Origin: Candidatus Acidiferrales bacterium
Lineage (GTDB): Bacteria > Acidobacteriota > Terriglobia > Bryobacterales > Bryobacteraceae
Assembly: GCA_035499435.1 (NCBI GenBank)
Contig: DATJYW010000041.1
Coordinates: 4,175-68,174, forward strand
Length of the DNA: 64,000 nucleotides
Direction: 5' to 3'
In this document: positions 1 through 64,000 of the stretch, one piece after another
Numbering within the stretch: the first letter of the stretch is position 1
Layout: every line of letters starts with the position of its first letter
Made by a program: the position numbers and the translations under genes
Notes under the pieces: generated by a model
The model's database searches: none
Seen by the model: the letters and a program-made list of their open reading frames with translations, nothing else
What the model was told of the DNA's origin: nothing

Positions 1-524
1 CGCCACAACCCGGCTGCGCAGACCGCCACGAGACATCCCTCCACCAGCACCTTCTCGCCATCCAGCAAATCGGGAGGCCGGTTCTTCAGATCGGGGTCGA
101 TCAGCAGCCCGTGAAGAAACAGAACCGCAGCCGCGAAGTAAGCCGCGTAATGGATCTTTTTCCACGGCCGGCTGCCCAGCTTCGGCCGGAAATAGGACGT
201 GACCACCACAACCATCACCGTGTACAGCGCGATCGCCCCCAGCGTATTGTACGCGTTCTGCCCGGGAGAGTTCACCGGGTAGAGCAGGTCCGCGGCATGA
301 AAGCGCGGCTTGTCGGCGAAGAGCAGCAGGGTCGGATGCACCAGCACGAATGCCAGCGCAGTGTAGGCCGTCCAGTTATGGATGCGGAAGATCGGGATCT
401 TGCGCCGCGGCCATCGCCGCGCGGGGCTATAGTTCCGCGATACCAGAATTCCGAGCACCACATTGAGAGCCAGCAGGACCATCGCCGTCAAACCGGCAAA
501 GCTGGAGAGATCGATTGCGTTCAT
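1..524 (-). CDS. Ferric-reductase-like (MsrQ/YedZ-type) di-heme transmembrane protein; 3' end cut by window edge
   Basis: Absent from the ORF track because there is no stop in the window. My reverse-strand translation from ATG at 524..522 reads MNAIDLSSFAGLTAMVLLALNVVLGILVSRNY...FRIHNWTAYTALAFVLVHPT...KKIHYAAYFAAAVLFLHGLL and stays open to base 1. The helices are hydrophobic and carry H-x13-H and H-x12-H spacings, as in the ferric reductase TM domain. Confidence 0.6.
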   Translation of the reverse strand, partial: MNAIDLSSFAGLTAMVLLALNVVLGILVSRNYSPARRWPRRKIPIFRIHNWTAYTALAFVLVHPTLLLFADKPRFHAADLLYPVNSPGQNAYNTLGAIALYTVMVVVVTSYFRPKLGSRPWKKIHYAAYFAAAVLFLHGLLIDPDLKNRPPDLLDGEKVLVEGCLVAVCAAGLW

Positions 525-571
525 TCGGTAGAAACCCAGAGGGGATAGACAGATGGTAGCGAAAAACCGGG

Positions 572-916
572 CTACCTTCCGAGAACCACGTCGATTCCCG
601 CGAACACCAGGTTGAGTTTCGATCGTGTTAGCTTTCCGCTGCACTCCGTAAGAAGCTCCCGGTCTACCGTCAGGAGTTGCGAGACATTAGCTACGGAATC
701 GTGGCTCAGCCCGGTCGCCTCCCGTGACAGCGCCACATTCCCGGGCGTATCGGCCCATCGAAGATTCGACGTGAGTGGGACGCATACCACCGTCCCGATG
801 CGGCTGCGATTGTAGATCTCTCCCTGCACGACTACGACTGGCCTTCGGTATCCCGGGGCAGAACCGACCGGCGCGGGCAGGTCGGCCCACCAGATCTCGC
901 CTTGCGAGATCACCAT
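572..916 (-). CDS. mazF: MazF/PemK-family type II toxin (endoribonuclease)
   Basis: 114 aa. N-terminus GEIWWADLPAPVGSAPGYRRPVVVVQ and overall length are typical of PemK/MazF. It overlaps the upstream antitoxin gene by 7 nt. Confidence 0.85.
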   Translation of the reverse strand: MVISQGEIWWADLPAPVGSAPGYRRPVVVVQGEIYNRSRIGTVVCVPLTSNLRWADTPGNVALSREATGLSHDSVANVSQLLTVDRELLTECSGKLTRSKLNLVFAGIDVVLGR

Positions 917-1146
917 TCCGTCCGCTCGAGAATCCGGCGCGCAGCGGCACCTACGAAGGGATCCCTCGCCTGGGGGAGCGCGTCCACGACCCGGTTGATT
1001 GCTGCTGTCACCTCTTCGGCATCGTGCCGGGCCACATATTCCCGGACGGCCTCGGTATACAGCTGGCTCCGTGATTTTTTCTTTCGTTTGGCAAGCCGCT
1101 CGGCGCCTGCGAAAACATCGTCCGGGATTGAGATCGCGGTCTTCAT
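910..1146 (-). CDS. Ribbon-helix-helix (CopG/MazE-like) antitoxin
   Basis: This is only the last 78 codons of track ORF 910..2184, from ATG at 1146: MKTAISIPDDVFAGAERLAKRKKKSRSQLYTEAVREYV. That is an RHH-type beta-strand plus helices. It lies directly upstream of and overlaps mazF. A possible promoter TTCGAT-18-TATACT lies at 1153..1182 on the minus strand. Confidence 0.75.
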   Translation of the reverse strand: MKTAISIPDDVFAGAERLAKRKKKSRSQLYTEAVREYVARHDAEEVTAAINRVVDALPQARDPFVGAAARRILERTEW

Positions 1147-1169
1147 ACCTTTAGTATAACCGCCGACCC

Positions 1170-3008
1170 TCACTTTATCGAAATATCCACCTGGTCGTGA
1201 TAAGCGTTCCCCGTTCCGATCGCCAGCGGCAGCCGTCCCGGCCCTGGCAGCAGCGAGGGCAGCGTCACGTTGATCTGGTACAGCCCCGGGAATCCCGGCG
1301 CCAGCCCGCTGAACATGACGTTCCCCGTCTTGCCGCCGACATAAACGGCCACCGGTGAAACCGTGTTGTACAGCGTCCCCGCATTTCCCGCCGTCCCGTC
1401 GGCGACACTCGGGTTCGTCGTCCCCATGCCGGTCAGGTAGATCAGCACCGTCTCCCCCGGCAACGCCGGGCTTGCGTCGTTCACCAGCGAATAATCCGCG
1501 TGCAGAATGGCCCCGCTCCCGTACCCAGATTGATCCAGCGAGTACACGCCCGGCGACGTCGCGGCCACCGGCACCGTCACCGTGTTCGAATTGGCGCTGT
1601 TGTTCTGTACCACGATCGTCGCGGTCGGTCCCGTGGTGGCAAATGGCACCAGCGCGTTGATCTGTCCGGGACTGACGAAATACAGGGGCGCGTTCTTCCC
1701 GTTGATGAGCACGCTCACCCCGCCCAACGAGGTGGGATACGGTGGTTTCGCTGTCTGATTGGCCGCCGCCAACCCCGTGCCGAAGAGCGCCACGAACTGT
1801 CCCGGAGCAATTGGATTGCCGGGCGGAGCGAAACTGGCCGCGTTGATTACCCCCAGCGGGTTCAGATATACCCCCGATCCGGTGAAAGCCGGCATGGGTG
1901 CTCCGAAGTAGATCTCGTACCCGCCCGGATCGATCGGGCTGATCGCGGCGCCCACCAGCGTGCTGCCGGCCCCCAATCCGATCACGCTCAGGTCCGATGT
2001 TCCCGTTCCATCCGCATTCAGGTTGTAGTTGTTGATGCCCGTGAAGTCCGTGTCGCCCACACCCGCCGATTGCACCAGCGCCTTGAACCGCTTCGTCCAG
2101 GTGATCTTCCCCTGGCCCCGCGATGCCACCGCGCCCGCGTACCCGCTCACCGAAGAAGTGTCCACCCGCAGCCCCGCACCCCAAAAAGTGCTGTTCCAGG
2201 AAGCGTTGCTCACTCCGGTTGGCGCCTTCACGCCGATCACGATGTCGTGCCCGCCCGCCGTCGTGGAACCACCCAGGATCACGTTGCCCGTCGCCGAAAG
2301 ATACAGCGTCTTCGTGCCGCTCAACAGGCTCCCGGTATTGGCTGTACCCACCGTAAAACTGCCCGTCCCGTCGATGCCCATCGTGAAGGTAGCGCCCGTC
2401 ACCTGCTGGGTTTGGGGAATCCCCTGCGCGAGATTCGCGGCGTGCCCGCTCACGGTGAACGGCCTGAGGTTCCCCAGCGGAAGGGTGTTCAGCGTAAACT
2501 GGGTGGCCCGCATATTCGCCGTCGTACCACCCGGAAATTCCAACGCCATCGTCGAATACGGTCCGCCCAGCACCGCCCCGCCTGCCGGCGCCGGAATCGC
2601 GACAAACAGATCGAAGGTGTTATCGGATGATTCCGTGCTCGATCCCAGCACCGCCTCCATGCTGTAACGCGCATTCAACCTGGCGCCGGTCCTCAGCGGG
2701 CTGTCCATGGTGACGAAGCCGCCCGAGTCCACCGAATAGCTCCCCGATCCCTGCTGCGAAACTGCCGTCGAATTTCCCGTCAGTTGCTGCCCGGTAAAGC
2801 TGAAATGTCCGTTGCTATCGAAGGTAATTGTTCCGGTCAGGCTGCGGACGTCGCTCAGGTTCGTCACACTCGATCCATCCGTGCCCAGGGATATATGCCG
2901 GAAATAATACTTTCCGTTTAGCGATTGATTACTCAGGGCTTGCGCATCCGCGGACCCACCGGAACTCACTGCCAACAATGCCCACATCCACCCCGTTCGT
3001 CGGCTCAT
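1170..3008 (-). CDS. Secreted protein with C-terminal TIGR03437-type (Solibacter C-terminal, IPT/TIG-like) domain
   Basis: Signal peptide MSRRTGWMWALLAVSSGGSADAQA. The C-terminus GVINAASFAPPGNPIAPGQFVALFGTGL...LGGVSVLINGKNAPLYFVSPGQINALVP...PGLYQINVTLP matches the repeated Solibacter C-terminal domain pattern. Confidence 0.75.
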   Translation of the reverse strand: MSRRTGWMWALLAVSSGGSADAQALSNQSLNGKYYFRHISLGTDGSSVTNLSDVRSLTGTITFDSNGHFSFTGQQLTGNSTAVSQQGSGSYSVDSGGFVTMDSPLRTGARLNARYSMEAVLGSSTESSDNTFDLFVAIPAPAGGAVLGGPYSTMALEFPGGTTANMRATQFTLNTLPLGNLRPFTVSGHAANLAQGIPQTQQVTGATFTMGIDGTGSFTVGTANTGSLLSGTKTLYLSATGNVILGGSTTAGGHDIVIGVKAPTGVSNASWNSTFWGAGLRVDTSSVSGYAGAVASRGQGKITWTKRFKALVQSAGVGDTDFTGINNYNLNADGTGTSDLSVIGLGAGSTLVGAAISPIDPGGYEIYFGAPMPAFTGSGVYLNPLGVINAASFAPPGNPIAPGQFVALFGTGLAAANQTAKPPYPTSLGGVSVLINGKNAPLYFVSPGQINALVPFATTGPTATIVVQNNSANSNTVTVPVAATSPGVYSLDQSGYGSGAILHADYSLVNDASPALPGETVLIYLTGMGTTNPSVADGTAGNAGTLYNTVSPVAVYVGGKTGNVMFSGLAPGFPGLYQINVTLPSLLPGPGRLPLAIGTGNAYHDQVDISIK

Positions 3009-3161
3009 ATGACGAAATCATAAACCCACGCCAGCCGGAATTCTCCCGTTCGTGGACAAATGGTACCCAAATTACAAAAGTTGAGGAACTATCGCACAAG
3101 ACCAGGGTTTAGAATGACGTTATCCGCGCAAGGGGGAAACGCGCGTTTCGGAGTTGATTCC

Positions 3162-5135
3162 ATGTCTGAGCCTCGGCGACACCTGTTTTTTGGCGGACTC
3201 GTCTTCCTCGGCTTCTCCGCCCTGTGCATCGGGCAGGAGACTGGCTACCAGGACCCGGACTGCCCCTTCTTCGGCCCTCAGCGCGAGCGCTTCTACACCG
3301 ATGCCTATCGTCGTGTCTCCGGCATCGCTCCCGCTCGCCGGCTTGGCGAGACCACCCAGTCCGTCATGCAGTCCCTGGGCTTCGTGCCCGGCGGCAGCCG
3401 TACCTACGACTTCGGCCAGCAGCATTCAGCCGGCTCCATCGATTCGTTCATCTATGCCGATTTCCAGGCCAACGGCATCACCCCCGCGCCTCGCACCACC
3501 GACTGGGAATTCATCCGCCGCGTGACCCTCGATCTTACCGGCCGTATCCCGACTCCCGACCGCGTCCTCTCCTTCGTCGCCGACACCTCTGCCGACAAGC
3601 GCTCCAAGCTGGTCGAGGAACTGCTTGCCAAACCGGAGTTCGTCGACAAATGGACCATGTTCTTCGGTGACCTCTTCCAGAACACTACCGTCAAGAGTTC
3701 CACAGGCACCAACCGGCAGGCCGGCGGTCGCAACGCCTTCTACGCCTGGATCAAGGACGCCGTTGCCAACAACAAGCCCTATAACCAGATGGCCACGGAG
3801 CTGATCTCGGCGTCCGGCGGCGATTCCTTCACTACCCCCACCACCAATTACCTCATCGGCGCCAACGTCACCATGGGTCCAACACAGGACATCATGGACC
3901 AGATGACCGCCAACACCTTCGACACGTTCCTGGGCATGACCCACGTCAACTGCCTGCTCTGCCACAATGGCCGCGGCCACCTCGATGCCATCAATCTGTG
4001 GGCCATGGGCACCACCCGATACCAGGCCTGGCAGCTTTCTTCGTACATGTCGCACACCCAGGCCGCGATCGTTCGCTACGACCCCAATAACAATAACAAC
4101 TACTACTGGTCGCTGCTCAATAACTCCAAAGGCTTCACCGTCGATTACACCCTGAACACCACCACCGGCAACCGGCCCGCGCGCCAGCCCGTGGTCAGCG
4201 GCTGCAAGAGTGGCCAGCCCTGCAACTATGTCCCGCCGCAGTACATCCTGACCGCCGATTCACCCAAGTCCGGCGACGACTATCGCACCTCGCTCGCCAA
4301 GAGCATCACCGGCGACTTCCAGTTCGCCAGGGCGGCCGTAAACTATATGTGGGCCTACTTCTTCGGCCGCGGTATCGTGGACCCGCCCGACACGTTCGAT
4401 CCCCTGCGCTTGGATCCCGATAACCCGCCGCCCGACCCGTGGACCCTCCAGCCGAGCAATGCGCGCCTGCTCAACGCTCTTGCGCAACACTTCATCAACA
4501 GCGGTTACGACCTCAAGGCCCTGATGCGTGAAATCGTGAACAGCGATACTTACCAGCTCTCGGCCACGTACCCCGGCCAGTGGAACGCCGCCTGGGAGCC
4601 CTACTTCGCACGCAAATTCGTGCGCCGCCTTTGGGGCGAAGAGATCCTCGACGCCGTGGCTCAGTCTACCGGCGTCTTCCCGAGTATGGCCGTCACCGGT
4701 ATGACGCAGTCCGATGGCACCACCCCGGTTCGCGTCAACTACGCCATGCAGCTTCCGGACGTCGTGAATACCACCGACGGCACCACCGACACCTTCCTCA
4801 ACAACTTCCTTCGCGGCAACCGCGACGACCAGCCGCGCAAGCCGGATGGAAGCATCCTGCAGGCTCTGGGCCTCCTGAACAGTACCCTCATCGAAACCAG
4901 GCTGGCCGCCACCGGCTCCGCCGCCAGCCCCCTGATCGTTCAGGCAATCGCTCTCGGCAACACCGACCTGGTCAACAAGCTCTACCTGTCCATCCTCTCG
5001 CGCTACCCTTCGAAGGACGAAATGAATACCGCCCTGGCATCGCTTCCCGGCGCCAACGGCACGGCGCGCAACAATGCCATCCAGGACCTGGCGTGGTCGC
5101 TGTTCAACAAAGTTGATTTCATCTTCAACTACTAG
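3162..5135 (+). CDS. DUF1549/DUF1553 domain protein (planctomycete/acidobacterial PSD-type)
   Basis: Start moved to ATG 3162 (MSEPRRHLFFGGLVFLGFSALCIG signal). The DUF1549-like block is FIRRVTLDLTGRIPTPDRVLSFVADTSADKRSKLVEELL. The DUF1553-like block is AAVNYMWAYFFGRGIVDPPDTFD. Confidence 0.8.
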   Translation: MSEPRRHLFFGGLVFLGFSALCIGQETGYQDPDCPFFGPQRERFYTDAYRRVSGIAPARRLGETTQSVMQSLGFVPGGSRTYDFGQQHSAGSIDSFIYADFQANGITPAPRTTDWEFIRRVTLDLTGRIPTPDRVLSFVADTSADKRSKLVEELLAKPEFVDKWTMFFGDLFQNTTVKSSTGTNRQAGGRNAFYAWIKDAVANNKPYNQMATELISASGGDSFTTPTTNYLIGANVTMGPTQDIMDQMTANTFDTFLGMTHVNCLLCHNGRGHLDAINLWAMGTTRYQAWQLSSYMSHTQAAIVRYDPNNNNNYYWSLLNNSKGFTVDYTLNTTTGNRPARQPVVSGCKSGQPCNYVPPQYILTADSPKSGDDYRTSLAKSITGDFQFARAAVNYMWAYFFGRGIVDPPDTFDPLRLDPDNPPPDPWTLQPSNARLLNALAQHFINSGYDLKALMREIVNSDTYQLSATYPGQWNAAWEPYFARKFVRRLWGEEILDAVAQSTGVFPSMAVTGMTQSDGTTPVRVNYAMQLPDVVNTTDGTTDTFLNNFLRGNRDDQPRKPDGSILQALGLLNSTLIETRLAATGSAASPLIVQAIALGNTDLVNKLYLSILSRYPSKDEMNTALASLPGANGTARNNAIQDLAWSLFNKVDFIFNY

Positions 5136-5151
5136 GCAACGGGGAGAAGTC

Positions 5152-6555
5152 ATGAGCAACGAACAGGAAAAAATCAACCGCCACTTCAAGAAGTATCCCT
5201 GGACCTATCCGCCGTTCCACAACCGCCCGCACTGGACGCGCCGCCACTTCTTCGAGATCGCAGGCGCAGGCGTCACCGGCGCGTTCCTCACCCGGCGCTA
5301 CGCCAAAGCCGCCGACCTCTCCACCAGCGGCGTCACCACCAAGAACACCGCGAAAAACGTCATCTTCATCCTGCTCGCCGGCGCGCCCAGCCACACCGAT
5401 ACGTTCGATCTCAAGGTGGTCAACGGAACCACTCCGAACACCTTCAATCCGGCTACCATCAACGGCATGCTGTTCCCCACGGGCCTCATGCCCAAGCTGG
5501 CGACTATGATCGACAGCTTCGCCGTCGCGCGCAGCGTGCAGGCGCACGCCGTGGTTCACTCCGTCTGCCAGACCTGGGTGCAGATCGGCCGCAATCCCCT
5601 GGCCGCTCTCGGCAACATCGCGCCCAACATCGGCAGCATCGTGGCAATCGAGAAGGACAGCCAGCGAAAGCCCTCGGACATCTTCCCTACCTTCCTCGCC
5701 CTGAATTCCGCCGGCGGAGTGAATCAGGGCTATCTCTCGGCCAAGTACGCGCCGTTCAAAGTGACGCCTTCCACGGCTGGAATCGCCAACACCACCAACT
5801 CCGCCAGCGGCGGACAGACGCGCTTCGAGGGCCGGTTCAAGCTGCTCAACTCGCTCGACGGTGGCCTGCGCTCCGGCGCCAACGGAGCCCCCAACGACTA
5901 CTCCAACTACAACGATTTCTACGTGGATGCCAAGGAGCTGATGTACAACCCGACCGTCAACCAGTACTTCGGCTTCACTAGCGCCCAGAGCGCGCGCTAT
6001 GGCTCCACCAGCACCGGCAATGCCATGCTCGTGGCCTCGCAGATCCTCAAGGCCGACCTTGGCACGCGTTACATCCAGATCACCAGCGGCGACGGCTGGG
6101 ACATGCACTCCAACATCTACGCCACTGCCAACCTGCCCACGAAAGCCGCGCTGCTCGACAGCGCGCTCGCCACGCTGATCCTCGATCTCAAAAGCTACGG
6201 CCTCTTCGATCAGACCCTGATCGTCATGTACGGGGAATTCGGCCGCACCGTCGGCCCCCTGACCGCGCAGGCCGGCCGCGATCACTGGCCCCAGCAGTTC
6301 TGCTTCTTCGCCGGCGGCGGTATCAAGGGCGGCACCATCGTCGGCGCCACCGACTCACTGGGTAAGGACACGGTCGATTACGGCTGGTCGCAGAACCGCT
6401 ACATCTACCCCGAAGACATCGAGGCGACCATCTATTCGGCCGCCGGCATCGACTGGACCACCGTCCGCCACGACGACCCGCTCGGCCGCGGCTTCGAATA
6501 CGTCCCCACAACCGGCCCGGTGCAGTATTACCCGGTCCACGAATTGTGGGGTTAA
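5152..6555 (+). CDS. DUF1501 (sulfatase-fold) protein with Tat-like signal
   Basis: ATG 5152 preceded by GGGGAGAAG. Tat-like TRRHFFEIAGAGVTGAFL. DUF1501-type motifs HTDTFD and MYGEFGRT. It is the usual partner gene downstream of DUF1549/1553. Confidence 0.85.
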   Translation: MSNEQEKINRHFKKYPWTYPPFHNRPHWTRRHFFEIAGAGVTGAFLTRRYAKAADLSTSGVTTKNTAKNVIFILLAGAPSHTDTFDLKVVNGTTPNTFNPATINGMLFPTGLMPKLATMIDSFAVARSVQAHAVVHSVCQTWVQIGRNPLAALGNIAPNIGSIVAIEKDSQRKPSDIFPTFLALNSAGGVNQGYLSAKYAPFKVTPSTAGIANTTNSASGGQTRFEGRFKLLNSLDGGLRSGANGAPNDYSNYNDFYVDAKELMYNPTVNQYFGFTSAQSARYGSTSTGNAMLVASQILKADLGTRYIQITSGDGWDMHSNIYATANLPTKAALLDSALATLILDLKSYGLFDQTLIVMYGEFGRTVGPLTAQAGRDHWPQQFCFFAGGGIKGGTIVGATDSLGKDTVDYGWSQNRYIYPEDIEATIYSAAGIDWTTVRHDDPLGRGFEYVPTTGPVQYYPVHELWG

Positions 6556-6568
6556 GAGGACACCTGCT

Positions 6569-7066
6569 TCAAGTCTTTTTTGTGGGCCGCCAGGCATCTT
6601 TTGATGCTGCCCGCAGAATTCTCTTCAAATCCCTGCGATCCTGGGGCCGCCCGCTAGCCTGTTTTGCAAGGATCAGATCGTCTCGCGAGATAATTGGCGC
6701 GGTGACATCTCCGAGATCCACCTGCTCGCGTCCGTTCCATGCATCTGCAAAACGTACGCCCGCGATAGCCATGAGTATATCGACGCGAACCGGCGGCACT
6801 CCGATCTGGTACATCATGGTCTCGTCCTGGAAGGATTCAGCAGTAAGACCACCGAGTGGGGTGCCAAACTTGACGAGCGTCCCAAAGAGTCGTGCCGCGT
6901 TGTCAGCCTCGGGGTCGGCCCACAGGTCCAGGTCCTTGGTGTACCTCGGCTCGGAGTACCGCATTACCGCGTATCCTCCCACCACTAGGTAACGGACGCC
7001 GCCGTCGTTTAACATGCGCAATAGATCGCTGAAGTCGGAGCTGATCTGCATCGATCCCCCGGACAC
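6569..7066 (-). CDS. Small nucleotidyltransferase-fold protein (DUF6036/MNT-like)
   Basis: 165 aa with a GTG start. N-terminus SDFSDLLRMLNDGGVRYLVVGGYAVMRYSEPRYTKDLDLWADPE carries the GG...DxD pattern of minimal nucleotidyltransferases. Confidence 0.6.
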   Translation of the reverse strand: MSGGSMQISSDFSDLLRMLNDGGVRYLVVGGYAVMRYSEPRYTKDLDLWADPEADNAARLFGTLVKFGTPLGGLTAESFQDETMMYQIGVPPVRVDILMAIAGVRFADAWNGREQVDLGDVTAPIISRDDLILAKQASGRPQDRRDLKRILRAASKDAWRPTKKT

Positions 7067-7220
7067 GCGCTGCCAACACTACCAATTCCCACGCTGCCTC
7101 GAAGATGCGTCGCGGGCCCTGCTCTTGCCAGTATGCGACATCAAAGTCGCGGCCGGCTTCATCTCGCTTGACGTAACGCTCCATTGGCCAGATCACGTTC
7201 TCGTCATCTCGCGGCTCCAT
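6903..7220 (-). CDS. Small hypothetical protein overlapping the nucleotidyltransferase gene in another frame
   Basis: Only the last 105 codons of track ORF 6903..7814, from ATG 7220, which lies 3 nt after the stop of the upstream propeller gene. The sequence is MEPRDDENVIWPMERYVKRDEAGRDFDVAYWQEQGPRRIFEAAWELVVLAARVRGIDADQLRLQRSI. The C-terminal roughly 50 codons overlap the downstream gene and may not be real. Confidence 0.3.
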   Translation of the reverse strand: MEPRDDENVIWPMERYVKRDEAGRDFDVAYWQEQGPRRIFEAAWELVVLAARVRGIDADQLRLQRSIAHVKRRRRPLPSGGRIRGNAVLRAEVHQGPGPVGRPRG

Positions 7221-7222
7221 TG

Positions 7223-10156
7223 CTAATTCCCCGCCGCCTTCACCGTCACCGTCACCGGGTCGGAATCCTGCGCCGTCGCCAGCGATCGCACTTCCACCAC
7301 CTGCGTGCCCGGCGCCAGGGTGTCCGGAATCTGCGCCTGGATCTGGCCCGACGAAGTGACCAGCAGCGGTACCGCAATGTCTCCGAACGTCACGCACGAA
7401 CCGCCCAGCACCGTAGGCGGCGGAATCGTGTCCGCCGTCGCCGAACCCGCCAGATTCGTCCCCGTAATCGTAATGAACGAGCCCGGACCGAACTTCGTCG
7501 TGCCGTCCGCGGAGTTCACAATCCCGCCCGCTGTCGCGATTGCCGGCCGCGTGTCGTTTCCGCTCGGCGCTAGGCTCACCACGCTCAGACCGCTCAGCGT
7601 GATCATGTACGCCGTAGTTCCCGCCGAATCCACCACCATCTGCCGCGGGACGGTGTTGAATCGCGTCGTGCCGAAAACGTTCACCACCGGGTTCTCTGGC
7701 ACCACGCCCGCCAACTGGACTTCGCCGGTATTGATGTTCACAATCTCCAGCGTGGTGCGCGAATCGTCGCGCGTCACCGTGGTGATGCTCTGCCTCACCG
7801 GCGTGGTCAGCCACAAAAACCGCTTCGCGTCCAGCGGCGCGGCAGTCGCGATGTTGCGATTACCCGTGTTGATCACCGTGACCGTCGGAGGTGCGAACCC
7901 CGGTCCGCCTCCGGTTGGCGGCGTGATCGTCGTCGCGCCCGGACTCGCCGACCCGCCCAGCGTGGTCAGGGACGGGTTCACGATCAGCCCGTTCACCAGG
8001 AAGTACGAATTCGAAGGCCCCGCGCCCAGCACGCCGTAATAACCCTGGATCGGCGCCGGAATCAGCAGCCGGCTGGTCACGAAGGTATCCGCGGTGCCGT
8101 CGTAGACGTATGCCGTTCCGCTGCCGTTCATCACGATGATGAAGTTGTGGTCCGGCGTGCCGATCATGCCGCAATTCGGGCACCCGGTCAGCGCGGCCGT
8201 GTACACCGAATCCAGCGGGCGCGGAAGAGCCTGGCCGCTCACCACCTTCCACAAGGACCCGTTGGACATCATGAACTGCAGCCCGAAATTGCCCATCGCC
8301 AGCGACCGCGGATAGATCGGGTTCGCCGTGCCGTTGCGCTGCACCGCCGGAAACGCCACGCCGTTCACCACCTGCTGCATATCCAAGTCCACGATGCTGA
8401 TCGACTCGCCGCCCGTGTTGCCTACGTAGAGTGATTTGCCGTCGGCACCCATGGCCATCTGGTGCGGCATCTGTCCTACCGGAATCGGATTCACGAAGTG
8501 CTGCTTCTGAATGTCGAACACTTCGATCCGGTTGTATCCCGAGTTGGTGATGTACACCTTGCCGCGCGCTTCATCCAGCAGAATGTCCTGCAGGCCTTCG
8601 TTGCCCGCCGTGTTGCCCGTCGTCCCGCCAGGATTGTTGTTCAAAGTGGCCGGCACTGGGTAGATCACGCCCCGCTGGTCGTTCTGCCGGTAGTTCATGT
8701 ACACCCGGATCGTATTTGGAATGTTGATGGCCTCGGGCGAGGAAAGCGTCAGGTTCACCGGCGTGCCGCTCTGCGTTCCGGCGCCGGTCCAGATGTTGGT
8801 TCCCGGCTGCCGCACCAGCCCGTTGCGCCCCGGGTCCATGGTGAACGTGATCGACGACGGCGCCAGCCCGCTCGATTGCTGATAGATCAGCGCCGAGCCC
8901 GGATTCGTCGCAACCGTGTAAGTGAGTTTCCCCTTGCCCAGGTTGTTGATCTGCAGCGTACCGGTCGCCACGCCGCGATTGCAGTCGTCCATCGCCAGGA
9001 ACACCTGCGTGGTCGCCGGCATGATGATCGGGTAATCGTACAAATGCCCGATCGGCATGTGGATCATCCCGGAGTCGCTCAATCCCCACGCGTCCATACC
9101 GTCCGAGGTCATCACGATCTTCGCCACGATGCTCTCAGGCAGCCGGATACCCAGCCGGATTCCCAGGCTCGTCGGATCGTTCACCATCAGGGTCGACGAG
9201 TTCGATGGCGACGGTGGATTGGTGGTGGCCGCGGTATTGAACGCGCTGTAAAGCGTGCCGCCGTCCGGTGTGAAAATGCTGCCGCCGATGTTGGCCAGCG
9301 TGTTCACCGCGGCGGCCGTCGTGAACGGCGCGTTGGCGTTGTTCTGCTGCGCGATCACCGCCAGGGTCGACATGTCGTACAAGGTAAAGCCCGCCATGAA
9401 CTTCGATCCGTCCGGCGACATCGAAATCACCGAGCTCTGCCCCGAGGTAGTCCGGTTGCGCAGGATCACGCCCGACGCCACCTCGTAGACGAAGATATAT
9501 GTGTTCGAATTCGTTGGTGTCGTCACGCCCACGATAAACGATCCGTCCGGCGTCCGCATCAGCTTGCCGGTGAACGTGGTAGTCGGCCGTGTCGTGCCCT
9601 GCGCCGGCGCGGGAGTCAGGGTGGTCGTGAGCGCCGGCACCGTGACCGCGATCAACTGCTGCCCCGCCACCTGCGTGCGATCGAAAACCGACAGCGTGCC
9701 CTGGGGCACTCCGTTCACTACGCCGCTGCCTACCATGCTCACCAGCGCGCGCCCGTCCGCGCCCACTTCCACGCCCTGCGGCGCCGAAGGCAACTGCACC
9801 GTCTGCGCCACGCGGTTCTGTGAAAGATCGATCACGTTCAGCGAGCTGCTCCCGTTGCACGTCACGTACAGCCACGCCCCGTCCATGGAGATGGCGGCCG
9901 CCAGCGGCGTTTTCCCGGTCCCGATGCTTCCCACCACCTGGTTCGCCGTGTAATCGAAAATCACCACCTGGTTGGTTTTGTTGTTGACCAGATAGAGCAC
10001 GTGCCGCAGCTCATCCAGCACGATGTCACTTGGTGTGCCGCCCTGCAGCGTGATGACATTTCCGAACGTCGCCCCGATCGCCGTTTGCGCGCGTGCCGGC
10101 TCCTGCCATGCGGCCACCGCCACCAGTCCCGCCAATAACACACACTTATAGTTCAA
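7223..10156 (-). CDS. Large secreted YVTN-type beta-propeller repeat protein with C-terminal IPT/TIGR03437-like domain
   Basis: Start moved to TTG 10156 (GGAAGGA 6 nt upstream), giving the signal LNYKCVLLAGLVAVAAWQEPARAQ. Repeated YVTN-like strands: LYLVNNKTNQVVIFD, LYVTCNGSSSLNVIDL, VYITNSGYNRIEVFDI, LYVGNTGGESISIVDL. The C-terminus is PGSFITITGTNLAG...LGGSCVTFGDIAVPLLVTSSGQIQAQIP. Confidence 0.75.
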   Translation of the reverse strand: MNYKCVLLAGLVAVAAWQEPARAQTAIGATFGNVITLQGGTPSDIVLDELRHVLYLVNNKTNQVVIFDYTANQVVGSIGTGKTPLAAAISMDGAWLYVTCNGSSSLNVIDLSQNRVAQTVQLPSAPQGVEVGADGRALVSMVGSGVVNGVPQGTLSVFDRTQVAGQQLIAVTVPALTTTLTPAPAQGTTRPTTTFTGKLMRTPDGSFIVGVTTPTNSNTYIFVYEVASGVILRNRTTSGQSSVISMSPDGSKFMAGFTLYDMSTLAVIAQQNNANAPFTTAAAVNTLANIGGSIFTPDGGTLYSAFNTAATTNPPSPSNSSTLMVNDPTSLGIRLGIRLPESIVAKIVMTSDGMDAWGLSDSGMIHMPIGHLYDYPIIMPATTQVFLAMDDCNRGVATGTLQINNLGKGKLTYTVATNPGSALIYQQSSGLAPSSITFTMDPGRNGLVRQPGTNIWTGAGTQSGTPVNLTLSSPEAINIPNTIRVYMNYRQNDQRGVIYPVPATLNNNPGGTTGNTAGNEGLQDILLDEARGKVYITNSGYNRIEVFDIQKQHFVNPIPVGQMPHQMAMGADGKSLYVGNTGGESISIVDLDMQQVVNGVAFPAVQRNGTANPIYPRSLAMGNFGLQFMMSNGSLWKVVSGQALPRPLDSVYTAALTGCPNCGMIGTPDHNFIIVMNGSGTAYVYDGTADTFVTSRLLIPAPIQGYYGVLGAGPSNSYFLVNGLIVNPSLTTLGGSASPGATTITPPTGGGPGFAPPTVTVINTGNRNIATAAPLDAKRFLWLTTPVRQSITTVTRDDSRTTLEIVNINTGEVQLAGVVPENPVVNVFGTTRFNTVPRQMVVDSAGTTAYMITLSGLSVVSLAPSGNDTRPAIATAGGIVNSADGTTKFGPGSFITITGTNLAGSATADTIPPPTVLGGSCVTFGDIAVPLLVTSSGQIQAQIPDTLAPGTQVVEVRSLATAQDSDPVTVTVKAAGN

Positions 10157-10308
10157 GGCAAATCCTTCCCGGAGACGCGGCAGATCAATCCTTAGTGTAA
10201 TCCAACCCAATTTCCCGAGCGAAGTTGCTTCTTCAGCGTGTTCTCGGCGTCTCCGTCTCGGCGGTGAACCGCAACATCCCGCCCGCACTCGTGTTATATT
10301 CAACAAAA

Positions 10309-10665
10309 TTGAAAGTACAGGTGCGGAACCAGACCCGGAGTGTCCTTCTGGGCGGATCCATTGATATTGCGGATTCCAGCTCCAAACGCCGCACGGGCCT
10401 GTTGAAGCACGACCGGCTGGAGCCCGGCCAGGGCCTGTGGATCGTACCGTGTGAGTCGGTCCATACCTTCTTCATGAAGTTCCCGATCGATCTCGTCTAT
10501 CTCGATCGAAAACGGAAGGTTCGGAAGGTGAGGAAGGCTGTCCCGGCGTGGCGCCTTTCCGCGTGCCTGACTGCGCATTCGATCCTGGAACTGCCCGCCG
10601 GAACTGTCGAAAAAACGGGCACCCAGGTTGGAGATGTTCTGGAGATCGAGAAGCTGACGGAATGA
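10309..10665 (+). CDS. DUF192 (COG1430) domain protein
   Basis: KVQVRNQTRSVLLGGSIDIADSSSKRRTGLLKHDRLEPGQGLWIVPCESVHTFFMKFPIDLVYLD...HSILELPAGTVEKTGTQVGDVLEI follows the DUF192 pattern. The start is uncertain; in-frame TTG 10309 was chosen. The stop overlaps the next start as ATGA. Confidence 0.6.
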   Translation: MKVQVRNQTRSVLLGGSIDIADSSSKRRTGLLKHDRLEPGQGLWIVPCESVHTFFMKFPIDLVYLDRKRKVRKVRKAVPAWRLSACLTAHSILELPAGTVEKTGTQVGDVLEIEKLTE

Positions 10666-11648
10666 AGGGCTCGCCAATCGTCCTCGCATTTGCCGCACTC
10701 GCGGCTTCCTGCACGCACACGCAGGTGGTCAAAACTGCCGCCGCCCCTGCCCCCAAACCCACCACCGTCTGGGATCGCCAGGTGCACAACGCCATCGATG
10801 CCGGCGATGGCGACCTCCAGTTCCGTCAACTTCGCGAAAAAGTCGCCGCCGAGCCCGACAACATCCAGGCCCGCGTCGATCTTTCCCGTGCCTACCGCGA
10901 GCGTGGGTATCACGAAGTCGCCCTTGAAATCAGCCGCCTGGCCGTCGCCCGTTTCCCGGACTCCGGCCCGGCCCAGCTTTCCCTCGTGCGCGACCTCCGC
11001 GAGGTCAATCGTCGCGCGGAAGCCATCGGCAGCCTGGAAGCCTTCCTCAAATCCCATCCGCAAAATAGCGCCGAGTACTACTCCTGGCTTGGTATTTTGC
11101 GCGATGAATCGGGACTTTGGCCCCTGGGAGAACCTGCCCACCGCAAAGCCATCGAACTGGCTCCCACCGCCGACTTTCTCCACAACAACCTCGGTTACAA
11201 CCTGTTGATGCAAAAGAAAAATGAGGAGGCCGCCGCGGAATTTCGTGAAGCCCTTCGCCTGAATCCGTCATCCGATCTGGCGCGTAACAATCTCGGGCTG
11301 GCGCTCGCCAATTCCAATGCAGCCAGCCAGGCGGTGGCGAATTGGCAATCTACGTCGGATGCCGCTTCCGCCCATAACAACCTGGCCGTGGTGTGGATCG
11401 AAAAAGGGAACTTTGCCGAGGCCCGAAAAGAACTGGAAGTGGCCTTGAGCCTGGACAAGAATAACGCGGCCGCGTTGAAGAACGTCGAATTGGTGAGTCG
11501 CCTCGCCGCGACGCCGGTGACTTTAGCCCTTCCGTCCACGCCGGACGAGACGCGCTGGGAACGCTGGAAGTCCTCGATGAAGCGGCTGTTCGTGGGGCCG
11601 CTGGACGAACCGCGGAAAGACGTTGCCAAAACGGCCTCCGCGCAATAA
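10662..11648 (+). CDS. TPR-repeat lipoprotein, TadD-like
   Basis: ATG 10662 (ATGA overlap with the DUF192 stop). Lipobox signal MKGSPIVLAFAALAASC. Several TPR units follow (AEYYSWLGILRDESG, FLHNNLGYNLLMQKKNEEAAAEFREALRLNP, ARNNLGLALANS, AHNNLAVVWIEKGNFAEARKELEVALSLD). It lies immediately upstream of an Flp pilin gene. Confidence 0.7.
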   Translation: MKGSPIVLAFAALAASCTHTQVVKTAAAPAPKPTTVWDRQVHNAIDAGDGDLQFRQLREKVAAEPDNIQARVDLSRAYRERGYHEVALEISRLAVARFPDSGPAQLSLVRDLREVNRRAEAIGSLEAFLKSHPQNSAEYYSWLGILRDESGLWPLGEPAHRKAIELAPTADFLHNNLGYNLLMQKKNEEAAAEFREALRLNPSSDLARNNLGLALANSNAASQAVANWQSTSDAASAHNNLAVVWIEKGNFAEARKELEVALSLDKNNAAALKNVELVSRLAATPVTLALPSTPDETRWERWKSSMKRLFVGPLDEPRKDVAKTASAQ

Positions 11649-11663
11649 CCTGGAAGGAACTCT

Positions 11664-11849
11664 ATGAAAGCATTTCTCTTGAATCTGCTGCGCGATGAAC
11701 AGGGACAAGACCTCGTCGAGTACGCCTTGATTGTGGCTGCCGTCGGCCTCGCCCTGATCACGACCGTAAATCAGCTCTCGCAGGGCATCGTGAGCCTTTA
11801 CCAGAGCATCACCGGCGACCTGTCGAGTATCGGCGCTACCGGCCAGTAG
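11664..11849 (+). CDS. flp: Flp/Fap family type IVb pilin
   Basis: 61 aa. MKAFLLNLLRDEQGQDLVEYALIVAAVGLALITTV contains the Flp motif G/xxxxEY followed by a hydrophobic helix. Confidence 0.85.
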   Translation: MKAFLLNLLRDEQGQDLVEYALIVAAVGLALITTVNQLSQGIVSLYQSITGDLSSIGATGQ

Positions 11850-11862
11850 ATCGCGCGGCCGG

Positions 11863-13248
11863 ATGTCCACGCCGGAAGTGCGACTACGCTGGTGGGTGCC
11901 GGACCTGGCCATGGTCGCCGCCTGCGTCACGCTTTTCTACTGCGTCTTCCTCTTCCAGGGTTACCAGAAGCTCTTTCGCGATTCCGACGCCGGATGGCAC
12001 ATCCGCAACGGCGAAGCTATTCTTGCCACCGGCACACTCCCAAGCACCGATCCTTATTCCTTCACCCGCTCCGGCCGGCCCTGGTTCGCCTGGGAATGGC
12101 TCTCCGACGTCGCAGTCGGCGCCCTTCATCGCGCCGGCGGATTGAACGCGGTCGCGCTCTTCTACTCCGCGGCGATTGCCTTCAGTGTCTGGCTCTGGTT
12201 CCGTCTGCACTGGGCGCTCGGCGGCAATTTCCTGATTGCGTGCGCCATGGCGCCGCTCCTCCTTTCCACCTGCAACATTCACTGGCTGGCGCGCCCCCAC
12301 ATACTCGGCTGGCTTTTTCTCCTCTGGGCGATGTTCCCTGCCGGGCTCGCCTCAACCGCCGCCGTGACGGTTCTCTGGGCGAACGTCCACCCCAGCTTCT
12401 ATCTTGGGATTCTCGGTAGGTTAGGCCTCCGGCCTGCCCTGCTGACCAGGCACGCGGCGGTGATCCTGGCTCTTGGCGTCCTCAACCCCTACGGCCCCGC
12501 CCTCTACACCCACCTCTACCGCTACCTCACCGACTCCGCCCTCCTCGCCCGCATCGGCGAATTCCAGTCCTTCGACTTTCATGCCGAAGGCGCCGGCCAG
12601 ATCATCGCCACCGTCATCCTCGGAATGATTGGCGGCGCCCTCGCCTTCACCCGGAAGCGCTATCACCACTTCGTCATCGCCATCGTCATCACTGCCCTGG
12701 CCCTGCGCTCGGCTCGCGCCCTGCCCTTGTGCGCGCTCGTTCTGCTCCCCATCGCCAATGCCGCCATCGCCCCCTATTGCGGCAAATCGTTCAATCGGTA
12801 CGCCGCCAACCTGCGCGCGCTCGATGACCGCTGCCGCGGCCTTTGGCTCGCACCCGTCGCGCTCGCGGCGGTGTGGTTCCTGATGCCCAAAGCCGGATTC
12901 CCGCCCGACCAGTTCCCGGTCGCCGCCTACGAGCACATCCCCGCCGGTGCCCGCCTTTTCGCTCCCGACAAATACGGCGGCTATCTCATTTATCGCTCCA
13001 ACGGCACAATGAAAGTCTTCTTCGACGGCCGCAGCGACCTGTACGGCGCCGCGTTTCTCGAGCAATACGCACGACTCACTCAGGTGCGCCCCGGCTGGCA
13101 GGAGATCTGGAACTCTTACCACTTCACGCATGCACTGCTGCCAAACGATTACTCACTGGTGCCTGCACTCGAGCAGCTCGGCTGGCACGTGATTTACCTG
13201 GATCGCACCGCCACGCTATTGGAAAAACCAATGTCCGCCGCTGACTAA
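11863..13248 (+). CDS. Polytopic membrane protein, possible GT-C-fold glycosyltransferase
   Basis: 461 aa with many hydrophobic helices. The first loop FRDSDAGWHIRNGEAIL has an acidic DxD-type motif like GT-C enzymes. It starts 14 nt downstream of flp. Confidence 0.5.
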   Translation: MSTPEVRLRWWVPDLAMVAACVTLFYCVFLFQGYQKLFRDSDAGWHIRNGEAILATGTLPSTDPYSFTRSGRPWFAWEWLSDVAVGALHRAGGLNAVALFYSAAIAFSVWLWFRLHWALGGNFLIACAMAPLLLSTCNIHWLARPHILGWLFLLWAMFPAGLASTAAVTVLWANVHPSFYLGILGRLGLRPALLTRHAAVILALGVLNPYGPALYTHLYRYLTDSALLARIGEFQSFDFHAEGAGQIIATVILGMIGGALAFTRKRYHHFVIAIVITALALRSARALPLCALVLLPIANAAIAPYCGKSFNRYAANLRALDDRCRGLWLAPVALAAVWFLMPKAGFPPDQFPVAAYEHIPAGARLFAPDKYGGYLIYRSNGTMKVFFDGRSDLYGAAFLEQYARLTQVRPGWQEIWNSYHFTHALLPNDYSLVPALEQLGWHVIYLDRTATLLEKPMSAAD

Positions 13249-13264
13249 CGCGGCCATCTGCACG

Positions 13265-14692
13265 TCATGCCTCAGCTACATAAGGACGAACCATTTTCGC
13301 CGGATCGACAAGCCGGTCGAATTCCTCTGCTGTCACAAAGCCGAGCTTCAGCGCGGCCTGCTTGAGCGTGAGGTCGTGATCCAGTGCGTAGTGCGCGATC
13401 TGGGAGGCTCGATCATACCCTATAACCGGTGAAAGCGCGGTGACCAGCATGAGCGACTGATCCACGTACTCCTGAATCTTCTTCAGATTCGGTCTCGCGC
13501 CTTCTACCAGGAACTTGCGAAAGTTGACACAACCATCCGACAGGATCGTTATCGACTGCGCAATGTTGAAGATCATAAGCGGCTTGTAGACGTTCATTTC
13601 GAGGTAGCCGCCCGCCCCGCCGAAACCGACCGCGATGTCGTTCGCCATCACCTGGACCGAAATCATCGTCAGCGCCTCGGCCTGCGTGGGATTCACCTTG
13701 CCCGGCATGATCGAAGAGCCGGGCTCGTTCTCCGGAATCGTCAGCTCGGCGAACCCTGCCCGCGGCCCGCAGGACATGAGCCGGATATCGTTGGCGATCT
13801 TGTACAGCGACACCGCCAGGGTGCGCATGGCGCCGGAGAGCTGAACCAGCGCGTCGTGTGCGCCCTGCACGGTGAACTTGTTCGGCGCGCTCACGAAGGG
13901 TAGGCCGGTCAACTTGGCGATTTCGGCTGCCGCCTCCTCGCCGAAGCCAGGCGTGGCGTTAATCCCGGTTCCGACCGCCGTTCCGCCCAGGGCCAGTCGG
14001 TACACCCCTTTGAGCGCGTCCTCGATCCGCTCGAGATTGTCGCTCAGCATCCCCGCGTACCCCGACCATTCCTGGCCGAGCGTCAATGGTGTCGCATCCT
14101 GCATGTGTGTGCGGCCGATCTTGACGATGTCCCGCCACTCCTCCGCCTTTCGAGCGATCGCATCGCGCAGCGCCGTCACCGCCGGCACCAGGCGCCGGTT
14201 CACATTCACGGCGGCCGCGATATTCATCGCGGTCGGGAATGAGTCGTTCGACGATTGCGACATGTTGACGTGATCGTTGGGATGAACAGGCTTCTTGCTG
14301 CCCAGAAGCGTCCCGGCGATCTGGCAGCAGCGGTTGGAAACCACTTCGTTCACGTTCATGTTGAACTGCGTGCCGCTGCCGGTCATCCATACATGGAGTG
14401 GAAACATGTCGTGATGCTGGCCGGCCACAATCTCATCGCAGGCCTGAACAATGAGCCGGTACTGCTCGCCGTGCAGCCGCCCGCCGTTGTGGTTTGCGTT
14501 GGCGGCAGCCTTCTTGAGAACCGCGTACGCCGTGATCATCTCGCGGGGGATCAGATCGTGGCCGATGCTGAAGTGTTCCAGCGAGCGCTGGGTTTGCGCG
14601 CCCCATAGCTTGTCGGCGGGCACTTCCACTTCGCCCAGGCTGTCCTTTTCTTTGCGAACTCCCGCAAAAGGTGTGTCGGTACTTACATTCAT
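13265..14692 (-). CDS. fumC: Class II fumarate hydratase
   Basis: Signature [18 protein letters not shown]-terminus [26 protein letters not shown]. Start set at ATG 14692 (GGAAGAAGGA upstream) rather than GTG 14713. Confidence 0.9.
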
Positions 14693-14835
14693 GGGCGTTC
14701 CTTCTTCCTTCACGCCGACTGGTTCTCAAGCATTCGATATGCCACGTCTTCCCGCGTAGTAATTCAGTGTCGTGCCCGCGTGTGTCCGCACCGAAGGGCT
14801 GGCGAACCGGTGGTACGCTCAGGTGAGGCCGCCGG

Positions 14836-15234
14836 ATGGGACGAAGCGATTGGCAAGGGTATGCGCGCTCGGTTCTGCGGATAGTCGTCGGACTGCTGTT
14901 TTCGCAACACGGCTTCCAGAAGTTATTCGGTTTGTTCGGCGGCATCGGTGGCCACGGCGCCGCCGCGCACATCTGGTCGGAATTGTGGGTCGCAGGGATT
15001 CTGGAGACTGTCGGCGGCCTGCTCGTGACGGCTGGCTTGTTCACCCGGCCGGTTGCCTTTCTCCTCTGCGGCGAGATGGCGGTCGCCTACTTCCGCCAGC
15101 ATTTTCCTCGCGGCTTCTGGCCGATTCGAAATGGCGGCGAACTCGCCGTCTTGTACTGTTTCATTTACCTCTACCTTGTCGCCGCCGGACCAGGCCCGCT
15201 GAGCCTCGATCGGGCAGTGAGGCGCAAACCATAG
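14836..15234 (+). CDS. DoxX family membrane protein
   Basis: 132 aa. RIVVGLLFSQHGFQKLFGLFGG...GILETVGGLLVTAGLFTRPVAFLLCGEMAVAYF is typical of DoxX. Confidence 0.8.
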   Translation: MGRSDWQGYARSVLRIVVGLLFSQHGFQKLFGLFGGIGGHGAAAHIWSELWVAGILETVGGLLVTAGLFTRPVAFLLCGEMAVAYFRQHFPRGFWPIRNGGELAVLYCFIYLYLVAAGPGPLSLDRAVRRKP

Positions 15235-15265
15235 GCGCCCGCTTCATCCGCCAGAGCGCCCGCCT

Positions 15266-18200
15266 TCACTGGCCCGCGGTCTTGTGGTAGTTCGGAAACG
15301 CCGGACGGCGGAGTTTCGGCGGCGGATTCTTCTTCAGTTCTTCGAGCACCGTCTGCACCGCCTTCTCGAGCTGCGGATCGTGCCCCTGTCGAACCAGCGC
15401 CGGGTCCTGCTCCACTTCGATATCCGGTGCCACGCCGATATTCTCCACCTCCCACTCGCCCGTCAGCGGATTGTAGATGCCGGAGCTCGGCGCGCCCACA
15501 AAGCCGCCATCCATAAGCTGCGGTCCTCCGGCCATTCCGACCAGCCCGCCCCACGTGCGCGTTCCGATCAGCTTGCCTACCCCCGCCCGCTTGAAATACC
15601 ACGGCATGGCGTCGCCGCCCGAGCCCGCTCGCTCGTTGATGATCATCACCTTCGGCCCGAAGATGCCTTGCGGTTGGATCAGAGGCTCCCCTACCCGGTT
15701 TGAGGCCGCGCTGAGCGGCTTTCGGTTGAGAATCTCCGCAATGTCCGTCGCCAGCAGGCCGCCGGCATTGAAACGCTCGTCTATGATCGCGGCGTCCTTG
15801 CCGAGTTGTGCGTAGAAGTAGCGGGTGAATGCGTCCAGTCCGCCGTTGGCCGTATCCGGCATGTAGACGTAAGCCACTCTCCCGCCGCTCATCTTGTCCA
15901 CCTTGCGGCGGTTCTCCTCGATCCACGCCAAGTTGCGCAGACGGCCCTCATTCGCTACCGGGATCACCGTGACCTCGCGCGACCCCGTGCCGCTCGCATC
16001 CGGCCCGACCCGGAGCACCACGGATTTCTCGGCGAGCCCTTCGAAGAAGCTATAGACATTCTCCGGTGGGCGCACCTCGCGGCCGTTCACGGCGAGCAGG
16101 TACTCGCCCGCCTTTACGTTGACCCCCGGCTGCGTCAATGGCGCCCGGAGCTGCGGGTTCCAATTCTCACCGCTGTACACGCGCGAGAAGCGGTATCTGC
16201 CGTTGGCGACCTCATAGTCGGCGCCCAGCAATCCGGTTTGCACCCGCTTCACCTCCGGCAGGTCGCCGCCCCCGGTTCCCATGTGGCTGACCGTGATGTT
16301 GCCCAACATCTCCTGGAACAGATACGTCAGGTCGCTTCGGGCGGCGACGTTGCGCAGGTAAGGTTCGTATTGTTTCTCCGCCGCTTTCAGGTCGAGCCCA
16401 TGCATGTTGCGGTCGTAGAACCAGTCGCGTTCCACTCGCCAGGCTTCACGGTACATCTGCTTCCATTCCGCGACCGGATCCACCCTGATTTCGATACCGT
16501 TCGTCTTGAGCGCTCCCTGGGCGGCGCCGCCGGCCGGAGGAGTCGGCGCCGCGGGAGTGGGTCCGCCGGGGCCTCCCGCCATGGGTCGCAGCGCGGCGAT
16601 GATCCAGTTCTCTCCCTGGCGGTAGAGTGCCTTCTCGCCTCCCGACGACATTTGGAAACTGCTGACTCCCGCCAGGGGCACGTCGCTCTTGCGAGATTTT
16701 AGATCGTAACGGTGGATGGTCAGGCCGGTCGGCGGACCAGACAGGGCATCCAGCACCGTCCCGGGCGCCTCGATGGCCAACAGCGTTCCAGGCTTGCCCG
16801 CCTGAAGCGCCACGTAGCGCCGCGGCGGCAGAGGCATGGATAGAATGCGCTGATCGATCCCGTCCAGGTCGATCTTCACGTCGGCAGCCGCCGCTTTTGG
16901 CCTGCTTGCGTCGGCCGGCTTCTTCTCATCCGGCGCCTTTTTGTCGTCGGCCGCCTTGGTGTCGTCCGCCGGCTTCTTCTCATCGGCGCCCTTCTTGTCC
17001 TCCCCCGCCTTCTCCTCGTCGCTTTCGGGCGCGAACGGTGAGGGCTGCGTCTTGTCCAGAACGGCAAGATAGACGGAGCTTGTAGAAGTCTTGCCGGCCG
17101 CGTGGATGTCCAGGCCCAGCGTCTCCCCGGAATTCGTGCTCGCCGTGAAATACAGATACTTGCCCTCCCGGTCGAACACCGGATTCAGGGCGTCGCTCAT
17201 CCCGTCGGTTATCTGTGTGGATTTGCCGGCCGCCAGCGAATACAGGTGAATCGCGCTGAATTCGTTCGGCAGCACCTTGGAATACGCCAGCCACTTGCTG
17301 TCGGGAGACCATGCGCCGGCGATGTCGCCGTTGCGCATCTGATATGTATCCTGGGCCACTTCCGTCTGCTTCTTCGTCTCTAAATCGACGTACCAGAGCT
17401 TCTGGAAACTGTCCACCAGTGCGACCCGCTTGCTATCCGGCGAGAAGTGGAGGCGGCTGTAGAATCCGGGCGTCAGCGCGATCTTCGCCGCCTCGCCGGC
17501 GCCGCTTTGCGGGTGGATGTGCAGCGCGTACTCACCCGACTCGTCCGAGAGGTAGGCGATACTCTTGCCGTCCGGCGACCACTGCGGATCACGCTCCATA
17601 ACGCCCGGCGTGTTCGTCACATTGCGGGGATCGCCCTTTTCCGCGGGCACCGTGATGATTTCCCCTCGCGCGGCGAATACCGCGCGCGCGCCGTTCGGCG
17701 AGATCGCCGGCGAACCGAGGCGCCGCCCCACATCGACAAGTTTCGTGCGCAACTCCGGGAAATCGGCTTGCACGCGAATCGCAACGGCCTTCGTCTTCCC
17801 GGACTTCAGATCGTAAATGGAGACCCCTCCGAATTGCTCGTAGACGATGGCATCCGGCCCCAGAGAGGCGGACTTCAGGTCCAGCCCGCGGGCGGGAATC
17901 GCCTCTTTCACGGCCTTGGTCTTGGTGTCATACCAAAACAGAGTCGCCGGCCCATTACGGTCGGACAGGAAGTAAACGCGATCTCCCGCCCACATGGGAT
18001 TGAAGTCGTTGGAATTCTCGCGAGGCACTTTGCTGACGCTGCTGTCGGAAAGGCGCGCCAGCCAGATGCGCGTCGTCGTGCCGCCGCGATACTTCTTCCA
18101 CATCGTGAACGCCCTGCCGATCGGCTCGTACGCGATCGATTGCCCGTCCGGCGACATCGACGCCTCGTAACCGGTGGGAAATGGCAGCTTTTCTTCCGCA

Positions 18201-18619
18201 CCGCCCTCGGCGGCCACAGTGAACATCTCGGCATATCGTGAATACGCATCGCGAGCCGAGCTGAAGATGATCTTCTTGCCATCCGGCGTCCATCCCAGGA
18301 CGCGATCGGGCGCGGGGTGCCACGTCAGTCTCTTCGGCATCCCGCCCGAAGCAGGAACGACGAACACGTCCACGTTGCCGTCATACTCGCCGGTAAAGGC
18401 GATGCGCGTGCCATCGGGTGAAAATACGGGATCGGTCTCCGTACCGTTGCCGCTGGTAAGGCGCACGGCATCGCCGCCCTCGCGTGGCACGCTCCATAGG
18501 TCGCCCGCATAGGCGAAAACAATATGGCTCTTGCTCAGCGTCGGTTTTTGGAGCAGCAGCGGTTCGTCGGCGCAGATGGCCAGGGCCGCCGCGGTGAAGA
18601 AGGCAAACACGAGTCGCAT
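15266..18619 (-). CDS. Tricorn protease homolog (TolB-like propellers + PDZ + S41 peptidase), paralog 1
   Basis: 1117 aa with a signal peptide. N-terminus ...IVFAYAGDLWSVPREGG, then repeated SPDG propeller blades, a PDZ-like GEYLLAVNGREV, and an S41-type C-terminus INERAGSGGDAMPWYFKRAGVGKLIGTRTWGG. Confidence 0.85.
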   Translation of the reverse strand: MRLVFAFFTAAALAICADEPLLLQKPTLSKSHIVFAYAGDLWSVPREGGDAVRLTSGNGTETDPVFSPDGTRIAFTGEYDGNVDVFVVPASGGMPKRLTWHPAPDRVLGWTPDGKKIIFSSARDAYSRYAEMFTVAAEGGAEEKLPFPTGYEASMSPDGQSIAYEPIGRAFTMWKKYRGGTTTRIWLARLSDSSVSKVPRENSNDFNPMWAGDRVYFLSDRNGPATLFWYDTKTKAVKEAIPARGLDLKSASLGPDAIVYEQFGGVSIYDLKSGKTKAVAIRVQADFPELRTKLVDVGRRLGSPAISPNGARAVFAARGEIITVPAEKGDPRNVTNTPGVMERDPQWSPDGKSIAYLSDESGEYALHIHPQSGAGEAAKIALTPGFYSRLHFSPDSKRVALVDSFQKLWYVDLETKKQTEVAQDTYQMRNGDIAGAWSPDSKWLAYSKVLPNEFSAIHLYSLAAGKSTQITDGMSDALNPVFDREGKYLYFTASTNSGETLGLDIHAAGKTSTSSVYLAVLDKTQPSPFAPESDEEKAGEDKKGADEKKPADDTKAADDKKAPDEKKPADASRPKAAAADVKIDLDGIDQRILSMPLPPRRYVALQAGKPGTLLAIEAPGTVLDALSGPPTGLTIHRYDLKSRKSDVPLAGVSSFQMSSGGEKALYRQGENWIIAALRPMAGGPGGPTPAAPTPPAGGAAQGALKTNGIEIRVDPVAEWKQMYREAWRVERDWFYDRNMHGLDLKAAEKQYEPYLRNVAARSDLTYLFQEMLGNITVSHMGTGGGDLPEVKRVQTGLLGADYEVANGRYRFSRVYSGENWNPQLRAPLTQPGVNVKAGEYLLAVNGREVRPPENVYSFFEGLAEKSVVLRVGPDASGTGSREVTVIPVANEGRLRNLAWIEENRRKVDKMSGGRVAYVYMPDTANGGLDAFTRYFYAQLGKDAAIIDERFNAGGLLATDIAEILNRKPLSAASNRVGEPLIQPQGIFGPKVMIINERAGSGGDAMPWYFKRAGVGKLIGTRTWGGLVGMAGGPQLMDGGFVGAPSSGIYNPLTGEWEVENIGVAPDIEVEQDPALVRQGHDPQLEKAVQTVLEELKKNPPPKLRRPAFPNYHKTAGQ
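16880..17040 (-). repeat. Low-complexity Lys/Asp/Glu/Ala/Pro-rich coding insert inside tricorn paralog 1
   Basis: Encodes ESDEEKAGEDKKGADEKKPADDTKAADDKKAPDEKKPADASRPKAAAAD. The DNA shows near-duplicate units (ggcttcttctcatc occurs twice, about 55 nt apart). Paralog 2 has only a short linker at the equivalent position. Confidence 0.6.
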
Positions 18620-18699
18620 GGAGTTCTCTTTCTCACCGAGAGTTCATCACACGCCGCCCGCTTGTGCAACTCCTGAGGCCGCGCCGGCGATTGCACTAC

Positions 18700-19698
18700 T
18701 CAGTCCGGCACGAACATCAGAAACTCGGGACTGTCCGGCAGCTTCGTGATCCAGGGCTTGAGGTTCTGCAGGTTCGCATCGCCCATCAGGATCTGCGGGG
18801 TGCCTGTGCGAATAGCCACGTACGAGTTCGGCGGGTCCTCGCTATCGAACGCGATGCCCGAGATGGTGCCCGCGGTCACCGTCGCGACCAGCTTGAACTT
18901 CAACTTCGGCTTCTTCGATTTGGATTTCGGAAGCGGGCTCGACCAGATCTCCTTTCCCGCGCAAACCATCAACGTCTTGTCCCGGACCAGCAGGTGTGTC
19001 GGCGATACGAGCGGTCCGCCGCCGCTCTTCCCGCAATACTTTCCGCTCTTGCGATGGTAGATTCGCACGCAGTTGCCGGGCTCGTCCACCACGAAAAGAA
19101 AACCATGGGCAACCGCCACATCGCGCACCGAGTTCTGCACCTTGAGCGTCGTGCCGCTTCCGCTGAAGTCTGCTGTCAGCCCGCCCTGCCCGCTCTTCAA
19201 ATTGGGTGTAACCGGAACATTGGGCAGCGTGCCGTTCTTGGATGCCACAAACGTCGAGTCCAGAAAGGTGCCCGTCAGTTTGAGCCCCATCAGATAGCTG
19301 GATATGGCGCCTCCTTTGGCCGTCTCGCCGCCCTTGTCCACATCGAGGATCGCCACCACGTTGGTGTCCTGGTTCGAAACGAAACAGTGGCCGGACTTGT
19401 GGAACGCCATGGCGAACGGATGATCGATCGAGGCGAGGCTGTCCGATATTAGCGTCGCCTGGAGCTTATAACTCGTGCCCGAGCCTTTAAAGGTCAGGAC
19501 ATTGCTGGTCCTCTTGCTTCCGTTGGCGACATAGAGCAGCGGGCCGGCCAGCGCCATGCCGCGCAGTTCGGATAATGGGACTTTGCCGGCATGCAGCACC
19601 TTGGTGCTCAGCGGCTTCGTGGATGCCCCCTTGCCTGAGGCATACGCGCGAATGTTATTTTTTCCGCTCCCGCCGCCGTGAAAAGTTACAAAGATCAT
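18700..19698 (-). CDS. Hypothetical protein with NHL-like beta-propeller repeats and no signal peptide
   Basis: Start set at ATG 19698 (MIFVTFHGGGSGKNN), because the longer track ORF runs into the divergent tannase gene. NHL-like strands: HPFAMAFHKSGHCFVSNQDTNVVAILD, VRDVAVAHGFLFVVDEPGNCVRIYH, ISGIAFDSEDPPNSYVAIR. There is also a Lys-rich patch PLPKSKSKKPKLKFK. Confidence 0.45.
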   Translation of the reverse strand: MIFVTFHGGGSGKNNIRAYASGKGASTKPLSTKVLHAGKVPLSELRGMALAGPLLYVANGSKRTSNVLTFKGSGTSYKLQATLISDSLASIDHPFAMAFHKSGHCFVSNQDTNVVAILDVDKGGETAKGGAISSYLMGLKLTGTFLDSTFVASKNGTLPNVPVTPNLKSGQGGLTADFSGSGTTLKVQNSVRDVAVAHGFLFVVDEPGNCVRIYHRKSGKYCGKSGGGPLVSPTHLLVRDKTLMVCAGKEIWSSPLPKSKSKKPKLKFKLVATVTAGTISGIAFDSEDPPNSYVAIRTGTPQILMGDANLQNLKPWITKLPDSPEFLMFVPD

Positions 19699-19816
19699 AA
19701 CTCCGGCATCATATGGAAACGGGTGCGGAAAAGTCAAAGGTCTCGATTGTCGCCCAAACTTCGTACATAATAGGGATCGATCCGATGCCGTTTGGCATCG
19801 CTCACTGGAGCCAAGC

Positions 19817-21373
19817 ATGAAACTCCTGCCTCTCGTCCTCTTCACCGCTTCTGCTTCCGCGGCCGCGACGCCGTGCGCCGGCATTTCCGAGCTCGCCCTC
19901 CCCGGTGCCACCGTCACGACCGCACAGACCGTTCCCGCCGGACCCTTCACTCCGCCCGAGGGTCCGCCGATCCCCAGCGTTCCCGCCTTCTGCCGCGTGG
20001 CGCTGGTCGTCAAGCCTTCCTCCGATTCCAACGTCCAGATGGAGGTCTGGCTTCCCGCCTCGAATTGGAACGGCAAGTTTCAAGGCATCGGCAACGGTGG
20101 ATTCGCCGGCAACATAGGGTACGGCGCCATGGCGGTCGCCATCGCCCACGGCTACGCCACCGCCTCCACCGACACCGGCCACCACCCGGGAGGCACCGAC
20201 GCCTCGTGGGCATTGGACCACCACGAGAAGATCGTGGACTTCGGCTACCGCGCCATCCACGAGACCGCCGTGAAGGCCAAGGCAATCATCAATGCCTTCT
20301 ACGGCGAAGCTCCCAAACGGTCCTATTTCAGCTCCTGCTCCAACGGCGGGCGCCAGGCCCTGATGGAAGCCCAGCGTTATCCAACTGACTACGACGGCAT
20401 CATCGCCGGCGCGCCCGCCAACTACTGGACCCACCTCCTCACTCAAGCCGTAGTCAACATTCAAGCCACCCTCGGCGACTCCGCCGGCTACATCCCCGCC
20501 GCCAAGCTGCCGGCCATCCAAAACGCCGCGCTCGCCGCCTGCGATGCCAACGACGGCGTCAAGGACGGCGTCATCGAAGACCCCACGCAGTGCCGCTTCG
20601 ATCCCGCCGTGCTGCTCTGCAAGGGCCCCGAGTCGGATTCCTGCCTCACCGAACCCCAGCTCTCCACTCTCAAGAAGCTCTACGCCGGGCCGCGCAATTC
20701 CAAGGGAGAGCAAATCATGCCCGGCTATTCCCCCGGCGGTGAGGCGGAGCCCGGCGGATGGGCGGCATGGATCACCGGTCCCTCGCCCGGCAAAAGCCTG
20801 CTCTATGCTTTCGGCACGCAGTTCTTCAGCAATATGGTCTTCGACCAGGCATCCTGGGATTGGAAGACCTTCCAAGTCGATCGCGACATGAAGGTCGCCG
20901 ACGACAAAATGGCCGGCATCCTGAATGCCGCTGACCCCGACCTCAAGAGCTTCCAGGCGCGCGGCGGCAAGCTCATCCTTTACCACGGCTGGAGCGATGC
21001 CGCCATTCCCGCCCAGAGCACCATCAATTACTACCGCAGCGTCGAAAAGAAAATGGGCGCCAAACAGGCCGCCCAATTCGTCCGTCTGTACATGGTGCCC
21101 GGGATGGAGCACTGCGGCGGCGGCGCCAGCGCCAACTCCTTCGGCCAGGCCGGCGTCCCCCAGGGCGACCCGCAACACGATATCGACGCGGCTCTGGAGC
21201 GCTGGGTCGAACAAAACGCGGCGCCGGCGGAGATCATCGCCTCCAAATTCAAAACCGGCGCCAACCCGGCCAGCGGCATTGCCCGCACCCACCCGCTCTG
21301 TCCCTATCCGCAGAAGGCTTACTACAAAGGCACCGGCAGCCAGGACGACGCGGCGAATTTCGTCTGCAAGTAG
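19817..21373 (+). CDS. Tannase/feruloyl esterase family alpha/beta hydrolase
   Basis: Signal peptide. VWLPASNWNGKFQGIGNGGFAG, nucleophile motif SCSNGGRQALMEAQRYPTDYDGIIAGAP, and a C-terminal MEHCGGG are typical of the tannase family. Confidence 0.8.
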   Translation: MKLLPLVLFTASASAAATPCAGISELALPGATVTTAQTVPAGPFTPPEGPPIPSVPAFCRVALVVKPSSDSNVQMEVWLPASNWNGKFQGIGNGGFAGNIGYGAMAVAIAHGYATASTDTGHHPGGTDASWALDHHEKIVDFGYRAIHETAVKAKAIINAFYGEAPKRSYFSSCSNGGRQALMEAQRYPTDYDGIIAGAPANYWTHLLTQAVVNIQATLGDSAGYIPAAKLPAIQNAALAACDANDGVKDGVIEDPTQCRFDPAVLLCKGPESDSCLTEPQLSTLKKLYAGPRNSKGEQIMPGYSPGGEAEPGGWAAWITGPSPGKSLLYAFGTQFFSNMVFDQASWDWKTFQVDRDMKVADDKMAGILNAADPDLKSFQARGGKLILYHGWSDAAIPAQSTINYYRSVEKKMGAKQAAQFVRLYMVPGMEHCGGGASANSFGQAGVPQGDPQHDIDAALERWVEQNAAPAEIIASKFKTGANPASGIARTHPLCPYPQKAYYKGTGSQDDAANFVCK

Positions 21374-21398
21374 CTGCCGCCCGCCCCTGCCCTGCGCC

Positions 21399-21499
21399 GC
21401 AAACCGGGGTCTGACTGCTCTGTCCCAAGGCGCATGTACTCTCTTTCAGCAACTTATCGCTAATCGCCGCGTGGACAGAGCGGTCTGACCCCGGTTTGC
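21399..21499. repeat. Imperfect 27-bp inverted repeat flanking a 47-nt AT-richer spacer
   Basis: Arm 1 at 21399..21425 is gcaaaccggggtctgactgctctgtcc. The reverse complement of arm 2 (21473..21499) is gcaaaccggggtcagaccgctctgtcc, so 25 of 27 positions pair. It lies in the 248-nt gap between the tannase stop and the oxidoreductase start. Confidence 0.7.
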
Positions 21500-21621
21500 C
21501 CCGTCGAACCGGCCCGTTCCCCAATTCGGTTAAGCACCCACCCCTGCCCTTGAGGCCCGCCCCGCCCGGTGTTACATTCGCCGGTGAAAGCAACCGTTCG
21601 TCGGAAAGGAAGGAATCCACC

Positions 21622-22995
21622 ATGTCCGAAGAGCGCAATCGTGTCACTCGCAGGCGCTTTGGAACATCTCTGGCTCGCGCCGGTATGGCGGCCGCGGTCG
21701 GCGGATCTGCTATGGAACAGGCTCCCGCTCAGGCGCCTGCTCAACCCGCCGCGCCCGCTGGCGGGCCCGTCGCGCCCAACGATCAACTGGTCTTCGCAGG
21801 CATCGGCCTTCGCAGTCGCGGCATGTACGACCTCCAGCGCCTGCTCCCCGACTCCCGCGTGCGCTTCGTCGCCATCGCGGACGTGCGGGAGAGCGCCCGC
21901 GAAAACGTCAAGAGCTACGTAGACAAGCACTACGGAAACAACGACTGCAAGATGTACCGCGATCCCGCCGAACTGCTGGCGCGGCCGGATATCGATGCCC
22001 TCCTGATTGCCACCAGCGACCGCTGGCATGGGCCCATGGCGATGTGGGCCGCGCAGTCCGGCAAGGACATGTACATCGAAAAACCCGGCGCCATGTCGAT
22101 CAACGAAAGCTACGCCATGGCCGATAACGTCCGCCGCTACGGCGTGGTCTACCAGTCCGGCGCCCAGCGCAAAAACCAGTTCGCCTTCGAGTTCGCGGTC
22201 GGGCTGGCCCGCAGCGGCCGCTTGGGTAGGCTGCTCGCCGTGCATGCCGACACCGCCATCGGTCTGGGAACCGTCGATGAAGGCGGGCACAGTTGGTGGC
22301 CGCCCGAGACCCCGGAACCCGAGCCGCTGGTGCTCGATTGGGATAAGTGGTTGGGCCCGTGCCTCTGGCGCCCGTGGAATTCCGCCTACCCCGATCGCGG
22401 CCGCGGCGAGTTCTGGGATTTCCATGCCGGCCTGCTCGAGTGGGCTTCGCACACCGTCGCCATGGCTCAATGGGCCGCCGACATGGAGCACACCGAGCCC
22501 GTCGAGTACGTTCCCGACGGACCCACCTTCCGCGGCGACGGCCTCATCAATCGCTACACCATCTATTGCCGCTACGCCAACGGCGTGCAGCTCGTCCTTC
22601 GCAATCACAGTTGGATGTTGCTGGGCTCGTGCAGCAACCGCTTCGAAGGTACCGAAGGTTGGGTCGAAGTCGGCGATAGCGGGCGCATCGAGGTCTCGCC
22701 GAATTTGAAGTCTCTGGTACCCACCAAGATCGGCCCGAAAGGCGACCCGACCGGGGAGCACATCCGCGAGTTTCTGCAGTGCATACGCTCCCGCACTCCT
22801 CCACGCGCCAATGCCGAGGTGACGTGTCACACGCACGTCACGTCCCACGCCGCGTGGATTTGCGCTCAACTCAACCGCAAGTTGACCTGGGATCCGGCCA
22901 AACGGATGTTCCTCAAAGACGAAGAGGCCAATCGCATGCGCGGCCGCGCGTACCGCGAGCCCTGGCGCATGGAGGCGCTGGCTACCAGCATGTAG
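21622..22995 (+). CDS. Gfo/Idh/MocA family oxidoreductase with Tat signal
   Basis: ATG 21622 after GGAAAGGAAGGAA. Tat motif TRRRFGTSLARAGMAAAVG. Rossmann start LVFAGIGLRSRG and IDALLIATSDRWH are typical of the family. Confidence 0.8.
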   Translation: MSEERNRVTRRRFGTSLARAGMAAAVGGSAMEQAPAQAPAQPAAPAGGPVAPNDQLVFAGIGLRSRGMYDLQRLLPDSRVRFVAIADVRESARENVKSYVDKHYGNNDCKMYRDPAELLARPDIDALLIATSDRWHGPMAMWAAQSGKDMYIEKPGAMSINESYAMADNVRRYGVVYQSGAQRKNQFAFEFAVGLARSGRLGRLLAVHADTAIGLGTVDEGGHSWWPPETPEPEPLVLDWDKWLGPCLWRPWNSAYPDRGRGEFWDFHAGLLEWASHTVAMAQWAADMEHTEPVEYVPDGPTFRGDGLINRYTIYCRYANGVQLVLRNHSWMLLGSCSNRFEGTEGWVEVGDSGRIEVSPNLKSLVPTKIGPKGDPTGEHIREFLQCIRSRTPPRANAEVTCHTHVTSHAAWICAQLNRKLTWDPAKRMFLKDEEANRMRGRAYREPWRMEALATSM

Positions 22996-23019
22996 CCGGG
23001 AAGAAAGGAGACTACCGCA

Positions 23020-23796
23020 ATGCCGCAAACAACTGCACAGACACCGACGCCGCAAGCCGCCCCCGGACGTGGAGCCGCCCCCGCGCGCCCGGTCATCCTT
23101 CCCGAGTACGACGCGCTGCCCATCTGGAAGATGGAGCCGCCCAAGCTGGTCGCCATGGTAAAAGACCCTTCTTCCACCGTGTTTCAGAAAGCCATCGCCT
23201 GTAAGAAGCTGGCCTTCGTGGGCGGCAAGGAAGCAGTCACGCCCATGGCGGCGCTCTTGAGCCACCCCCAGCTTTCGTGCTACGCCCGCTTCGGGCTGGA
23301 GCCCAATCCCGACCCGTCCGTAGACGATGCCTTTCGCGACGCTCTGCCCAAATTGCAAGGCCGCTTGAAAATCGGAGTGATCACCTCGATCGGCGTGCGC
23401 AAGGATCCCAAAGCCCTCGATGCGCTCACGAAACTGATCGACGATAGCGACGCCGAAGTGGCCCGCGCCGCCGCCGCCTCCGTAGGCATGATCGGCGGCA
23501 TGCAGGCTTCCCGATCGCTCCAGGCCGCCCTGGGCCGGACCAATTCTCCAGTCTTTCCGGTCGCCGCCCGGGCCGCCCTGCTTTGCGCCGAAGGCCTGAT
23601 GGCGAGCAATCGGCCGCGCGCGCTGGACCTCTACGCTCAGTTGAGCGCGGAAACCATGCCGAAGCCGGTGCGGCTCGCTGCCATCCGTGTGCTGAACGCG
23701 GCCGGCCCGGCACCCGAATACGCGAAAAAATGGCCGGCCCCAACCGGCGAGGCCGCGGACCGGGACAAAAGCGGATTTCTCGGCCGCGAGCGGTAG
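23020..23796 (+). CDS. HEAT-repeat protein
   Basis: 258 aa with repeated helical units (KAIACKKLAFVGGKEAV, ITSIGVRKDPKALDALTKLIDDSDAEVARAAAASVGMIG, AARAALLCAEGL). It starts 24 nt downstream of the Gfo/Idh/MocA gene. Confidence 0.6.
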   Translation: MPQTTAQTPTPQAAPGRGAAPARPVILPEYDALPIWKMEPPKLVAMVKDPSSTVFQKAIACKKLAFVGGKEAVTPMAALLSHPQLSCYARFGLEPNPDPSVDDAFRDALPKLQGRLKIGVITSIGVRKDPKALDALTKLIDDSDAEVARAAAASVGMIGGMQASRSLQAALGRTNSPVFPVAARAALLCAEGLMASNRPRALDLYAQLSAETMPKPVRLAAIRVLNAAGPAPEYAKKWPAPTGEAADRDKSGFLGRER

Positions 23797-23933
23797 GCCC
23801 TCTTTACACGTCGAACCAACGAATCGGCGCGTATTCCCCCAGGAATTGGGACGCAGGATCAGGCCCCCTGCTGCGGGTTCCTTGTACGATAATCCCTGGG
23901 TGCGGATCGATGTCCGCAATACGAGGAGCAATC

Positions 23934-24503
23934 ATGTCGCGCCGGGAACATGCCACCGGATCGAGAGTAACCTTGCACGTGGTTTCAAGCCTGGATGGCT
24001 TCATCGCGAGGAAGGATAACAGTGTCTCCTGGCTGGATACCAATGGAAGCGTCTATGAAGCCGGAGTATCCATCTCTCACGAAGAAGCCGTGGCCTTCGT
24101 CAAAGCCATAGACTGTTATGTGCTCGGCTCCCGCACGTATGAACACGCGCTGGAATTGGGTTGGCCGTATGGTGATACTCCAACCGTGGTGGTGACGGGA
24201 AGGAAATTGCCGTCGGCAAGGAAAAGCGTCGAGTTCTACTCGGGCGATCTCGAAGCACTCCTCGAGGAGAAACTCGCGCCCCGATATCGGAATATCTGGC
24301 TCGTGGGCGGGGCCATCTTATCCCAACGATTTCTCGAGCTCGGCTTGGTGGACGAAATCACGTTGACCATCGCTCCTGTTCTCTTGGGTGCCGGGCTGCG
24401 GCTGTTCGGCGGTTCTCTGGCGGAGCAGAGGTGGAACTTGAAGAACGTCGTGGCCTACAAAAACGGCTTTGTTGAGCTATCGTACTCTGCTTTCCCCGCG
24501 TGA
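23934..24503 (+). CDS. Dihydrofolate-reductase-like RibD C-terminal domain protein
   Basis: ATG 23934 after GAGGAG. VTLHVVSSLDGFIARKDNSVSWL...YVLGSRTYEHAL...IWLVGGAILSQRFLELGLVDEITLTIAPVLLGAGLRLF is the RibD_C pattern. Confidence 0.75.
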   Translation: MSRREHATGSRVTLHVVSSLDGFIARKDNSVSWLDTNGSVYEAGVSISHEEAVAFVKAIDCYVLGSRTYEHALELGWPYGDTPTVVVTGRKLPSARKSVEFYSGDLEALLEEKLAPRYRNIWLVGGAILSQRFLELGLVDEITLTIAPVLLGAGLRLFGGSLAEQRWNLKNVVAYKNGFVELSYSAFPA

Positions 24504-24613
24504 GAGCTCAGAACTAGGCGCTATCGTCCTCCCGCTGGCCTGGTACAGCGGCATTTTCCGCGGTGTCTCCGAGGTTGCCGGTCGCCCTGCTCTCTGCCCG
24601 CCCTCCCCCCGCC

Positions 24614-26506
24614 TTACTCAATCACCGGCACCCAAACCGCGCTCGCCAACCCCGCCGAATGAAAGATGGATTGCGTCGCTTTCACATAATCCGAAGGCTT
24701 CGCCAGGAAAATATTTGCCAGGTACTTCTGTGGATTGCGATCGTACAGCGGAAACCAGCTCGACTGGATCTGCACCATAATCCGGTGACCCGGCAGAAAA
24801 ACATGATTGACCGTCGGCAGCACAAACCGGTACCGTTGCGGTTCATTTGCCGGAATCGCCGACGGCTGTTCGAAGCTCTGCCGGTAGCGCCCACGGAAGA
24901 TATCCATCGACACGGCCAGTTGATAGCCCCCCATCTCCGGCTCGCTCGGAACTTCGTCCGGAAATACGTCGATCAGTTTCACCACCCAATCGGCATCGCT
25001 GCCCGTCGTCGCCGCGAACAGGTCGGCAATCGGCGCGCCGCTCGTCCGCAGCGGCGAGGTCAGCGCCGCGGTCTGATAAACCAGGACGTCCGTCCGGTCC
25101 GCCACCGAACGCTGATCCGTGACCAGCCAGGGCCGCCAGCGGTCGCGGTCGCCGAAGCGCAGCGGACGCGGAATGTAGGGCACCGGCTTCGCGGGATCCG
25201 AAACATAGGTGTCCGCCGCGCCTCCGGCGTCATTCGGCTTCTCAAATCCCAAGCCGAAGCCTGTGTGTAGATAGAGCGCCTTCAGCGGAGCCTTGCATCC
25301 CTCCTCGCACGCCGGCGGCCAGTTCTCGAAGCGGTCCCAGTGGTTCTCCCCCGTGTTGTAAATGACCACCGGCGGCGTGTTGCTCTTGGCAGCGCCGGTT
25401 TTCAAATATTGGTCGAAGAATGGCCGCAAGACATCGCGGCGGAACTGCAATGCCGTGTCGCCCTCCCACCGCAATGGACCGAGATGCGAACCGTCCCCGT
25501 CGCATTGGCAGTGAGCCCACGGACCCATCACCAGGTAATTGTGCTCCGTCTGTCCGGCCTTCTTGAGCGCCAGGTAGGAATGGATCGCTCCCCACATGTC
25601 CTCCTGGTCCCAGAGTCCCTGAACCCACATCGTCGGTACGGCGGAACGGTGTTGCACCACCAGCCTATCGAGCGCTTGCCCCTGCCAGAATGTGTCGTAA
25701 GCCGGATGCTCGATGATCTTTTCTGCCCACGGCAGCAGGTCGAGCCCATGTGCCCGCGCAAACGCTCCCGCCGAACCGGCGCGCCGGAATGCCTCGTAAT
25801 CGTCGTACTCGCCGCGCACGATCCTTTCCCCTTCCCCGCGCTTGGTGGTCTGCCCGGAGAAGTAGTCGAAGTTCACTTGCCGGAAGGCGCCGTAATGGAA
25901 CCAGTCGTCGCCCATCCATCCGTCCACCATCGGACTCTCCGGCGCGGCCGCTTTCAATGCCGGATGCGGCTCCAGCAGGCCCATCACCACCGTGAAGCCT
26001 CCGTACGAACATCCGATCATTCCCACGCGTCCGTTTGATTCGGGCGTGTTCTTCACCAGCCAGTCGATCGTGTCGTACGTGTCCGTGACGTGATCCACCT
26101 CGGTTTTGTTCAGCGGCCCGCGGACCGGGCGTGTCATCCAGTAGTCGCCCTCGGATCCGTATTTTCCGCGGATATCCTGAACCACGCGGATGTAGCCGCC
26201 GGCCACGAATACATCGTCGCCCTGGGCCAGCTTCGAGAGCATGTGCGGGCTCTCGTTGCGCGAGCTGCGCGCCGAAGCGTTATACGGCGTGCGGCTGAGC
26301 AATATCGGCGCATCCTTGGCGCCTTTGGGCACGGTGATCACCGTGTGCAGCTTGACGCCGTCGCGCATCGGGATCATGACGTCGCGTTGCACGTAATCGT
26401 AATCCGCCGTCGGTACCTGGAAGGTCTTGGGAATATCGCCGGACTGCTGCGACGCTGCGGGGCCGGCCATCACGGCATTGAGAAGGAGGAGTTGCCATCG
26501 CACCAT
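24614..26506 (-). CDS. CocE/NonD family hydrolase (S15 X-Pro dipeptidyl-peptidase-like)
   Basis: Signal peptide. MIPMRDGVKLHTVITVPK...PILLSRTPYNA, nucleophile motif MIGCSYGGF, and a C-terminal beta-sandwich region. Confidence 0.8.
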   Translation of the reverse strand: MVRWQLLLLNAVMAGPAASQQSGDIPKTFQVPTADYDYVQRDVMIPMRDGVKLHTVITVPKGAKDAPILLSRTPYNASARSSRNESPHMLSKLAQGDDVFVAGGYIRVVQDIRGKYGSEGDYWMTRPVRGPLNKTEVDHVTDTYDTIDWLVKNTPESNGRVGMIGCSYGGFTVVMGLLEPHPALKAAAPESPMVDGWMGDDWFHYGAFRQVNFDYFSGQTTKRGEGERIVRGEYDDYEAFRRAGSAGAFARAHGLDLLPWAEKIIEHPAYDTFWQGQALDRLVVQHRSAVPTMWVQGLWDQEDMWGAIHSYLALKKAGQTEHNYLVMGPWAHCQCDGDGSHLGPLRWEGDTALQFRRDVLRPFFDQYLKTGAAKSNTPPVVIYNTGENHWDRFENWPPACEEGCKAPLKALYLHTGFGLGFEKPNDAGGAADTYVSDPAKPVPYIPRPLRFGDRDRWRPWLVTDQRSVADRTDVLVYQTAALTSPLRTSGAPIADLFAATTGSDADWVVKLIDVFPDEVPSEPEMGGYQLAVSMDIFRGRYRQSFEQPSAIPANEPQRYRFVLPTVNHVFLPGHRIMVQIQSSWFPLYDRNPQKYLANIFLAKPSDYVKATQSIFHSAGLASAVWVPVIE

Positions 26507-26625
26507 CTCCCGATTCTACTAGCCCGTGGGGCAGTGCTTCAGCCTGCGCGGGACTTCAGTCCCGCTGCCTCGGTCGGCAGGCTCACGCCCCGCCGCGAAC
26601 GGCGCTGTATACTGTTCCCTGAAAA

Positions 26626-27882
26626 ATGCGCATTACCCTGATCTTCCTGGTCGTCGCGCTATTCGCTGCCGACGACGACTGGCCCAACTTTCGCGGACCC
26701 GATCACAACGGGGTGGCCCGTGGAGACGTGCCGCTCGAATTCAGCGCCACCATCAACCTGGCCTGGAAGACCCACATCCCCGGCCGCGGTCACTCTTCGC
26801 CGGTCGTCTGGGGCGACCGGATCTTCCTCACGACCGCAATTCCTACCGACGGTGGCGATGAATATGCTCCCCACCTGCGCAAAGAACATCGCTTCGTCGT
26901 CATGTGTCTGAACCGGAACACCGGCAAAGTGATCTGGGAACGCACGGCCCGGACCGCGACGCCGCCCGATGGCCACCAGGTCCCCTATGGCAGCTACGCA
27001 TCCAACATTCCCGTAACCGATGGCAAACGGCTGTACGCGTTTTGGGAATCGCGCGGCGTCTTCGTTTTCGACCTCGATGGCAATCTCCAGTGGCAAAAGG
27101 ATTTTCCCCAGATGCACAAGCGCGGCGAATTTGGAGAAGGCACACCCGCCATGCTGGACGGCGATACGCTATTCCTCAAATTCGACCAGGAGCAGAATTC
27201 TCACCTCATCGCGCTCGGCAAGAATTCGGGAAAGGAGCTTTGGCGCGTCGAGCGCGCCGAGCCCAGTTCGTGGTCGCCGCCGCTCATGATCGATTACAAC
27301 GGTAGGAAGCAACTGATCGTCGCGGGCACTCGCGTGAGGTCGTACGATCCGGCCACCGGCAAAGTTTTCTGGGAATGTGCCGGCTTGGGGCTCAATTCCA
27401 TTCCCGCGCCGGTATCCGCCAACGGCGTGGCCTACGTCATGACCGGTTTCCAGAATCCGAATATGCTTGCCATCCGCGTCGACCGCGAAGGCGATTTGAC
27501 CGGGACGGATGCCGTGCTTTGGTCCACAAACCGGGGCACCCCATACAATCCTTCGCCGGTGTTGCAGGACAACATCCTCTACTTCATTTCCGACACCGCC
27601 ATGCTCAGTGCCTTCAACGCCAGGACGGGCGAGGCCTACTATCGCCAGACGCGGCTCCCCGGCGCGTACAGCCTGAAATCTTCACTCGTAGCCGTGCACG
27701 GCAAGCTGTACGTGGCCACCGAACAGGGAGACGTCGTGGTGGTGAAAATGGGAGAGAAGTTCCAGGTGCTGGCCACCAACAGCCTGGGCGACGACATGTT
27801 CATCGCCACTCCCGCCGTAGCCGGCAACAGCCTGTACCTCCGCGGCAAAAACACGCTCTACTGCATCCGTCAGGCTCAGTGA
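26626..27882 (+). CDS. Secreted PQQ-like (BamB-type) beta-propeller repeat protein
   Basis: Signal peptide followed by DDDWPNFRGPDHNGVA...SSPVVWGDRIFLTTA and repeated propeller blades. Confidence 0.75.
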   Translation: MRITLIFLVVALFAADDDWPNFRGPDHNGVARGDVPLEFSATINLAWKTHIPGRGHSSPVVWGDRIFLTTAIPTDGGDEYAPHLRKEHRFVVMCLNRNTGKVIWERTARTATPPDGHQVPYGSYASNIPVTDGKRLYAFWESRGVFVFDLDGNLQWQKDFPQMHKRGEFGEGTPAMLDGDTLFLKFDQEQNSHLIALGKNSGKELWRVERAEPSSWSPPLMIDYNGRKQLIVAGTRVRSYDPATGKVFWECAGLGLNSIPAPVSANGVAYVMTGFQNPNMLAIRVDREGDLTGTDAVLWSTNRGTPYNPSPVLQDNILYFISDTAMLSAFNARTGEAYYRQTRLPGAYSLKSSLVAVHGKLYVATEQGDVVVVKMGEKFQVLATNSLGDDMFIATPAVAGNSLYLRGKNTLYCIRQAQ

Positions 27883-28041
27883 ATTTTTCGGTTGATCGGC
27901 ATAGGGGCGGCGGTCACCCGCCGACCCCTGCCACACCACCGTGCGTACGGGCCCGTACAGGCGGTTCGAGTCGGTTACGCACGACCCGGCACTATGCCTC
28001 TAGCGTCTCCCCAACCCCGGACCCAGCGGCGCAGCCGCCCC

Positions 28042-30054
28042 CTACCACACCCGGCAGGCGTTCTGGCTGACCATCGGCTGCCCCTGCTTGCACGAAAATG
28101 CCTGCTGGAACTCCGGCATATTCTGCAGCACGCCGTTAACGCGATATCGCCCCGGCGAATGCGGGTCCGTCATGGCGCGGTTGCGCCTCTCCTCGGGAGC
28201 GCTGTTCTCGCACCAGATCTGCCCGTAGCCCAGGAAGAATCGCTGCTCCGGCGTCAGCCCGTCCACCTTCTCCTGGTTGCTCTGCAGCGTGTCCTTCAGC
28301 GCCATCAGAGCGATGCGGATGCCGCCGTTGTCCGCGCTGTTCTCGCCCAGCGTCAGCCGTCCGTTCAGTTTCACGTCGTCCACCGCCGTAAAACCCGAAT
28401 ACTCGTTGGCGATGCACGCCGCGCGCTTCTCGAATTCCGCGCCGTCCGCCTTGGTCCACCAGTCGCGCAGGTTTCCGTCGCCGTCGAACTTGCGCCCCTG
28501 GTCGTCGAACCCGTGCGTCATCTCGTGCCCGATCACCGCGCCGATCCCGCCGTAATTGAACGCAACATCGCGCCGCGGATCGAAGAACGGCGGCTGCAGA
28601 ATGCCCGCCGGGAAATTGATACTGTTGCTTTGCGGGCTGTAGAACGCGTTGACCGTCGGCGTGGTCATGCTCCACTCGGTCTTGTCGGTCGGCTTGCCGA
28701 TCTTCTCGATCCGCTGCTCGTGCATGGCCTGTGCCGTGCGCAGCGAATTGCCCAGAAAGTCGTCGCGCGCGATCTCGACCTTACCGTAGTCGCGCCACTT
28801 CTTGGGTACGCCCACGTTGTTGGTGATTGCCTGCAGCTTGGCGATCGCCGCCTTCTTCGTCGTGTCCGTCATCCAGTCGAGCGAGCCGATGTCCTTGGCC
28901 ATCGCTTTTTCCAGCGCGTCCACGAGCTGCGTGATCTGCGCCTTCGCTTCGGCGCCGAACGCCAGGTCGATGTACTTCTGGCCCAGCAGATCGCCGAGCG
29001 TCCGGTCCACCGTCGCCACACAGCGCGCGCTGCGCGGCCGCTGCTCCTTCGCTCCGCTCAGGTAGCGCGTCCAGAAATCGAAATTCTCGTTCTCGAAGGA
29101 CTCGGGCAGCGCCGGCGCCAGCGCGTGCAGCAGGTGATAGCCGAAATAAGCCTTCCACGCCTCGATTTCATAGCCCTCCAGATCGATCGCAATCTTCTTC
29201 AGATAATCCGGCTGCGCCACGTTGAGCGTCTCGAACGCCGGCGCTCCAACCCCCTGAAAATATGCGTCCCACGGAAAATTGGGGGCCAGCCCGTCCAGCT
29301 CGGATTTCTTCATCACGTTGTAGATCTTGTTCGGATCGCGCATGCTGACGCGGTCCATCGAGTCCCTCGCCAGGACCGTCTCAAGGTCCAGCACCATCTG
29401 CGCGTGCGCCGGCGCCCCTTCCCCGGTGTCCCCCACCAGCAGGAACATCTTCTTGACGTGCTCCCGGAAGCGCTCGCGAATCTCGACGCTCTTCGGATCG
29501 CTCTTCAGATAATACTCGCGGTCGGGCAGCGAAAGCCCGCCCTGGTTCAGCGCCGCGATCGTGCGCGTCGAGTCCTTGGCGTCCGGCCGCGAGCCGAACA
29601 TAAACAGAACGCCGATGCCCAGCCGGTGCAGGTGGATGATTTCGGCGATTACATCCGTTTTGTTCGCCATCTCGACGATCCGCCCCACCTCCGGCCCGAT
29701 GGGATCGAGCCCTTTCCGATTGATGGTGGCCGTGTCCATGCAGGCCGCGTATGCATCGCCGACCTTGCGATCCAGCGCGCTGCGCGTCTCCACCGCCGCC
29801 GTGGCGCCCTGCAGAATATCCAGCAGGACTTTTTCGTTGTGGTCGCTCAGCGCGGTGAACCGCGCCCATCGGGAGCGGTCCCCGGGCAGCGGGTTGTTCT
29901 TGATCCAGCCTCCACACGCATATTGATAGAAGTCAACGCACGGGTCGGCGGCTTTGTCCATCGCGACGCTGTCCAGGCCGGATGCAGGCGCGGCCGGCCT
30001 TTGCGCGAACGCGGCAAAGGGCAGCATAACGAGAATAAAGGTTCTGAAACTCAT
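28042..30054 (-). CDS. M13 family zinc metallopeptidase (PepO/neprilysin-like)
   Basis: Signal peptide. Zinc motif VIGHEMTHGFDD and downstream GENSADNGG. N-terminus PCVDFYQYACGGWIKNNP is typical of M13. Confidence 0.9.
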   Translation of the reverse strand: MSFRTFILVMLPFAAFAQRPAAPASGLDSVAMDKAADPCVDFYQYACGGWIKNNPLPGDRSRWARFTALSDHNEKVLLDILQGATAAVETRSALDRKVGDAYAACMDTATINRKGLDPIGPEVGRIVEMANKTDVIAEIIHLHRLGIGVLFMFGSRPDAKDSTRTIAALNQGGLSLPDREYYLKSDPKSVEIRERFREHVKKMFLLVGDTGEGAPAHAQMVLDLETVLARDSMDRVSMRDPNKIYNVMKKSELDGLAPNFPWDAYFQGVGAPAFETLNVAQPDYLKKIAIDLEGYEIEAWKAYFGYHLLHALAPALPESFENENFDFWTRYLSGAKEQRPRSARCVATVDRTLGDLLGQKYIDLAFGAEAKAQITQLVDALEKAMAKDIGSLDWMTDTTKKAAIAKLQAITNNVGVPKKWRDYGKVEIARDDFLGNSLRTAQAMHEQRIEKIGKPTDKTEWSMTTPTVNAFYSPQSNSINFPAGILQPPFFDPRRDVAFNYGGIGAVIGHEMTHGFDDQGRKFDGDGNLRDWWTKADGAEFEKRAACIANEYSGFTAVDDVKLNGRLTLGENSADNGGIRIALMALKDTLQSNQEKVDGLTPEQRFFLGYGQIWCENSAPEERRNRAMTDPHSPGRYRVNGVLQNMPEFQQAFSCKQGQPMVSQNACRVW

Positions 30055-30108
30055 GCAATGCCCCGATTGTAGCGCGCGGCGGTCCCACTCACACTACACT
30101 GGAGTTTT

Positions 30109-32775
30109 ATGAAGCGGCTCACGATCTTTCTCCTCGCAGCCGTGCCCTGTTTCGCCCAGAAGCCCTTCGAATTCTGGCCCGGCGCCGCCTACGACCCGAA
30201 AGTCCCCACCATCCGCCAGGTCCTCGGCTACGACCCCGGCGAGAAGCTGACCGGCGCCGCGGGGCTCACCAGGTATATCGAGGCGCTCGCCGCCGCCGAG
30301 CCCGCCCGCATGAAGATTTTCGAGTACGGCGAATCGTGGGAAGGCCGCAAGCTCGTCTACGCCGCCATCGGCTCCGAGCCCAACATCCGCAGGCTCGGCG
30401 AAATCAAAAGCACCATGCAGCGCTTCGCCGACCCGCGCAAGACCTCCGAATCCGAAGCGCGCAGCCTGATGGCGGGCCTGCCGGCCGCCGTCTGGCTCTC
30501 CTACGGAGTCCACGGCAACGAGATTTCGTCCTGCGACGCCGCCCTCCTCACCGCCTACCACCTCCTCGCCGCGCGCAACGACAAGCTCGTGGACGACATC
30601 TTCTCCAAGGTCCTCGTCCTGATCGACCCCACCCAAAACCCCGACGGCCGCGACCGCTTCGTCAACTACTTCGACCAGACCCGCGGCCTCGTGCCAGACT
30701 CCAGCCCGCTCGCCGCCGAGCGCAACGAACCCTGGCCCGGCGGCCGCGTCAATCACTACCTCTTCGATCTCAACCGCGACTGGATCGCGCTCACCCAGCC
30801 CGAAGTCGCCGCCGAGGTGAAAGCCCTCCGCGAATGGCTGCCGCTGGTCTATGTGGACCTGCACGAGATGAGCGGCGACAGCACCTACTTCTTCACACCC
30901 GAAGCCGACCCCTACAATCCGCACCTCACCGCCACCCAGCGTCAAAGCCTCAACCTGTTCGGCAAGAACAACGCGAAATGGTTCGACAAGTACGGTTTCG
31001 ATTACTTCACGCGCGAAGAGTACGACGCCTTCTATCCCGGCTATGGCGCAAGCTGGCCGCTCTACTACGGCGCCCTCGCCATGACCTACGAACAGGCATC
31101 GGTGCGCGGCCTCGTGGTGCGCCGCTCCGACGATACGCTGCTCACCTACCGCGATACGGTGCGGCATCACTTCGTGGCCTCCATCTCCACCCTGGAAACC
31201 GCCGCCGCCAATCGCGAGAAGCTGCTCACCGACTTCTACCGCTACCGCGCCAGCGCCGTCGAGGAGGGCCGCAAGGAAGCCGTCAAGGCGTTCCTGCTGC
31301 CGCGCGGCCGCGACGCTTCGGGCACCGACAAGCTGGCCGGCATCCTCATGGAGCACGGCATCGAGGTGAGTCGCGCCAAAGCGCCCTTCCGCACCGGCGA
31401 CAAAGAGTACGCCCCCGGCACCTACGTGGTCTCGCTGGCGCAGCCCGCCAAGCGCTTCATCCGCACGCTGCTCGATCCTCAGGTGCCCATGGACGACAAG
31501 TTCGTCGCCGCCGAAGAGGCTCGCCGCAGGCTCAAACAGCGCACCGAAATCTACGACGTCACCGCCTGGTCGCTGCCCCTCCTGTTCAACGTGGAAGCTA
31601 TTGCCGGCGACACCGTCCCTGAAGGCGTCCTGGAACCCGCCGCACCCACGCGCATCCTGCCGGGCGAAGTGCACGGCGGACAGGCAAGCGTGGCCTACCT
31701 GGTCCCCTGGGGAAGCCAGGCGGCGGGACGCCTGCTCGCAGCGGCCCTGCGCCAGGACCTCAAAGTCAGCTCCATCGACAAGCCGTTCACCCAGGACGGC
31801 GTGAAGTTCCCCGAAGGCAGCCTGATTCTCAAGATCGCGGCCAACCCGCCCGACCTCGCGGCTCGCATGGCCCGATTGGCGCACGATACCGGCGCGCACA
31901 TCTACGCGGCCAATTCCGGCTGGGTCGACGATGGCGTCAACTTCGGCAGCCGCTGGGTCGTGACGCTGAAAAAGCCGGCCATCGCCCTCGCCTGGGACAT
32001 CCCCACCCAATCCGCTTCCGCCGGCGCCACCCGCTTCGTCCTCGAACGGCAGTACGGCTATCCGGTCACGCCGGTTCGTGCGTCCCAGCTCGCTACCGGC
32101 GACCTCTCGAAGTTTCAGGTGCTCGTCTTGCCCTCGGGCGGCAACTACGTCGCCGCCCTCGGTGAGAACGGCATCGACCACATCAAGGATTGGGTCAACG
32201 CCGGCGGCACCATCGTCGCGCTGGGCGAAGCCGTGGGTTTCCTCGCCAACAAGGACGTCGCTCTGCTCGATATCGCCCAGGAGAACGCCCTCCGCGAAGG
32301 AGACGACAAAGACGACAAGAAAGACAAAGCCGACGAAGATACCGGGCGCGTCCCCGGCACCACCATCGCCAACGAATCTGACTTCGAAAAGGCGACAAAG
32401 GCAAACAGCGAGTTGCCTGACGTCGCCCCCGGCGCAATCGTCCGCGCGCGGGTGCGCCCCGATTACTGGCTGACCGCCGGCGCGGGCGAGATCGTCTACG
32501 CCATGGCCGAAGGCCGCGCCATCTTCACTCCCATCAAGTCCGACAAGGGCGTCAACGCGGTGTACTTCGATGCGGCCGACAAGCTGGTGGCCAGCGGCCA
32601 CCTGTGGGCCGAGAACCGCAAGCAGATGGCCTTCAAGCCGCTGGTGATTTCAGCCGCTTCGGGCCGCGGCATCGTCGTAGCCTTCACCGAGGACCCGAAT
32701 TTCCGCGCCTTCAACGACGGCATGAACGTGCTGTTCCTGAACGCCGTCTTTCGCGGCCCCGCCCATGCCCGGTAA
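30109..32775 (+). CDS. M14 family zinc carboxypeptidase with large C-terminal extension
   Basis: Signal peptide. HxxE zinc motif in SYGVHGNEISS, plus LIDPTQNPDGRD and DLHEM. The C-terminal roughly 400 aa carries an acidic stretch REGDDKDDKKDKADED. Confidence 0.8.
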   Translation: MKRLTIFLLAAVPCFAQKPFEFWPGAAYDPKVPTIRQVLGYDPGEKLTGAAGLTRYIEALAAAEPARMKIFEYGESWEGRKLVYAAIGSEPNIRRLGEIKSTMQRFADPRKTSESEARSLMAGLPAAVWLSYGVHGNEISSCDAALLTAYHLLAARNDKLVDDIFSKVLVLIDPTQNPDGRDRFVNYFDQTRGLVPDSSPLAAERNEPWPGGRVNHYLFDLNRDWIALTQPEVAAEVKALREWLPLVYVDLHEMSGDSTYFFTPEADPYNPHLTATQRQSLNLFGKNNAKWFDKYGFDYFTREEYDAFYPGYGASWPLYYGALAMTYEQASVRGLVVRRSDDTLLTYRDTVRHHFVASISTLETAAANREKLLTDFYRYRASAVEEGRKEAVKAFLLPRGRDASGTDKLAGILMEHGIEVSRAKAPFRTGDKEYAPGTYVVSLAQPAKRFIRTLLDPQVPMDDKFVAAEEARRRLKQRTEIYDVTAWSLPLLFNVEAIAGDTVPEGVLEPAAPTRILPGEVHGGQASVAYLVPWGSQAAGRLLAAALRQDLKVSSIDKPFTQDGVKFPEGSLILKIAANPPDLAARMARLAHDTGAHIYAANSGWVDDGVNFGSRWVVTLKKPAIALAWDIPTQSASAGATRFVLERQYGYPVTPVRASQLATGDLSKFQVLVLPSGGNYVAALGENGIDHIKDWVNAGGTIVALGEAVGFLANKDVALLDIAQENALREGDDKDDKKDKADEDTGRVPGTTIANESDFEKATKANSELPDVAPGAIVRARVRPDYWLTAGAGEIVYAMAEGRAIFTPIKSDKGVNAVYFDAADKLVASGHLWAENRKQMAFKPLVISAASGRGIVVAFTEDPNFRAFNDGMNVLFLNAVFRGPAHAR

Positions 32776-32802
32776 CGTTGGGCAGGTTTCCCACCTGCCC
32801 AG

Positions 32803-34758
32803 CTACCTCACCTCAGGCCGGATCTCCACCGCCTTCGTCGCCCAATCCACCGTCACCGTCGTGCCGTCCGCGAACGTCGTCCGCTCCCGCCGCCGTTCTT
32901 TGTCCAGGAATTCATGATTGGTCATCTCCACCAGCGCCAGCCGCTTGTGCAGCGCCGCCATGCGCCGTACCTGGTCGAGCCCCGCCGCGTTCCCCCGCCA
33001 CTCCGGCGCGCTCGCATGAAGGAACCCTCGCGGGTCGGACGCCGAATAAGTAGTCACCACCGCGTCGTGATAGACCAACTCATACAGCGGCACCTGGATG
33101 GCGTCCTCGTGGTCCGGATCTGTGCCCGTGCTCGGCGACCGGTTCATGCGCGACGTCAGGTAGTCGGCGTAGGGAATCACCCAGTCCGAGCCGTCTTCCG
33201 TGCCTGCGATGCCCAGGTTGTTTTTCACCCATCGCATCACCGCGGCGCGGGCGTTCATCGAATCGGTCCGCGTGTTGGGGTGCTCCGGGTTGAAGTCCTC
33301 GTCCGGCGGAATGTAGCCGAACACGTCCTGGTAGCTGCCCTGGGGATGAATACCGTGCGCGAACAGCGCGCCATAGTTCTTCACCACGTGGCCCAACATG
33401 AAGCTGTTGTTGAGATATCCCTGCACCCCGCCGTCCCAGTGGTCCATCAGCGGAATGGAGCCGTCCTTCCAGTCGTTCTTGAATCGCGTGCCGGGGAACG
33501 CCGTCGGCGGGCGCGTTGCGTCCTCCTCGTGTACCGCGAAGTCCGGATTCCACGATGGCGCGTCCTGGTAATAGTCGCGATACTGGTCGTGCAGCCAGCA
33601 GGTGTAGCCAAGTTCCTTGCAGGTGTCGAAGAACAGCTTCATACCGGACCATCCGCCGGCGGCTTCCGCGGGCGGCAGCGCGTCCGGCGTCTGCCGGTCG
33701 TAGCCCTGATTCAGCCAGCCGGAGAGGCTTACGTTGAGATGCTCCCAGCCCTGCTTCTTCAGCTCGCGCAGGCGCGCCGCGTTCTCGGCAAACGTAACCA
33801 GCCGGTAATTGTTGGCCGGATTCTTCGTGTCGTAGCTGGCCGAGCCCGGCTTGAGATTGCGCAGCACCCGCATGCCCATCACCGGACTTCCCACCAGGTT
33901 CTGCACCACCGCGTTGTGCGCGATCTTGTCCTTCAGCGAAACGTACAGCCCCGAGTCCATCGCGTACCGCCGGTATCGCTTGGCCATCGCGACGTAGCCG
34001 CCGTCCGGCAGGAACACCATCCGCAGCCGCCGCGTGTAGCCAAATCGTCCGAGCTGCGCCCTCCAGCTCGGACCCATCTTCGTCGGACCGCCCGCCGGAT
34101 GATCGAACGTGTACGCCGCGTCGTCCGGCGTCTCCACGATCGCCATCATGCCGGCGCCGCCCTTCAAAAATCCCCACCACGACATGGCCCATGTCTCGAT
34201 CAGGTGGCTCTGGATCACGCTGTGATCGCCCGCCGCGCGATGAATGGGATGGTAGAGCTTGGGCCAGTCGCGCGGCAGCAGGGTGCCGTCGTCGCTCGGG
34301 ATCAGCGTGTAGTCCACCTCTCGGCCGTCGGGTTCCTTCGGCCAGTTCAGCTCGCGCAGAGTGGCCCCGCGCTCGATTGCAGTAGCTTCGGCCGCCAGAT
34401 CGTCGTCCTCCCCTTCGAGGCAAAGCGTCAACACCAGCCGCAGGTCGGCGCCGCGAAACCGGTCGAGCGTGAGCTTGACTCCGCTCTTGTATCCGGTCTG
34501 GTACGGCGTGATCCTGACCTCTCCCGCATCGGCGAGTCGTGCTCGGAGCTCCTCTCCCCCGGCTCGCACCAGCATGTCCTCCGCCGCCGAAGGCTGCATG
34601 TTCCATACAACCGTTCCCGCCTGCACGCGCACCGCGAGAGTCGTTTCGTCGAGCTCCACTACGTTCTTGTGTCCCGCGATGGTCCACTTCCCGCCGGAAT
34701 GCGACACTTGCGCCGGGCAGATCGCCGCCATCAGGATCAGTCCCGCTATCTTCCGCAT
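32803..34758 (-). CDS. Secreted putative glycoside hydrolase (TIM-barrel-like, DUF5696-like); function uncertain
   Basis: Start set at ATG 34758 (MRKIAGLILMAAICPAQV signal). The family assignment rests only on my recollection of blocks such as LNVSLSGWLNQGYDRQTPD, CWLHDQYRDYY and GIAGTEDGSDWVIPY. Confidence 0.45.
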   Translation of the reverse strand: MRKIAGLILMAAICPAQVSHSGGKWTIAGHKNVVELDETTLAVRVQAGTVVWNMQPSAAEDMLVRAGGEELRARLADAGEVRITPYQTGYKSGVKLTLDRFRGADLRLVLTLCLEGEDDDLAAEATAIERGATLRELNWPKEPDGREVDYTLIPSDDGTLLPRDWPKLYHPIHRAAGDHSVIQSHLIETWAMSWWGFLKGGAGMMAIVETPDDAAYTFDHPAGGPTKMGPSWRAQLGRFGYTRRLRMVFLPDGGYVAMAKRYRRYAMDSGLYVSLKDKIAHNAVVQNLVGSPVMGMRVLRNLKPGSASYDTKNPANNYRLVTFAENAARLRELKKQGWEHLNVSLSGWLNQGYDRQTPDALPPAEAAGGWSGMKLFFDTCKELGYTCWLHDQYRDYYQDAPSWNPDFAVHEEDATRPPTAFPGTRFKNDWKDGSIPLMDHWDGGVQGYLNNSFMLGHVVKNYGALFAHGIHPQGSYQDVFGYIPPDEDFNPEHPNTRTDSMNARAAVMRWVKNNLGIAGTEDGSDWVIPYADYLTSRMNRSPSTGTDPDHEDAIQVPLYELVYHDAVVTTYSASDPRGFLHASAPEWRGNAAGLDQVRRMAALHKRLALVEMTNHEFLDKERRRERTTFADGTTVTVDWATKAVEIRPEVR

Positions 34759-34803
34759 AAAGACCTCTTCTTTATCGCTAACGGTCAGCGGTATTATAAG
34801 CCC

Positions 34804-35730
34804 ATGAAACCCCTCTGCGCACTCGTCTTTTTCGCCGCCGGGCTCGCCGCCCAGGACACGCCGCTCCCCGGACGCGGACTCTCCCAGCATCCCTTCCTCT
34901 ACTGCGGCGAGTGGCAGGATCGCGGCCACTCCGATCAGTTCATGTACATCATCCGCGGCGGCAAGGTCGCATGGAGCTACTCCATCCCCGGCCGCGAAGA
35001 GTTGGGCGACTGCACCCAACTCGCCAACGGCAATATCCTCTTCTCGCGCCGCTTCGGAGCCAGCGAGATCACACCCGACAAGAAGATCGTCTGGAACTAC
35101 GATGCCCCGCCCGAGACCGAGATCCACACTACCTGGCCCATCGGCGACGGCCGCGTCCTCGTGATGCAGAACGGCGACCCCGCCAAACTGCTCATCTTCC
35201 GCAAGCCCTCTGGCACGCCCGAGAAAGAGCTGGTGCTCGCCACCAAAAACCCCAAGAGCATCCACGGCCAGTTCCGCCACATCCGCATGACCGCCGGCGG
35301 CAACTTCCTCGTGGCCCACCTCGACCTCGGCAAGGTCGTGGAATACACGCCCGAAGGCCGCGAGGTCTGGAACGTGCCCGCGCCCTCCGCCTGGGCTGCC
35401 GTGCGGCTGAAAAACGGCAATACCCTGATCAGCGGCAACCAGCACGGCTACGTGCGCGAGGTGAATCCCAAGGGCGAGACCGTCTGGGAGATCAACAAAG
35501 ACGACCTCCCCGGCATCACGCTCTACACCGTCCAGGAAGTCTCGCGCCTCGCCAACGGCAACACACTTATCAACAACTGGGTCGGCAGCGTGCCGCAGGC
35601 CGATTGGCCCAAAGTCGTCCAGCTCATCGAAGTGACGCCGGACAAGAAAGTGGTCTGGGCACTGCGCGACTGGACGATCCTCGGCCCCGCCTCCAGCACG
35701 CAGTTGCTCGACCAGGCAAGCGAGCGCTGA
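34804..35730 (+). CDS. Secreted beta-propeller protein (PQQ/ASST-like repeats), hypothetical
   Basis: ATG 34804 (MKPLCALVFFAAGLAAQ signal), which is the last 308 codons of track ORF 32914..35730. Recurring LANGNILF / LKNGNTLISGN / LANGNTLINN blade motifs. Confidence 0.55.
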   Translation: MKPLCALVFFAAGLAAQDTPLPGRGLSQHPFLYCGEWQDRGHSDQFMYIIRGGKVAWSYSIPGREELGDCTQLANGNILFSRRFGASEITPDKKIVWNYDAPPETEIHTTWPIGDGRVLVMQNGDPAKLLIFRKPSGTPEKELVLATKNPKSIHGQFRHIRMTAGGNFLVAHLDLGKVVEYTPEGREVWNVPAPSAWAAVRLKNGNTLISGNQHGYVREVNPKGETVWEINKDDLPGITLYTVQEVSRLANGNTLINNWVGSVPQADWPKVVQLIEVTPDKKVVWALRDWTILGPASSTQLLDQASER

Positions 35731-35745
35731 TTGGAACAGGCTGAC

Positions 35746-37257
35746 CTACAAAAGCCGCTTCAATCGCGCCGCCAGCTCCATCGGGTTGAACGGCTTCACC
35801 ATGTAGTCGTCCGCGCCCAACGCGAATCCGCGCAGAATGTCGCTGTCCTTCTGCCGCGAGGTCAGCATCACCACCCGAATCGGCAGGCCCTCCTTGCGGA
35901 TCGTGGACAGTATTTCGAACCCGTCCAGCCCCGGCATGTTCACGTCCAGAACCACCGCATGAGGGCACAGCTTCCGAATCATCCGCAGCGCTTCGGGTCC
36001 GGTCGATGCCGACCGGCATTCCATTCCAAGGTCCTGGAACGCGCCCCGGACCATCGCCAGCACGTAAGCGTCGTCGTCCGCCACCAGGACTTCCCGTGTC
36101 CCGCTCAAACCGTGTGCGGGTTCGCCTCCAGGGGCTTGCGCCGGCTCCTTCGTCGCGCGCGAGATGGCGAAGCTCAGGCGCATCACCACCTCCTCAGGCT
36201 GCCATCCGTCGATCAGGTACTCGCAAGCCCGCGATTGTACCTTCGGGTCCAGCGCCAGCAGATGCTCCCGGCCACCGGCCAGCACCAGCGGCAAACCCGG
36301 CGGAAGAGCCGCGCCGCTCTCGAGCCATGGCGAATCCAGGGTCTCCGGCCGCACCTGTACCATCACCGCGATGCAACCACGGATGCTATCGGAATCCATC
36401 GGCTCATCCGGCCGGAACCACATCGGCAGTGCGCCCGCACGGCTCAGCGCGGCGCATATCTCGTCGGCCGTATCGTCCGTGAAGCCCACCAACCCGATCC
36501 GCTTGCGAGCCAGCTCCTGCAGGATGGAATCCGGCATCGGGGTTTCCGAAGCCTCCTTTGGAGAGTCGAACGCGCGCGCCAAGTCCTGGAGCGCGCCGCG
36601 CAGCTCGGTCATTGTCCAGTCCGGCTTGCCCAGCACTGTCTCGCCGGCTCGCGCCTTCTCTGCGATCTCCATGTAGCCCAGAACGCCAGCCGACCCGATC
36701 CACTGGTGAAAAAGCCGCGCCGTCGCCGCTGCATCCACCTGCGCGCCCGAGAACTCCAGCATGCGCCGGACGTGCCGCCCGGCGTCCGCCAGGAACGCCC
36801 GCCGCAGCCCCTCCATCTCCGGGCTGTCCAGCTTCAACGAGCCCGGCAGCGCTTCGCTGGCTTCCGGACCGGGCGGCGTTTGCGCCTGTCCGTGAAAGAA
36901 CGCCTCCAGCCGCCTCCCCAGCGTGCGCGTGTCGATCGGTTTGATGATGAATCCGTCGCACCCGGCCGCGAACGCGCTGGTCTCCGTGTCCCGTGACGTG
37001 GACGCGGTCAGCGCCACCACCAGCATCTCCCTGGTCCCCGGCTGCGAGCGGACCTGGCGCGTCAGGTCGAGTCCGTCCATGCCGGGAAGCTGCAAGTCCA
37101 CCAGCATGAGATTCGGACGGATCGTCGTGAGTGTCTTCAGTGCCTCCTCAGCCGTGGACGCCAGATATACCCGGTAACCTTCGCTGCGCAGCACCGCCGC
37201 CGCCAGCTTCAGGCTTACCGGCTCGTCTTCCACGACGAGTACGGTTTCCCCTGCCAT
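35746..37257 (-). CDS. Multidomain phosphorelay protein: REC - Hpt - pseudo-receiver - REC
   Basis: Start at ATG 37257 (MAGETVLVVEDEP). REC1 has LMLVDLQLPGMDG, VVALTA and FIIKPI. The Hpt-like helix is ARLFHQWIGSAGVLG. The middle domain lacks the acidic pocket. REC2 has VLVADDD, VVLDVNMPGLDG, VVMLTS and YMVKPF. Confidence 0.75.
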   Translation of the reverse strand: MAGETVLVVEDEPVSLKLAAAVLRSEGYRVYLASTAEEALKTLTTIRPNLMLVDLQLPGMDGLDLTRQVRSQPGTREMLVVALTASTSRDTETSAFAAGCDGFIIKPIDTRTLGRRLEAFFHGQAQTPPGPEASEALPGSLKLDSPEMEGLRRAFLADAGRHVRRMLEFSGAQVDAAATARLFHQWIGSAGVLGYMEIAEKARAGETVLGKPDWTMTELRGALQDLARAFDSPKEASETPMPDSILQELARKRIGLVGFTDDTADEICAALSRAGALPMWFRPDEPMDSDSIRGCIAVMVQVRPETLDSPWLESGAALPPGLPLVLAGGREHLLALDPKVQSRACEYLIDGWQPEEVVMRLSFAISRATKEPAQAPGGEPAHGLSGTREVLVADDDAYVLAMVRGAFQDLGMECRSASTGPEALRMIRKLCPHAVVLDVNMPGLDGFEILSTIRKEGLPIRVVMLTSRQKDSDILRGFALGADDYMVKPFNPMELAARLKRLL

Positions 37258-37342
37258 ACCGCTACGCCCTTGACTATAGTCGGTTGCGCGGCTCGGTTCA
37301 ACGTTTCCTCTGGTAAAGACCGCGTTATCGTAAGGTTTACCC

Positions 37343-38752
37343 ATGACACCCGACGAATTCCGAAGAATCGGCCACCAGATCATCGACCGCATCGCAGACT
37401 ACCGCGCATCGGTCGCTCAATGCCCGGTCATGTCCCGCACCGCGCCCGGCGAGATCAAGGCGGCCCTCCCCGCCGGCCCGCCCTCCTCGCCCGAGTCCTT
37501 CGAGTCCATCCTCGCCGACTTCGAGCGCATCGTGCTCCCCGGCCTTTCGCACTGGCAGCATCCCAATTTCTTCGGCTATTTCCCCTCCAACGGCGAGCTG
37601 TCCAGCGTCCTGGGCGACTATCTCTCCACCGGGCTCGGCGTGCTCGGCCTCAACTGGCAGGCGAGCCCCGCGCTCACCGAGGTGGAAGAGGTGGTCACCG
37701 ATTGGATGCGCCGCATGACCGGCCTCTCCGGCGCGTGGAGCGGCGTGATCCAGGACACCGCCTCCACCTGCACGCTGGTCGCACTGATGTGTGCGCGCGA
37801 ACACGCCACCGGCTACGGGCTGGCGCGCGGTGGATTGCAGGCCGAGACCGCGCCGCTCGTCGTCTATACCTCGGCTCACAGCCACAGCAGCGTCGACAAA
37901 GCCGCGCTGCTCGCCGGTTTCGGCCGCGACAACGTCCGGCACATCGCCAACGACTCGAATTACGCGCTCGACCCCGGCGCGCTGGACGCCGCCATCCGCG
38001 CAGACCTCGCCGCCGGCCGCAAACCCTGCGCCATCGTGGGCACCACCGGCACCACTACCAGCACCGCGATCGATCCCATCGCCGCTATAGCCCGCATCGC
38101 CGGCGAACACGGCCTTTGGCTGCACGTCGACGCCGCCATGGCCGGCAGCGCCATGATCCTGCCGGAATGCCGGTGGATGTGGGACGGCATCGAGGGCGCC
38201 GATTCCCTGGTGCTCAATCCCCACAAATGGCTCGGCGCCGCCTTCGATTGCTCGCTCTATTACGTGCGCGACCCGCAGCACCTGGTCCGGGTGATGTCCA
38301 CCAGCCCCAGCTACCTGCGCACGGCGGCGGACCAGAAGGTCAAGAACCTGCGCGATTGGGGTCTCCCTCTGGGCCGCCGCTTCCGCGCCCTCAAGCTCTG
38401 GTTCCTGATCCGCGAGCAGGGAGTTGCCGGTCTCCAGGCCCGCCTGCGCCGCGACCTTGCCAACGCGCAATGGCTCGCCGCGCGCGTGCGCGAAACCCCC
38501 GGCTGGCGATTGCTCGCGCCCGTGCCGCTGCAGACGCTATGCGTGCGGTACGAGCCCGAAGGGCTCCAAGGCGACCCGCTCGACCGCTACACACAAGGGT
38601 GGGCGGACCGGATCAACCGCTCCGGCGCGGCGTACCTCACGCCCGCGACTCTCGATGGACGCTGGATGGTCCGCGTCTCCATCGGCGCCCTCGGCACCGA
38701 GCTGCGACATGTCGAAGCGCTGTGGCAATTGATGCAGAAGGAAGTGCGCTGA
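37343..38752 (+). CDS. Group II PLP-dependent aromatic-L-amino-acid/tyrosine decarboxylase
   Basis: HWQHPNFFGYFPS, the LNPHKWLGAAFDCS PLP-lysine motif and a length of 469 aa match the DDC/TDC family. Confidence 0.85.
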   Translation: MTPDEFRRIGHQIIDRIADYRASVAQCPVMSRTAPGEIKAALPAGPPSSPESFESILADFERIVLPGLSHWQHPNFFGYFPSNGELSSVLGDYLSTGLGVLGLNWQASPALTEVEEVVTDWMRRMTGLSGAWSGVIQDTASTCTLVALMCAREHATGYGLARGGLQAETAPLVVYTSAHSHSSVDKAALLAGFGRDNVRHIANDSNYALDPGALDAAIRADLAAGRKPCAIVGTTGTTTSTAIDPIAAIARIAGEHGLWLHVDAAMAGSAMILPECRWMWDGIEGADSLVLNPHKWLGAAFDCSLYYVRDPQHLVRVMSTSPSYLRTAADQKVKNLRDWGLPLGRRFRALKLWFLIREQGVAGLQARLRRDLANAQWLAARVRETPGWRLLAPVPLQTLCVRYEPEGLQGDPLDRYTQGWADRINRSGAAYLTPATLDGRWMVRVSIGALGTELRHVEALWQLMQKEVR

Positions 38753-38778
38753 AACGTGAAGCGTATTACCTTCTTGAT

Positions 38779-38806
38779 CCCAAAATATTCAGCCCAAAAT
38801 ACTCAA
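38779..38806 (+). promoter_or_regulatory. Tandem 14-nt direct repeat upstream of the secreted-orphan gene (possible operator)
   Basis: cccaaaatattcag (38779..38792) is immediately followed by cccaaaatactcaa (38793..38806), 12 of 14 identical. It sits in an AT-rich gap 66 nt upstream of ATG 38872. Confidence 0.35.
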
Positions 38807-38871
38807 TCGAAGGGATGCCTGACCTTAGCCTGCTGAACGTCCATTTAGTTGGAGGACGAAGAAAGGTCAAT

Positions 38872-39462
38872 ATGAAACTAAAACTACCGTTACTCTGCGG
38901 TTCCATCTTACTCACGGCTGCGCTGACCGCTCCCGCCAGCACGCCGCCGCCTTGCACTTGCACACCAGGAAGTCCCACGGCGGCTTCCAACACCTGGAAC
39001 TTCAAAGGTGAAGCCAACACGATCTTTCAGGACATCGAAACCGATGCTCAATCGATTCGCACTCACGCGGACCGGATCCAGAGCTACGAGCGCGGCCCGC
39101 AGCTAAGCTGGGCAAGCCACGGCGATCAACTGAATGCCATCCGGGACGACGTCAACGATATGGGAAAGAAGTTGTGCCGCCTGGAAGTTATCCGCGGAGC
39201 GCTCGCGCCATGGCAGCAGGGCGAAGTGGACCGCATCGCGGCGATCGTCCCGCTCCTGGCGAATGAAACCGAGGATGCCATTTTGTTCGGCGCAGAGCAC
39301 CAGCAGGTGTTGTGGCTCCCCGTTTACCAGAACGACACCAACAGCCTGTACGAAAATAGTAACAGGCTCGCCCAATCCGTCAATGAGGCCGTTAAGTACG
39401 CAGGCGTTTCGAAGGACTACCGCACGCTGCGCCACGAGATGGGAACGAGCGGCGGGTTCTAA
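38872..39462 (+). CDS. Secreted helical hypothetical protein
   Basis: ATG 38872 after GGAGGACGAAGAAAGG, the last 196 codons of track ORF 37270..39462. Signal MKLKLPLLCGSILLTAALTAPA. The mature part is predicted helical (IETDAQSIRTHADRIQSYE...). I recognise no family. Confidence 0.5.
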   Translation: MKLKLPLLCGSILLTAALTAPASTPPPCTCTPGSPTAASNTWNFKGEANTIFQDIETDAQSIRTHADRIQSYERGPQLSWASHGDQLNAIRDDVNDMGKKLCRLEVIRGALAPWQQGEVDRIAAIVPLLANETEDAILFGAEHQQVLWLPVYQNDTNSLYENSNRLAQSVNEAVKYAGVSKDYRTLRHEMGTSGGF

Positions 39463-39498
39463 GGAGTGCCGCAACAACTTATTAACATGGAGGGGAAT

Positions 39499-39828
39499 AT
39501 GAATAAGATCAATCGTGCAATCTGGACAGGCGCTTTATCGGCGCTGCTGCTGGCGGTCCCGTCGATCGCCGCCGAGCGGGCCGCGTGGCCCGCCGAAACG
39601 CTGAGTGGCACCATAGCCAGCGTCGATCCAGGCCAGCGGCTGCTCGTCGTGAAGGATTCCAATGGCGTGCCGTTCGATATCGTGGTCGGCAGCCACACCC
39701 GCATCATGGCCGCGGATCAGAGCCTCAAGCTCAAGGATCTCGACCAGGACGTCAACCGGTCCGTCTCCGTCAGGTTCGTCCCCGAGCGGCGCGGCGACGT
39801 CGCCCAATCCATCCGGATCAGCAGTTAA
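39499..39828 (+). CDS. Small secreted hypothetical protein
   Basis: ATG 39499 after GGAGGGG. Signal MNKINRAIWTGALSALLLAVPSIAA. The beta-rich mature part reads LSGTIASVDPGQRLLVVKDSNGVPFDIVVGSHTRI. Confidence 0.5.
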   Translation: MNKINRAIWTGALSALLLAVPSIAAERAAWPAETLSGTIASVDPGQRLLVVKDSNGVPFDIVVGSHTRIMAADQSLKLKDLDQDVNRSVSVRFVPERRGDVAQSIRISS

Positions 39829-39834
39829 TCCTCA

Positions 39835-39856
39835 GGGCGGGCCCGCCGGCCCGCCC
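39835..39856 (+). terminator. GC-rich hairpin after the secreted-orphan pair
   Basis: gggcgggc (39835..39842) pairs with gcccgccc (39849..39856) across a 6-nt loop. The downstream T tract is weak (cccccttta). Confidence 0.35.
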
Positions 39857-39929
39857 CAGCCCCCTTTACAAATGACGCGGAAACTTTCTGCCGGCGCGGG
39901 CATAATCTATACGTGCGACGGCGGCTCCC

Positions 39930-40427
39930 ATGACCGGATTTCATGAGCTTTACGAAGCCTATTCACGGGATGTCTACCGCTTCGCGCTGTATTTGTCGAA
40001 CGATCCGGCGATGGCCGATGACATCACGTCGGAGACGTTCGTCCGCGCTTGGAGTTCGCCGGAGCCGGTGCGCTTAGCCACGGTGAAAGGCTATTTGTTG
40101 ACCATCGCTCGCAATCTGTGGCTGATGGAGCGGAGGCGCCATTCACGGCGTGGCAGCCTCGTGGAAGTGAACGACGAGCTACCCGACTCCGCTCCCAGCG
40201 TGTCGCGGGGAGTGGAAGTGAAGGATGAGCTCGGCAGGGTCCTGCGCGCGTTGCAGGAATTTCCCGAGGCGGACCGGGCGGCGCTCCTGATGCGAGCGAT
40301 TGAGGGTATGTCCTATGAGGAGATTGCGGCCGCTCTCGGCCTGCCGGTTGCGACCGTCAAAGTCAAAGTGCATCGGGCGCGCCTGAGGCTCGCGCAGATG
40401 TGCAGCCAGGGGATCACCGCAAAATGA
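39930..40427 (+). CDS. ECF (sigma-70 family, group IV) RNA polymerase sigma factor
   Basis: Region 2 is YRFALYLSNDPAMADDITSETFVRAW. Region 4 is EGMSYEEIAAALGLPVATVKVKVHRARLRL. Confidence 0.85.
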   Translation: MTGFHELYEAYSRDVYRFALYLSNDPAMADDITSETFVRAWSSPEPVRLATVKGYLLTIARNLWLMERRRHSRRGSLVEVNDELPDSAPSVSRGVEVKDELGRVLRALQEFPEADRAALLMRAIEGMSYEEIAAALGLPVATVKVKVHRARLRLAQMCSQGITAK

Positions 40428-40843
40428 ACGTAACGAAAAATGTGATTCAAGACCTGTTGCCGGCCTACCTTGCCGGCGAGGCAAGCGCCGACACCGTGGA
40501 TTTGGTGGAGGAGTTCCTCACGACGGACCCCGAGCTTGCCCGCACCGTCGAATCATTTCGCGCCAACCCGTTGGCGCAACCGGCCGTCGAGTTGCGGCCT
40601 GATAGAGAAAAGGAGACGTTGAATATGACGAAACGATTGCTGTGGTGGCGAGGAATCCTGATGGGCCTCGCCATGTTCCTGACGCTGATGCCGCTGTCAT
40701 TCCGATTTGCCGGCGGCAGCATCAGGTGGACCTTTATGCAGGAGGCCCCTCCGGATGTCACTGCCCTGGTTGGCCTGGCAGCGCTCGGCTCTTGGGGAGG
40801 TTTCCTTTATGTGCGGCGCCGGCTCCAGGGCACCGGACTTTGA
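40424..40843 (+). CDS. Putative membrane anti-sigma factor (no zinc-finger motif)
   Basis: ATG 40424 overlaps the sigma stop (ATGA). N-terminus VIQDLLPAYLAGEASADTVDLVEEFL resembles an anti-sigma N-helix but lacks HxxxCxxC. Two predicted TM helices. Confidence 0.6.
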   Translation: MNVTKNVIQDLLPAYLAGEASADTVDLVEEFLTTDPELARTVESFRANPLAQPAVELRPDREKETLNMTKRLLWWRGILMGLAMFLTLMPLSFRFAGGSIRWTFMQEAPPDVTALVGLAALGSWGGFLYVRRRLQGTGL

Positions 40844-40852
40844 AAAAGCTCA

Positions 40853-40953
40853 CCGGCGCAGCGGCGCCCGGCGCCGGCCATCAGCTTTCAGCACAACCAA
40901 ATTCCGACCTCGAAGGTTGAGCTGAAAGCTGAAGGCTGATAGCTGAAAGCTGA
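40853..40953. repeat. GC hairpin plus AGCTGAAAGCTGA repeat/inverted-repeat cluster between convergent genes
   Basis: ccggcgc (40853..40859) pairs with gcgccgg (40871..40877). tcagctttcagc (40881..40892) is the exact reverse complement of gctgaaagctga, which occurs at 40921..40932 and again at 40942..40953. Confidence 0.6.
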
Positions 40954-40961
40954 CATGACAG

Positions 40962-41612
40962 CTAAGAGATAATTCCCTTCCGCACGGCGTACAGAATCAG
41001 CTCCGGAATGCTGTGGATATCCAGCTTCTGGAGAATGTGCGAACGATGCGTCTCCACCGTGGTGAGGCTGATGTTCAGGTCGTTGGCGACCTCCTTGTTG
41101 GAGCGCCCCTCCGCGATCATCTGAAGCACTTCCCGCTCGCGATCCGATAGCAGGTCGTAGCGGTCCTCGAGGCCTCGCTGCTGCAGCCTGCTGATGTAGT
41201 CCTCCTGGAGGATGCGCGCCACCTTTCGCGTGAGAAACGAGCGACCCTGGTGAACCGCCCGGATGGCCTGCACCACTTCGCTGCGCAGCGAGTCCTTGAG
41301 CAGATATCCCTTGGCGCCGGCCTTCAGAGAACCCAGGACGTAGCTTTCGTCCTGGTGCATGCTCAGGATCACGACTCCCACGCGGGAGTTGGCCGCGAGA
41401 ATGCGGCGGGTCGCCTCCATGCCGTTCATGTTGGGCATGGCCAGGTCCATCACTACCACATCGGGCGCCTCGGATTCGGCTAGCCGCACGCTCTCGCGTC
41501 CGTCCGCCGCCTCGGCGACCACGCTCATATCCGATTCATGCTCCAGCAGAGCGCGCAAGCCATCTCGGACCACCGTGTGGTCGTCAGCTAACAAGATGCG
41601 TATCTGCTTCAT
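40962..41612 (-). CDS. NarL/FixJ (LuxR-type) response regulator
   Basis: ATG 41612 (MKQIRILLADDHTVVRDGL). VVVMDLAMPNMNG. LuxR HTH LSDREREVLQMIAEGRSNKEVANDLNISLTTVETHRSHILQKL. Confidence 0.9.
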   Translation of the reverse strand: MKQIRILLADDHTVVRDGLRALLEHESDMSVVAEAADGRESVRLAESEAPDVVVMDLAMPNMNGMEATRRILAANSRVGVVILSMHQDESYVLGSLKAGAKGYLLKDSLRSEVVQAIRAVHQGRSFLTRKVARILQEDYISRLQQRGLEDRYDLLSDREREVLQMIAEGRSNKEVANDLNISLTTVETHRSHILQKLDIHSIPELILYAVRKGIIS

Positions 41613-42948
41613 GTCCATTCCTATGCTCCAACTCGACGACCGGGAGCGTCGCATGAACCGCGGTCCCGCGGCCGGGCTCGCTTGTGATCTTCAGCCGCCC
41701 GCCCAGGCGACGGACCCGCTCCTCCATACCCAGCAGGCCCAGTCCCCGCGTGAATCGGGTGTCGAACCCCGCGCCATCGTCCTGCACGGTCACGCTCACC
41801 TTCTCGTGCTCTTTCCGAACCGCCACTTCCACGGTCCGCGCGTTGGCATGGCGTACCGCATTGTTCACTGCCTCCTGCACAAGCCGGTAAATGCAGGTGC
41901 GGTGCTCGTCCGGCAGGCTGTCGATCTCCTCGTCGGCGGTTACCACCACGTTCCGCCCCGTGCGCTTGCTGGTCTCACGGGCGTGCCAGTTCAACGCCGG
42001 CGTCAGCCCAAGGTCGTCCAGCATCGAGGGACGCAGCAGCAGCGCCAGGTCCCGCACCTGGTTGAGAGTCCGTTCCGCCAGCCTGCGGATCGACTCCAGG
42101 TGCTCGGCCACATTCGCCCCCCGCGCCGCGTATTCGGCGCCCTCGGTCTCCATCAGGATCGCCGACAGCGACTGCCCCACCTCGTCGTGCAGTTCGCGGG
42201 CCAGCGAGCGACGCTCGTTTTCCTGGGCGCGGAGGAGCAGCGTGGAGAGCTCCTGCAAATCGGCGCGCCGCCGGTCGAGTTCGCGCTCGAGCCGGAGGAT
42301 AAAGCCGATCGTGATCAGCGCCAGCACCAGCCCCCCTGCCAGGGTGAGCCCGAACGTAAGGATAAGCGATCGCTGCAGGCGGTCCGCCGAAGCGGCCGAT
42401 TGCGCTTCCGAACGCGTCAGACCGCGCTCGTTCACGGACGCGATTCGGTCCGCGATTTGCAGCATAGCCGTGCGCCGGGGTACCAGCTCGTTGTAGAAGA
42501 ACGAAAATCGAAGGCGTTCTCGCTGCTGCGGCGACCATCCGAGGGTGGCATCCATGACCCGCCAGTAGGCATCGATCTCATTGCGCAAGGCGAGAAAGGG
42601 CTCGCGCTCCTCGGCATCCAACTCGTGTCCGTAGGCTTCCAGCGCTCTGTGAGTCTCGCGCTCCAATCCGGCCAGGTGCGCGGCCTGGGTCTTCGCCGTC
42701 TCGGCGTCCGGCGAGAGCAGAAAGTCGCGGGCGTAGGTTCCGGAGAGATAGATCTGCGATCGGATCTGATCCAGCGATTTGAGCCGCTCCAGAAACTCCT
42801 TGCGCTCCCGGGCCTCCGTGCTTCGAACCTGTTGAAGAGAAAGCAGCGTGCCGATTCCCGCTCCGGCCACACACACGAGTAGGCCCCCGAACCCCAGAGA
42901 CAGGATCAGCCAGGAAGGCTTACGGCGTCTCTCGCCGGTACCACTCAC
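41584..42948 (-). CDS. Sensor histidine kinase (HisKA_3 / NarX-type)
   Basis: H-box ELHDEVGQSLSAI, N-box LVQEAVNNAVRHA, then DDGAGF and GLGLLGMEERV. Two TM helices. Start placed at GTG 42948 so that the hairpin at 42981..43002 is intergenic. The track ORF extends to 43017, so the start is uncertain. Confidence 0.75.
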   Translation of the reverse strand: MSGTGERRRKPSWLILSLGFGGLLVCVAGAGIGTLLSLQQVRSTEARERKEFLERLKSLDQIRSQIYLSGTYARDFLLSPDAETAKTQAAHLAGLERETHRALEAYGHELDAEEREPFLALRNEIDAYWRVMDATLGWSPQQRERLRFSFFYNELVPRRTAMLQIADRIASVNERGLTRSEAQSAASADRLQRSLILTFGLTLAGGLVLALITIGFILRLERELDRRRADLQELSTLLLRAQENERRSLARELHDEVGQSLSAILMETEGAEYAARGANVAEHLESIRRLAERTLNQVRDLALLLRPSMLDDLGLTPALNWHARETSKRTGRNVVVTADEEIDSLPDEHRTCIYRLVQEAVNNAVRHANARTVEVAVRKEHEKVSVTVQDDGAGFDTRFTRGLGLLGMEERVRRLGGRLKITSEPGRGTAVHATLPVVELEHRNGHEADTHLVS

Positions 42949-42980
42949 TTTTTGAGTGTAGTGCAACGCTCGCCGGGGAA

Positions 42981-43002
42981 AAATCCTGTGCGAACAGGAT
43001 TT
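42981..43002 (+). other. 9-bp stem-loop with GCGA tetraloop in the HK/pal divergent region
   Basis: aaatcctgt (42981..42989), gcga, acaggattt (42994..43002): a perfect stem with a GNRA-type loop on the plus strand, 54 nt upstream of the pal ATG. Confidence 0.4.
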
Positions 43003-43055
43003 CGCCAACAAGCACAAAACGGTATGAATCGTAAGTAAGGAGAGGTTCTACATTT

Positions 43056-43649
43056 ATGCATCAGGCCCAAAAACGAACTCTGATTGCGCTGGCTGCAGCA
43101 TCCATATTGGCGGTTGGCTGTGCGAAGAAGCAGGCCGCCGCGCCGCCTCCACCCGCGCCGGTGCCGCCCGCAGCGCCGTCTGCCGCGCCGGCCTCCACCC
43201 CGGCTCCTACGCGTACCGCTACCAATTCGACTCCGCCCGCTTCGACACCCGCACCGCGGTATCCTAACGCGGTCACCCGCGCCCGCATCGACGAGCTTCT
43301 GGCTCGGATCGAAGATGCCTATTTCGACTACGACAAGGCAAGCCTTCGTCCTGATGCGCTCCAGGCGTTGCAGAAGGATTCCAATGAGCTGCGCGACATC
43401 CTGAAGGACTACCCCGACTATAAGCTCACCATCGAGGGCCACTGCGATGAGCGTGGCTCCGCCGAATACAACCTCGCTCTCGGCAACAAGCGCGCCGAGG
43501 CCGCCAAAGACTACCTGGTACAGGTAGGCATCCCTGCGGCGCAGTTCAACGTGGTCAGCTACGGCAAAGAGCACCCGGTCTGCCAGGATCACGACGAGAA
43601 TTGCTGGCAGAAGAACCGGCGGATTCATATTGTGGCGATGGCCCGGTAA
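43056..43649 (+). CDS. pal: Peptidoglycan-associated lipoprotein (OmpA-like C-terminal domain)
   Basis: Lipobox LAVGC, a Pro/Ala-rich linker, then the OmpA-like block YFDYDKASLRPDA...LTIEGHCDERGSAEYNLALGNKRAEAAKDYL. Confidence 0.85.
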   Translation: MHQAQKRTLIALAAASILAVGCAKKQAAAPPPPAPVPPAAPSAAPASTPAPTRTATNSTPPASTPAPRYPNAVTRARIDELLARIEDAYFDYDKASLRPDALQALQKDSNELRDILKDYPDYKLTIEGHCDERGSAEYNLALGNKRAEAAKDYLVQVGIPAAQFNVVSYGKEHPVCQDHDENCWQKNRRIHIVAMAR

Positions 43650-43665
43650 TCCCCACCCCCTCTGC

Positions 43666-43710
43666 GGGCGGACGACAAAGAGCAACTCGTCCGCCCCACC
43701 TGCTTTTCTC
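43666..43710 (+). terminator. Rho-independent-type terminator after pal
   Basis: gggcggacga (43666..43675) pairs perfectly with tcgtccgccc (43687..43696) across an 11-nt loop, followed by cacctgcttttctcc. Confidence 0.5.
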
Positions 43711-43721
43711 CGTAATTCGTG

Positions 43722-43750
43722 TTGAAGACCTGATAATCTGGATCTATACT
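43722..43750 (+). promoter_or_regulatory. Sigma-70-like promoter of the oxidoreductase operon
   Basis: TTGAAG (43722..43727), a 17-nt spacer, then TATACT (43745..43750), located 62 nt upstream of the ferredoxin-subunit ATG. Confidence 0.45.
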
Positions 43751-43811
43751 AGAGTCGGGTGAGATAAGCACCTGCTCTAAGTGGGTCTATCCATCCAGGA
43801 GGTGGCCTTCA

Positions 43812-44048
43812 ATGCCGGCAGTCGCCAAACCGGATCGCGGTTCAGTCGATCTAAATTCCGAAGAATGTAAAGGATGTGGCCTTTGTGTGGCGGCTTGTCC
43901 GCCCAAGGTTCTGCACCTGGCCGAACGGCTCAATCGCTACGGCTACCATCCCGCCGAGTACGCCGGCTCCGGCTGCACCGGCTGCGGAATCTGCTTCTAT
44001 GTCTGCCCGGAGCCGGGAGGCATTACCGTCCTCCGGCTCGCCGCCTAG
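43812..44048 (+). CDS. 2x[4Fe-4S] ferredoxin-type delta subunit of 2-oxoacid:ferredoxin oxidoreductase
   Basis: 78 aa with two cluster motifs, [12 protein letters not shown] and [21 protein letters not shown] upstream. Confidence 0.8.
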
Positions 44049-44058
44049 GAGACGCGCC

Positions 44059-45153
44059 ATGCAAAAACAACTGACGAAGGGCAATGAGGCCATCGTAAAG
44101 GCGGCAGTTCTTGCGGGATGCCGTGCTTTCTATGGGTATCCGATCACTCCGGCCAGCGAAATCGCGGAGGCGGCGGCTCTATACCTGCCCCAGGCGGGCG
44201 GCGTTTTTGTCCAAGCGGAAAGCGAGGTCGCCGCGATCAACATGCTGTACGGCGGCGCGTCCGCGGGAGTCCGCGCTATGACCGCCTCCAGCGGGCCGGG
44301 CATCAGTCTCATGCAGGAAGGCTTCAGCTACCTTGCCGGATCGGAGCTTCCCTGCGTAGTAGCCGACATCATGCGGGGCGGTCCCGGACTGGGCAACATC
44401 GCGCCCGAGCAGAGCGATTACAACCAGGTGGTGAAAGGCGGCGGGCACGGCTGCTACCGCACCCTGGTCCTCGCACCCGGAAGTGTACAGGAAATGGCCG
44501 ATCTCACCACCCTGGCTTTCGACCTCGCGGACCGCTACTGCAACCCGGTGGTGGTCCTGGCCGATGGCTGCATCGGGCAGATGATGGAGCCGGTTGAATT
44601 CTCCGCGCGCGTCAGTGTGCCGCCACCGCCGGATTGGGCGGTGCTCGGCACCGCCGCCACCCGGCCCAACCTGATCACCTCTATCTACCTCGAGCCCGAC
44701 AGCCTGGAGCGTCACGTCCGCAAGCTGGAAGCCAAGTACCTGGCCGCCGAGCGCGACGAACCCCGCTTCGAATCGTGGCGCACCGATGACGCGGAGATCG
44801 TCCTGGTGGGATACGGCATTGTCGGCCGCGTTCTCAAGTCGGTAGTCGAACTGGCGCGTGCGCGGGGCATAGCCGCCGGACTGCTGCGTCCGATCACCCT
44901 CTATCCGTTCCCGAACGTCAAGATCCGTGAGCTGGCGCGGCATGCCAAGGCATTCGCGGCGGTCGAGCTTTCCACCGGGCAGATGGTTGACGATGTCCGC
45001 CTGGCGCTAGCCGGCAGCACGCCGGTCGAGTTCTTCAGCCGCGTGGGAGGCAACGTGCCGTCCGCGGAAGAGGTGCTCGCCTGGCTGGAGCGCACCTTTC
45101 CCTACGCCCTGCCGACCGCTCATCACATGGAGGAGGTGATGATCCATGGCTAG
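44059..45153 (+). CDS. 2-oxoacid:ferredoxin oxidoreductase alpha subunit
   Basis: ATG 44059 after [40 protein letters not shown]...[32 protein letters not shown] is typical of KorA/VorB. Confidence 0.85.
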
Positions 45154-46597
45154 CTATGCTCCCACCCATCAGCGCTCGCAAACGTTTTACGAGACTTTCG
45201 AGCGTAAGGCCGAGCTCCAGCACCAGACTCACTACTGCCCCGGCTGCGGCCACGGGATCGTCAGCAAGCTGCTGGCGAGGGCCATCGACGAGCTCGGCGT
45301 ACAGGATCGCGCGATCCTGGTCAGCCCGGTGGGCTGTTCGGTTTTCGGCTATTACTATTTCGACGTGGGCAACATTCAGGTGGCGCACGGCCGCGCGCCC
45401 GCTGCGGCCACCGGCGTGAAGCGCAGCCGGCCGGAGAGCATCGTAATCGCCTACCAGGGCGACGGCGACCTGGCCGCCATCGGTGCCGCGGAGATCCTGC
45501 ATGCCGCCAACCGCGGCGAGGCCATCACCGTGATCTTCGTCAACAACGGCATCTACGGCATGACCGGAGGCCAGATGGCCCCGACCACGCCGCTCGGCAA
45601 GAAGAGCACGACCTCGCCGTTCGGCCGCAACCAGTTCAACGACGGCTTCCCGGTACACGTCTGCGAGGTGCTCAATTCGCTGGAAGCTCCCGTCTACATC
45701 GAGCGCGTCTCGCTGGGCAACAACAAGCAGATCATGAATGCCGCGAAGGTCATCAAGCGCGCGGTGGAAAACCAGGTTAGAGGACTTGGATTTTCTTTCG
45801 TGGAAGTGTTGTCGCCCTGCCCCACCATCTGGAAGATGCAGCCGGTAGAGGCCCAACACTTCGTCGATACCGAAATGGCGGCCACCTTCGGCGTTTGCAA
45901 TCTGCGCGACCGGACAGCGCAGGCCGCCGCGCGCCCCGCACCACCGCCGCCTCCCTCGGCGGAAGAGATCTTCCGCATTCTCGGGCTCACGAACGGCTTC
46001 GAGGTCTCCCCCTCGGCGGCCCCGGTCCAACAACTCGATCTCCGCATCAAAGTCGCGGGCTTTGGCGGACAGGGTGTGCTGATGCTGGGTGAAGTCCTCG
46101 CGGAAGCCGGTCTCGAAGCCGGCTACGAGGTCTCCTGGCTGCCCTCCTACGGCCCGGAGATGCGCTCCGGCACTTCCAATTGCCAGGTGCGAATCGGCAA
46201 CCTGCCCATCGATTCGCCGCTGGTCAGCCGCCCCAATGTGCTACTCGCGCTGAACGAGCCCTCGCTCCGCAAGTTCCTCCCCGTCGTGGAAGAAGGCGGC
46301 GTCGTGCTCTACAACGGCGCGGAAATTCCCGAGGGCTGCGCCCGGCCGGACGTCCGGACGATCGCTCTGCCATTCACCGAGATCGCCGACCAGATGGGCG
46401 CCTCCAAGGTGGCCAACATCGTGATGCTGGGGACCCTTCTGGAAGCCACGGCGATCCTGGAGAATGCCCGCGTGATCGACGCCCTGAAGCGCGTGGTCAA
46501 GAACCAGCGCTTCTTCGATCTGGACGTGGCCGCCCTTGCCCGCGGACGCGAAGAATTCCAAAAATCGGGCAGCGACGATTACCTGTGGGGCGTCTGA
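45146..46597 (+). CDS. 2-oxoacid:ferredoxin oxidoreductase fused beta (TPP-binding) and gamma subunit
   Basis: The N-terminal half has YCPGCGHG and GDGDLAAIG...[11 protein letters not shown] (TPP motif). A Pro-rich linker [11 protein letters not shown] follows. The C-terminal half [21 protein letters not shown] is the gamma-subunit pattern. It overlaps the alpha stop by 8 nt. Confidence 0.85.
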
Positions 46598-46604
46598 GGA
46601 CGCC

Positions 46605-47036
46605 CTACTTGGCCTGCATCTCCTCCAGATACATGACGAGCGCGTGCATGCGTCCCTGGGCCACAGTCATATTCCCGCTTACTTCGTTGAACGTCTTGCC
46701 CCACGTGGGCATATCGGCGCTGCCATGAGCCAAGATCGCCTGCTCGCCCTTCAGGATGGACATGACTTTGGTATCCGGGAACCGGCCGCCGTTGCGGCGC
46801 GCAATCTGGGTCAGATCCGAGGGAGGCATTTTGAGCGCGCTGGCCGCCGGTCCGCCGCCTTTGCCGTCGGTCCCATGGCACACCGCACAAAACTCCTGAT
46901 AGAGGTTCTTGCCGTCGATGCCCTTGGCGCCCACGGGCGTCACCTTCTTGACGGTCGTCTGCGCGAAGGCACAGGCGCAGGCTATCACGAGAATCACAGC
47001 ACTAATAAGATATCGAGATGTAGAAATCTTCTTCAT
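46605..47036 (-). CDS. Class I c-type cytochrome (membrane-anchored or secreted)
   Basis: Signal/anchor, haem motif CAVCHG, and a distal Met candidate in GSADMPTWG. Confidence 0.8.
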   Translation of the reverse strand: MKKISTSRYLISAVILVIACACAFAQTTVKKVTPVGAKGIDGKNLYQEFCAVCHGTDGKGGGPAASALKMPPSDLTQIARRNGGRFPDTKVMSILKGEQAILAHGSADMPTWGKTFNEVSGNMTVAQGRMHALVMYLEEMQAK

Positions 47037-47153
47037 GCCCGAATCGTAACGCCATTTCGAGCCGCCTTCAAGTCACCATGCACCTCTTTTGGGTGGGGGG
47101 CATAGCAAACAACACCCAATCGCACCCTTTATTCGCATTTTGTTCGGAGTAAC

Positions 47154-48134
47154 GTGAAATATAATGCAAACATGGCACGCTGGGGTCTGCTCATTCCGAT
47201 CTCTCTTCTACCTTTGTTCGCCGCCGATGAGCGGACCTGCACGATGCGCGATGCCGCGTTACCCACCAACAATCAGACCGTGGTCCTCTGCGAGCAGGGG
47301 CTGGTCCTGGTGACGGCCGACGAGGGCGCCACCTGGTCGACGCGCCGCATCACCCAGATGGGCGGTTTCCGCGCCATCGCGTTCATCGATTCCGCGCACG
47401 GCCTGGTGGTCGGCGATGGCGGGAAGATCTTCGCCACCGAGGATACCGGACGCACCTGGCAGCCCCGGACCTCCGGCGTCGCGGAGAATCTGACGGACAT
47501 CCAGATGATGGGCAACGAAGGCTGGATCGCCGGGTACACCGGTACCATGCTGCACACCGCGGACGGCGGCAAGACGTGGGCGAAACAGGACAGCGGAACC
47601 GCGCTCTCGCTGGAAGCCCTCTTCTTCCTGGACAACCTGGACGGCTGGGCCGTCGGCTGGTCGGGCACCGTCTTGCATACCACCGATGGCGGCAAGGCCT
47701 GGAAGCCGGTTAAGAACACGGGCGCCTCCTGGTCGCTCAGCTCGGTCTACTTCTCCGATGGCAAGGCCGGGTACATCTCGGGATTCGCCGGCCAGTTCTT
47801 TCGAACCAAGGATGGCGGCGCAACGTGGGAGACCAGGAAGGTGCCGGTTTCCGGCTGGCTGACCTCGATCGCCCACGACTCCGCCGGCCGGTTGTGGGTG
47901 ACCACCGACGATGGGTTTCTGATCACCCAGGACGGCGGCGATACCTGGAAGCTCCAGCCCGCCGTCACCAAGCTGTTCATCAACAAGCTGCTGCGCAACA
48001 CCGGGTCGATCTGGGCGCTGGGTCCGTTCGGACTGTTGAAACAGCAGGGGAACGGCCTGGAATTTAAGCGCATCATGAATCCGCTCTCCGGCGACGCCGA
48101 TCAGCAGACCACGCCCACGCCGCAGGCAAAATGA
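47154..48134 (+). CDS. Ycf48/BNR-repeat (Asp-box) beta-propeller protein
   Basis: Six Asp-box-like motifs: TADEGATWS, TEDTGRTWQ, TADGGKTWA, TTDGGKAWK, TKDGGATWE, TQDGGDTWK. The start is GTG 47154 or ATG 47172. Confidence 0.7.
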   Translation: MKYNANMARWGLLIPISLLPLFAADERTCTMRDAALPTNNQTVVLCEQGLVLVTADEGATWSTRRITQMGGFRAIAFIDSAHGLVVGDGGKIFATEDTGRTWQPRTSGVAENLTDIQMMGNEGWIAGYTGTMLHTADGGKTWAKQDSGTALSLEALFFLDNLDGWAVGWSGTVLHTTDGGKAWKPVKNTGASWSLSSVYFSDGKAGYISGFAGQFFRTKDGGATWETRKVPVSGWLTSIAHDSAGRLWVTTDDGFLITQDGGDTWKLQPAVTKLFINKLLRNTGSIWALGPFGLLKQQGNGLEFKRIMNPLSGDADQQTTPTPQAK

Positions 48135-48135
48135 C

Positions 48136-49761
48136 TTACATCCGGCATGTCCAGCCACGCGGCGAGGTGCGCTCCCGGCGCTGTCGCGAGATCAGGAAAA
48201 AATAACCCTCGCCCGCCGGCGTCACCGTATGGGGCGCCTGCCGCACGGCGTCGCGGTAGCGCGCGGGCATGACAAAATCAGCCTCGCCATGAGCCAAGGC
48301 GAGAGCGCCCAATTCCTCCGGTGTGGCAGCAAGGATCAGGGTAGCGATCGGGTCCGAGCTGTCGATGCCCCACTGACGCAGCCGGTCCCGAAAGCCGGGC
48401 TCGAGCTCGGACAGACGGTTGAACTGATCCACGGTCATGGCGATCCCCATCTGTTCGAAGGGCATGCCATATTGCGAATCGTAGGCCGCTGGATTCACCA
48501 TGGCATAGCGAACACGCGCGAGTGGGAGGGCGGCGGCGTAGAGATCGTCTGCGAGATCGACGACGATCAGCGGATTGTCGCGGTCCTGCTCGCAATAGGT
48601 GGCGAGCGGCGCGGCCAGGGGCTGCACGCTTGCCTTGCGGAATACCAGGCCCCACGGCATCTCGGGCAGACTGCATTTGACCAGGAACGCACCGGCGAGG
48701 CAGGCTAGCATCCAAGGCAGGTAGCGTCGCTGGGCGAATGGGCTGTGCGCGGCAGCAAGGATAGCCAGCGCCGGCACCAGCGGCAGCAGGTAGGTGGCGT
48801 TGCGATATTGCCAGACCATTACGCTGGCGGCCGCCGTCGCGATCCAGCACGCCAGCAGACTCGCGGCATGCGAACGGCGCCGCAGCTCATCGAAAAATGA
48901 CGGCAGGGCGGCCACCGTGACCGCGATCAAGACTGGATCCATGACGGCCAGGCGCGCGAGGTAGAACAGCGCCTGCGGTTCCTGCGAGGTCTGCGGCGGA
49001 GTGCCTGCCCCATACCCGAGGATTTCGAGTCCGACGTGCTCGGCCCAGAACCAGCGCGAGTGCGCGATCGCCTGGTACGCAAACCAGGGCGCGGCGAAGA
49101 GCGAGGCAAGCATGCCCGCGAGACAGATGCGGATAAAGGCAGGCTTGTACTTGCGCGGCGCGGCAAGCCAGTAGAAACCCAGCACACCGAGCGGCAGAAA
49201 ACCGGCGATCCCTTTCGCCAGGATCGCGCCGGCCACCGTCGCGGCAAACCCGACCAGCGAAGCGCGAGTCGCCAGCCAGGGATCGGTGAAGAGCACATAC
49301 ATCGCGGCGATGAAGCAGGCGACAAGCAGGCCGTCCGTCATGCAAAGGGTGCCGAGGACTTGCCAGAGATGATTCGAGAGGAGGAGCAGCACCGCGGCGG
49401 CTCCGGCCTGCCAGGTATGGACCTCGGCCGCCCAGAGGAAGATGAGGCCTGCCGCGAGGGCGGCGAAGAGCGTCACGGGCAACCGCAGCGGAAAGCGCGC
49501 GATACCGAGCAGCTTGGCGGAAAGCGCGGCCCACCAATAGAGCAGCGGCGGCTTATAAAGGGCGAAGCGGCCCATGAAGTGGGGAGTGAGCCAATCGCCC
49601 TGCGCGGCCATGTGGATGGCCGAGTTCGCGTAGAGCGCCTCGTCCTGGGCCGCCAGGCGGCTGATGGGATCCACGTAATCGCCGGCGAGGCCGATGAAAG
49701 CCGCTCGCGGGAGCAGGACAATCAGCGCGAGAAATGCTACCGCGCAAAAGGCCCGTCGCAT
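48136..49761 (-). CDS. GT-C glycosyltransferase (family 39/83, ArnT/PMT-like)
   Basis: Polytopic membrane protein. The first loop AAQDEALYANSAIHMAAQGDWLTPHFMGRFALYKPPLLYW carries the DE motif of ArnT/PMT enzymes. Confidence 0.75.
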   Translation of the reverse strand: MRRAFCAVAFLALIVLLPRAAFIGLAGDYVDPISRLAAQDEALYANSAIHMAAQGDWLTPHFMGRFALYKPPLLYWWAALSAKLLGIARFPLRLPVTLFAALAAGLIFLWAAEVHTWQAGAAAVLLLLSNHLWQVLGTLCMTDGLLVACFIAAMYVLFTDPWLATRASLVGFAATVAGAILAKGIAGFLPLGVLGFYWLAAPRKYKPAFIRICLAGMLASLFAAPWFAYQAIAHSRWFWAEHVGLEILGYGAGTPPQTSQEPQALFYLARLAVMDPVLIAVTVAALPSFFDELRRRSHAASLLACWIATAAASVMVWQYRNATYLLPLVPALAILAAAHSPFAQRRYLPWMLACLAGAFLVKCSLPEMPWGLVFRKASVQPLAAPLATYCEQDRDNPLIVVDLADDLYAAALPLARVRYAMVNPAAYDSQYGMPFEQMGIAMTVDQFNRLSELEPGFRDRLRQWGIDSSDPIATLILAATPEELGALALAHGEADFVMPARYRDAVRQAPHTVTPAGEGYFFLISRQRRERTSPRGWTCRM

Positions 49762-49858
49762 CTATAAGACGGTAACATGCGGGCGGGCGTTCCGAAGGCG
49801 CCCTGAAGGCGCGGGCAGGTGCGGAAGCCTGCCCCACGAACGGCTAGAATAAAGGTCC

Positions 49859-52800
49859 ATGAAGCTGATTGGTGGGTTGGTATTGGCTGTTGTATTGGCG
49901 GCGGGCCTCCGCGCACAGAATGAAGGCCGTCCTTATTTTACTGAGCCTTCGGTGGCGCCTAATCGGGCCGAGGTCGCCTTTGTTTCCGGCGGCGACATCT
50001 GGGCGGCGCCGCTGGCAGGCGGCGAGGCGCACCTTCTGGTATCTCATCCGGCGAATGAGACGCGGCCCATGTACTCGCCCGATGGAACGCGGCTGGCCTT
50101 CGTTTCCAGCCGCACCGGCAACGGCGATATCTACGTGCTGAATTTCGCGACCGGCGTGCAGAAGCGCATCACGTTCGACGACGGGCCGGAGGTGCTCGAC
50201 GGATGGTCGCGCGACGGCAAGTGGCTGTACTTTTCGTCGACCGCGCAGGATATCGCGGGCATGAACGACATCTTCCGTGTGAGTGCCGAGGGCGGCACGC
50301 CCATGCCGGTGAGCGCGGACCGTTATGTCGCGGAATACTTCTCGGCTCCATCTCCCGACGGGAGAATGCTCGCCTTCACCGCGCGCGGCAACACCAACGG
50401 CCAATGGTGGCGGCACGGGCACAGCCACCTCGACGAATCCGAGATCTGGCTCGCAGCGCTGGGCGCAGCGGCGAAATACGAACGGCTCGCCGGCGGCGAT
50501 TTCAAATGCCTCTGGCCCATGTGGAGCGCCGACGGAGCTCGCGTCTACTTCATGAGCGACCAGGGCGGGGCGGAGAACATCTGGGAAAAAACCGTGCGCG
50601 GCGGCGCGGCGAAGCAGGTGACACAGTTCAAAGACGGACGCGTACTCTGGCCCGGCATTTCCTACGATGGCAAGACCATCGTGTTCGAGCGCGATTTCGG
50701 CATCTGGAAGCTCGACGTGACCAGCGGCAAGGCGGCGCCGATCGAGATCTCGCGCCATGGCGGGGTGAGCTCGCCGGAAGTCAGCCACCTCACGATGAAC
50801 AACGGCTTCCGCGGCCTGGTTGTGGCACCGGATGGAAAGAAGCTGGCGTTCGTGGCGCACGGCCAGGTGTTCGCCGCTTCGGCGCGCGACGCCGGCGCCG
50901 CCACCCGTGTCACGCGATCGGCAGCGAGCGAGGACGAAATCGCTTGGGCGCCGGACAGCAAGCGCATCGCCTACGTCTCCGACCGCGACGGCGGCTACCG
51001 GCTCTACCTCTACGACTTCGGCGCCAGCTCCGAGACGCGTCTCACCGATGGCGCCGGCGGAGACACATCGCCCGGCTGGAGCCCCGACGGCAAACTTCTC
51101 GGTTTCGTGCGCGACGGCAGGCAGCTTTGTGTTTACGACCTGGCTGCGAAGCAGACCAGGGTGCTCGCCAAGGGCCACTTTCCGCGGCCGCCGTCCGGGG
51201 CGAATCGCTTCTACGCGTGGTCGCCGGACGCGAAGTGGATCGCCTACGCCACGACCGGGGAGCGCGGCTTCCGCAACGCCTACGTGGTGGCGGCCTCGGG
51301 AAGCGGCGAGCCGCGGCAGGTCAGCTTCCTCTCGAACGTCTTCGCCGGCACGGTGGTGTGGGCGCCCGACGGCACTTACCTGCTGTTCGACACCAACCAG
51401 CGCACCGAGAACAACAACATCGCCCGCATCGACCTGATTCCGCGCGCGCCGCGCTTCCGCGAGGACCGGTTTCGCGACCTGTTCAAGGACACGCCGCCGG
51501 CGGGCGGCCGCGGACAGGCGGCCGAAAAGCCGCCGGTGAAGCCGGTGGAGATCGCGTTCGACGGAATCCGCAATCGTCTGAGCCTCCTCGCTACCGGCCT
51601 GGACGGCCGATTGCAGCAGATCTCGCCTGACGGTAAGACGCTGCTCATCGCAGCAACAAGCGGAAGGCAGCAGAACCTGTACACGTATTCCCTGGACGAG
51701 ATGTCCACGGAGCCTCCGGTCGCGCGGCAGGTGACCTCGACGCCGGGCGCGAAAAACAGTGCGCAGTTGTCGCCGGATGGAAAAGAGATCTACTACCTGG
51801 AGCAAGGGAGGATCACGATCGCCACGCTCGAGAATCGGACGGCGCGGCCGTTGGCGACCACGGCCGAGATGGACATCGATTTCGAACGGGAGAAACGCGA
51901 GGTGTTCGCGCAGGCCTGGACGTACCTGAACGACAACTTCTTCGACCCGAAATTCAACGGCGTGGATTGGAGCGCCCTGCGCGAGCGCTTCGCTCCGCAC
52001 GTGGCGGGCGCGCGCACGCCGGATGAGCTGCGCCGCGTGCTCTCGCTGATGATCGGCGAGCTGAACGCGTCCCACTCCGGAGTGGGCGCTCCCACCGCCG
52101 GCGGCGGCGAAGGCCCGCCGCGCGGAATTGTCGGCAAACTGGGCCTGCGGTTCGACGCCGCGGAGTACGCTTCCAGCGGAAAGCTGAAGGTGAGCGAGGT
52201 GATTCCGCTGGGTCCCGCCGCTCTGGCCGGCGGCATCAAACCGGGCGATGTGCTGACCGCGGTGGACGGCGTCGAGATCGCGGCCCACACCAACCTGGAC
52301 GAGCTGACCGAGCACAAGGTGGGGACCCGCGTGACGCTGACCTTCGCTGACAAACGCGAGGTTGCCGTGCGTCCGATCTCGACCCAGGCCGAGAAGGATC
52401 TGGTCTACCGGGAATGGGTGGAGCAGCAGCGGGCATATGTCGCGAAGGCCAGCGGCGGTCGGCTCGGATACGTGCATATCCGCGACATGTCGGCACAGGC
52501 GCTGGACCAGTTGTACCTCGATCTCGATACCGAGAACCAGGGCCGCGAGGGCGTGGTGGTGGACGTGCGCAACAATAACGGGGGCTTCGTCAACGCCTAT
52601 GCCATCGACGTTCTGACCCGCCGCAGTTATCTCAAGATGGCGGACCGCGATGAGCCCGCCAATCCGGCGCGCATCGTGCTCGGTCAGCGGTCGCTGGAGA
52701 AACCGACGATCCTGGTGGTGAATCGCCACTCGCTGAGCGACGCCGAGGACTTCACCGAGGGCTACCGTGCCCTGAAGCTGGGCAAAGTGGTGGGCGAGCC

Positions 52801-53032
52801 GACGGCCGGATGGATTATCTACACCAGCAATACGACTCTGATTGACGGCACCTCGCTGCGCCTTCCGCATACGCGCGTGACCACGGCGGACGGAGCCCAG
52901 ATGGAGATGTATCCGCGGCCGGTGGATATCGCGGTGGACAAGCCAGTCGGCGAAGGTCTGGGAGGAAAGGATTCGCAACTGGACGCGGCGGTTAGGGAAC
53001 TGGTGAGGCAGATTGGTGGGAGTGGAAGGTAA
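49859..53032 (+). CDS. Tricorn protease homolog, paralog 2
   Basis: 1057 aa with a signal peptide. VAFVSGGDIWAAPLAGG, SPDG propeller blades, a PDZ-like GDVLTAVDGVEI, and an S41 C-terminus VVNRHSLSDAEDFTEGYRALKLGKVVGEPTAG. Confidence 0.85.
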   Translation: MKLIGGLVLAVVLAAGLRAQNEGRPYFTEPSVAPNRAEVAFVSGGDIWAAPLAGGEAHLLVSHPANETRPMYSPDGTRLAFVSSRTGNGDIYVLNFATGVQKRITFDDGPEVLDGWSRDGKWLYFSSTAQDIAGMNDIFRVSAEGGTPMPVSADRYVAEYFSAPSPDGRMLAFTARGNTNGQWWRHGHSHLDESEIWLAALGAAAKYERLAGGDFKCLWPMWSADGARVYFMSDQGGAENIWEKTVRGGAAKQVTQFKDGRVLWPGISYDGKTIVFERDFGIWKLDVTSGKAAPIEISRHGGVSSPEVSHLTMNNGFRGLVVAPDGKKLAFVAHGQVFAASARDAGAATRVTRSAASEDEIAWAPDSKRIAYVSDRDGGYRLYLYDFGASSETRLTDGAGGDTSPGWSPDGKLLGFVRDGRQLCVYDLAAKQTRVLAKGHFPRPPSGANRFYAWSPDAKWIAYATTGERGFRNAYVVAASGSGEPRQVSFLSNVFAGTVVWAPDGTYLLFDTNQRTENNNIARIDLIPRAPRFREDRFRDLFKDTPPAGGRGQAAEKPPVKPVEIAFDGIRNRLSLLATGLDGRLQQISPDGKTLLIAATSGRQQNLYTYSLDEMSTEPPVARQVTSTPGAKNSAQLSPDGKEIYYLEQGRITIATLENRTARPLATTAEMDIDFEREKREVFAQAWTYLNDNFFDPKFNGVDWSALRERFAPHVAGARTPDELRRVLSLMIGELNASHSGVGAPTAGGGEGPPRGIVGKLGLRFDAAEYASSGKLKVSEVIPLGPAALAGGIKPGDVLTAVDGVEIAAHTNLDELTEHKVGTRVTLTFADKREVAVRPISTQAEKDLVYREWVEQQRAYVAKASGGRLGYVHIRDMSAQALDQLYLDLDTENQGREGVVVDVRNNNGGFVNAYAIDVLTRRSYLKMADRDEPANPARIVLGQRSLEKPTILVVNRHSLSDAEDFTEGYRALKLGKVVGEPTAGWIIYTSNTTLIDGTSLRLPHTRVTTADGAQMEMYPRPVDIAVDKPVGEGLGGKDSQLDAAVRELVRQIGGSGR

Positions 53033-53942
53033 CACCGGCAGCGCGGACAGCACAAAACGATCGTCCGCGCCACAGGCGCGGCCACACATCGCGGTGCGCA
53101 TCGGCGTGTATGTGTTCCTCTGCTACGTCACGCTGGTGGTGTTCGGCAGCCTGTTTTCGTGGTTCGACAACCCGATCATCTCGGCAGTAGGTTCGAACCT
53201 GGTGGCCGGCGTATTTTCGAACTGGCTGGCGCTGCGGATCTTCGAGAGCCTGCACATCCCCGATGCGGGTTTGCAGGCGAACCGCGCGTCGGCGGAGAAC
53301 CTGGCCATCGGTGTGGCCGGTGGAATTGGCTCGGCGGCGCTCGTGCTGGGCCTGCCGCTGCTGCTTGGCGCGGCTCACCTGGCCCGCGTCGAAGGCGACG
53401 AGTTTTCCATCGGCAGCCTGCTGTTTCTGACTGTGCTGCTGGCAGGCGGGGCGATCGGCGAGGAGTTGATGGTCCACGGCTACGGTTTTCAGGCCCTGGC
53501 GGCGGCGGTGGGACCGTGGGCGGCAATCGTCCCCGTGGGCGTGCTGTTTGCCCTGCTCCACGGCTCGAATCCCGGCTCTACCTGGCTTAGCACGGGCATC
53601 ACCGGGGGGTTCGGGATTGTGTTCGGCTACGCCTGGCTGCGCAGCCGGGACCTCTGGCTACCCATCGGGCTACACTTCGGCTGGAACTTTACACTGCCCC
53701 TCTTCGGCGTCAACATCAGCGGGCTTAGAATAAGGGTGACGGGTTACGAGCTGTCGTGGACCGCCGGCAAGCTGTGGAGCGGCGGCGACTATGGACCGGA
53801 GGCCAGCGTTCTCACGGCCGCCGTCCTGGTGCTGCTGTTCGTTTACATCTGGAAAGCTCCCGTGCGCCGGCAATCTTCGAGGATCACGGATCCGCCAGCG
53901 GAGAGTACGGTATGCGAGCCGTCGCCATCATCGCTGTCCTGA
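53013..53942 (+). CDS. CPBP (CAAX/Abi) family intramembrane glutamic endopeptidase
   Basis: Motifs GEELMVHGY, FALLHGSN and LHFGWNF in a polytopic membrane protein. The TTG start overlaps the tricorn-2 stop by 20 nt, so the start is uncertain. Confidence 0.7.
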   Translation: MVGVEGNTGSADSTKRSSAPQARPHIAVRIGVYVFLCYVTLVVFGSLFSWFDNPIISAVGSNLVAGVFSNWLALRIFESLHIPDAGLQANRASAENLAIGVAGGIGSAALVLGLPLLLGAAHLARVEGDEFSIGSLLFLTVLLAGGAIGEELMVHGYGFQALAAAVGPWAAIVPVGVLFALLHGSNPGSTWLSTGITGGFGIVFGYAWLRSRDLWLPIGLHFGWNFTLPLFGVNISGLRIRVTGYELSWTAGKLWSGGDYGPEASVLTAAVLVLLFVYIWKAPVRRQSSRITDPPAESTVCEPSPSSLS

Positions 53943-54706
53943 CCCTGTCGCCGGGGCTCCTGCCCGCGGCGAACAAACTCACCTGGGAAGACCGCGTCGA
54001 GCTGATGCGCGGACTGAGCGCGGAGTACGCCACGGTAAAGGTCATGCTTCCGCGCTCGCGGAAGGCGCTGGAGTTCAACTCGGATGGTACCTACGATAAG
54101 GGCGTCTGGACCACTGTGTCACGCGAGGGCGGGCCGGCGGCGCGCACCGGTGACCTGGTGCAGGTGACCAAGGTGGATATCGAAGACGACCGCATTGTCC
54201 TGCAGATCAACGGCGGCTACAAGGGCGGAAGGAAGTGGTACCAGGGCGTGCAGATTTCGGGCGGTATGGGCGGCGCCGATGTGCCGGTTAACCAGGGCAG
54301 CGACAGCAACGCGCCCGGAGGCACCTCGATCGCAGTCCTCTTCCACAAACCACTGGAACCGATCAAAGCGATCGAGGTCAAGAAAATGCTGGCGCCGGTG
54401 CTGGATTTCGAAAAGCACTCGGCCACACAGCTTTATAGCGAGAGCCTGCCGGTGGACATCCAGGACGCGATCAAGGAGAAGCGCGCCAAAGTGGGGATGA
54501 ACCGCGAGGAGGTCATCATGGCGCTGGGCCGGCCGCAGCACAAGTCGCGCGAGACCAAGGATGGGCTGGAGACCGAAGATTGGGTCTATGGCACGCCGCC
54601 GGGGAAGATCACATTCGTGACGTTCAACGGCGACAAAGTCATCAAGGTGAAGGACTCCTACGCGGGGCTGGGCGAGCAGGTGGGCGATCCCAAGGTGGTA
54701 CGCTAG
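53912..54706 (+). CDS. Secreted protein with C-terminal BamE/SmpA-OmlA-like domain
   Basis: ATG 53912 after GGAGAG. Signal MRAVAIIAVLTLSPGLLPAA. C-terminus GMNREEVIMALGRPQHKSRETKDGLETEDWVYG...ITFVTFNGDKVIKV resembles BamE. It overlaps the CPBP gene by 31 nt. Confidence 0.5.
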   Translation: MRAVAIIAVLTLSPGLLPAANKLTWEDRVELMRGLSAEYATVKVMLPRSRKALEFNSDGTYDKGVWTTVSREGGPAARTGDLVQVTKVDIEDDRIVLQINGGYKGGRKWYQGVQISGGMGGADVPVNQGSDSNAPGGTSIAVLFHKPLEPIKAIEVKKMLAPVLDFEKHSATQLYSESLPVDIQDAIKEKRAKVGMNREEVIMALGRPQHKSRETKDGLETEDWVYGTPPGKITFVTFNGDKVIKVKDSYAGLGEQVGDPKVVR

Positions 54707-55291
54707 TTGCGCCTGACGGCGGCGCTGGCGTGCGGCATCCTGTTGGGCTGCTCCTCCGCGCCAAAGCCGGCCGCGCCGCCGGCAAAGACCGTCGAACCGG
54801 TACGCATTACGCAGTTCTACTCCACCACTCCCCAGGTGCCGCGCGGCGAGAAAGGCACTGTCTGCTACGGCGTGGAGAACGCGAAGTCGGTGTGGCTCTC
54901 GCCTCCGAAGCGCGAGCTTTCTGCGTCCCTTGCGCGCTGCGTGGAAGTCGAGCCGGTGGGCAAGACGACATATACTTTGACCGCCGAGGGCGCGGACGGC
55001 AAGACAGTGACCGGACAACTGGAGCTCGGGTCCGGGCCGGCGCGGGTACACATCATCAATGTGGACATCAGCGCCGCGGAGATTGCGGCGGGCGGCGTGG
55101 CCAGCATCTGCTACAAGGTGGAGAACGCGCACTCGGTGACGATTTCACCGGCAAATTTCCGTGCGACGACGCAGAATGGCTGCACTGTCGTCCAGCCGGC
55201 GAAGACCACCACTTATACGGTCACGGCGACGGGCGCGGGCGGGGATAAGGACGAAGAGAAGGTCACGATCAAGATAGACGGCGGAAAGTAG
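54707..55291 (+). CDS. Lipoprotein with two Ig-like repeats
   Basis: TTG start immediately after the preceding TAG. Lipobox LLGC. There is an internal duplication: ITQFYSTTP...GTVCYGVENAKSVWLSP...TTYTLTAEGADG versus IINVDISAAE...ASICYKVENAHSVTISP...TTYTVTATGAGG. Confidence 0.5.
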   Translation: MRLTAALACGILLGCSSAPKPAAPPAKTVEPVRITQFYSTTPQVPRGEKGTVCYGVENAKSVWLSPPKRELSASLARCVEVEPVGKTTYTLTAEGADGKTVTGQLELGSGPARVHIINVDISAAEIAAGGVASICYKVENAHSVTISPANFRATTQNGCTVVQPAKTTTYTVTATGAGGDKDEEKVTIKIDGGK

Positions 55292-55336
55292 TCTCGCCCG
55301 CATTCCTGTAATAAGATTGATGGACATCGAGGGGCA

Positions 55337-58081
55337 GTGAACGAAGAACTTAGCCGCCGGGCCGAAGAACTCCGCCATGCCGCTTTGAAGCGGGCGCCGG
55401 AGTCGCGCGGAGCCTTTCTCGACGGGGCTTGCGGCGGAGACAGCAACCTGCGGCAGTTGGTCGAAACGCTGATCTCGAAGGAAGAGCACGGCGGCGGCTC
55501 CCTGGTCGGCCGGCAGTTCGGACCGTATCGGATCGTGTCCCTGCTGGGCGCCGGTGGCATGGGTGAGGTATACCGCGCATACGATAGCAAGCTGGACCGC
55601 GACGTCGCCGTCAAGACCCTCCCTGCCGACCTGGCGCGCCACCCGGACCGGTTGGCGCGCTTCCGCCGCGAGGCGCGCACCCTGGCGTCGCTGAACCACC
55701 CCAACATTGCCATGATCCACGGTTTGGAAGAGTCCGCGGACGTGGACTGCCTGGTGCTCGAACTGGTGGAGGGCGAGACGCTTAGCGGTCCGCTGCCGAT
55801 CGCGATCGCGCTCGACCGCGCTGCACAGGTGACAGAGGCCCTGGAAGCGGCCCACGAGAAGGGGGTCATTCACCGCGACTTGAAACCGGCCAATGTCAAG
55901 GTCACCCCGCAGGGCAGGGTGAAGGTGCTGGATTTCGGGCTGGCGAAGGCGATCCAGGAAACCGAGGGAAGTTCGGATCCCTCCGAGACGGCGACCCTGT
56001 CGGGCGTCGGCACAATCGTGGGGCACATCGTCGGCACACCGGGATACATGAGCCCGGAGCAGGCGCGCGGGAACGACGTGGATCAGCGGACGGACATCTG
56101 GGCCTTCGGCTGTCTCCTGTACGAGCTGCTGACGGGCCGGCAGGCGTTCTCGGGCAACACGACCCTGGACACGATCGCCGCTGTGCTGGAGCGTGAACCG
56201 GACTGGCAGGCGCTTCCGGCAAGGGCACCCGCGAAGATCCGCGAGCTGGTACGCCAGTGTCTGCAGAAGGATGCCAGCCGCCGTCTGGGCAGCATCGCGG
56301 AGGCGAAAAGAACCATCGAAGAAGTTCGCAGCGCGCGAAGCCACCGGCCTGTCGTAGCTCTCGCGGCCGCGGGGCTGGCGCTGGTCGCGGCTGGCGCGGT
56401 TTTCTGGCCGCGCGGCCCGGCGCGCCCGCCGGACCGTTCGGAGTGGGTTCCACTGACCAAGTTTCCCGATCCCGTGAGCCAGCCGGCGTTTTCGCCGGAC
56501 GGACGAATGCTCGCGTTCGTGCGCGGTCCGCGGACCACCCAGGGGCTGGGCCAGATCTACGTGAAACAACTGCCGGATGGCGAGCCGTTGCAACTGACTC
56601 ACGACAACCTACGGAAGGAGTCGCCGACTTTTTCGCCGGATGGCGCGCGCGTGGCATACAGCGTGGTAGACGCGCAGTTCAGCCATCAGACCTGGATTGT
56701 GCCGGTGACTGGAGGAGAGCCGCGGCCGTGGTTTCGTGATGCGTCGGGACTCACGTGGGCGGGGCCGCACTTCCTGCTGTTCTCTGCGATCAAGGTGACC
56801 AATCCCATGGGGATCATGGCCGCCCGGGAGGACCGTACCGGCGAGCGCGACGTCTACATTCCCCGGAATTCCCGCGGCATGGCCACTCGATCCCGGGCAT
56901 CGCCGGACGGGAAATGGGTGCTGGTGGCCGAATTCAATGCGTACGGCAATTGGGACCGGTGCCGTGTGGTTCCGATGGATGGCAGTTCGGAAGGCCGGCA
57001 GGTGGGACCGCCGGGTGCTCCGTGCAGTTCCGGCGCGTGGTCGCGCGACGGCAAGTGGGTGTATGTCGCATCCAAGGCGGGAGGGCTCTATCACATCTGG
57101 CGGCAGCGGTTTCCCGAGGGCGAACCGCAGCAGTTTACCTCGGGCATGACCGAGGAGGAAGGGATCGCGATGGCGCCGGATGGCCGCTCCCTGGTCACCG
57201 CGGTCACACTGGAAAACTCCACCCTCTGGATTCACGATGCCCGCGGCGAGCGCCAGATTTCGGTGCTGGAAGGCAACGCCACCGAGCCGAAATTCTCGCC
57301 GGACGGCAAAAAGCTCTACTACCGGATTGTAAAGGCGGTCGAGGCCGTCGGAACCCGGAGGGATCCGGGCGAGGTCTGGGCCGCCGACGTGGAGTCCGGG
57401 CATTCGGAGCGCATTGCGCCGGGTTTGGAGCCGCTCGTGTTCGACATCTCCGGCGACGGCAAGCTGGTGGCGATGGACGTCCAGGACGGTGAAGGCAAGT
57501 CGCACCTTTGGCTGGCGCCGGTGGACCGGAGTTGGCCGCCCCGGCAGATCTCCGATCTCGAAGGCCACTGGCCCCTCTTCGGCCCGGGCGGCGACATCTT
57601 CTTCCGGCGGGTGGAAGGACCGTCTTCATTCATATACCGCATCCACCCGGACGGGACCGGATTGCAGAAGATGCTGGAGCGGGAGGTATTCCATGCGGGC
57701 GGGGTCTCGCCGGACGGGCGATGGCTCCGGATCTGGGCGCCCTATCCGGGTATGTCCAGCTCGGCGACGCAACTGGTCCCGCTGGATGGAGGCCGCACGA
57801 TCGTGGTTGGCAGCAACACGAAAATGCAGTGGTCTTCGAGCGGCGATTTTCTGTGGATTTCCGCCGGGGCGGTTCCCGACGGGCGGACCTACATGGTTCC
57901 GCTGCGGGGCGGGAAGCTACCGCCGATCCCGGAGGGCGGATTCCATTCCGAAGCGGAAATCGCGGCACTGCCGGGAGCGCGCCGCCTGGATGTCGATGGA
58001 GCGCCCGGCCCATCCGCGGACATCTACGCTTTCGAGCGCCACACGATCCAGCGGAATCTGTACCGCATCCCGATTCCCTAA
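55337..58081 (+). CDS. Ser/Thr protein kinase with TM helix and periplasmic TolB-like beta-propeller
   Basis: GxGxxG LLGAGGMGEVY, catalytic loop HRDLKPANVKV, then DFGLA and GTPGYMSPE. TM helix VVALAAAGLALVAAGAVFW. The C-terminal part has repeated SPDG blades. Confidence 0.85.
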   Translation: MNEELSRRAEELRHAALKRAPESRGAFLDGACGGDSNLRQLVETLISKEEHGGGSLVGRQFGPYRIVSLLGAGGMGEVYRAYDSKLDRDVAVKTLPADLARHPDRLARFRREARTLASLNHPNIAMIHGLEESADVDCLVLELVEGETLSGPLPIAIALDRAAQVTEALEAAHEKGVIHRDLKPANVKVTPQGRVKVLDFGLAKAIQETEGSSDPSETATLSGVGTIVGHIVGTPGYMSPEQARGNDVDQRTDIWAFGCLLYELLTGRQAFSGNTTLDTIAAVLEREPDWQALPARAPAKIRELVRQCLQKDASRRLGSIAEAKRTIEEVRSARSHRPVVALAAAGLALVAAGAVFWPRGPARPPDRSEWVPLTKFPDPVSQPAFSPDGRMLAFVRGPRTTQGLGQIYVKQLPDGEPLQLTHDNLRKESPTFSPDGARVAYSVVDAQFSHQTWIVPVTGGEPRPWFRDASGLTWAGPHFLLFSAIKVTNPMGIMAAREDRTGERDVYIPRNSRGMATRSRASPDGKWVLVAEFNAYGNWDRCRVVPMDGSSEGRQVGPPGAPCSSGAWSRDGKWVYVASKAGGLYHIWRQRFPEGEPQQFTSGMTEEEGIAMAPDGRSLVTAVTLENSTLWIHDARGERQISVLEGNATEPKFSPDGKKLYYRIVKAVEAVGTRRDPGEVWAADVESGHSERIAPGLEPLVFDISGDGKLVAMDVQDGEGKSHLWLAPVDRSWPPRQISDLEGHWPLFGPGGDIFFRRVEGPSSFIYRIHPDGTGLQKMLEREVFHAGGVSPDGRWLRIWAPYPGMSSSATQLVPLDGGRTIVVGSNTKMQWSSSGDFLWISAGAVPDGRTYMVPLRGGKLPPIPEGGFHSEAEIAALPGARRLDVDGAPGPSADIYAFERHTIQRNLYRIPIP

Positions 58082-59178
58082 GCCGGCAGATCAGCCGGCC
58101 CAGCGGCCTCGCTCGTCCACCGTCTTCGCGCCCAGAATGGCGCCTCGGGCCAGCGGCATTCAAGCGAGTAATATTCGGAACGAGTGCGTAAGTATCCAGC
58201 GAAAGCTGCACGATTGTAGGCGTCGTACTGATACGAAGACTCCAACCGGCCGTCCAGTTGATCTAGGGCGGCGGACGCGGCCCTGGAAGCGCCTGTCAGC
58301 GAATGCACCAGACCAAGGCCGGAGAGTGGATCGAAGCTTTGGGCCGAATCTCCGGCTGCGAGCCAGCCGGGCAACGCGGTGTGCGTCCTGCATGTGGATG
58401 CAGCCGAAAACAAGCGGGAGTGCCGCGGGAACGCACCCACCCGCGCCCGGGTGAGCGGGGCGTTCGAGAGTTGCCGGTCCAGGTAGGCGGAGGTGCGCGA
58501 GCGGCCGTCGGCGTATAGGCAGGCGTCGGTCGTGAAGGTGACCATGTAGCTGCCGCCGGGCAGGAGAGCGGAATAGAACCATCCGGCTTCAGTCGCTTCG
58601 ATCAGGGTGTAGTCGCTCGTCTGGCCGCACGGTGGTGCAACACCCGCGACGGCGATCAGGTGGTCTTGCATCGTGCGCGCGGGCAACCCGGGGATTCCGC
58701 GCGTGCCTCGGCCCGCGGCGTCGATCAGGACCCGGCACCTGAAGGTCGCGCCGGCCGCGGGTCGAATCTCCCAATGCGAGTGCGAACGGCCGCAGGCGAG
58801 GACGGTCGTGTCCGCGCAATACTTCGCGCCGGCCTCACCAGCGGCCGTTCCCAGGAGCCGGTTGAACGCTGCCCGGTCGATATGCCAACCGCTGCCGTAC
58901 GGAGAAAAGAGGAAATCGGTTACGGCGGGCTCCGCGCCGCCCCATGCGGATACGATGCCTGGAGCAGGCCGGTGGTTCTGGGCGAGAAAGGCGTCCAGCA
59001 GGCCCAACTCGGCCAGCACCGGCGAGGCTTGCGGAGGCAGCGTTTCACCGACACAGAACGGGCCCGGCCGGGATTTGTCCAGGACGGCGACCCGGCAGCC
59101 GGCACGAGCCAGCCGGATCGCGGCAGTACATCCTGCCGGCCCGCCGCCGATTACGACTACATCGAAACCGGCCTCCAC
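58078..59178 (-). CDS. LodB/GoxB-like FAD-dependent oxidoreductase (putative CTQ maturation flavoprotein)
   Basis: 366 aa. FAD fold DVVVIGGGPAGCTAAIRLARAGCRVAVLDK and C-terminal WLAAGDSAQSFDPLSGLG. It starts 1 nt after the stop of the lodA-like gene, the same order as the Marinomonas lodAB operon. Confidence 0.6.
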   Translation of the reverse strand: MEAGFDVVVIGGGPAGCTAAIRLARAGCRVAVLDKSRPGPFCVGETLPPQASPVLAELGLLDAFLAQNHRPAPGIVSAWGGAEPAVTDFLFSPYGSGWHIDRAAFNRLLGTAAGEAGAKYCADTTVLACGRSHSHWEIRPAAGATFRCRVLIDAAGRGTRGIPGLPARTMQDHLIAVAGVAPPCGQTSDYTLIEATEAGWFYSALLPGGSYMVTFTTDACLYADGRSRTSAYLDRQLSNAPLTRARVGAFPRHSRLFSAASTCRTHTALPGWLAAGDSAQSFDPLSGLGLVHSLTGASRAASAALDQLDGRLESSYQYDAYNRAAFAGYLRTRSEYYSLECRWPEAPFWARRRWTSEAAGPADLPA

Positions 59179-59179
59179 C

Positions 59180-60748
59180 TCACCCTCTCTGGGTCTCTTC
59201 GTAGCGTCCGTTGGATTCGACGAGGAAGCCCAGCTTGCTCCATCCGGTGAGGATCTGGTCGATGGACATATCGCCCGTGTCCGTGTCGGCGAAGCGCCCC
59301 CATGGGACGTACGTATTCGATCCGGGTTTCAGGACATTCAGAGGCCGCTGGGCGGGCCACCAGACTAGCTCGTCGCCGGCATTGCCGCTTTCGGCGGCGC
59401 AGTCGAGGAAGTCCGACTGCCAGGGCAGCGACATCTGGCTGGTCACATCGCCCGGGTTCATCCGGGAGGAATCCAGACGAAATGGCTCGACGAACGGGAA
59501 GACGTCACGAATCTTCCAACTGGCTTCGATACCAGGATAAAAAGCGGCGCCCACACACGCGTCCAGGGCGGCTCTGGTCAGGCCATCCGGCGTAATCGGA
59601 TCGGCGGGAGAGGGAGCCGTGCCGGGAACCGAGGATCCGGCGGCCCACTGCTGTACCATTTTGAATTGAATCCTGGTGAGCGTGCCGTTCGGGCCGTTCG
59701 GATAGAGATCCGACCACATCTTCGGCATATCGCCTCCACCAGTGCCGGGGTTGCCGGGTGTGGACGACGGAGTGGATAGCTTATCGAAGATACGGCTGCG
59801 AGCCGGCAGAGGCAGGTTGTTCAAAGAGCTGAGCGTGTGGTGGAAGGATGTCGCCGGGTTGAACTGTTGCCTGCCGCGCGCATAAACCCAACGCATATTA
59901 GCCGCGCGGGTCAATAGCGGCAGGATATCGGCGGCGATCGAGGGCTGAAAAGCCGGCTTATTGAACGGATCGAGCGAAGGGTCGCGATCGACCGCGGCCT
60001 GGAACAGCGTATCGTACAGTGTCACTACCACGTGAATGCCCGGCGCGAACTTGGGTGGCGCGCACAAGACCCATGCGCTCGCGACCAAAGGGGTCGAGCC
60101 GTCGTTGAGCCGGACCGTGGCGGTGACCACCCCATCGGCGACGTCATCGTACCAGCCGTCGTGGTTGGCAAAATTTCCGCCGTGAATCGACGTCCCGGTT
60201 GGGGACTTGGATTCGCCGTTGCCGGCGAGGACCAGCAGCCGCCCTTTGTCGTCGGTGGTTGCGGTACCGAGCGTGAGCTGAATGTGCTTACCAAGGAACT
60301 GCTGATCGATGCGGAATTCCTTCGCCAGGCCATTCGCCGCAGACTGGCCGAGATCTTCGAAATTGGGATTCGCTCCTGAAACCGAAACCGGGCCAGGGTC
60401 CAGCTTGAGCTGATCCCGGTTCGCGGTTACCGAAGGATTGCGCGGTCCGGGATTGGGCTCGGCTTTGCCGAAAAACTTGTCGGCGGCGGCCTTGGTATTG
60501 GCCACGTGGACGGTCCACGTGATGGATTGGGCGTTGTCCAAATTGATTTCGGTAGCGGCGCCGGCGGCATCGAAGCCGTAGATGCGGAAGCGCGCCGCCT
60601 GCCGCTTGATTAAGCCATTGGCATCACGGAAACCGCCGGACGGCACGTCGGGATCTGCCGGCCGTTCGGGGCCAATGAAATACCCGGACGGGCTGTTGCC
60701 AAGGCGGGCAACGCCGATCGGTGGAAAGATCTTCACAGACTGAAACAT
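59180..60748 (-). CDS. LodA/GoxA-like quinoprotein amino-acid oxidase (short form)
   Basis: Start ATG 60748. The N-terminus MFQSVKIFPPIGVARLGNSPSGYFIGPE matches the hallmark I-x-P-x-IG-(I/V)-AR-x-GNS start of LodA-family proteins. The C-terminal block LPWQSDFLDCAAE...LVWWPAQRP offers Cys and Trp candidates for the CTQ cofactor. Confidence 0.65.
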   Translation of the reverse strand: MFQSVKIFPPIGVARLGNSPSGYFIGPERPADPDVPSGGFRDANGLIKRQAARFRIYGFDAAGAATEINLDNAQSITWTVHVANTKAAADKFFGKAEPNPGPRNPSVTANRDQLKLDPGPVSVSGANPNFEDLGQSAANGLAKEFRIDQQFLGKHIQLTLGTATTDDKGRLLVLAGNGESKSPTGTSIHGGNFANHDGWYDDVADGVVTATVRLNDGSTPLVASAWVLCAPPKFAPGIHVVVTLYDTLFQAAVDRDPSLDPFNKPAFQPSIAADILPLLTRAANMRWVYARGRQQFNPATSFHHTLSSLNNLPLPARSRIFDKLSTPSSTPGNPGTGGGDMPKMWSDLYPNGPNGTLTRIQFKMVQQWAAGSSVPGTAPSPADPITPDGLTRAALDACVGAAFYPGIEASWKIRDVFPFVEPFRLDSSRMNPGDVTSQMSLPWQSDFLDCAAESGNAGDELVWWPAQRPLNVLKPGSNTYVPWGRFADTDTGDMSIDQILTGWSKLGFLVESNGRYEETQRG

Positions 60749-60898
60749 GGCTCTCAAAGTTCCTTTCTTACGGAGAAAGAGATTTCCCCTCAGGTCGCTC
60801 ACCCTCAACGCGGGGGTTCTAATGACTATAACGAGCAATCTGAAGGAATGGGGAGCCGGACCCAAAAGAAAAGTCCGGGACAGTGGCTTCGGATTTCG

Positions 60899-63490
60899 TC
60901 AAAGATACCGCTGCACGCTTTCCCGGAAACGGGTGTAGACCCAGCTCACGCCCACGAGCAGCGCGCCCAGGACGATGAAGCTGAAGATGCGCGGTAGCGT
61001 ATCCAGATTGCGTAGGTCCCAGGCGAACAGCTTGGCGATGCAGCCGGCGAGCAGGGCGAGGCCGGAAAGCCGCAGGACGCGATCGCGCAGCGGGAATCCG
61101 GCGCCGAGCAGGGCCACGCCTTCCAGGCCCCAGGAGATGGTGAGCATGCTGCCGCTGACCTCGTGGTAGATGAGCGCGGCAGCCAGTCCGGCGGTTATCA
61201 GCGAATAGTAGAGGCGGTCCAGGGTGCCGCGCTCGCGTCGGAGCAGGATCGCGCCGTAAGCGGCAATCACCGGGATGACGCTCAGCATCACCTGCGCCGA
61301 CTCGAAGTCGACCACGGCGCAGCGTATAAACACCGCTGCGGCCACGATGATCGCCTGCACATTCAGGGCGCGCGGCCGAAACTCGGCCAGCGCAATCGCG
61401 GCCAACGCCCACGCGGGACTGATCGCGGCCTTGGGCAGGAGCGCCGCGAGGCCGGCCAGGAGGAACAGCGTGCCGGGGTAAGAGAACACGGCGGCGACAT
61501 GGCCGCGCTCCTCGTGCCGGGATCGATATGCCAGGAGATACGTCAGCGCGGCGGCGATCAGCGCGCGGCGGGTGTCCAGATCGAAGGCGAGAACGCGGAC
61601 CGCTCCCAGCAGGGCCATGAGCCACGCCTGCCAGCGGAACTCGCGGGGAAGATTCAGGAGTCCTGCTTCGAACAGCACAACGGCCAGCGCCAGCCAGCCG
61701 ATGCCGAGATAATCGCCGGGAACCAGCTTCCACATCAGCGCTCCTGACGCGATCGACGCGGCAAGCGACGCCACGAAGCGCACCGCATCGCGCTCCAGCT
61801 CATCGAAGCGGTCCGCGGCGGACCACAGGGTACACTGGACGAACGCATACGACACGGCGGCGCCGATGGCCAGGGCGACTGGCGGATGCGGCGAGAAGAT
61901 CGCCGTAGCAATGGCGCCTGCGATGGCGAGCGCGTAGCCTTGAAGACGGAAGTCCATCTGGCGGCGCCACCAGCCGAAGCCGAACGGAACCAGCGACATC
62001 ACGCTCCACACGCGGCCGCAGGTTTCGATCTTGGCTTCGAACCCGGAGACCAGCGCGGCCAGGCCCACCGCCGCGTAGCCGTAGGCCACATCGGCGGCGC
62101 GCAGTGCGCGGTTCAGGTAGAAGACCGCGGCGGTGGCGGCTGCGACCGGCTCCCACGTGTGCGGCGGAATGTGATTCACCTCGCCGATCACGAGCTGCCC
62201 GGTCTCGACCGCGAACAGGCAGGCAGCCATGCCGCGCAGCCAGCGCGAGCTCCAGCGCACTCCAGCCAGGTAGTAGATCTCGGCCAGTACGAGCAGGGCG
62301 AGCGGCACCCACTGGTCGTGCAGCTTGAGCAGAATGGCAGTGGCGGCGAGCGCGGCATTGAGCGTGACCGCCGGACGCCAGCGGTCCGAACGCACGCGCA
62401 GGACGGTGCTGGCCAGGTAGAGTACAGAGGCTCCGGCGGCGAGCTGCCAAATGTCGTTCGGGGCGGCGTGCTCCCATTTGCCAAGCGAGAGCGCCAGAAA
62501 TCCGAGGGCGTTCAGCGGAAGCAGCCACGGGTCGGCGCGCAGCAGGTCGAAAGTTTCGAAGAGGACCCAGTAAGCCAGGAACAGGCTCTGCGTCTGCCAG
62601 AGCGGCGCGCCAGTGTCCTTGTGGAGACCACAGGTGATGTAGGTGGCAACCAGGCCGAAGATGGCGAACCGCGCCCACTGGTTGCGCCACGCGACATAAA
62701 GCAGCGCGGCGGCCAGCGGGATCAGGGCGAGCACGGCGAAAGTGGTGACATCGCTGATCGCCAGGGTGAAGAACGCGATGAACGCGGCCAGCGCGGTGAC
62801 AGTTTGCGAGCGGTACTTGAGCGAGTGGGCGATCATGCCCAGCGCGACCACCAGCAGCAGCACGGTCGCGACAATCGCGGAATCGAGGATCTTAGCCGCG
62901 GGGACGCCGTACATCGCGTAGGTAGTGAGGTAGAGCGCGGCCCATCCGCCGCCGATCAGGCTATATCCGAAATTGCGAAAGCGCTCGCGCGTCTCCGACC
63001 AGACGCCTCCGCCGAGCATCAGCAGGCTGGTCGCGTAGCTGAGCGCGACGCGGCCGGCAGGGCCGACGTGAGTCCAGGCGTATTGGAGCAGGTAGGCAAG
63101 GCCGACGATGGCCACGAACACGCCGATCTTGTTCAGCCAGTTGCCGCCGATGACGACTTCCCAATCGGTGAGGGTGGGCGCAGGCGCGGGTGCTGCGGCT
63201 TCGGGCTGTGGAGCCGGGCGCGGCGGCGGCAAGACGGGCGGGGCCGGCTCCGGCCCCTCGATCGGCGGACCTAGCGCGGCTTCGCGCGCGGGCGTCGCGA
63301 TCGGCGGCTCCTGAGGTGCGGGCGCCGGTTTGGGCTCGGCGGCCGGACGGGTCCGCGCGTTCCACTCGACACGGCGGACAGCCGCGGTGAGTTCCTCGAT
63401 TCTGTTCTCCATCTGCTGCAAACGCTCGCGCAGATAGAGCCAGCGGATCAGGAGGATGACGATCAGGATGATGAACGTGCCTTCCATCAT
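60899..63490 (-). CDS. DUF2339 family polytopic membrane protein
   Basis: ATG 63490 after GAGGAGG. The layout is an N-terminal TM helix, a coiled-coil LQQMENRIEELTAAV, a Pro-rich linker, DWEVVIGGNWLNKIGVFVAIVGLAYLL, and then many TM helices. Confidence 0.7.
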   Translation of the reverse strand: MMEGTFIILIVILLIRWLYLRERLQQMENRIEELTAAVRRVEWNARTRPAAEPKPAPAPQEPPIATPAREAALGPPIEGPEPAPPVLPPPRPAPQPEAAAPAPAPTLTDWEVVIGGNWLNKIGVFVAIVGLAYLLQYAWTHVGPAGRVALSYATSLLMLGGGVWSETRERFRNFGYSLIGGGWAALYLTTYAMYGVPAAKILDSAIVATVLLLVVALGMIAHSLKYRSQTVTALAAFIAFFTLAISDVTTFAVLALIPLAAALLYVAWRNQWARFAIFGLVATYITCGLHKDTGAPLWQTQSLFLAYWVLFETFDLLRADPWLLPLNALGFLALSLGKWEHAAPNDIWQLAAGASVLYLASTVLRVRSDRWRPAVTLNAALAATAILLKLHDQWVPLALLVLAEIYYLAGVRWSSRWLRGMAACLFAVETGQLVIGEVNHIPPHTWEPVAAATAAVFYLNRALRAADVAYGYAAVGLAALVSGFEAKIETCGRVWSVMSLVPFGFGWWRRQMDFRLQGYALAIAGAIATAIFSPHPPVALAIGAAVSYAFVQCTLWSAADRFDELERDAVRFVASLAASIASGALMWKLVPGDYLGIGWLALAVVLFEAGLLNLPREFRWQAWLMALLGAVRVLAFDLDTRRALIAAALTYLLAYRSRHEERGHVAAVFSYPGTLFLLAGLAALLPKAAISPAWALAAIALAEFRPRALNVQAIIVAAAVFIRCAVVDFESAQVMLSVIPVIAAYGAILLRRERGTLDRLYYSLITAGLAAALIYHEVSGSMLTISWGLEGVALLGAGFPLRDRVLRLSGLALLAGCIAKLFAWDLRNLDTLPRIFSFIVLGALLVGVSWVYTRFRESVQRYL

Positions 63491-63510
63491 GGCGGTGACC
63501 TCCTCTCGGG

Positions 63511-64000
63511 CTAGGCGGTGGGACAGGCTGAAACCTGTCCTACCAGGGCCTGGGCGCGCTGCTTGACGCCGCGCAGGTCGAGCTTGCCTGTCCCGAGCTG
63601 GGGAAGGGCTTCTACTTGGAAGATACTCTCGCGCTTGGGAACCCACAAGCGCGGCAACTGGCTCGCGTTCAGCCTCTGCCAGAGCTCCCCGGGCGCCAGC
63701 GACGGATGAACGTACAGCGCCACCAGGCGTTCGCCGCGCTGCTCGTCGGGGATGCCCGCTACGGCACACTGGCCTTCGCCCAGGACGTCGAGAATGGCCT
63801 CCTCCACCTTCAGGTGCGGCACCATTTCGCCGGCCACTTTGCTGAAGCGCGAGAGACGATCGGTGATCTTCACGAAGCCTTCGTCGTCCACCAGGGCGAT
63901 GTCGCCGGTGATGTACCAGTCTTCGTGCAGGACTTCAGCGGTGCGCTGCGGGTGTTTCAGATATCCGAGCATGCGGTTGGCGCCCTTCACCAGCAGGAGG
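63511..64000 (-). CDS. AMP-dependent acyl-ACP synthetase/ligase C-terminal part (Aas-like); 5' end outside window
   Basis: DWYITGDIALVDDEGFVKITDRLSRFSKVAGEMVP...LPRLWVPKRESIFQVEALPQLGTGKLDLR is the C-terminal subdomain of adenylate-forming enzymes. The reading frame is open to the window edge. Confidence 0.75.
   Translation of the reverse strand, partial: LLLVKGANRMLGYLKHPQRTAEVLHEDWYITGDIALVDDEGFVKITDRLSRFSKVAGEMVPHLKVEEAILDVLGEGQCAVAGIPDEQRGERLVALYVHPSLAPGELWQRLNASQLPRLWVPKRESIFQVEALPQLGTGKLDLRGVKQRAQALVGQVSACPTA

Follow-up and report, generated by a model that had tools for sequence, protein, structure and literature searches.

Results

On the minus strand of the window, by which we mean the whole 64,000-nucleotide stretch of DNA analyzed here, a 522-aa open reading frame (ORF; 59180-60748) is followed, after 1 nt, by a 366-aa ORF (58078-59178). 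Pfam, an AF2 model, and Foldseek mark the first as a lodA-like gene, encoding a compact, predicted cysteine tryptophylquinone (CTQ) oxidase of the LodA/GoxA quinoprotein family, and the NCBIfam models for GoxB, LodB, and QhpG mark the second as a lodB/goxB-like gene, encoding an FAD-dependent monooxygenase that is the predicted CTQ maturase. Both ORFs, their 1-nt separation, and the GGGPAG motif of the downstream flavoprotein had been described in the original prediction; all are read directly from the sequence and are confirmed here.

The lodA-like reading frame is open over 59180-60865 (minus strand), and the ATG at 60748 yields the 522-aa product, with the N-terminus MFQSVKIFPPIGVARLGNSPSGYFIGPE. 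Public gene calls agree on this start, and in homologues the alignment begins at residues 1-4. At the junction of the two genes (59176-59189, minus strand), a Shine-Dalgarno-like GAGAGGG lies within the end of lodA and is followed by the stop codon TGA (59182-59180), a single spacer G (59179), and the GTG start of lodB (59178), whose reading frame ends at 58078. From the 1-nt gap and the Shine-Dalgarno-like sequence, we infer that translation of the two genes may be coupled. The 150-nt intergenic region 5' of lodA (60749-60898, minus strand) is, by its position, the presumed promoter region of the operon; no sigma-70 consensus site was found in these 150 nt, so that the promoter was not located, nor was any Rfam element found there. 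A 6-bp hairpin (60856-60878) lies 3' of the stop codon of the upstream DUF2339 gene, and this gene is not kept beside lodA in related loci.

In 61 of 79 related loci, among them those of Methylomonas and Paludibaculum, the lodA-like gene is followed directly by a lodB-like ORF in the same orientation, at a distance of no more than 250 nt, and a LodB-family ORF is present in 77 of 83. No other neighbor is conserved across these loci. We consider it very probable that the locus is a self-contained two-gene operon, composed of a compact oxidase and a dedicated flavoprotein maturase.

The 522-aa protein matched Pfam LodA_N over residues 8-229 (8.7e-62; 209.3 bits against a cut-off of 26.3) and LodA_C over residues 356-462 (3.1e-23; 82.6 bits against a cut-off of 25), E-values that argue against a chance match. 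Both domains score above the Pfam gathering thresholds, as the originally predicted family membership would have it. Structure prediction had also been proposed at that stage, and the AF2 model (pLDDT 89, pTM 0.92) has the LodA/GoxA fold. Specifically, all 50 PDB matches found by Foldseek at E <= 0.001 were LodA or GoxA (TMq 0.68-0.77), the best being LodA 3wev (E 2.5e-36, TMq 0.77, 23-24% identity), with GoxA at TMq 0.68-0.75 and the GoxA of P. luteoviolacea (PlGoxA) at 18-20% identity; LodA was also the best PDB sequence match. Together, sequence and model support the placement of the 522-aa protein in the LodA/GoxA family of predicted CTQ quinoproteins. Further, the protein has no recognizable signal peptide, as had been noted earlier: it shows neither a hydrophobic N-terminal segment (maximum Kyte-Doolittle 15-residue mean of 0.82 in the first 55 aa) nor a twin-arginine motif, and residues 4-15 are modeled as the first LodA_N strands (pLDDT ~96). 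LodA likewise lacks a signal peptide.

The C-terminal block put forward as the source of the cofactor residues, LPWQSDFLDC...LVWWPAQRP, is present and contains the minus-strand codons for Asp446-Phe-Leu-Asp-Cys450 (59399-59413) and Trp463-Trp464 (59357-59362), in which Cys450 (59401-59399) is the predicted CTQ-thioether cysteine and Trp464 (59359-59357) the predicted quinone-forming tryptophan. In HMMER alignments, the comparison with LodA and GoxA that had been suggested for the CTQ residues and the catalytic Asp, all three positions align: Asp446, Cys450, and Trp464 stand opposite LodA Asp512, Cys516, and Trp581 and PlGoxA Asp678, Cys682, and Trp697. The three residues are invariant in all 61 homologues (45-84% identity), across which the WWPAQRP motif is invariant or almost so. 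The C-terminal segment gave no match to the QH-AmDH_gamma model.

Around these residues, the window protein differs from both characterized types of enzyme. LodA and LodB of Marinomonas mediterranea (L-lysine epsilon-oxidase and its maturase; PDB 2YMW, 3WEU, 3WEV) share with the window pair the two Pfam domains, the fold, the Asp-x3-Cys and WW motifs, and the gene order, with the flavoprotein gene directly downstream. However, as had been predicted, the window protein is shorter (522 aa, against 726 aa for LodA, at ~23% identity, and 816 aa for PlGoxA, at ~19%). Approximately 200 LodA residues are missing, including 51 in the Cys-Trp loop, which carries Lys530, and ~80 at the C-terminus, and hence the oligomeric state and active-site closure may differ. 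GoxA and GoxB (CTQ glycine oxidase and its partner; P. luteoviolacea PDB 6BYW, 6EER; M. mediterranea GoxA) provide the best NCBIfam model for both window proteins and share the operon layout, the Asp678 equivalent, a short Cys-to-Trp spacing (14 residues here and 15 in PlGoxA, against 65 in LodA), and a Phe at the Phe316 position (Phe193, the position of LodA Tyr211; Phe in 59 of 61 homologues). The alignments thus indicate that the surroundings of the predicted cofactor are GoxA-like in the short Cys-Trp loop and Phe193. In contrast to PlGoxA, the window protein lacks the ~100-residue N-terminal insertion and has Tyr404 at the position of His583 (Cys448 in LodA), where 59 of 61 homologues carry Tyr or Phe, and no counterpart of Tyr766/His767 was found, that region not being aligned.

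The predicted maturase carries the FAD-binding motifs, namely the dinucleotide-binding GGGPAG at residues 11-16 (codons 59131-59148, minus strand) and GDSAQSFDP at residues 276-284. It matched NCBIfam GoxB over residues 6-352 (217 bits, 3.3e-64; model positions 2-358 of 358) and, over the whole model length, both LodB (180 bits, 5.6e-53) and QhpG (180 bits). GoxB and LodB each have an equivalog cut-off of 400, which the protein does not reach; it is thus a family member but an orthologue of neither. By sequence, it also resembles PDB 7ctq, a peptidyl tryptophan dihydroxylase (8.9e-11). QhpG dihydroxylates unmodified Trp. These full-length matches, along with the conserved gene pairing, bear out the lodA-lodB arrangement that had been read from the sequence.

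Discussion

The domains, the fold, the alignment of the Asp/Cys/Trp triad, and the gene pairing all point, with high probability, to a predicted CTQ oxidase encoded together with its flavoprotein maturase. The analogy with LodA/LodB and GoxA/GoxB suggests that the oxidase precursor would fold first. CTQ would then arise through hydroxylation of Trp464 and its cross-linking to Cys450, the enzymatic oxidation steps being carried out by the LodB-like FAD monooxygenase, and Asp446 would lie beside the cofactor. In the mature enzyme, CTQ would form a Schiff base with the primary amino group of the substrate, an aldehyde or keto product and ammonium would be released, and reoxidation by O2 would yield H2O2. 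The same analogy leads us to expect that CTQ does form in the 522-aa protein and that O2 is its electron acceptor. LodB and GoxB are both necessary for CTQ formation (PMC7876137, PMC11951088).

The operon is not new, as public databases already annotate a LodA/GoxA-family oxidase. Further, the 2015 survey of Campillo-Brocal et al., in which the Cys and Trp of CTQ are kept in every LodA-like protein and a lodB-like gene adjoins most of them (PMC4417212), already included short family members of 481-524 aa, and LodA-like proteins of ~480-540 aa were placed outside groups I-V. Among those catalogued there outside the five named groups are the 524-aa Meth11bDRAFT_4055 of Methylomonas sp. 11b and its 364-aa lodB-like partner, Meth11bDRAFT_4056, which have the same two-gene arrangement; the former is of essentially the same length as the window protein and 64% identical to it over the whole length, although its host belongs to another phylum. 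The window protein belongs to this ungrouped short LodA-like subgroup, for which no characterized member was found in the literature searched. The LodA-like family comprises 2,400 clusters at 50% identity, and its compact subgroup is large and common in soil Acidobacteriota, with many members in other phyla as well. The 522-aa protein itself is identical to NCBI HTP31043.1, labeled Ca. Acidoferrales. Most of its close relatives are from Bryobacteraceae or other Acidobacteriota, which makes an acidobacterial origin the likelier one, in line with that part of the original prediction; the label, however, rests on MAG binning, and a 99% copy was found in a MAG labeled Verrucomicrobiia.

The original prediction spoke of an amino-acid oxidase, of which the LodA/GoxA-family part stands, whereas "amino-acid" is an extrapolation, as the protein falls short of both orthologue-level models and is an orthologue of neither LodA nor GoxA. 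Specifically, the protein scored 205 bits against the cut-off of 600 for the LodA equivalog (NF038172) and 249 bits against the cut-off of 750 for the GoxA equivalog (NF038173), its best NCBIfam match. A specificity position also carries Tyr instead of Cys or His, and the substrate is most likely neither L-lysine (at the epsilon position) nor necessarily glycine. We see an even chance that the ~480-540-aa LodA-like proteins represent a distinct minimal lineage of CTQ oxidases, with a non-lysine, non-glycine substrate, as the Tyr/Phe at the Cys448/His583 position suggests, and possibly with another oligomeric state, given that inter-subunit and C-terminal elements of LodA/GoxA are missing. If so, characterization of this operon would provide a third activity for oxidases with a protein-derived CTQ. 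A compact member could also reveal how much of the larger enzymes is not needed to form CTQ. The compact two-gene cassette is, in addition, a convenient choice for screening substrates after heterologous expression, with biosensors or the generation of antimicrobial H2O2 as possible uses.

One alternative is that the protein is a short glycine oxidase with the same function as GoxA, as the higher GoxA than LodA score, the Cys-Trp spacing, and Phe193 might suggest. We regard this as unlikely, as the score is one third of the equivalog cut-off, identity to PlGoxA is low, Tyr404 stands in place of His583, a mutagenesis target in PlGoxA (PDB 6vl7), and no residues aligning with Tyr766/His767 were found. 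On score and residues, the window protein was rejected as GoxA proper (group IIA). Further, the 2015 phylogeny places the Methylomonas homologue outside group II.

It is less probable still that the protein carries CTQ but is not an oxidase, instead passing electrons to a partner, as a QHNDH-like dehydrogenase would, or serving in a larger redox pathway. QHNDH, a dehydrogenase of the periplasm, has three subunits, one of which contains haem; a radical-SAM enzyme introduces the cross-links into its small gamma peptide. This gamma subunit (QhpC) also holds a CTQ cofactor, and the window maturase scores as high against QhpG, a homologous FAD monooxygenase, as against LodB. Compact-core relatives are, moreover, fused to other redox modules: GSDH, multicopper-oxidase plus galactose-oxidase-like domains, Ferritin-like PF12902, and Haem_oxygenas_2. 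However, the window locus holds none of the QHNDH-type genes (haem subunit, gamma peptide, radical-SAM enzyme), among the neighboring genes, both in the window and in the closest relatives, none encodes a cytochrome, a cupredoxin, or another redox partner, and both characterized members of the family are oxidases (PMC11951088).

It is very improbable that the protein is a LodA orthologue that oxidizes L-lysine at the epsilon position and serves to generate antimicrobial H2O2: although LodA is the best match in the PDB by both structure and sequence, the equivalog score, the loss of the 65-residue Cys-Trp loop with Lys530, and the Phe193/Tyr404 substitutions exclude it from LodA proper (L-lysine 6-oxidase, group IA).

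Finally, we give almost no weight to the notion that the flavoprotein is a halogenase or monooxygenase with no relation to the oxidase and is encoded next to it by accident, which its top Pfam match (Trp_halogenase), its top PDB sequence matches (flavin-dependent halogenases), and its generic NCBI name might suggest. GoxB, LodB, and QhpG match at full length (3e-64 to 7e-53), whereas the best halogenase model reaches 1.6e-17; the CmlS model, with a cut-off of 900, gives only 63 bits; the WxWxIP halogenase motif is absent; pairing with lodA-like genes is kept across phyla; and GoxB and QhpG themselves resemble CmlS structurally (PMC7876137). The gain in annotation is small: the partner gene, labeled by NCBI only as "FAD-dependent oxidoreductase", can be named as a predicted LodB/GoxB-type CTQ maturase.

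A two-gene operon for a LodA-like protein and its putative maturase

The 522-residue LodA-like protein lies within a minus-strand ORF that runs from 60865 to 59180, in which the ATG at 60748 gives the N-terminus MFQSVKIFPPIGVARLGNSPSGYFIGPE. This is the right start: the same ATG is called in the public annotation of four independent metagenome contigs, and alignments to 517-524-aa homologues begin at residues 1-4. On the same strand, the TGA stop (59182-59180) is followed by a single spacer G (59179) and the GTG start (59178) of the lodB-like ORF, which ends at 58078, encodes 366 aa, and carries GGGPAG at residues 11-16. The original prediction had thus read the product and its start, the one-nucleotide gap, and the second ORF correctly. 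Further, a Shine-Dalgarno-like GAGAGGG lies 5-11 nt ahead of the GTG, within the end of the lodA-like gene, which makes it likely that the two genes are translationally coupled.

A glycine or lysine riboswitch upstream of lodA might have hinted at the substrate, but no RNA element of these or other types was found there (60600-61100) at E ≤ 1, and none reached the gathering score across the whole window. A scan of 57800-61100 returned no promoter-like site, and its one terminator-like match lies inside lodA on the wrong strand and is within chance expectation. The transcription unit of the upstream DUF2339 gene may end at a small hairpin just past its stop (CCGGAC, an 11-nt loop, and GTCCGG; 60856-60878, minus strand), which lacks a T-run.

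The first protein retains the CTQ residues of LodA and GoxA

Both Pfam domains of the family match the first protein far over threshold, specifically LodA_N at residues 8-229 (8.7e-62) and LodA_C at residues 356-462 (3.1e-23). A sequence search of the PDB returned only the L-lysine 6-oxidase of M. mediterranea (LodA, 3.3e-40) and GoxA of P. luteoviolacea (PlGoxA, about 1e-32). With 61 homologues as input, AlphaFold2 gave a confident model (mean pLDDT 89, pTM 0.92). Its 50 PDB fold matches at E ≤ 0.001 consist entirely of LodA structures (TMq up to 0.77, 23-24% identity) and GoxA structures (TMq 0.68-0.75, 18-20% identity). A sequence scan of the N-terminus found no hydrophobic stretch or twin-arginine motif, and in the model this segment forms the initial strands of the domain, in agreement with the earlier view that no signal peptide is recognisable.

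The published CTQ residues of LodA are C516 and W581 (PMC4417212). In HMMER alignments, Asp446 and Cys450 of the window protein stand opposite LodA Asp512/Cys516 and PlGoxA Asp678/Cys682, and Trp464, the second W of WWPAQRP, stands opposite LodA Trp581 and PlGoxA Trp697. All three residues are invariant in the alignment of 61 homologues, whose members are 45-84% identical to the window protein. The cofactor Cys and Trp that had been proposed tentatively are therefore the right ones, and the Asp is conserved with them.

As a side observation, the CTQ-bearing segment of a fused relative (P0131, residues 1334-1392) weakly matches the QHNDH gamma-subunit model (PF08992, 1.7e-6), which hints that the cofactor segments of the LodA-like and QHNDH classes of CTQ enzymes are related; the same model gave no match to the CTQ segment of the window protein.

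The second protein resembles CTQ maturases

The partner, named just "FAD-dependent oxidoreductase" in NCBI (HTP31042.1), matches the NCBIfam GoxB maturase model at 3.3e-64 (positions 2-358 of 358), and the LodB maturase (5.6e-53) and QhpG (6.8e-53) models over their full length. Its GxGxxG and GD FAD motifs are present. Among solved structures, it matches QhpG (7ctq, a peptidyl tryptophan dihydroxylase) and also flavin halogenases, which fits the published likeness of GoxB and QhpG to the halogenase CmlS (PMC7876137). We nonetheless rejected a halogenase assignment, given that the best halogenase model reached only 1.6e-17, against 3.3e-64 for GoxB, and that the WxWxIP halogenase motif, sought in this protein, is absent.

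By analogy with LodA/LodB and GoxA/GoxB (PMC11951088, PMC7876137), the flavoprotein would complete the oxygenation of Trp464 and the Cys450-Trp464 thioether, yielding CTQ, with Asp446 presumably beside the cofactor. The CTQ would then oxidatively deaminate a primary amine via a Schiff base, and reoxidation of the reduced quinone by O2 would follow, so that H2O2 and NH4+ are formed. What is shown for this operon is that it has the prerequisites, genetic and structural, for such chemistry, while the chemistry itself is inferred.

The pair is the conserved unit

Scanning GTDB at one genome per species gave 241 relatives. Among the 79 best non-redundant of their loci, 61 have a LodB-like ORF on the same strand, ≤250 nt downstream of the lodA-like gene, and in 4 more the LodB-like ORF appears overlapped solely from taking the longest ORF; a LodB-family ORF occurs somewhere in the locus in 77 of 83 loci. 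The pair is also found in Methylomonas sp. 11b, a Paludibaculum genome, and two metagenome contigs. Clustering of all ORFs from the 83 loci in search of a conserved third gene recovered just LodA, LodB, their antisense shadow ORFs, and a NIPSNAP-domain gene, the last in 11 loci, all in a subclade other than that of the window. Small ORFs directly 5' of lodA were rejected as a third gene, being mutually unrelated when the nearest two complete loci, from Methylomonas and from a 1.2-Mb metagenome contig, are compared. In the window, the pair is flanked upstream by the gene for a DUF2339 membrane protein and downstream by a convergent gene whose product joins a Ser/Thr kinase to a beta-propeller; neither recurred beside lodA in the other loci compared. 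With LodB pairing conserved and nothing else, the functional unit is the two genes, as the proposed lodA-lodB arrangement implied.

Several neighbourhoods have features of their own. The 914-aa kinase, whose propeller is PD40/Tricorn-like (55337-58081, plus strand), converges on the lodB-like gene so closely that the two genes share 4 nt at their 3' ends (58078-58081), with no space between them for a terminator. The NIPSNAP-domain ORF, absent from the window, immediately precedes lodA in L031 (4161-4973) and in ten more loci (L033-L036, L038, L051, and others) of a Ca. Angelobacter and Bryobacteraceae subclade that shares about 42% identity with the window protein. In the Paludibaculum genome (L007, 1877-13505), a 57%-identical pair sits in a run of same-strand genes that also encode a di-haem oxidoreductase (DHOR), two proteins of the Ferritin-like PF12902 type, and a radical-SAM protein, which may represent a more extensive cluster there, with a redox or biosynthetic role.

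A compact protein with a possibly distinct specificity

The first protein scores far below the cut-offs of both equivalog models (249 bits against 750 for GoxA and 205 against 600 for LodA) and so is not an orthologue of either characterized enzyme. Relative to LodA, it is about 200 residues shorter by alignment block boundaries, with about 26 residues missing across the N-terminal domain, about 24 from the helical middle, about 22 ahead of the cofactor segment, 51 from the Cys-to-Trp loop, and about 80 from the C-terminus. Because this loop spans 14 residues rather than 65, the region bearing LodA Lys530 is gone.

The cofactor surroundings are more GoxA-like. Specifically, the Cys-Trp spacing of 14 compares with 15 in PlGoxA, and Phe193, a Phe in 59 of the 61 homologues, aligns with PlGoxA Phe316. 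In contrast, the position of LodA Cys448 and PlGoxA His583 is occupied by Tyr404 in the window protein, and by Tyr in 39 and Phe in 20 of the 61 homologues; for PlGoxA Tyr766/His767, no aligned equivalent was found in the window protein. The PDB holds mutant entries at F316, H583, Y766, and H767, indicating that these were regarded as functional residues; we take them to govern specificity, and we likewise assume, partly from the HMMER alignments, that LodA Tyr211 and Cys448 are equivalent to the GoxA Phe and His. The failure of both equivalog models and the Tyr at position 404 bear out the earlier caution that the substrate cannot be predicted from sequence, and it is reasonable to expect a specificity that differs from those of both LodA and GoxA.

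This operon joins a known family. A 2015 survey listed 168 LodA-like genes (481-1413 aa), almost every one of them next to a lodB-like gene. Among the products was a 524-aa protein of Methylomonas sp. 11b with a 364-aa lodB partner, placed in group "None", outside groups I-V at its bootstrap criterion (PMC4417212); that protein is 64% identical to ours. The family comprises 2,400 clusters at 50% identity (E ≤ 0.001), or 680 at E ≤ 1e-30, and many of its members fall in the compact size class of 480-560 aa. In reviews up to 2025 and in a 2026 preprint, LodA and GoxA are still the only characterized members cited, and new lodA/lodB-type operons are handled as routine annotation. Hence, the observation is confirmed and its interpretation as a lodA/lodB-type CTQ pair supported, and the operon is a correctly identified further member, new only in belonging to an unstudied compact subgroup. 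Its main value is as a handy starting point in the search for a third specificity among CTQ oxidases.

Distribution and fusions

The acidobacterial background that had been assigned depends on MAG labels. An identical protein in NCBI is labelled Ca. Acidoferrales (Acidobacteriota, Terriglobia). A 99%-identical lodA-like copy (L008, contig DATJYJ010000200.1) is binned as a Verrucomicrobiia MAG, and one of the two bins is probably wrong. The nearest relatives (57-64% identity) come from Bryobacteraceae, Paludibaculum, other Acidobacteriota, and Methylomonas, and the phylum distribution of relatives is patchy. The GC3 of the pair is 0.74-0.75, against 0.80-0.84 in four neighbouring genes, and the lodA-like gene as a whole has a GC of 0.617, compared with 0.65-0.68 in those neighbours. 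These lower values are a mild hint of horizontal acquisition, with which the patchy phyla and GC3 are together compatible, short of proof. Separately, a lodA-like and lodB-like pair with 42% and 38% identity (L024, 4366-7188) lies on an 11.9-kb contig (DATBFR010000001.1) whose bin is labelled a Nitrososphaeraceae archaeon. Archaea had yielded no members of the family in the 2015 survey (PMC4417212), and this pair could reflect either mis-binning or a real transfer.

The compact core also occurs in fusions. In P0134, P0135, P0137, L065 (6660-8279), and L048 (6501-8456), the partners are a glucose/sorbosone dehydrogenase (GSDH) propeller, Ferritin-like PF12902, VWA, Haem_oxygenas_2 (PF14518), and a common C-terminal extension of about 650 aa that lacks a Pfam match. 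Finally, a 1,449-aa ORF of a Bryobacteraceae MAG (L030, 2085-6434), with similar long ORFs in L021, L023, and L069, places the core after multicopper-oxidase domains and after a Kelch propeller that is galactose/glyoxal-oxidase-like and carries a GO-like E-set domain, and would combine several oxidase modules, two of them with protein-derived cofactors, in one polypeptide.
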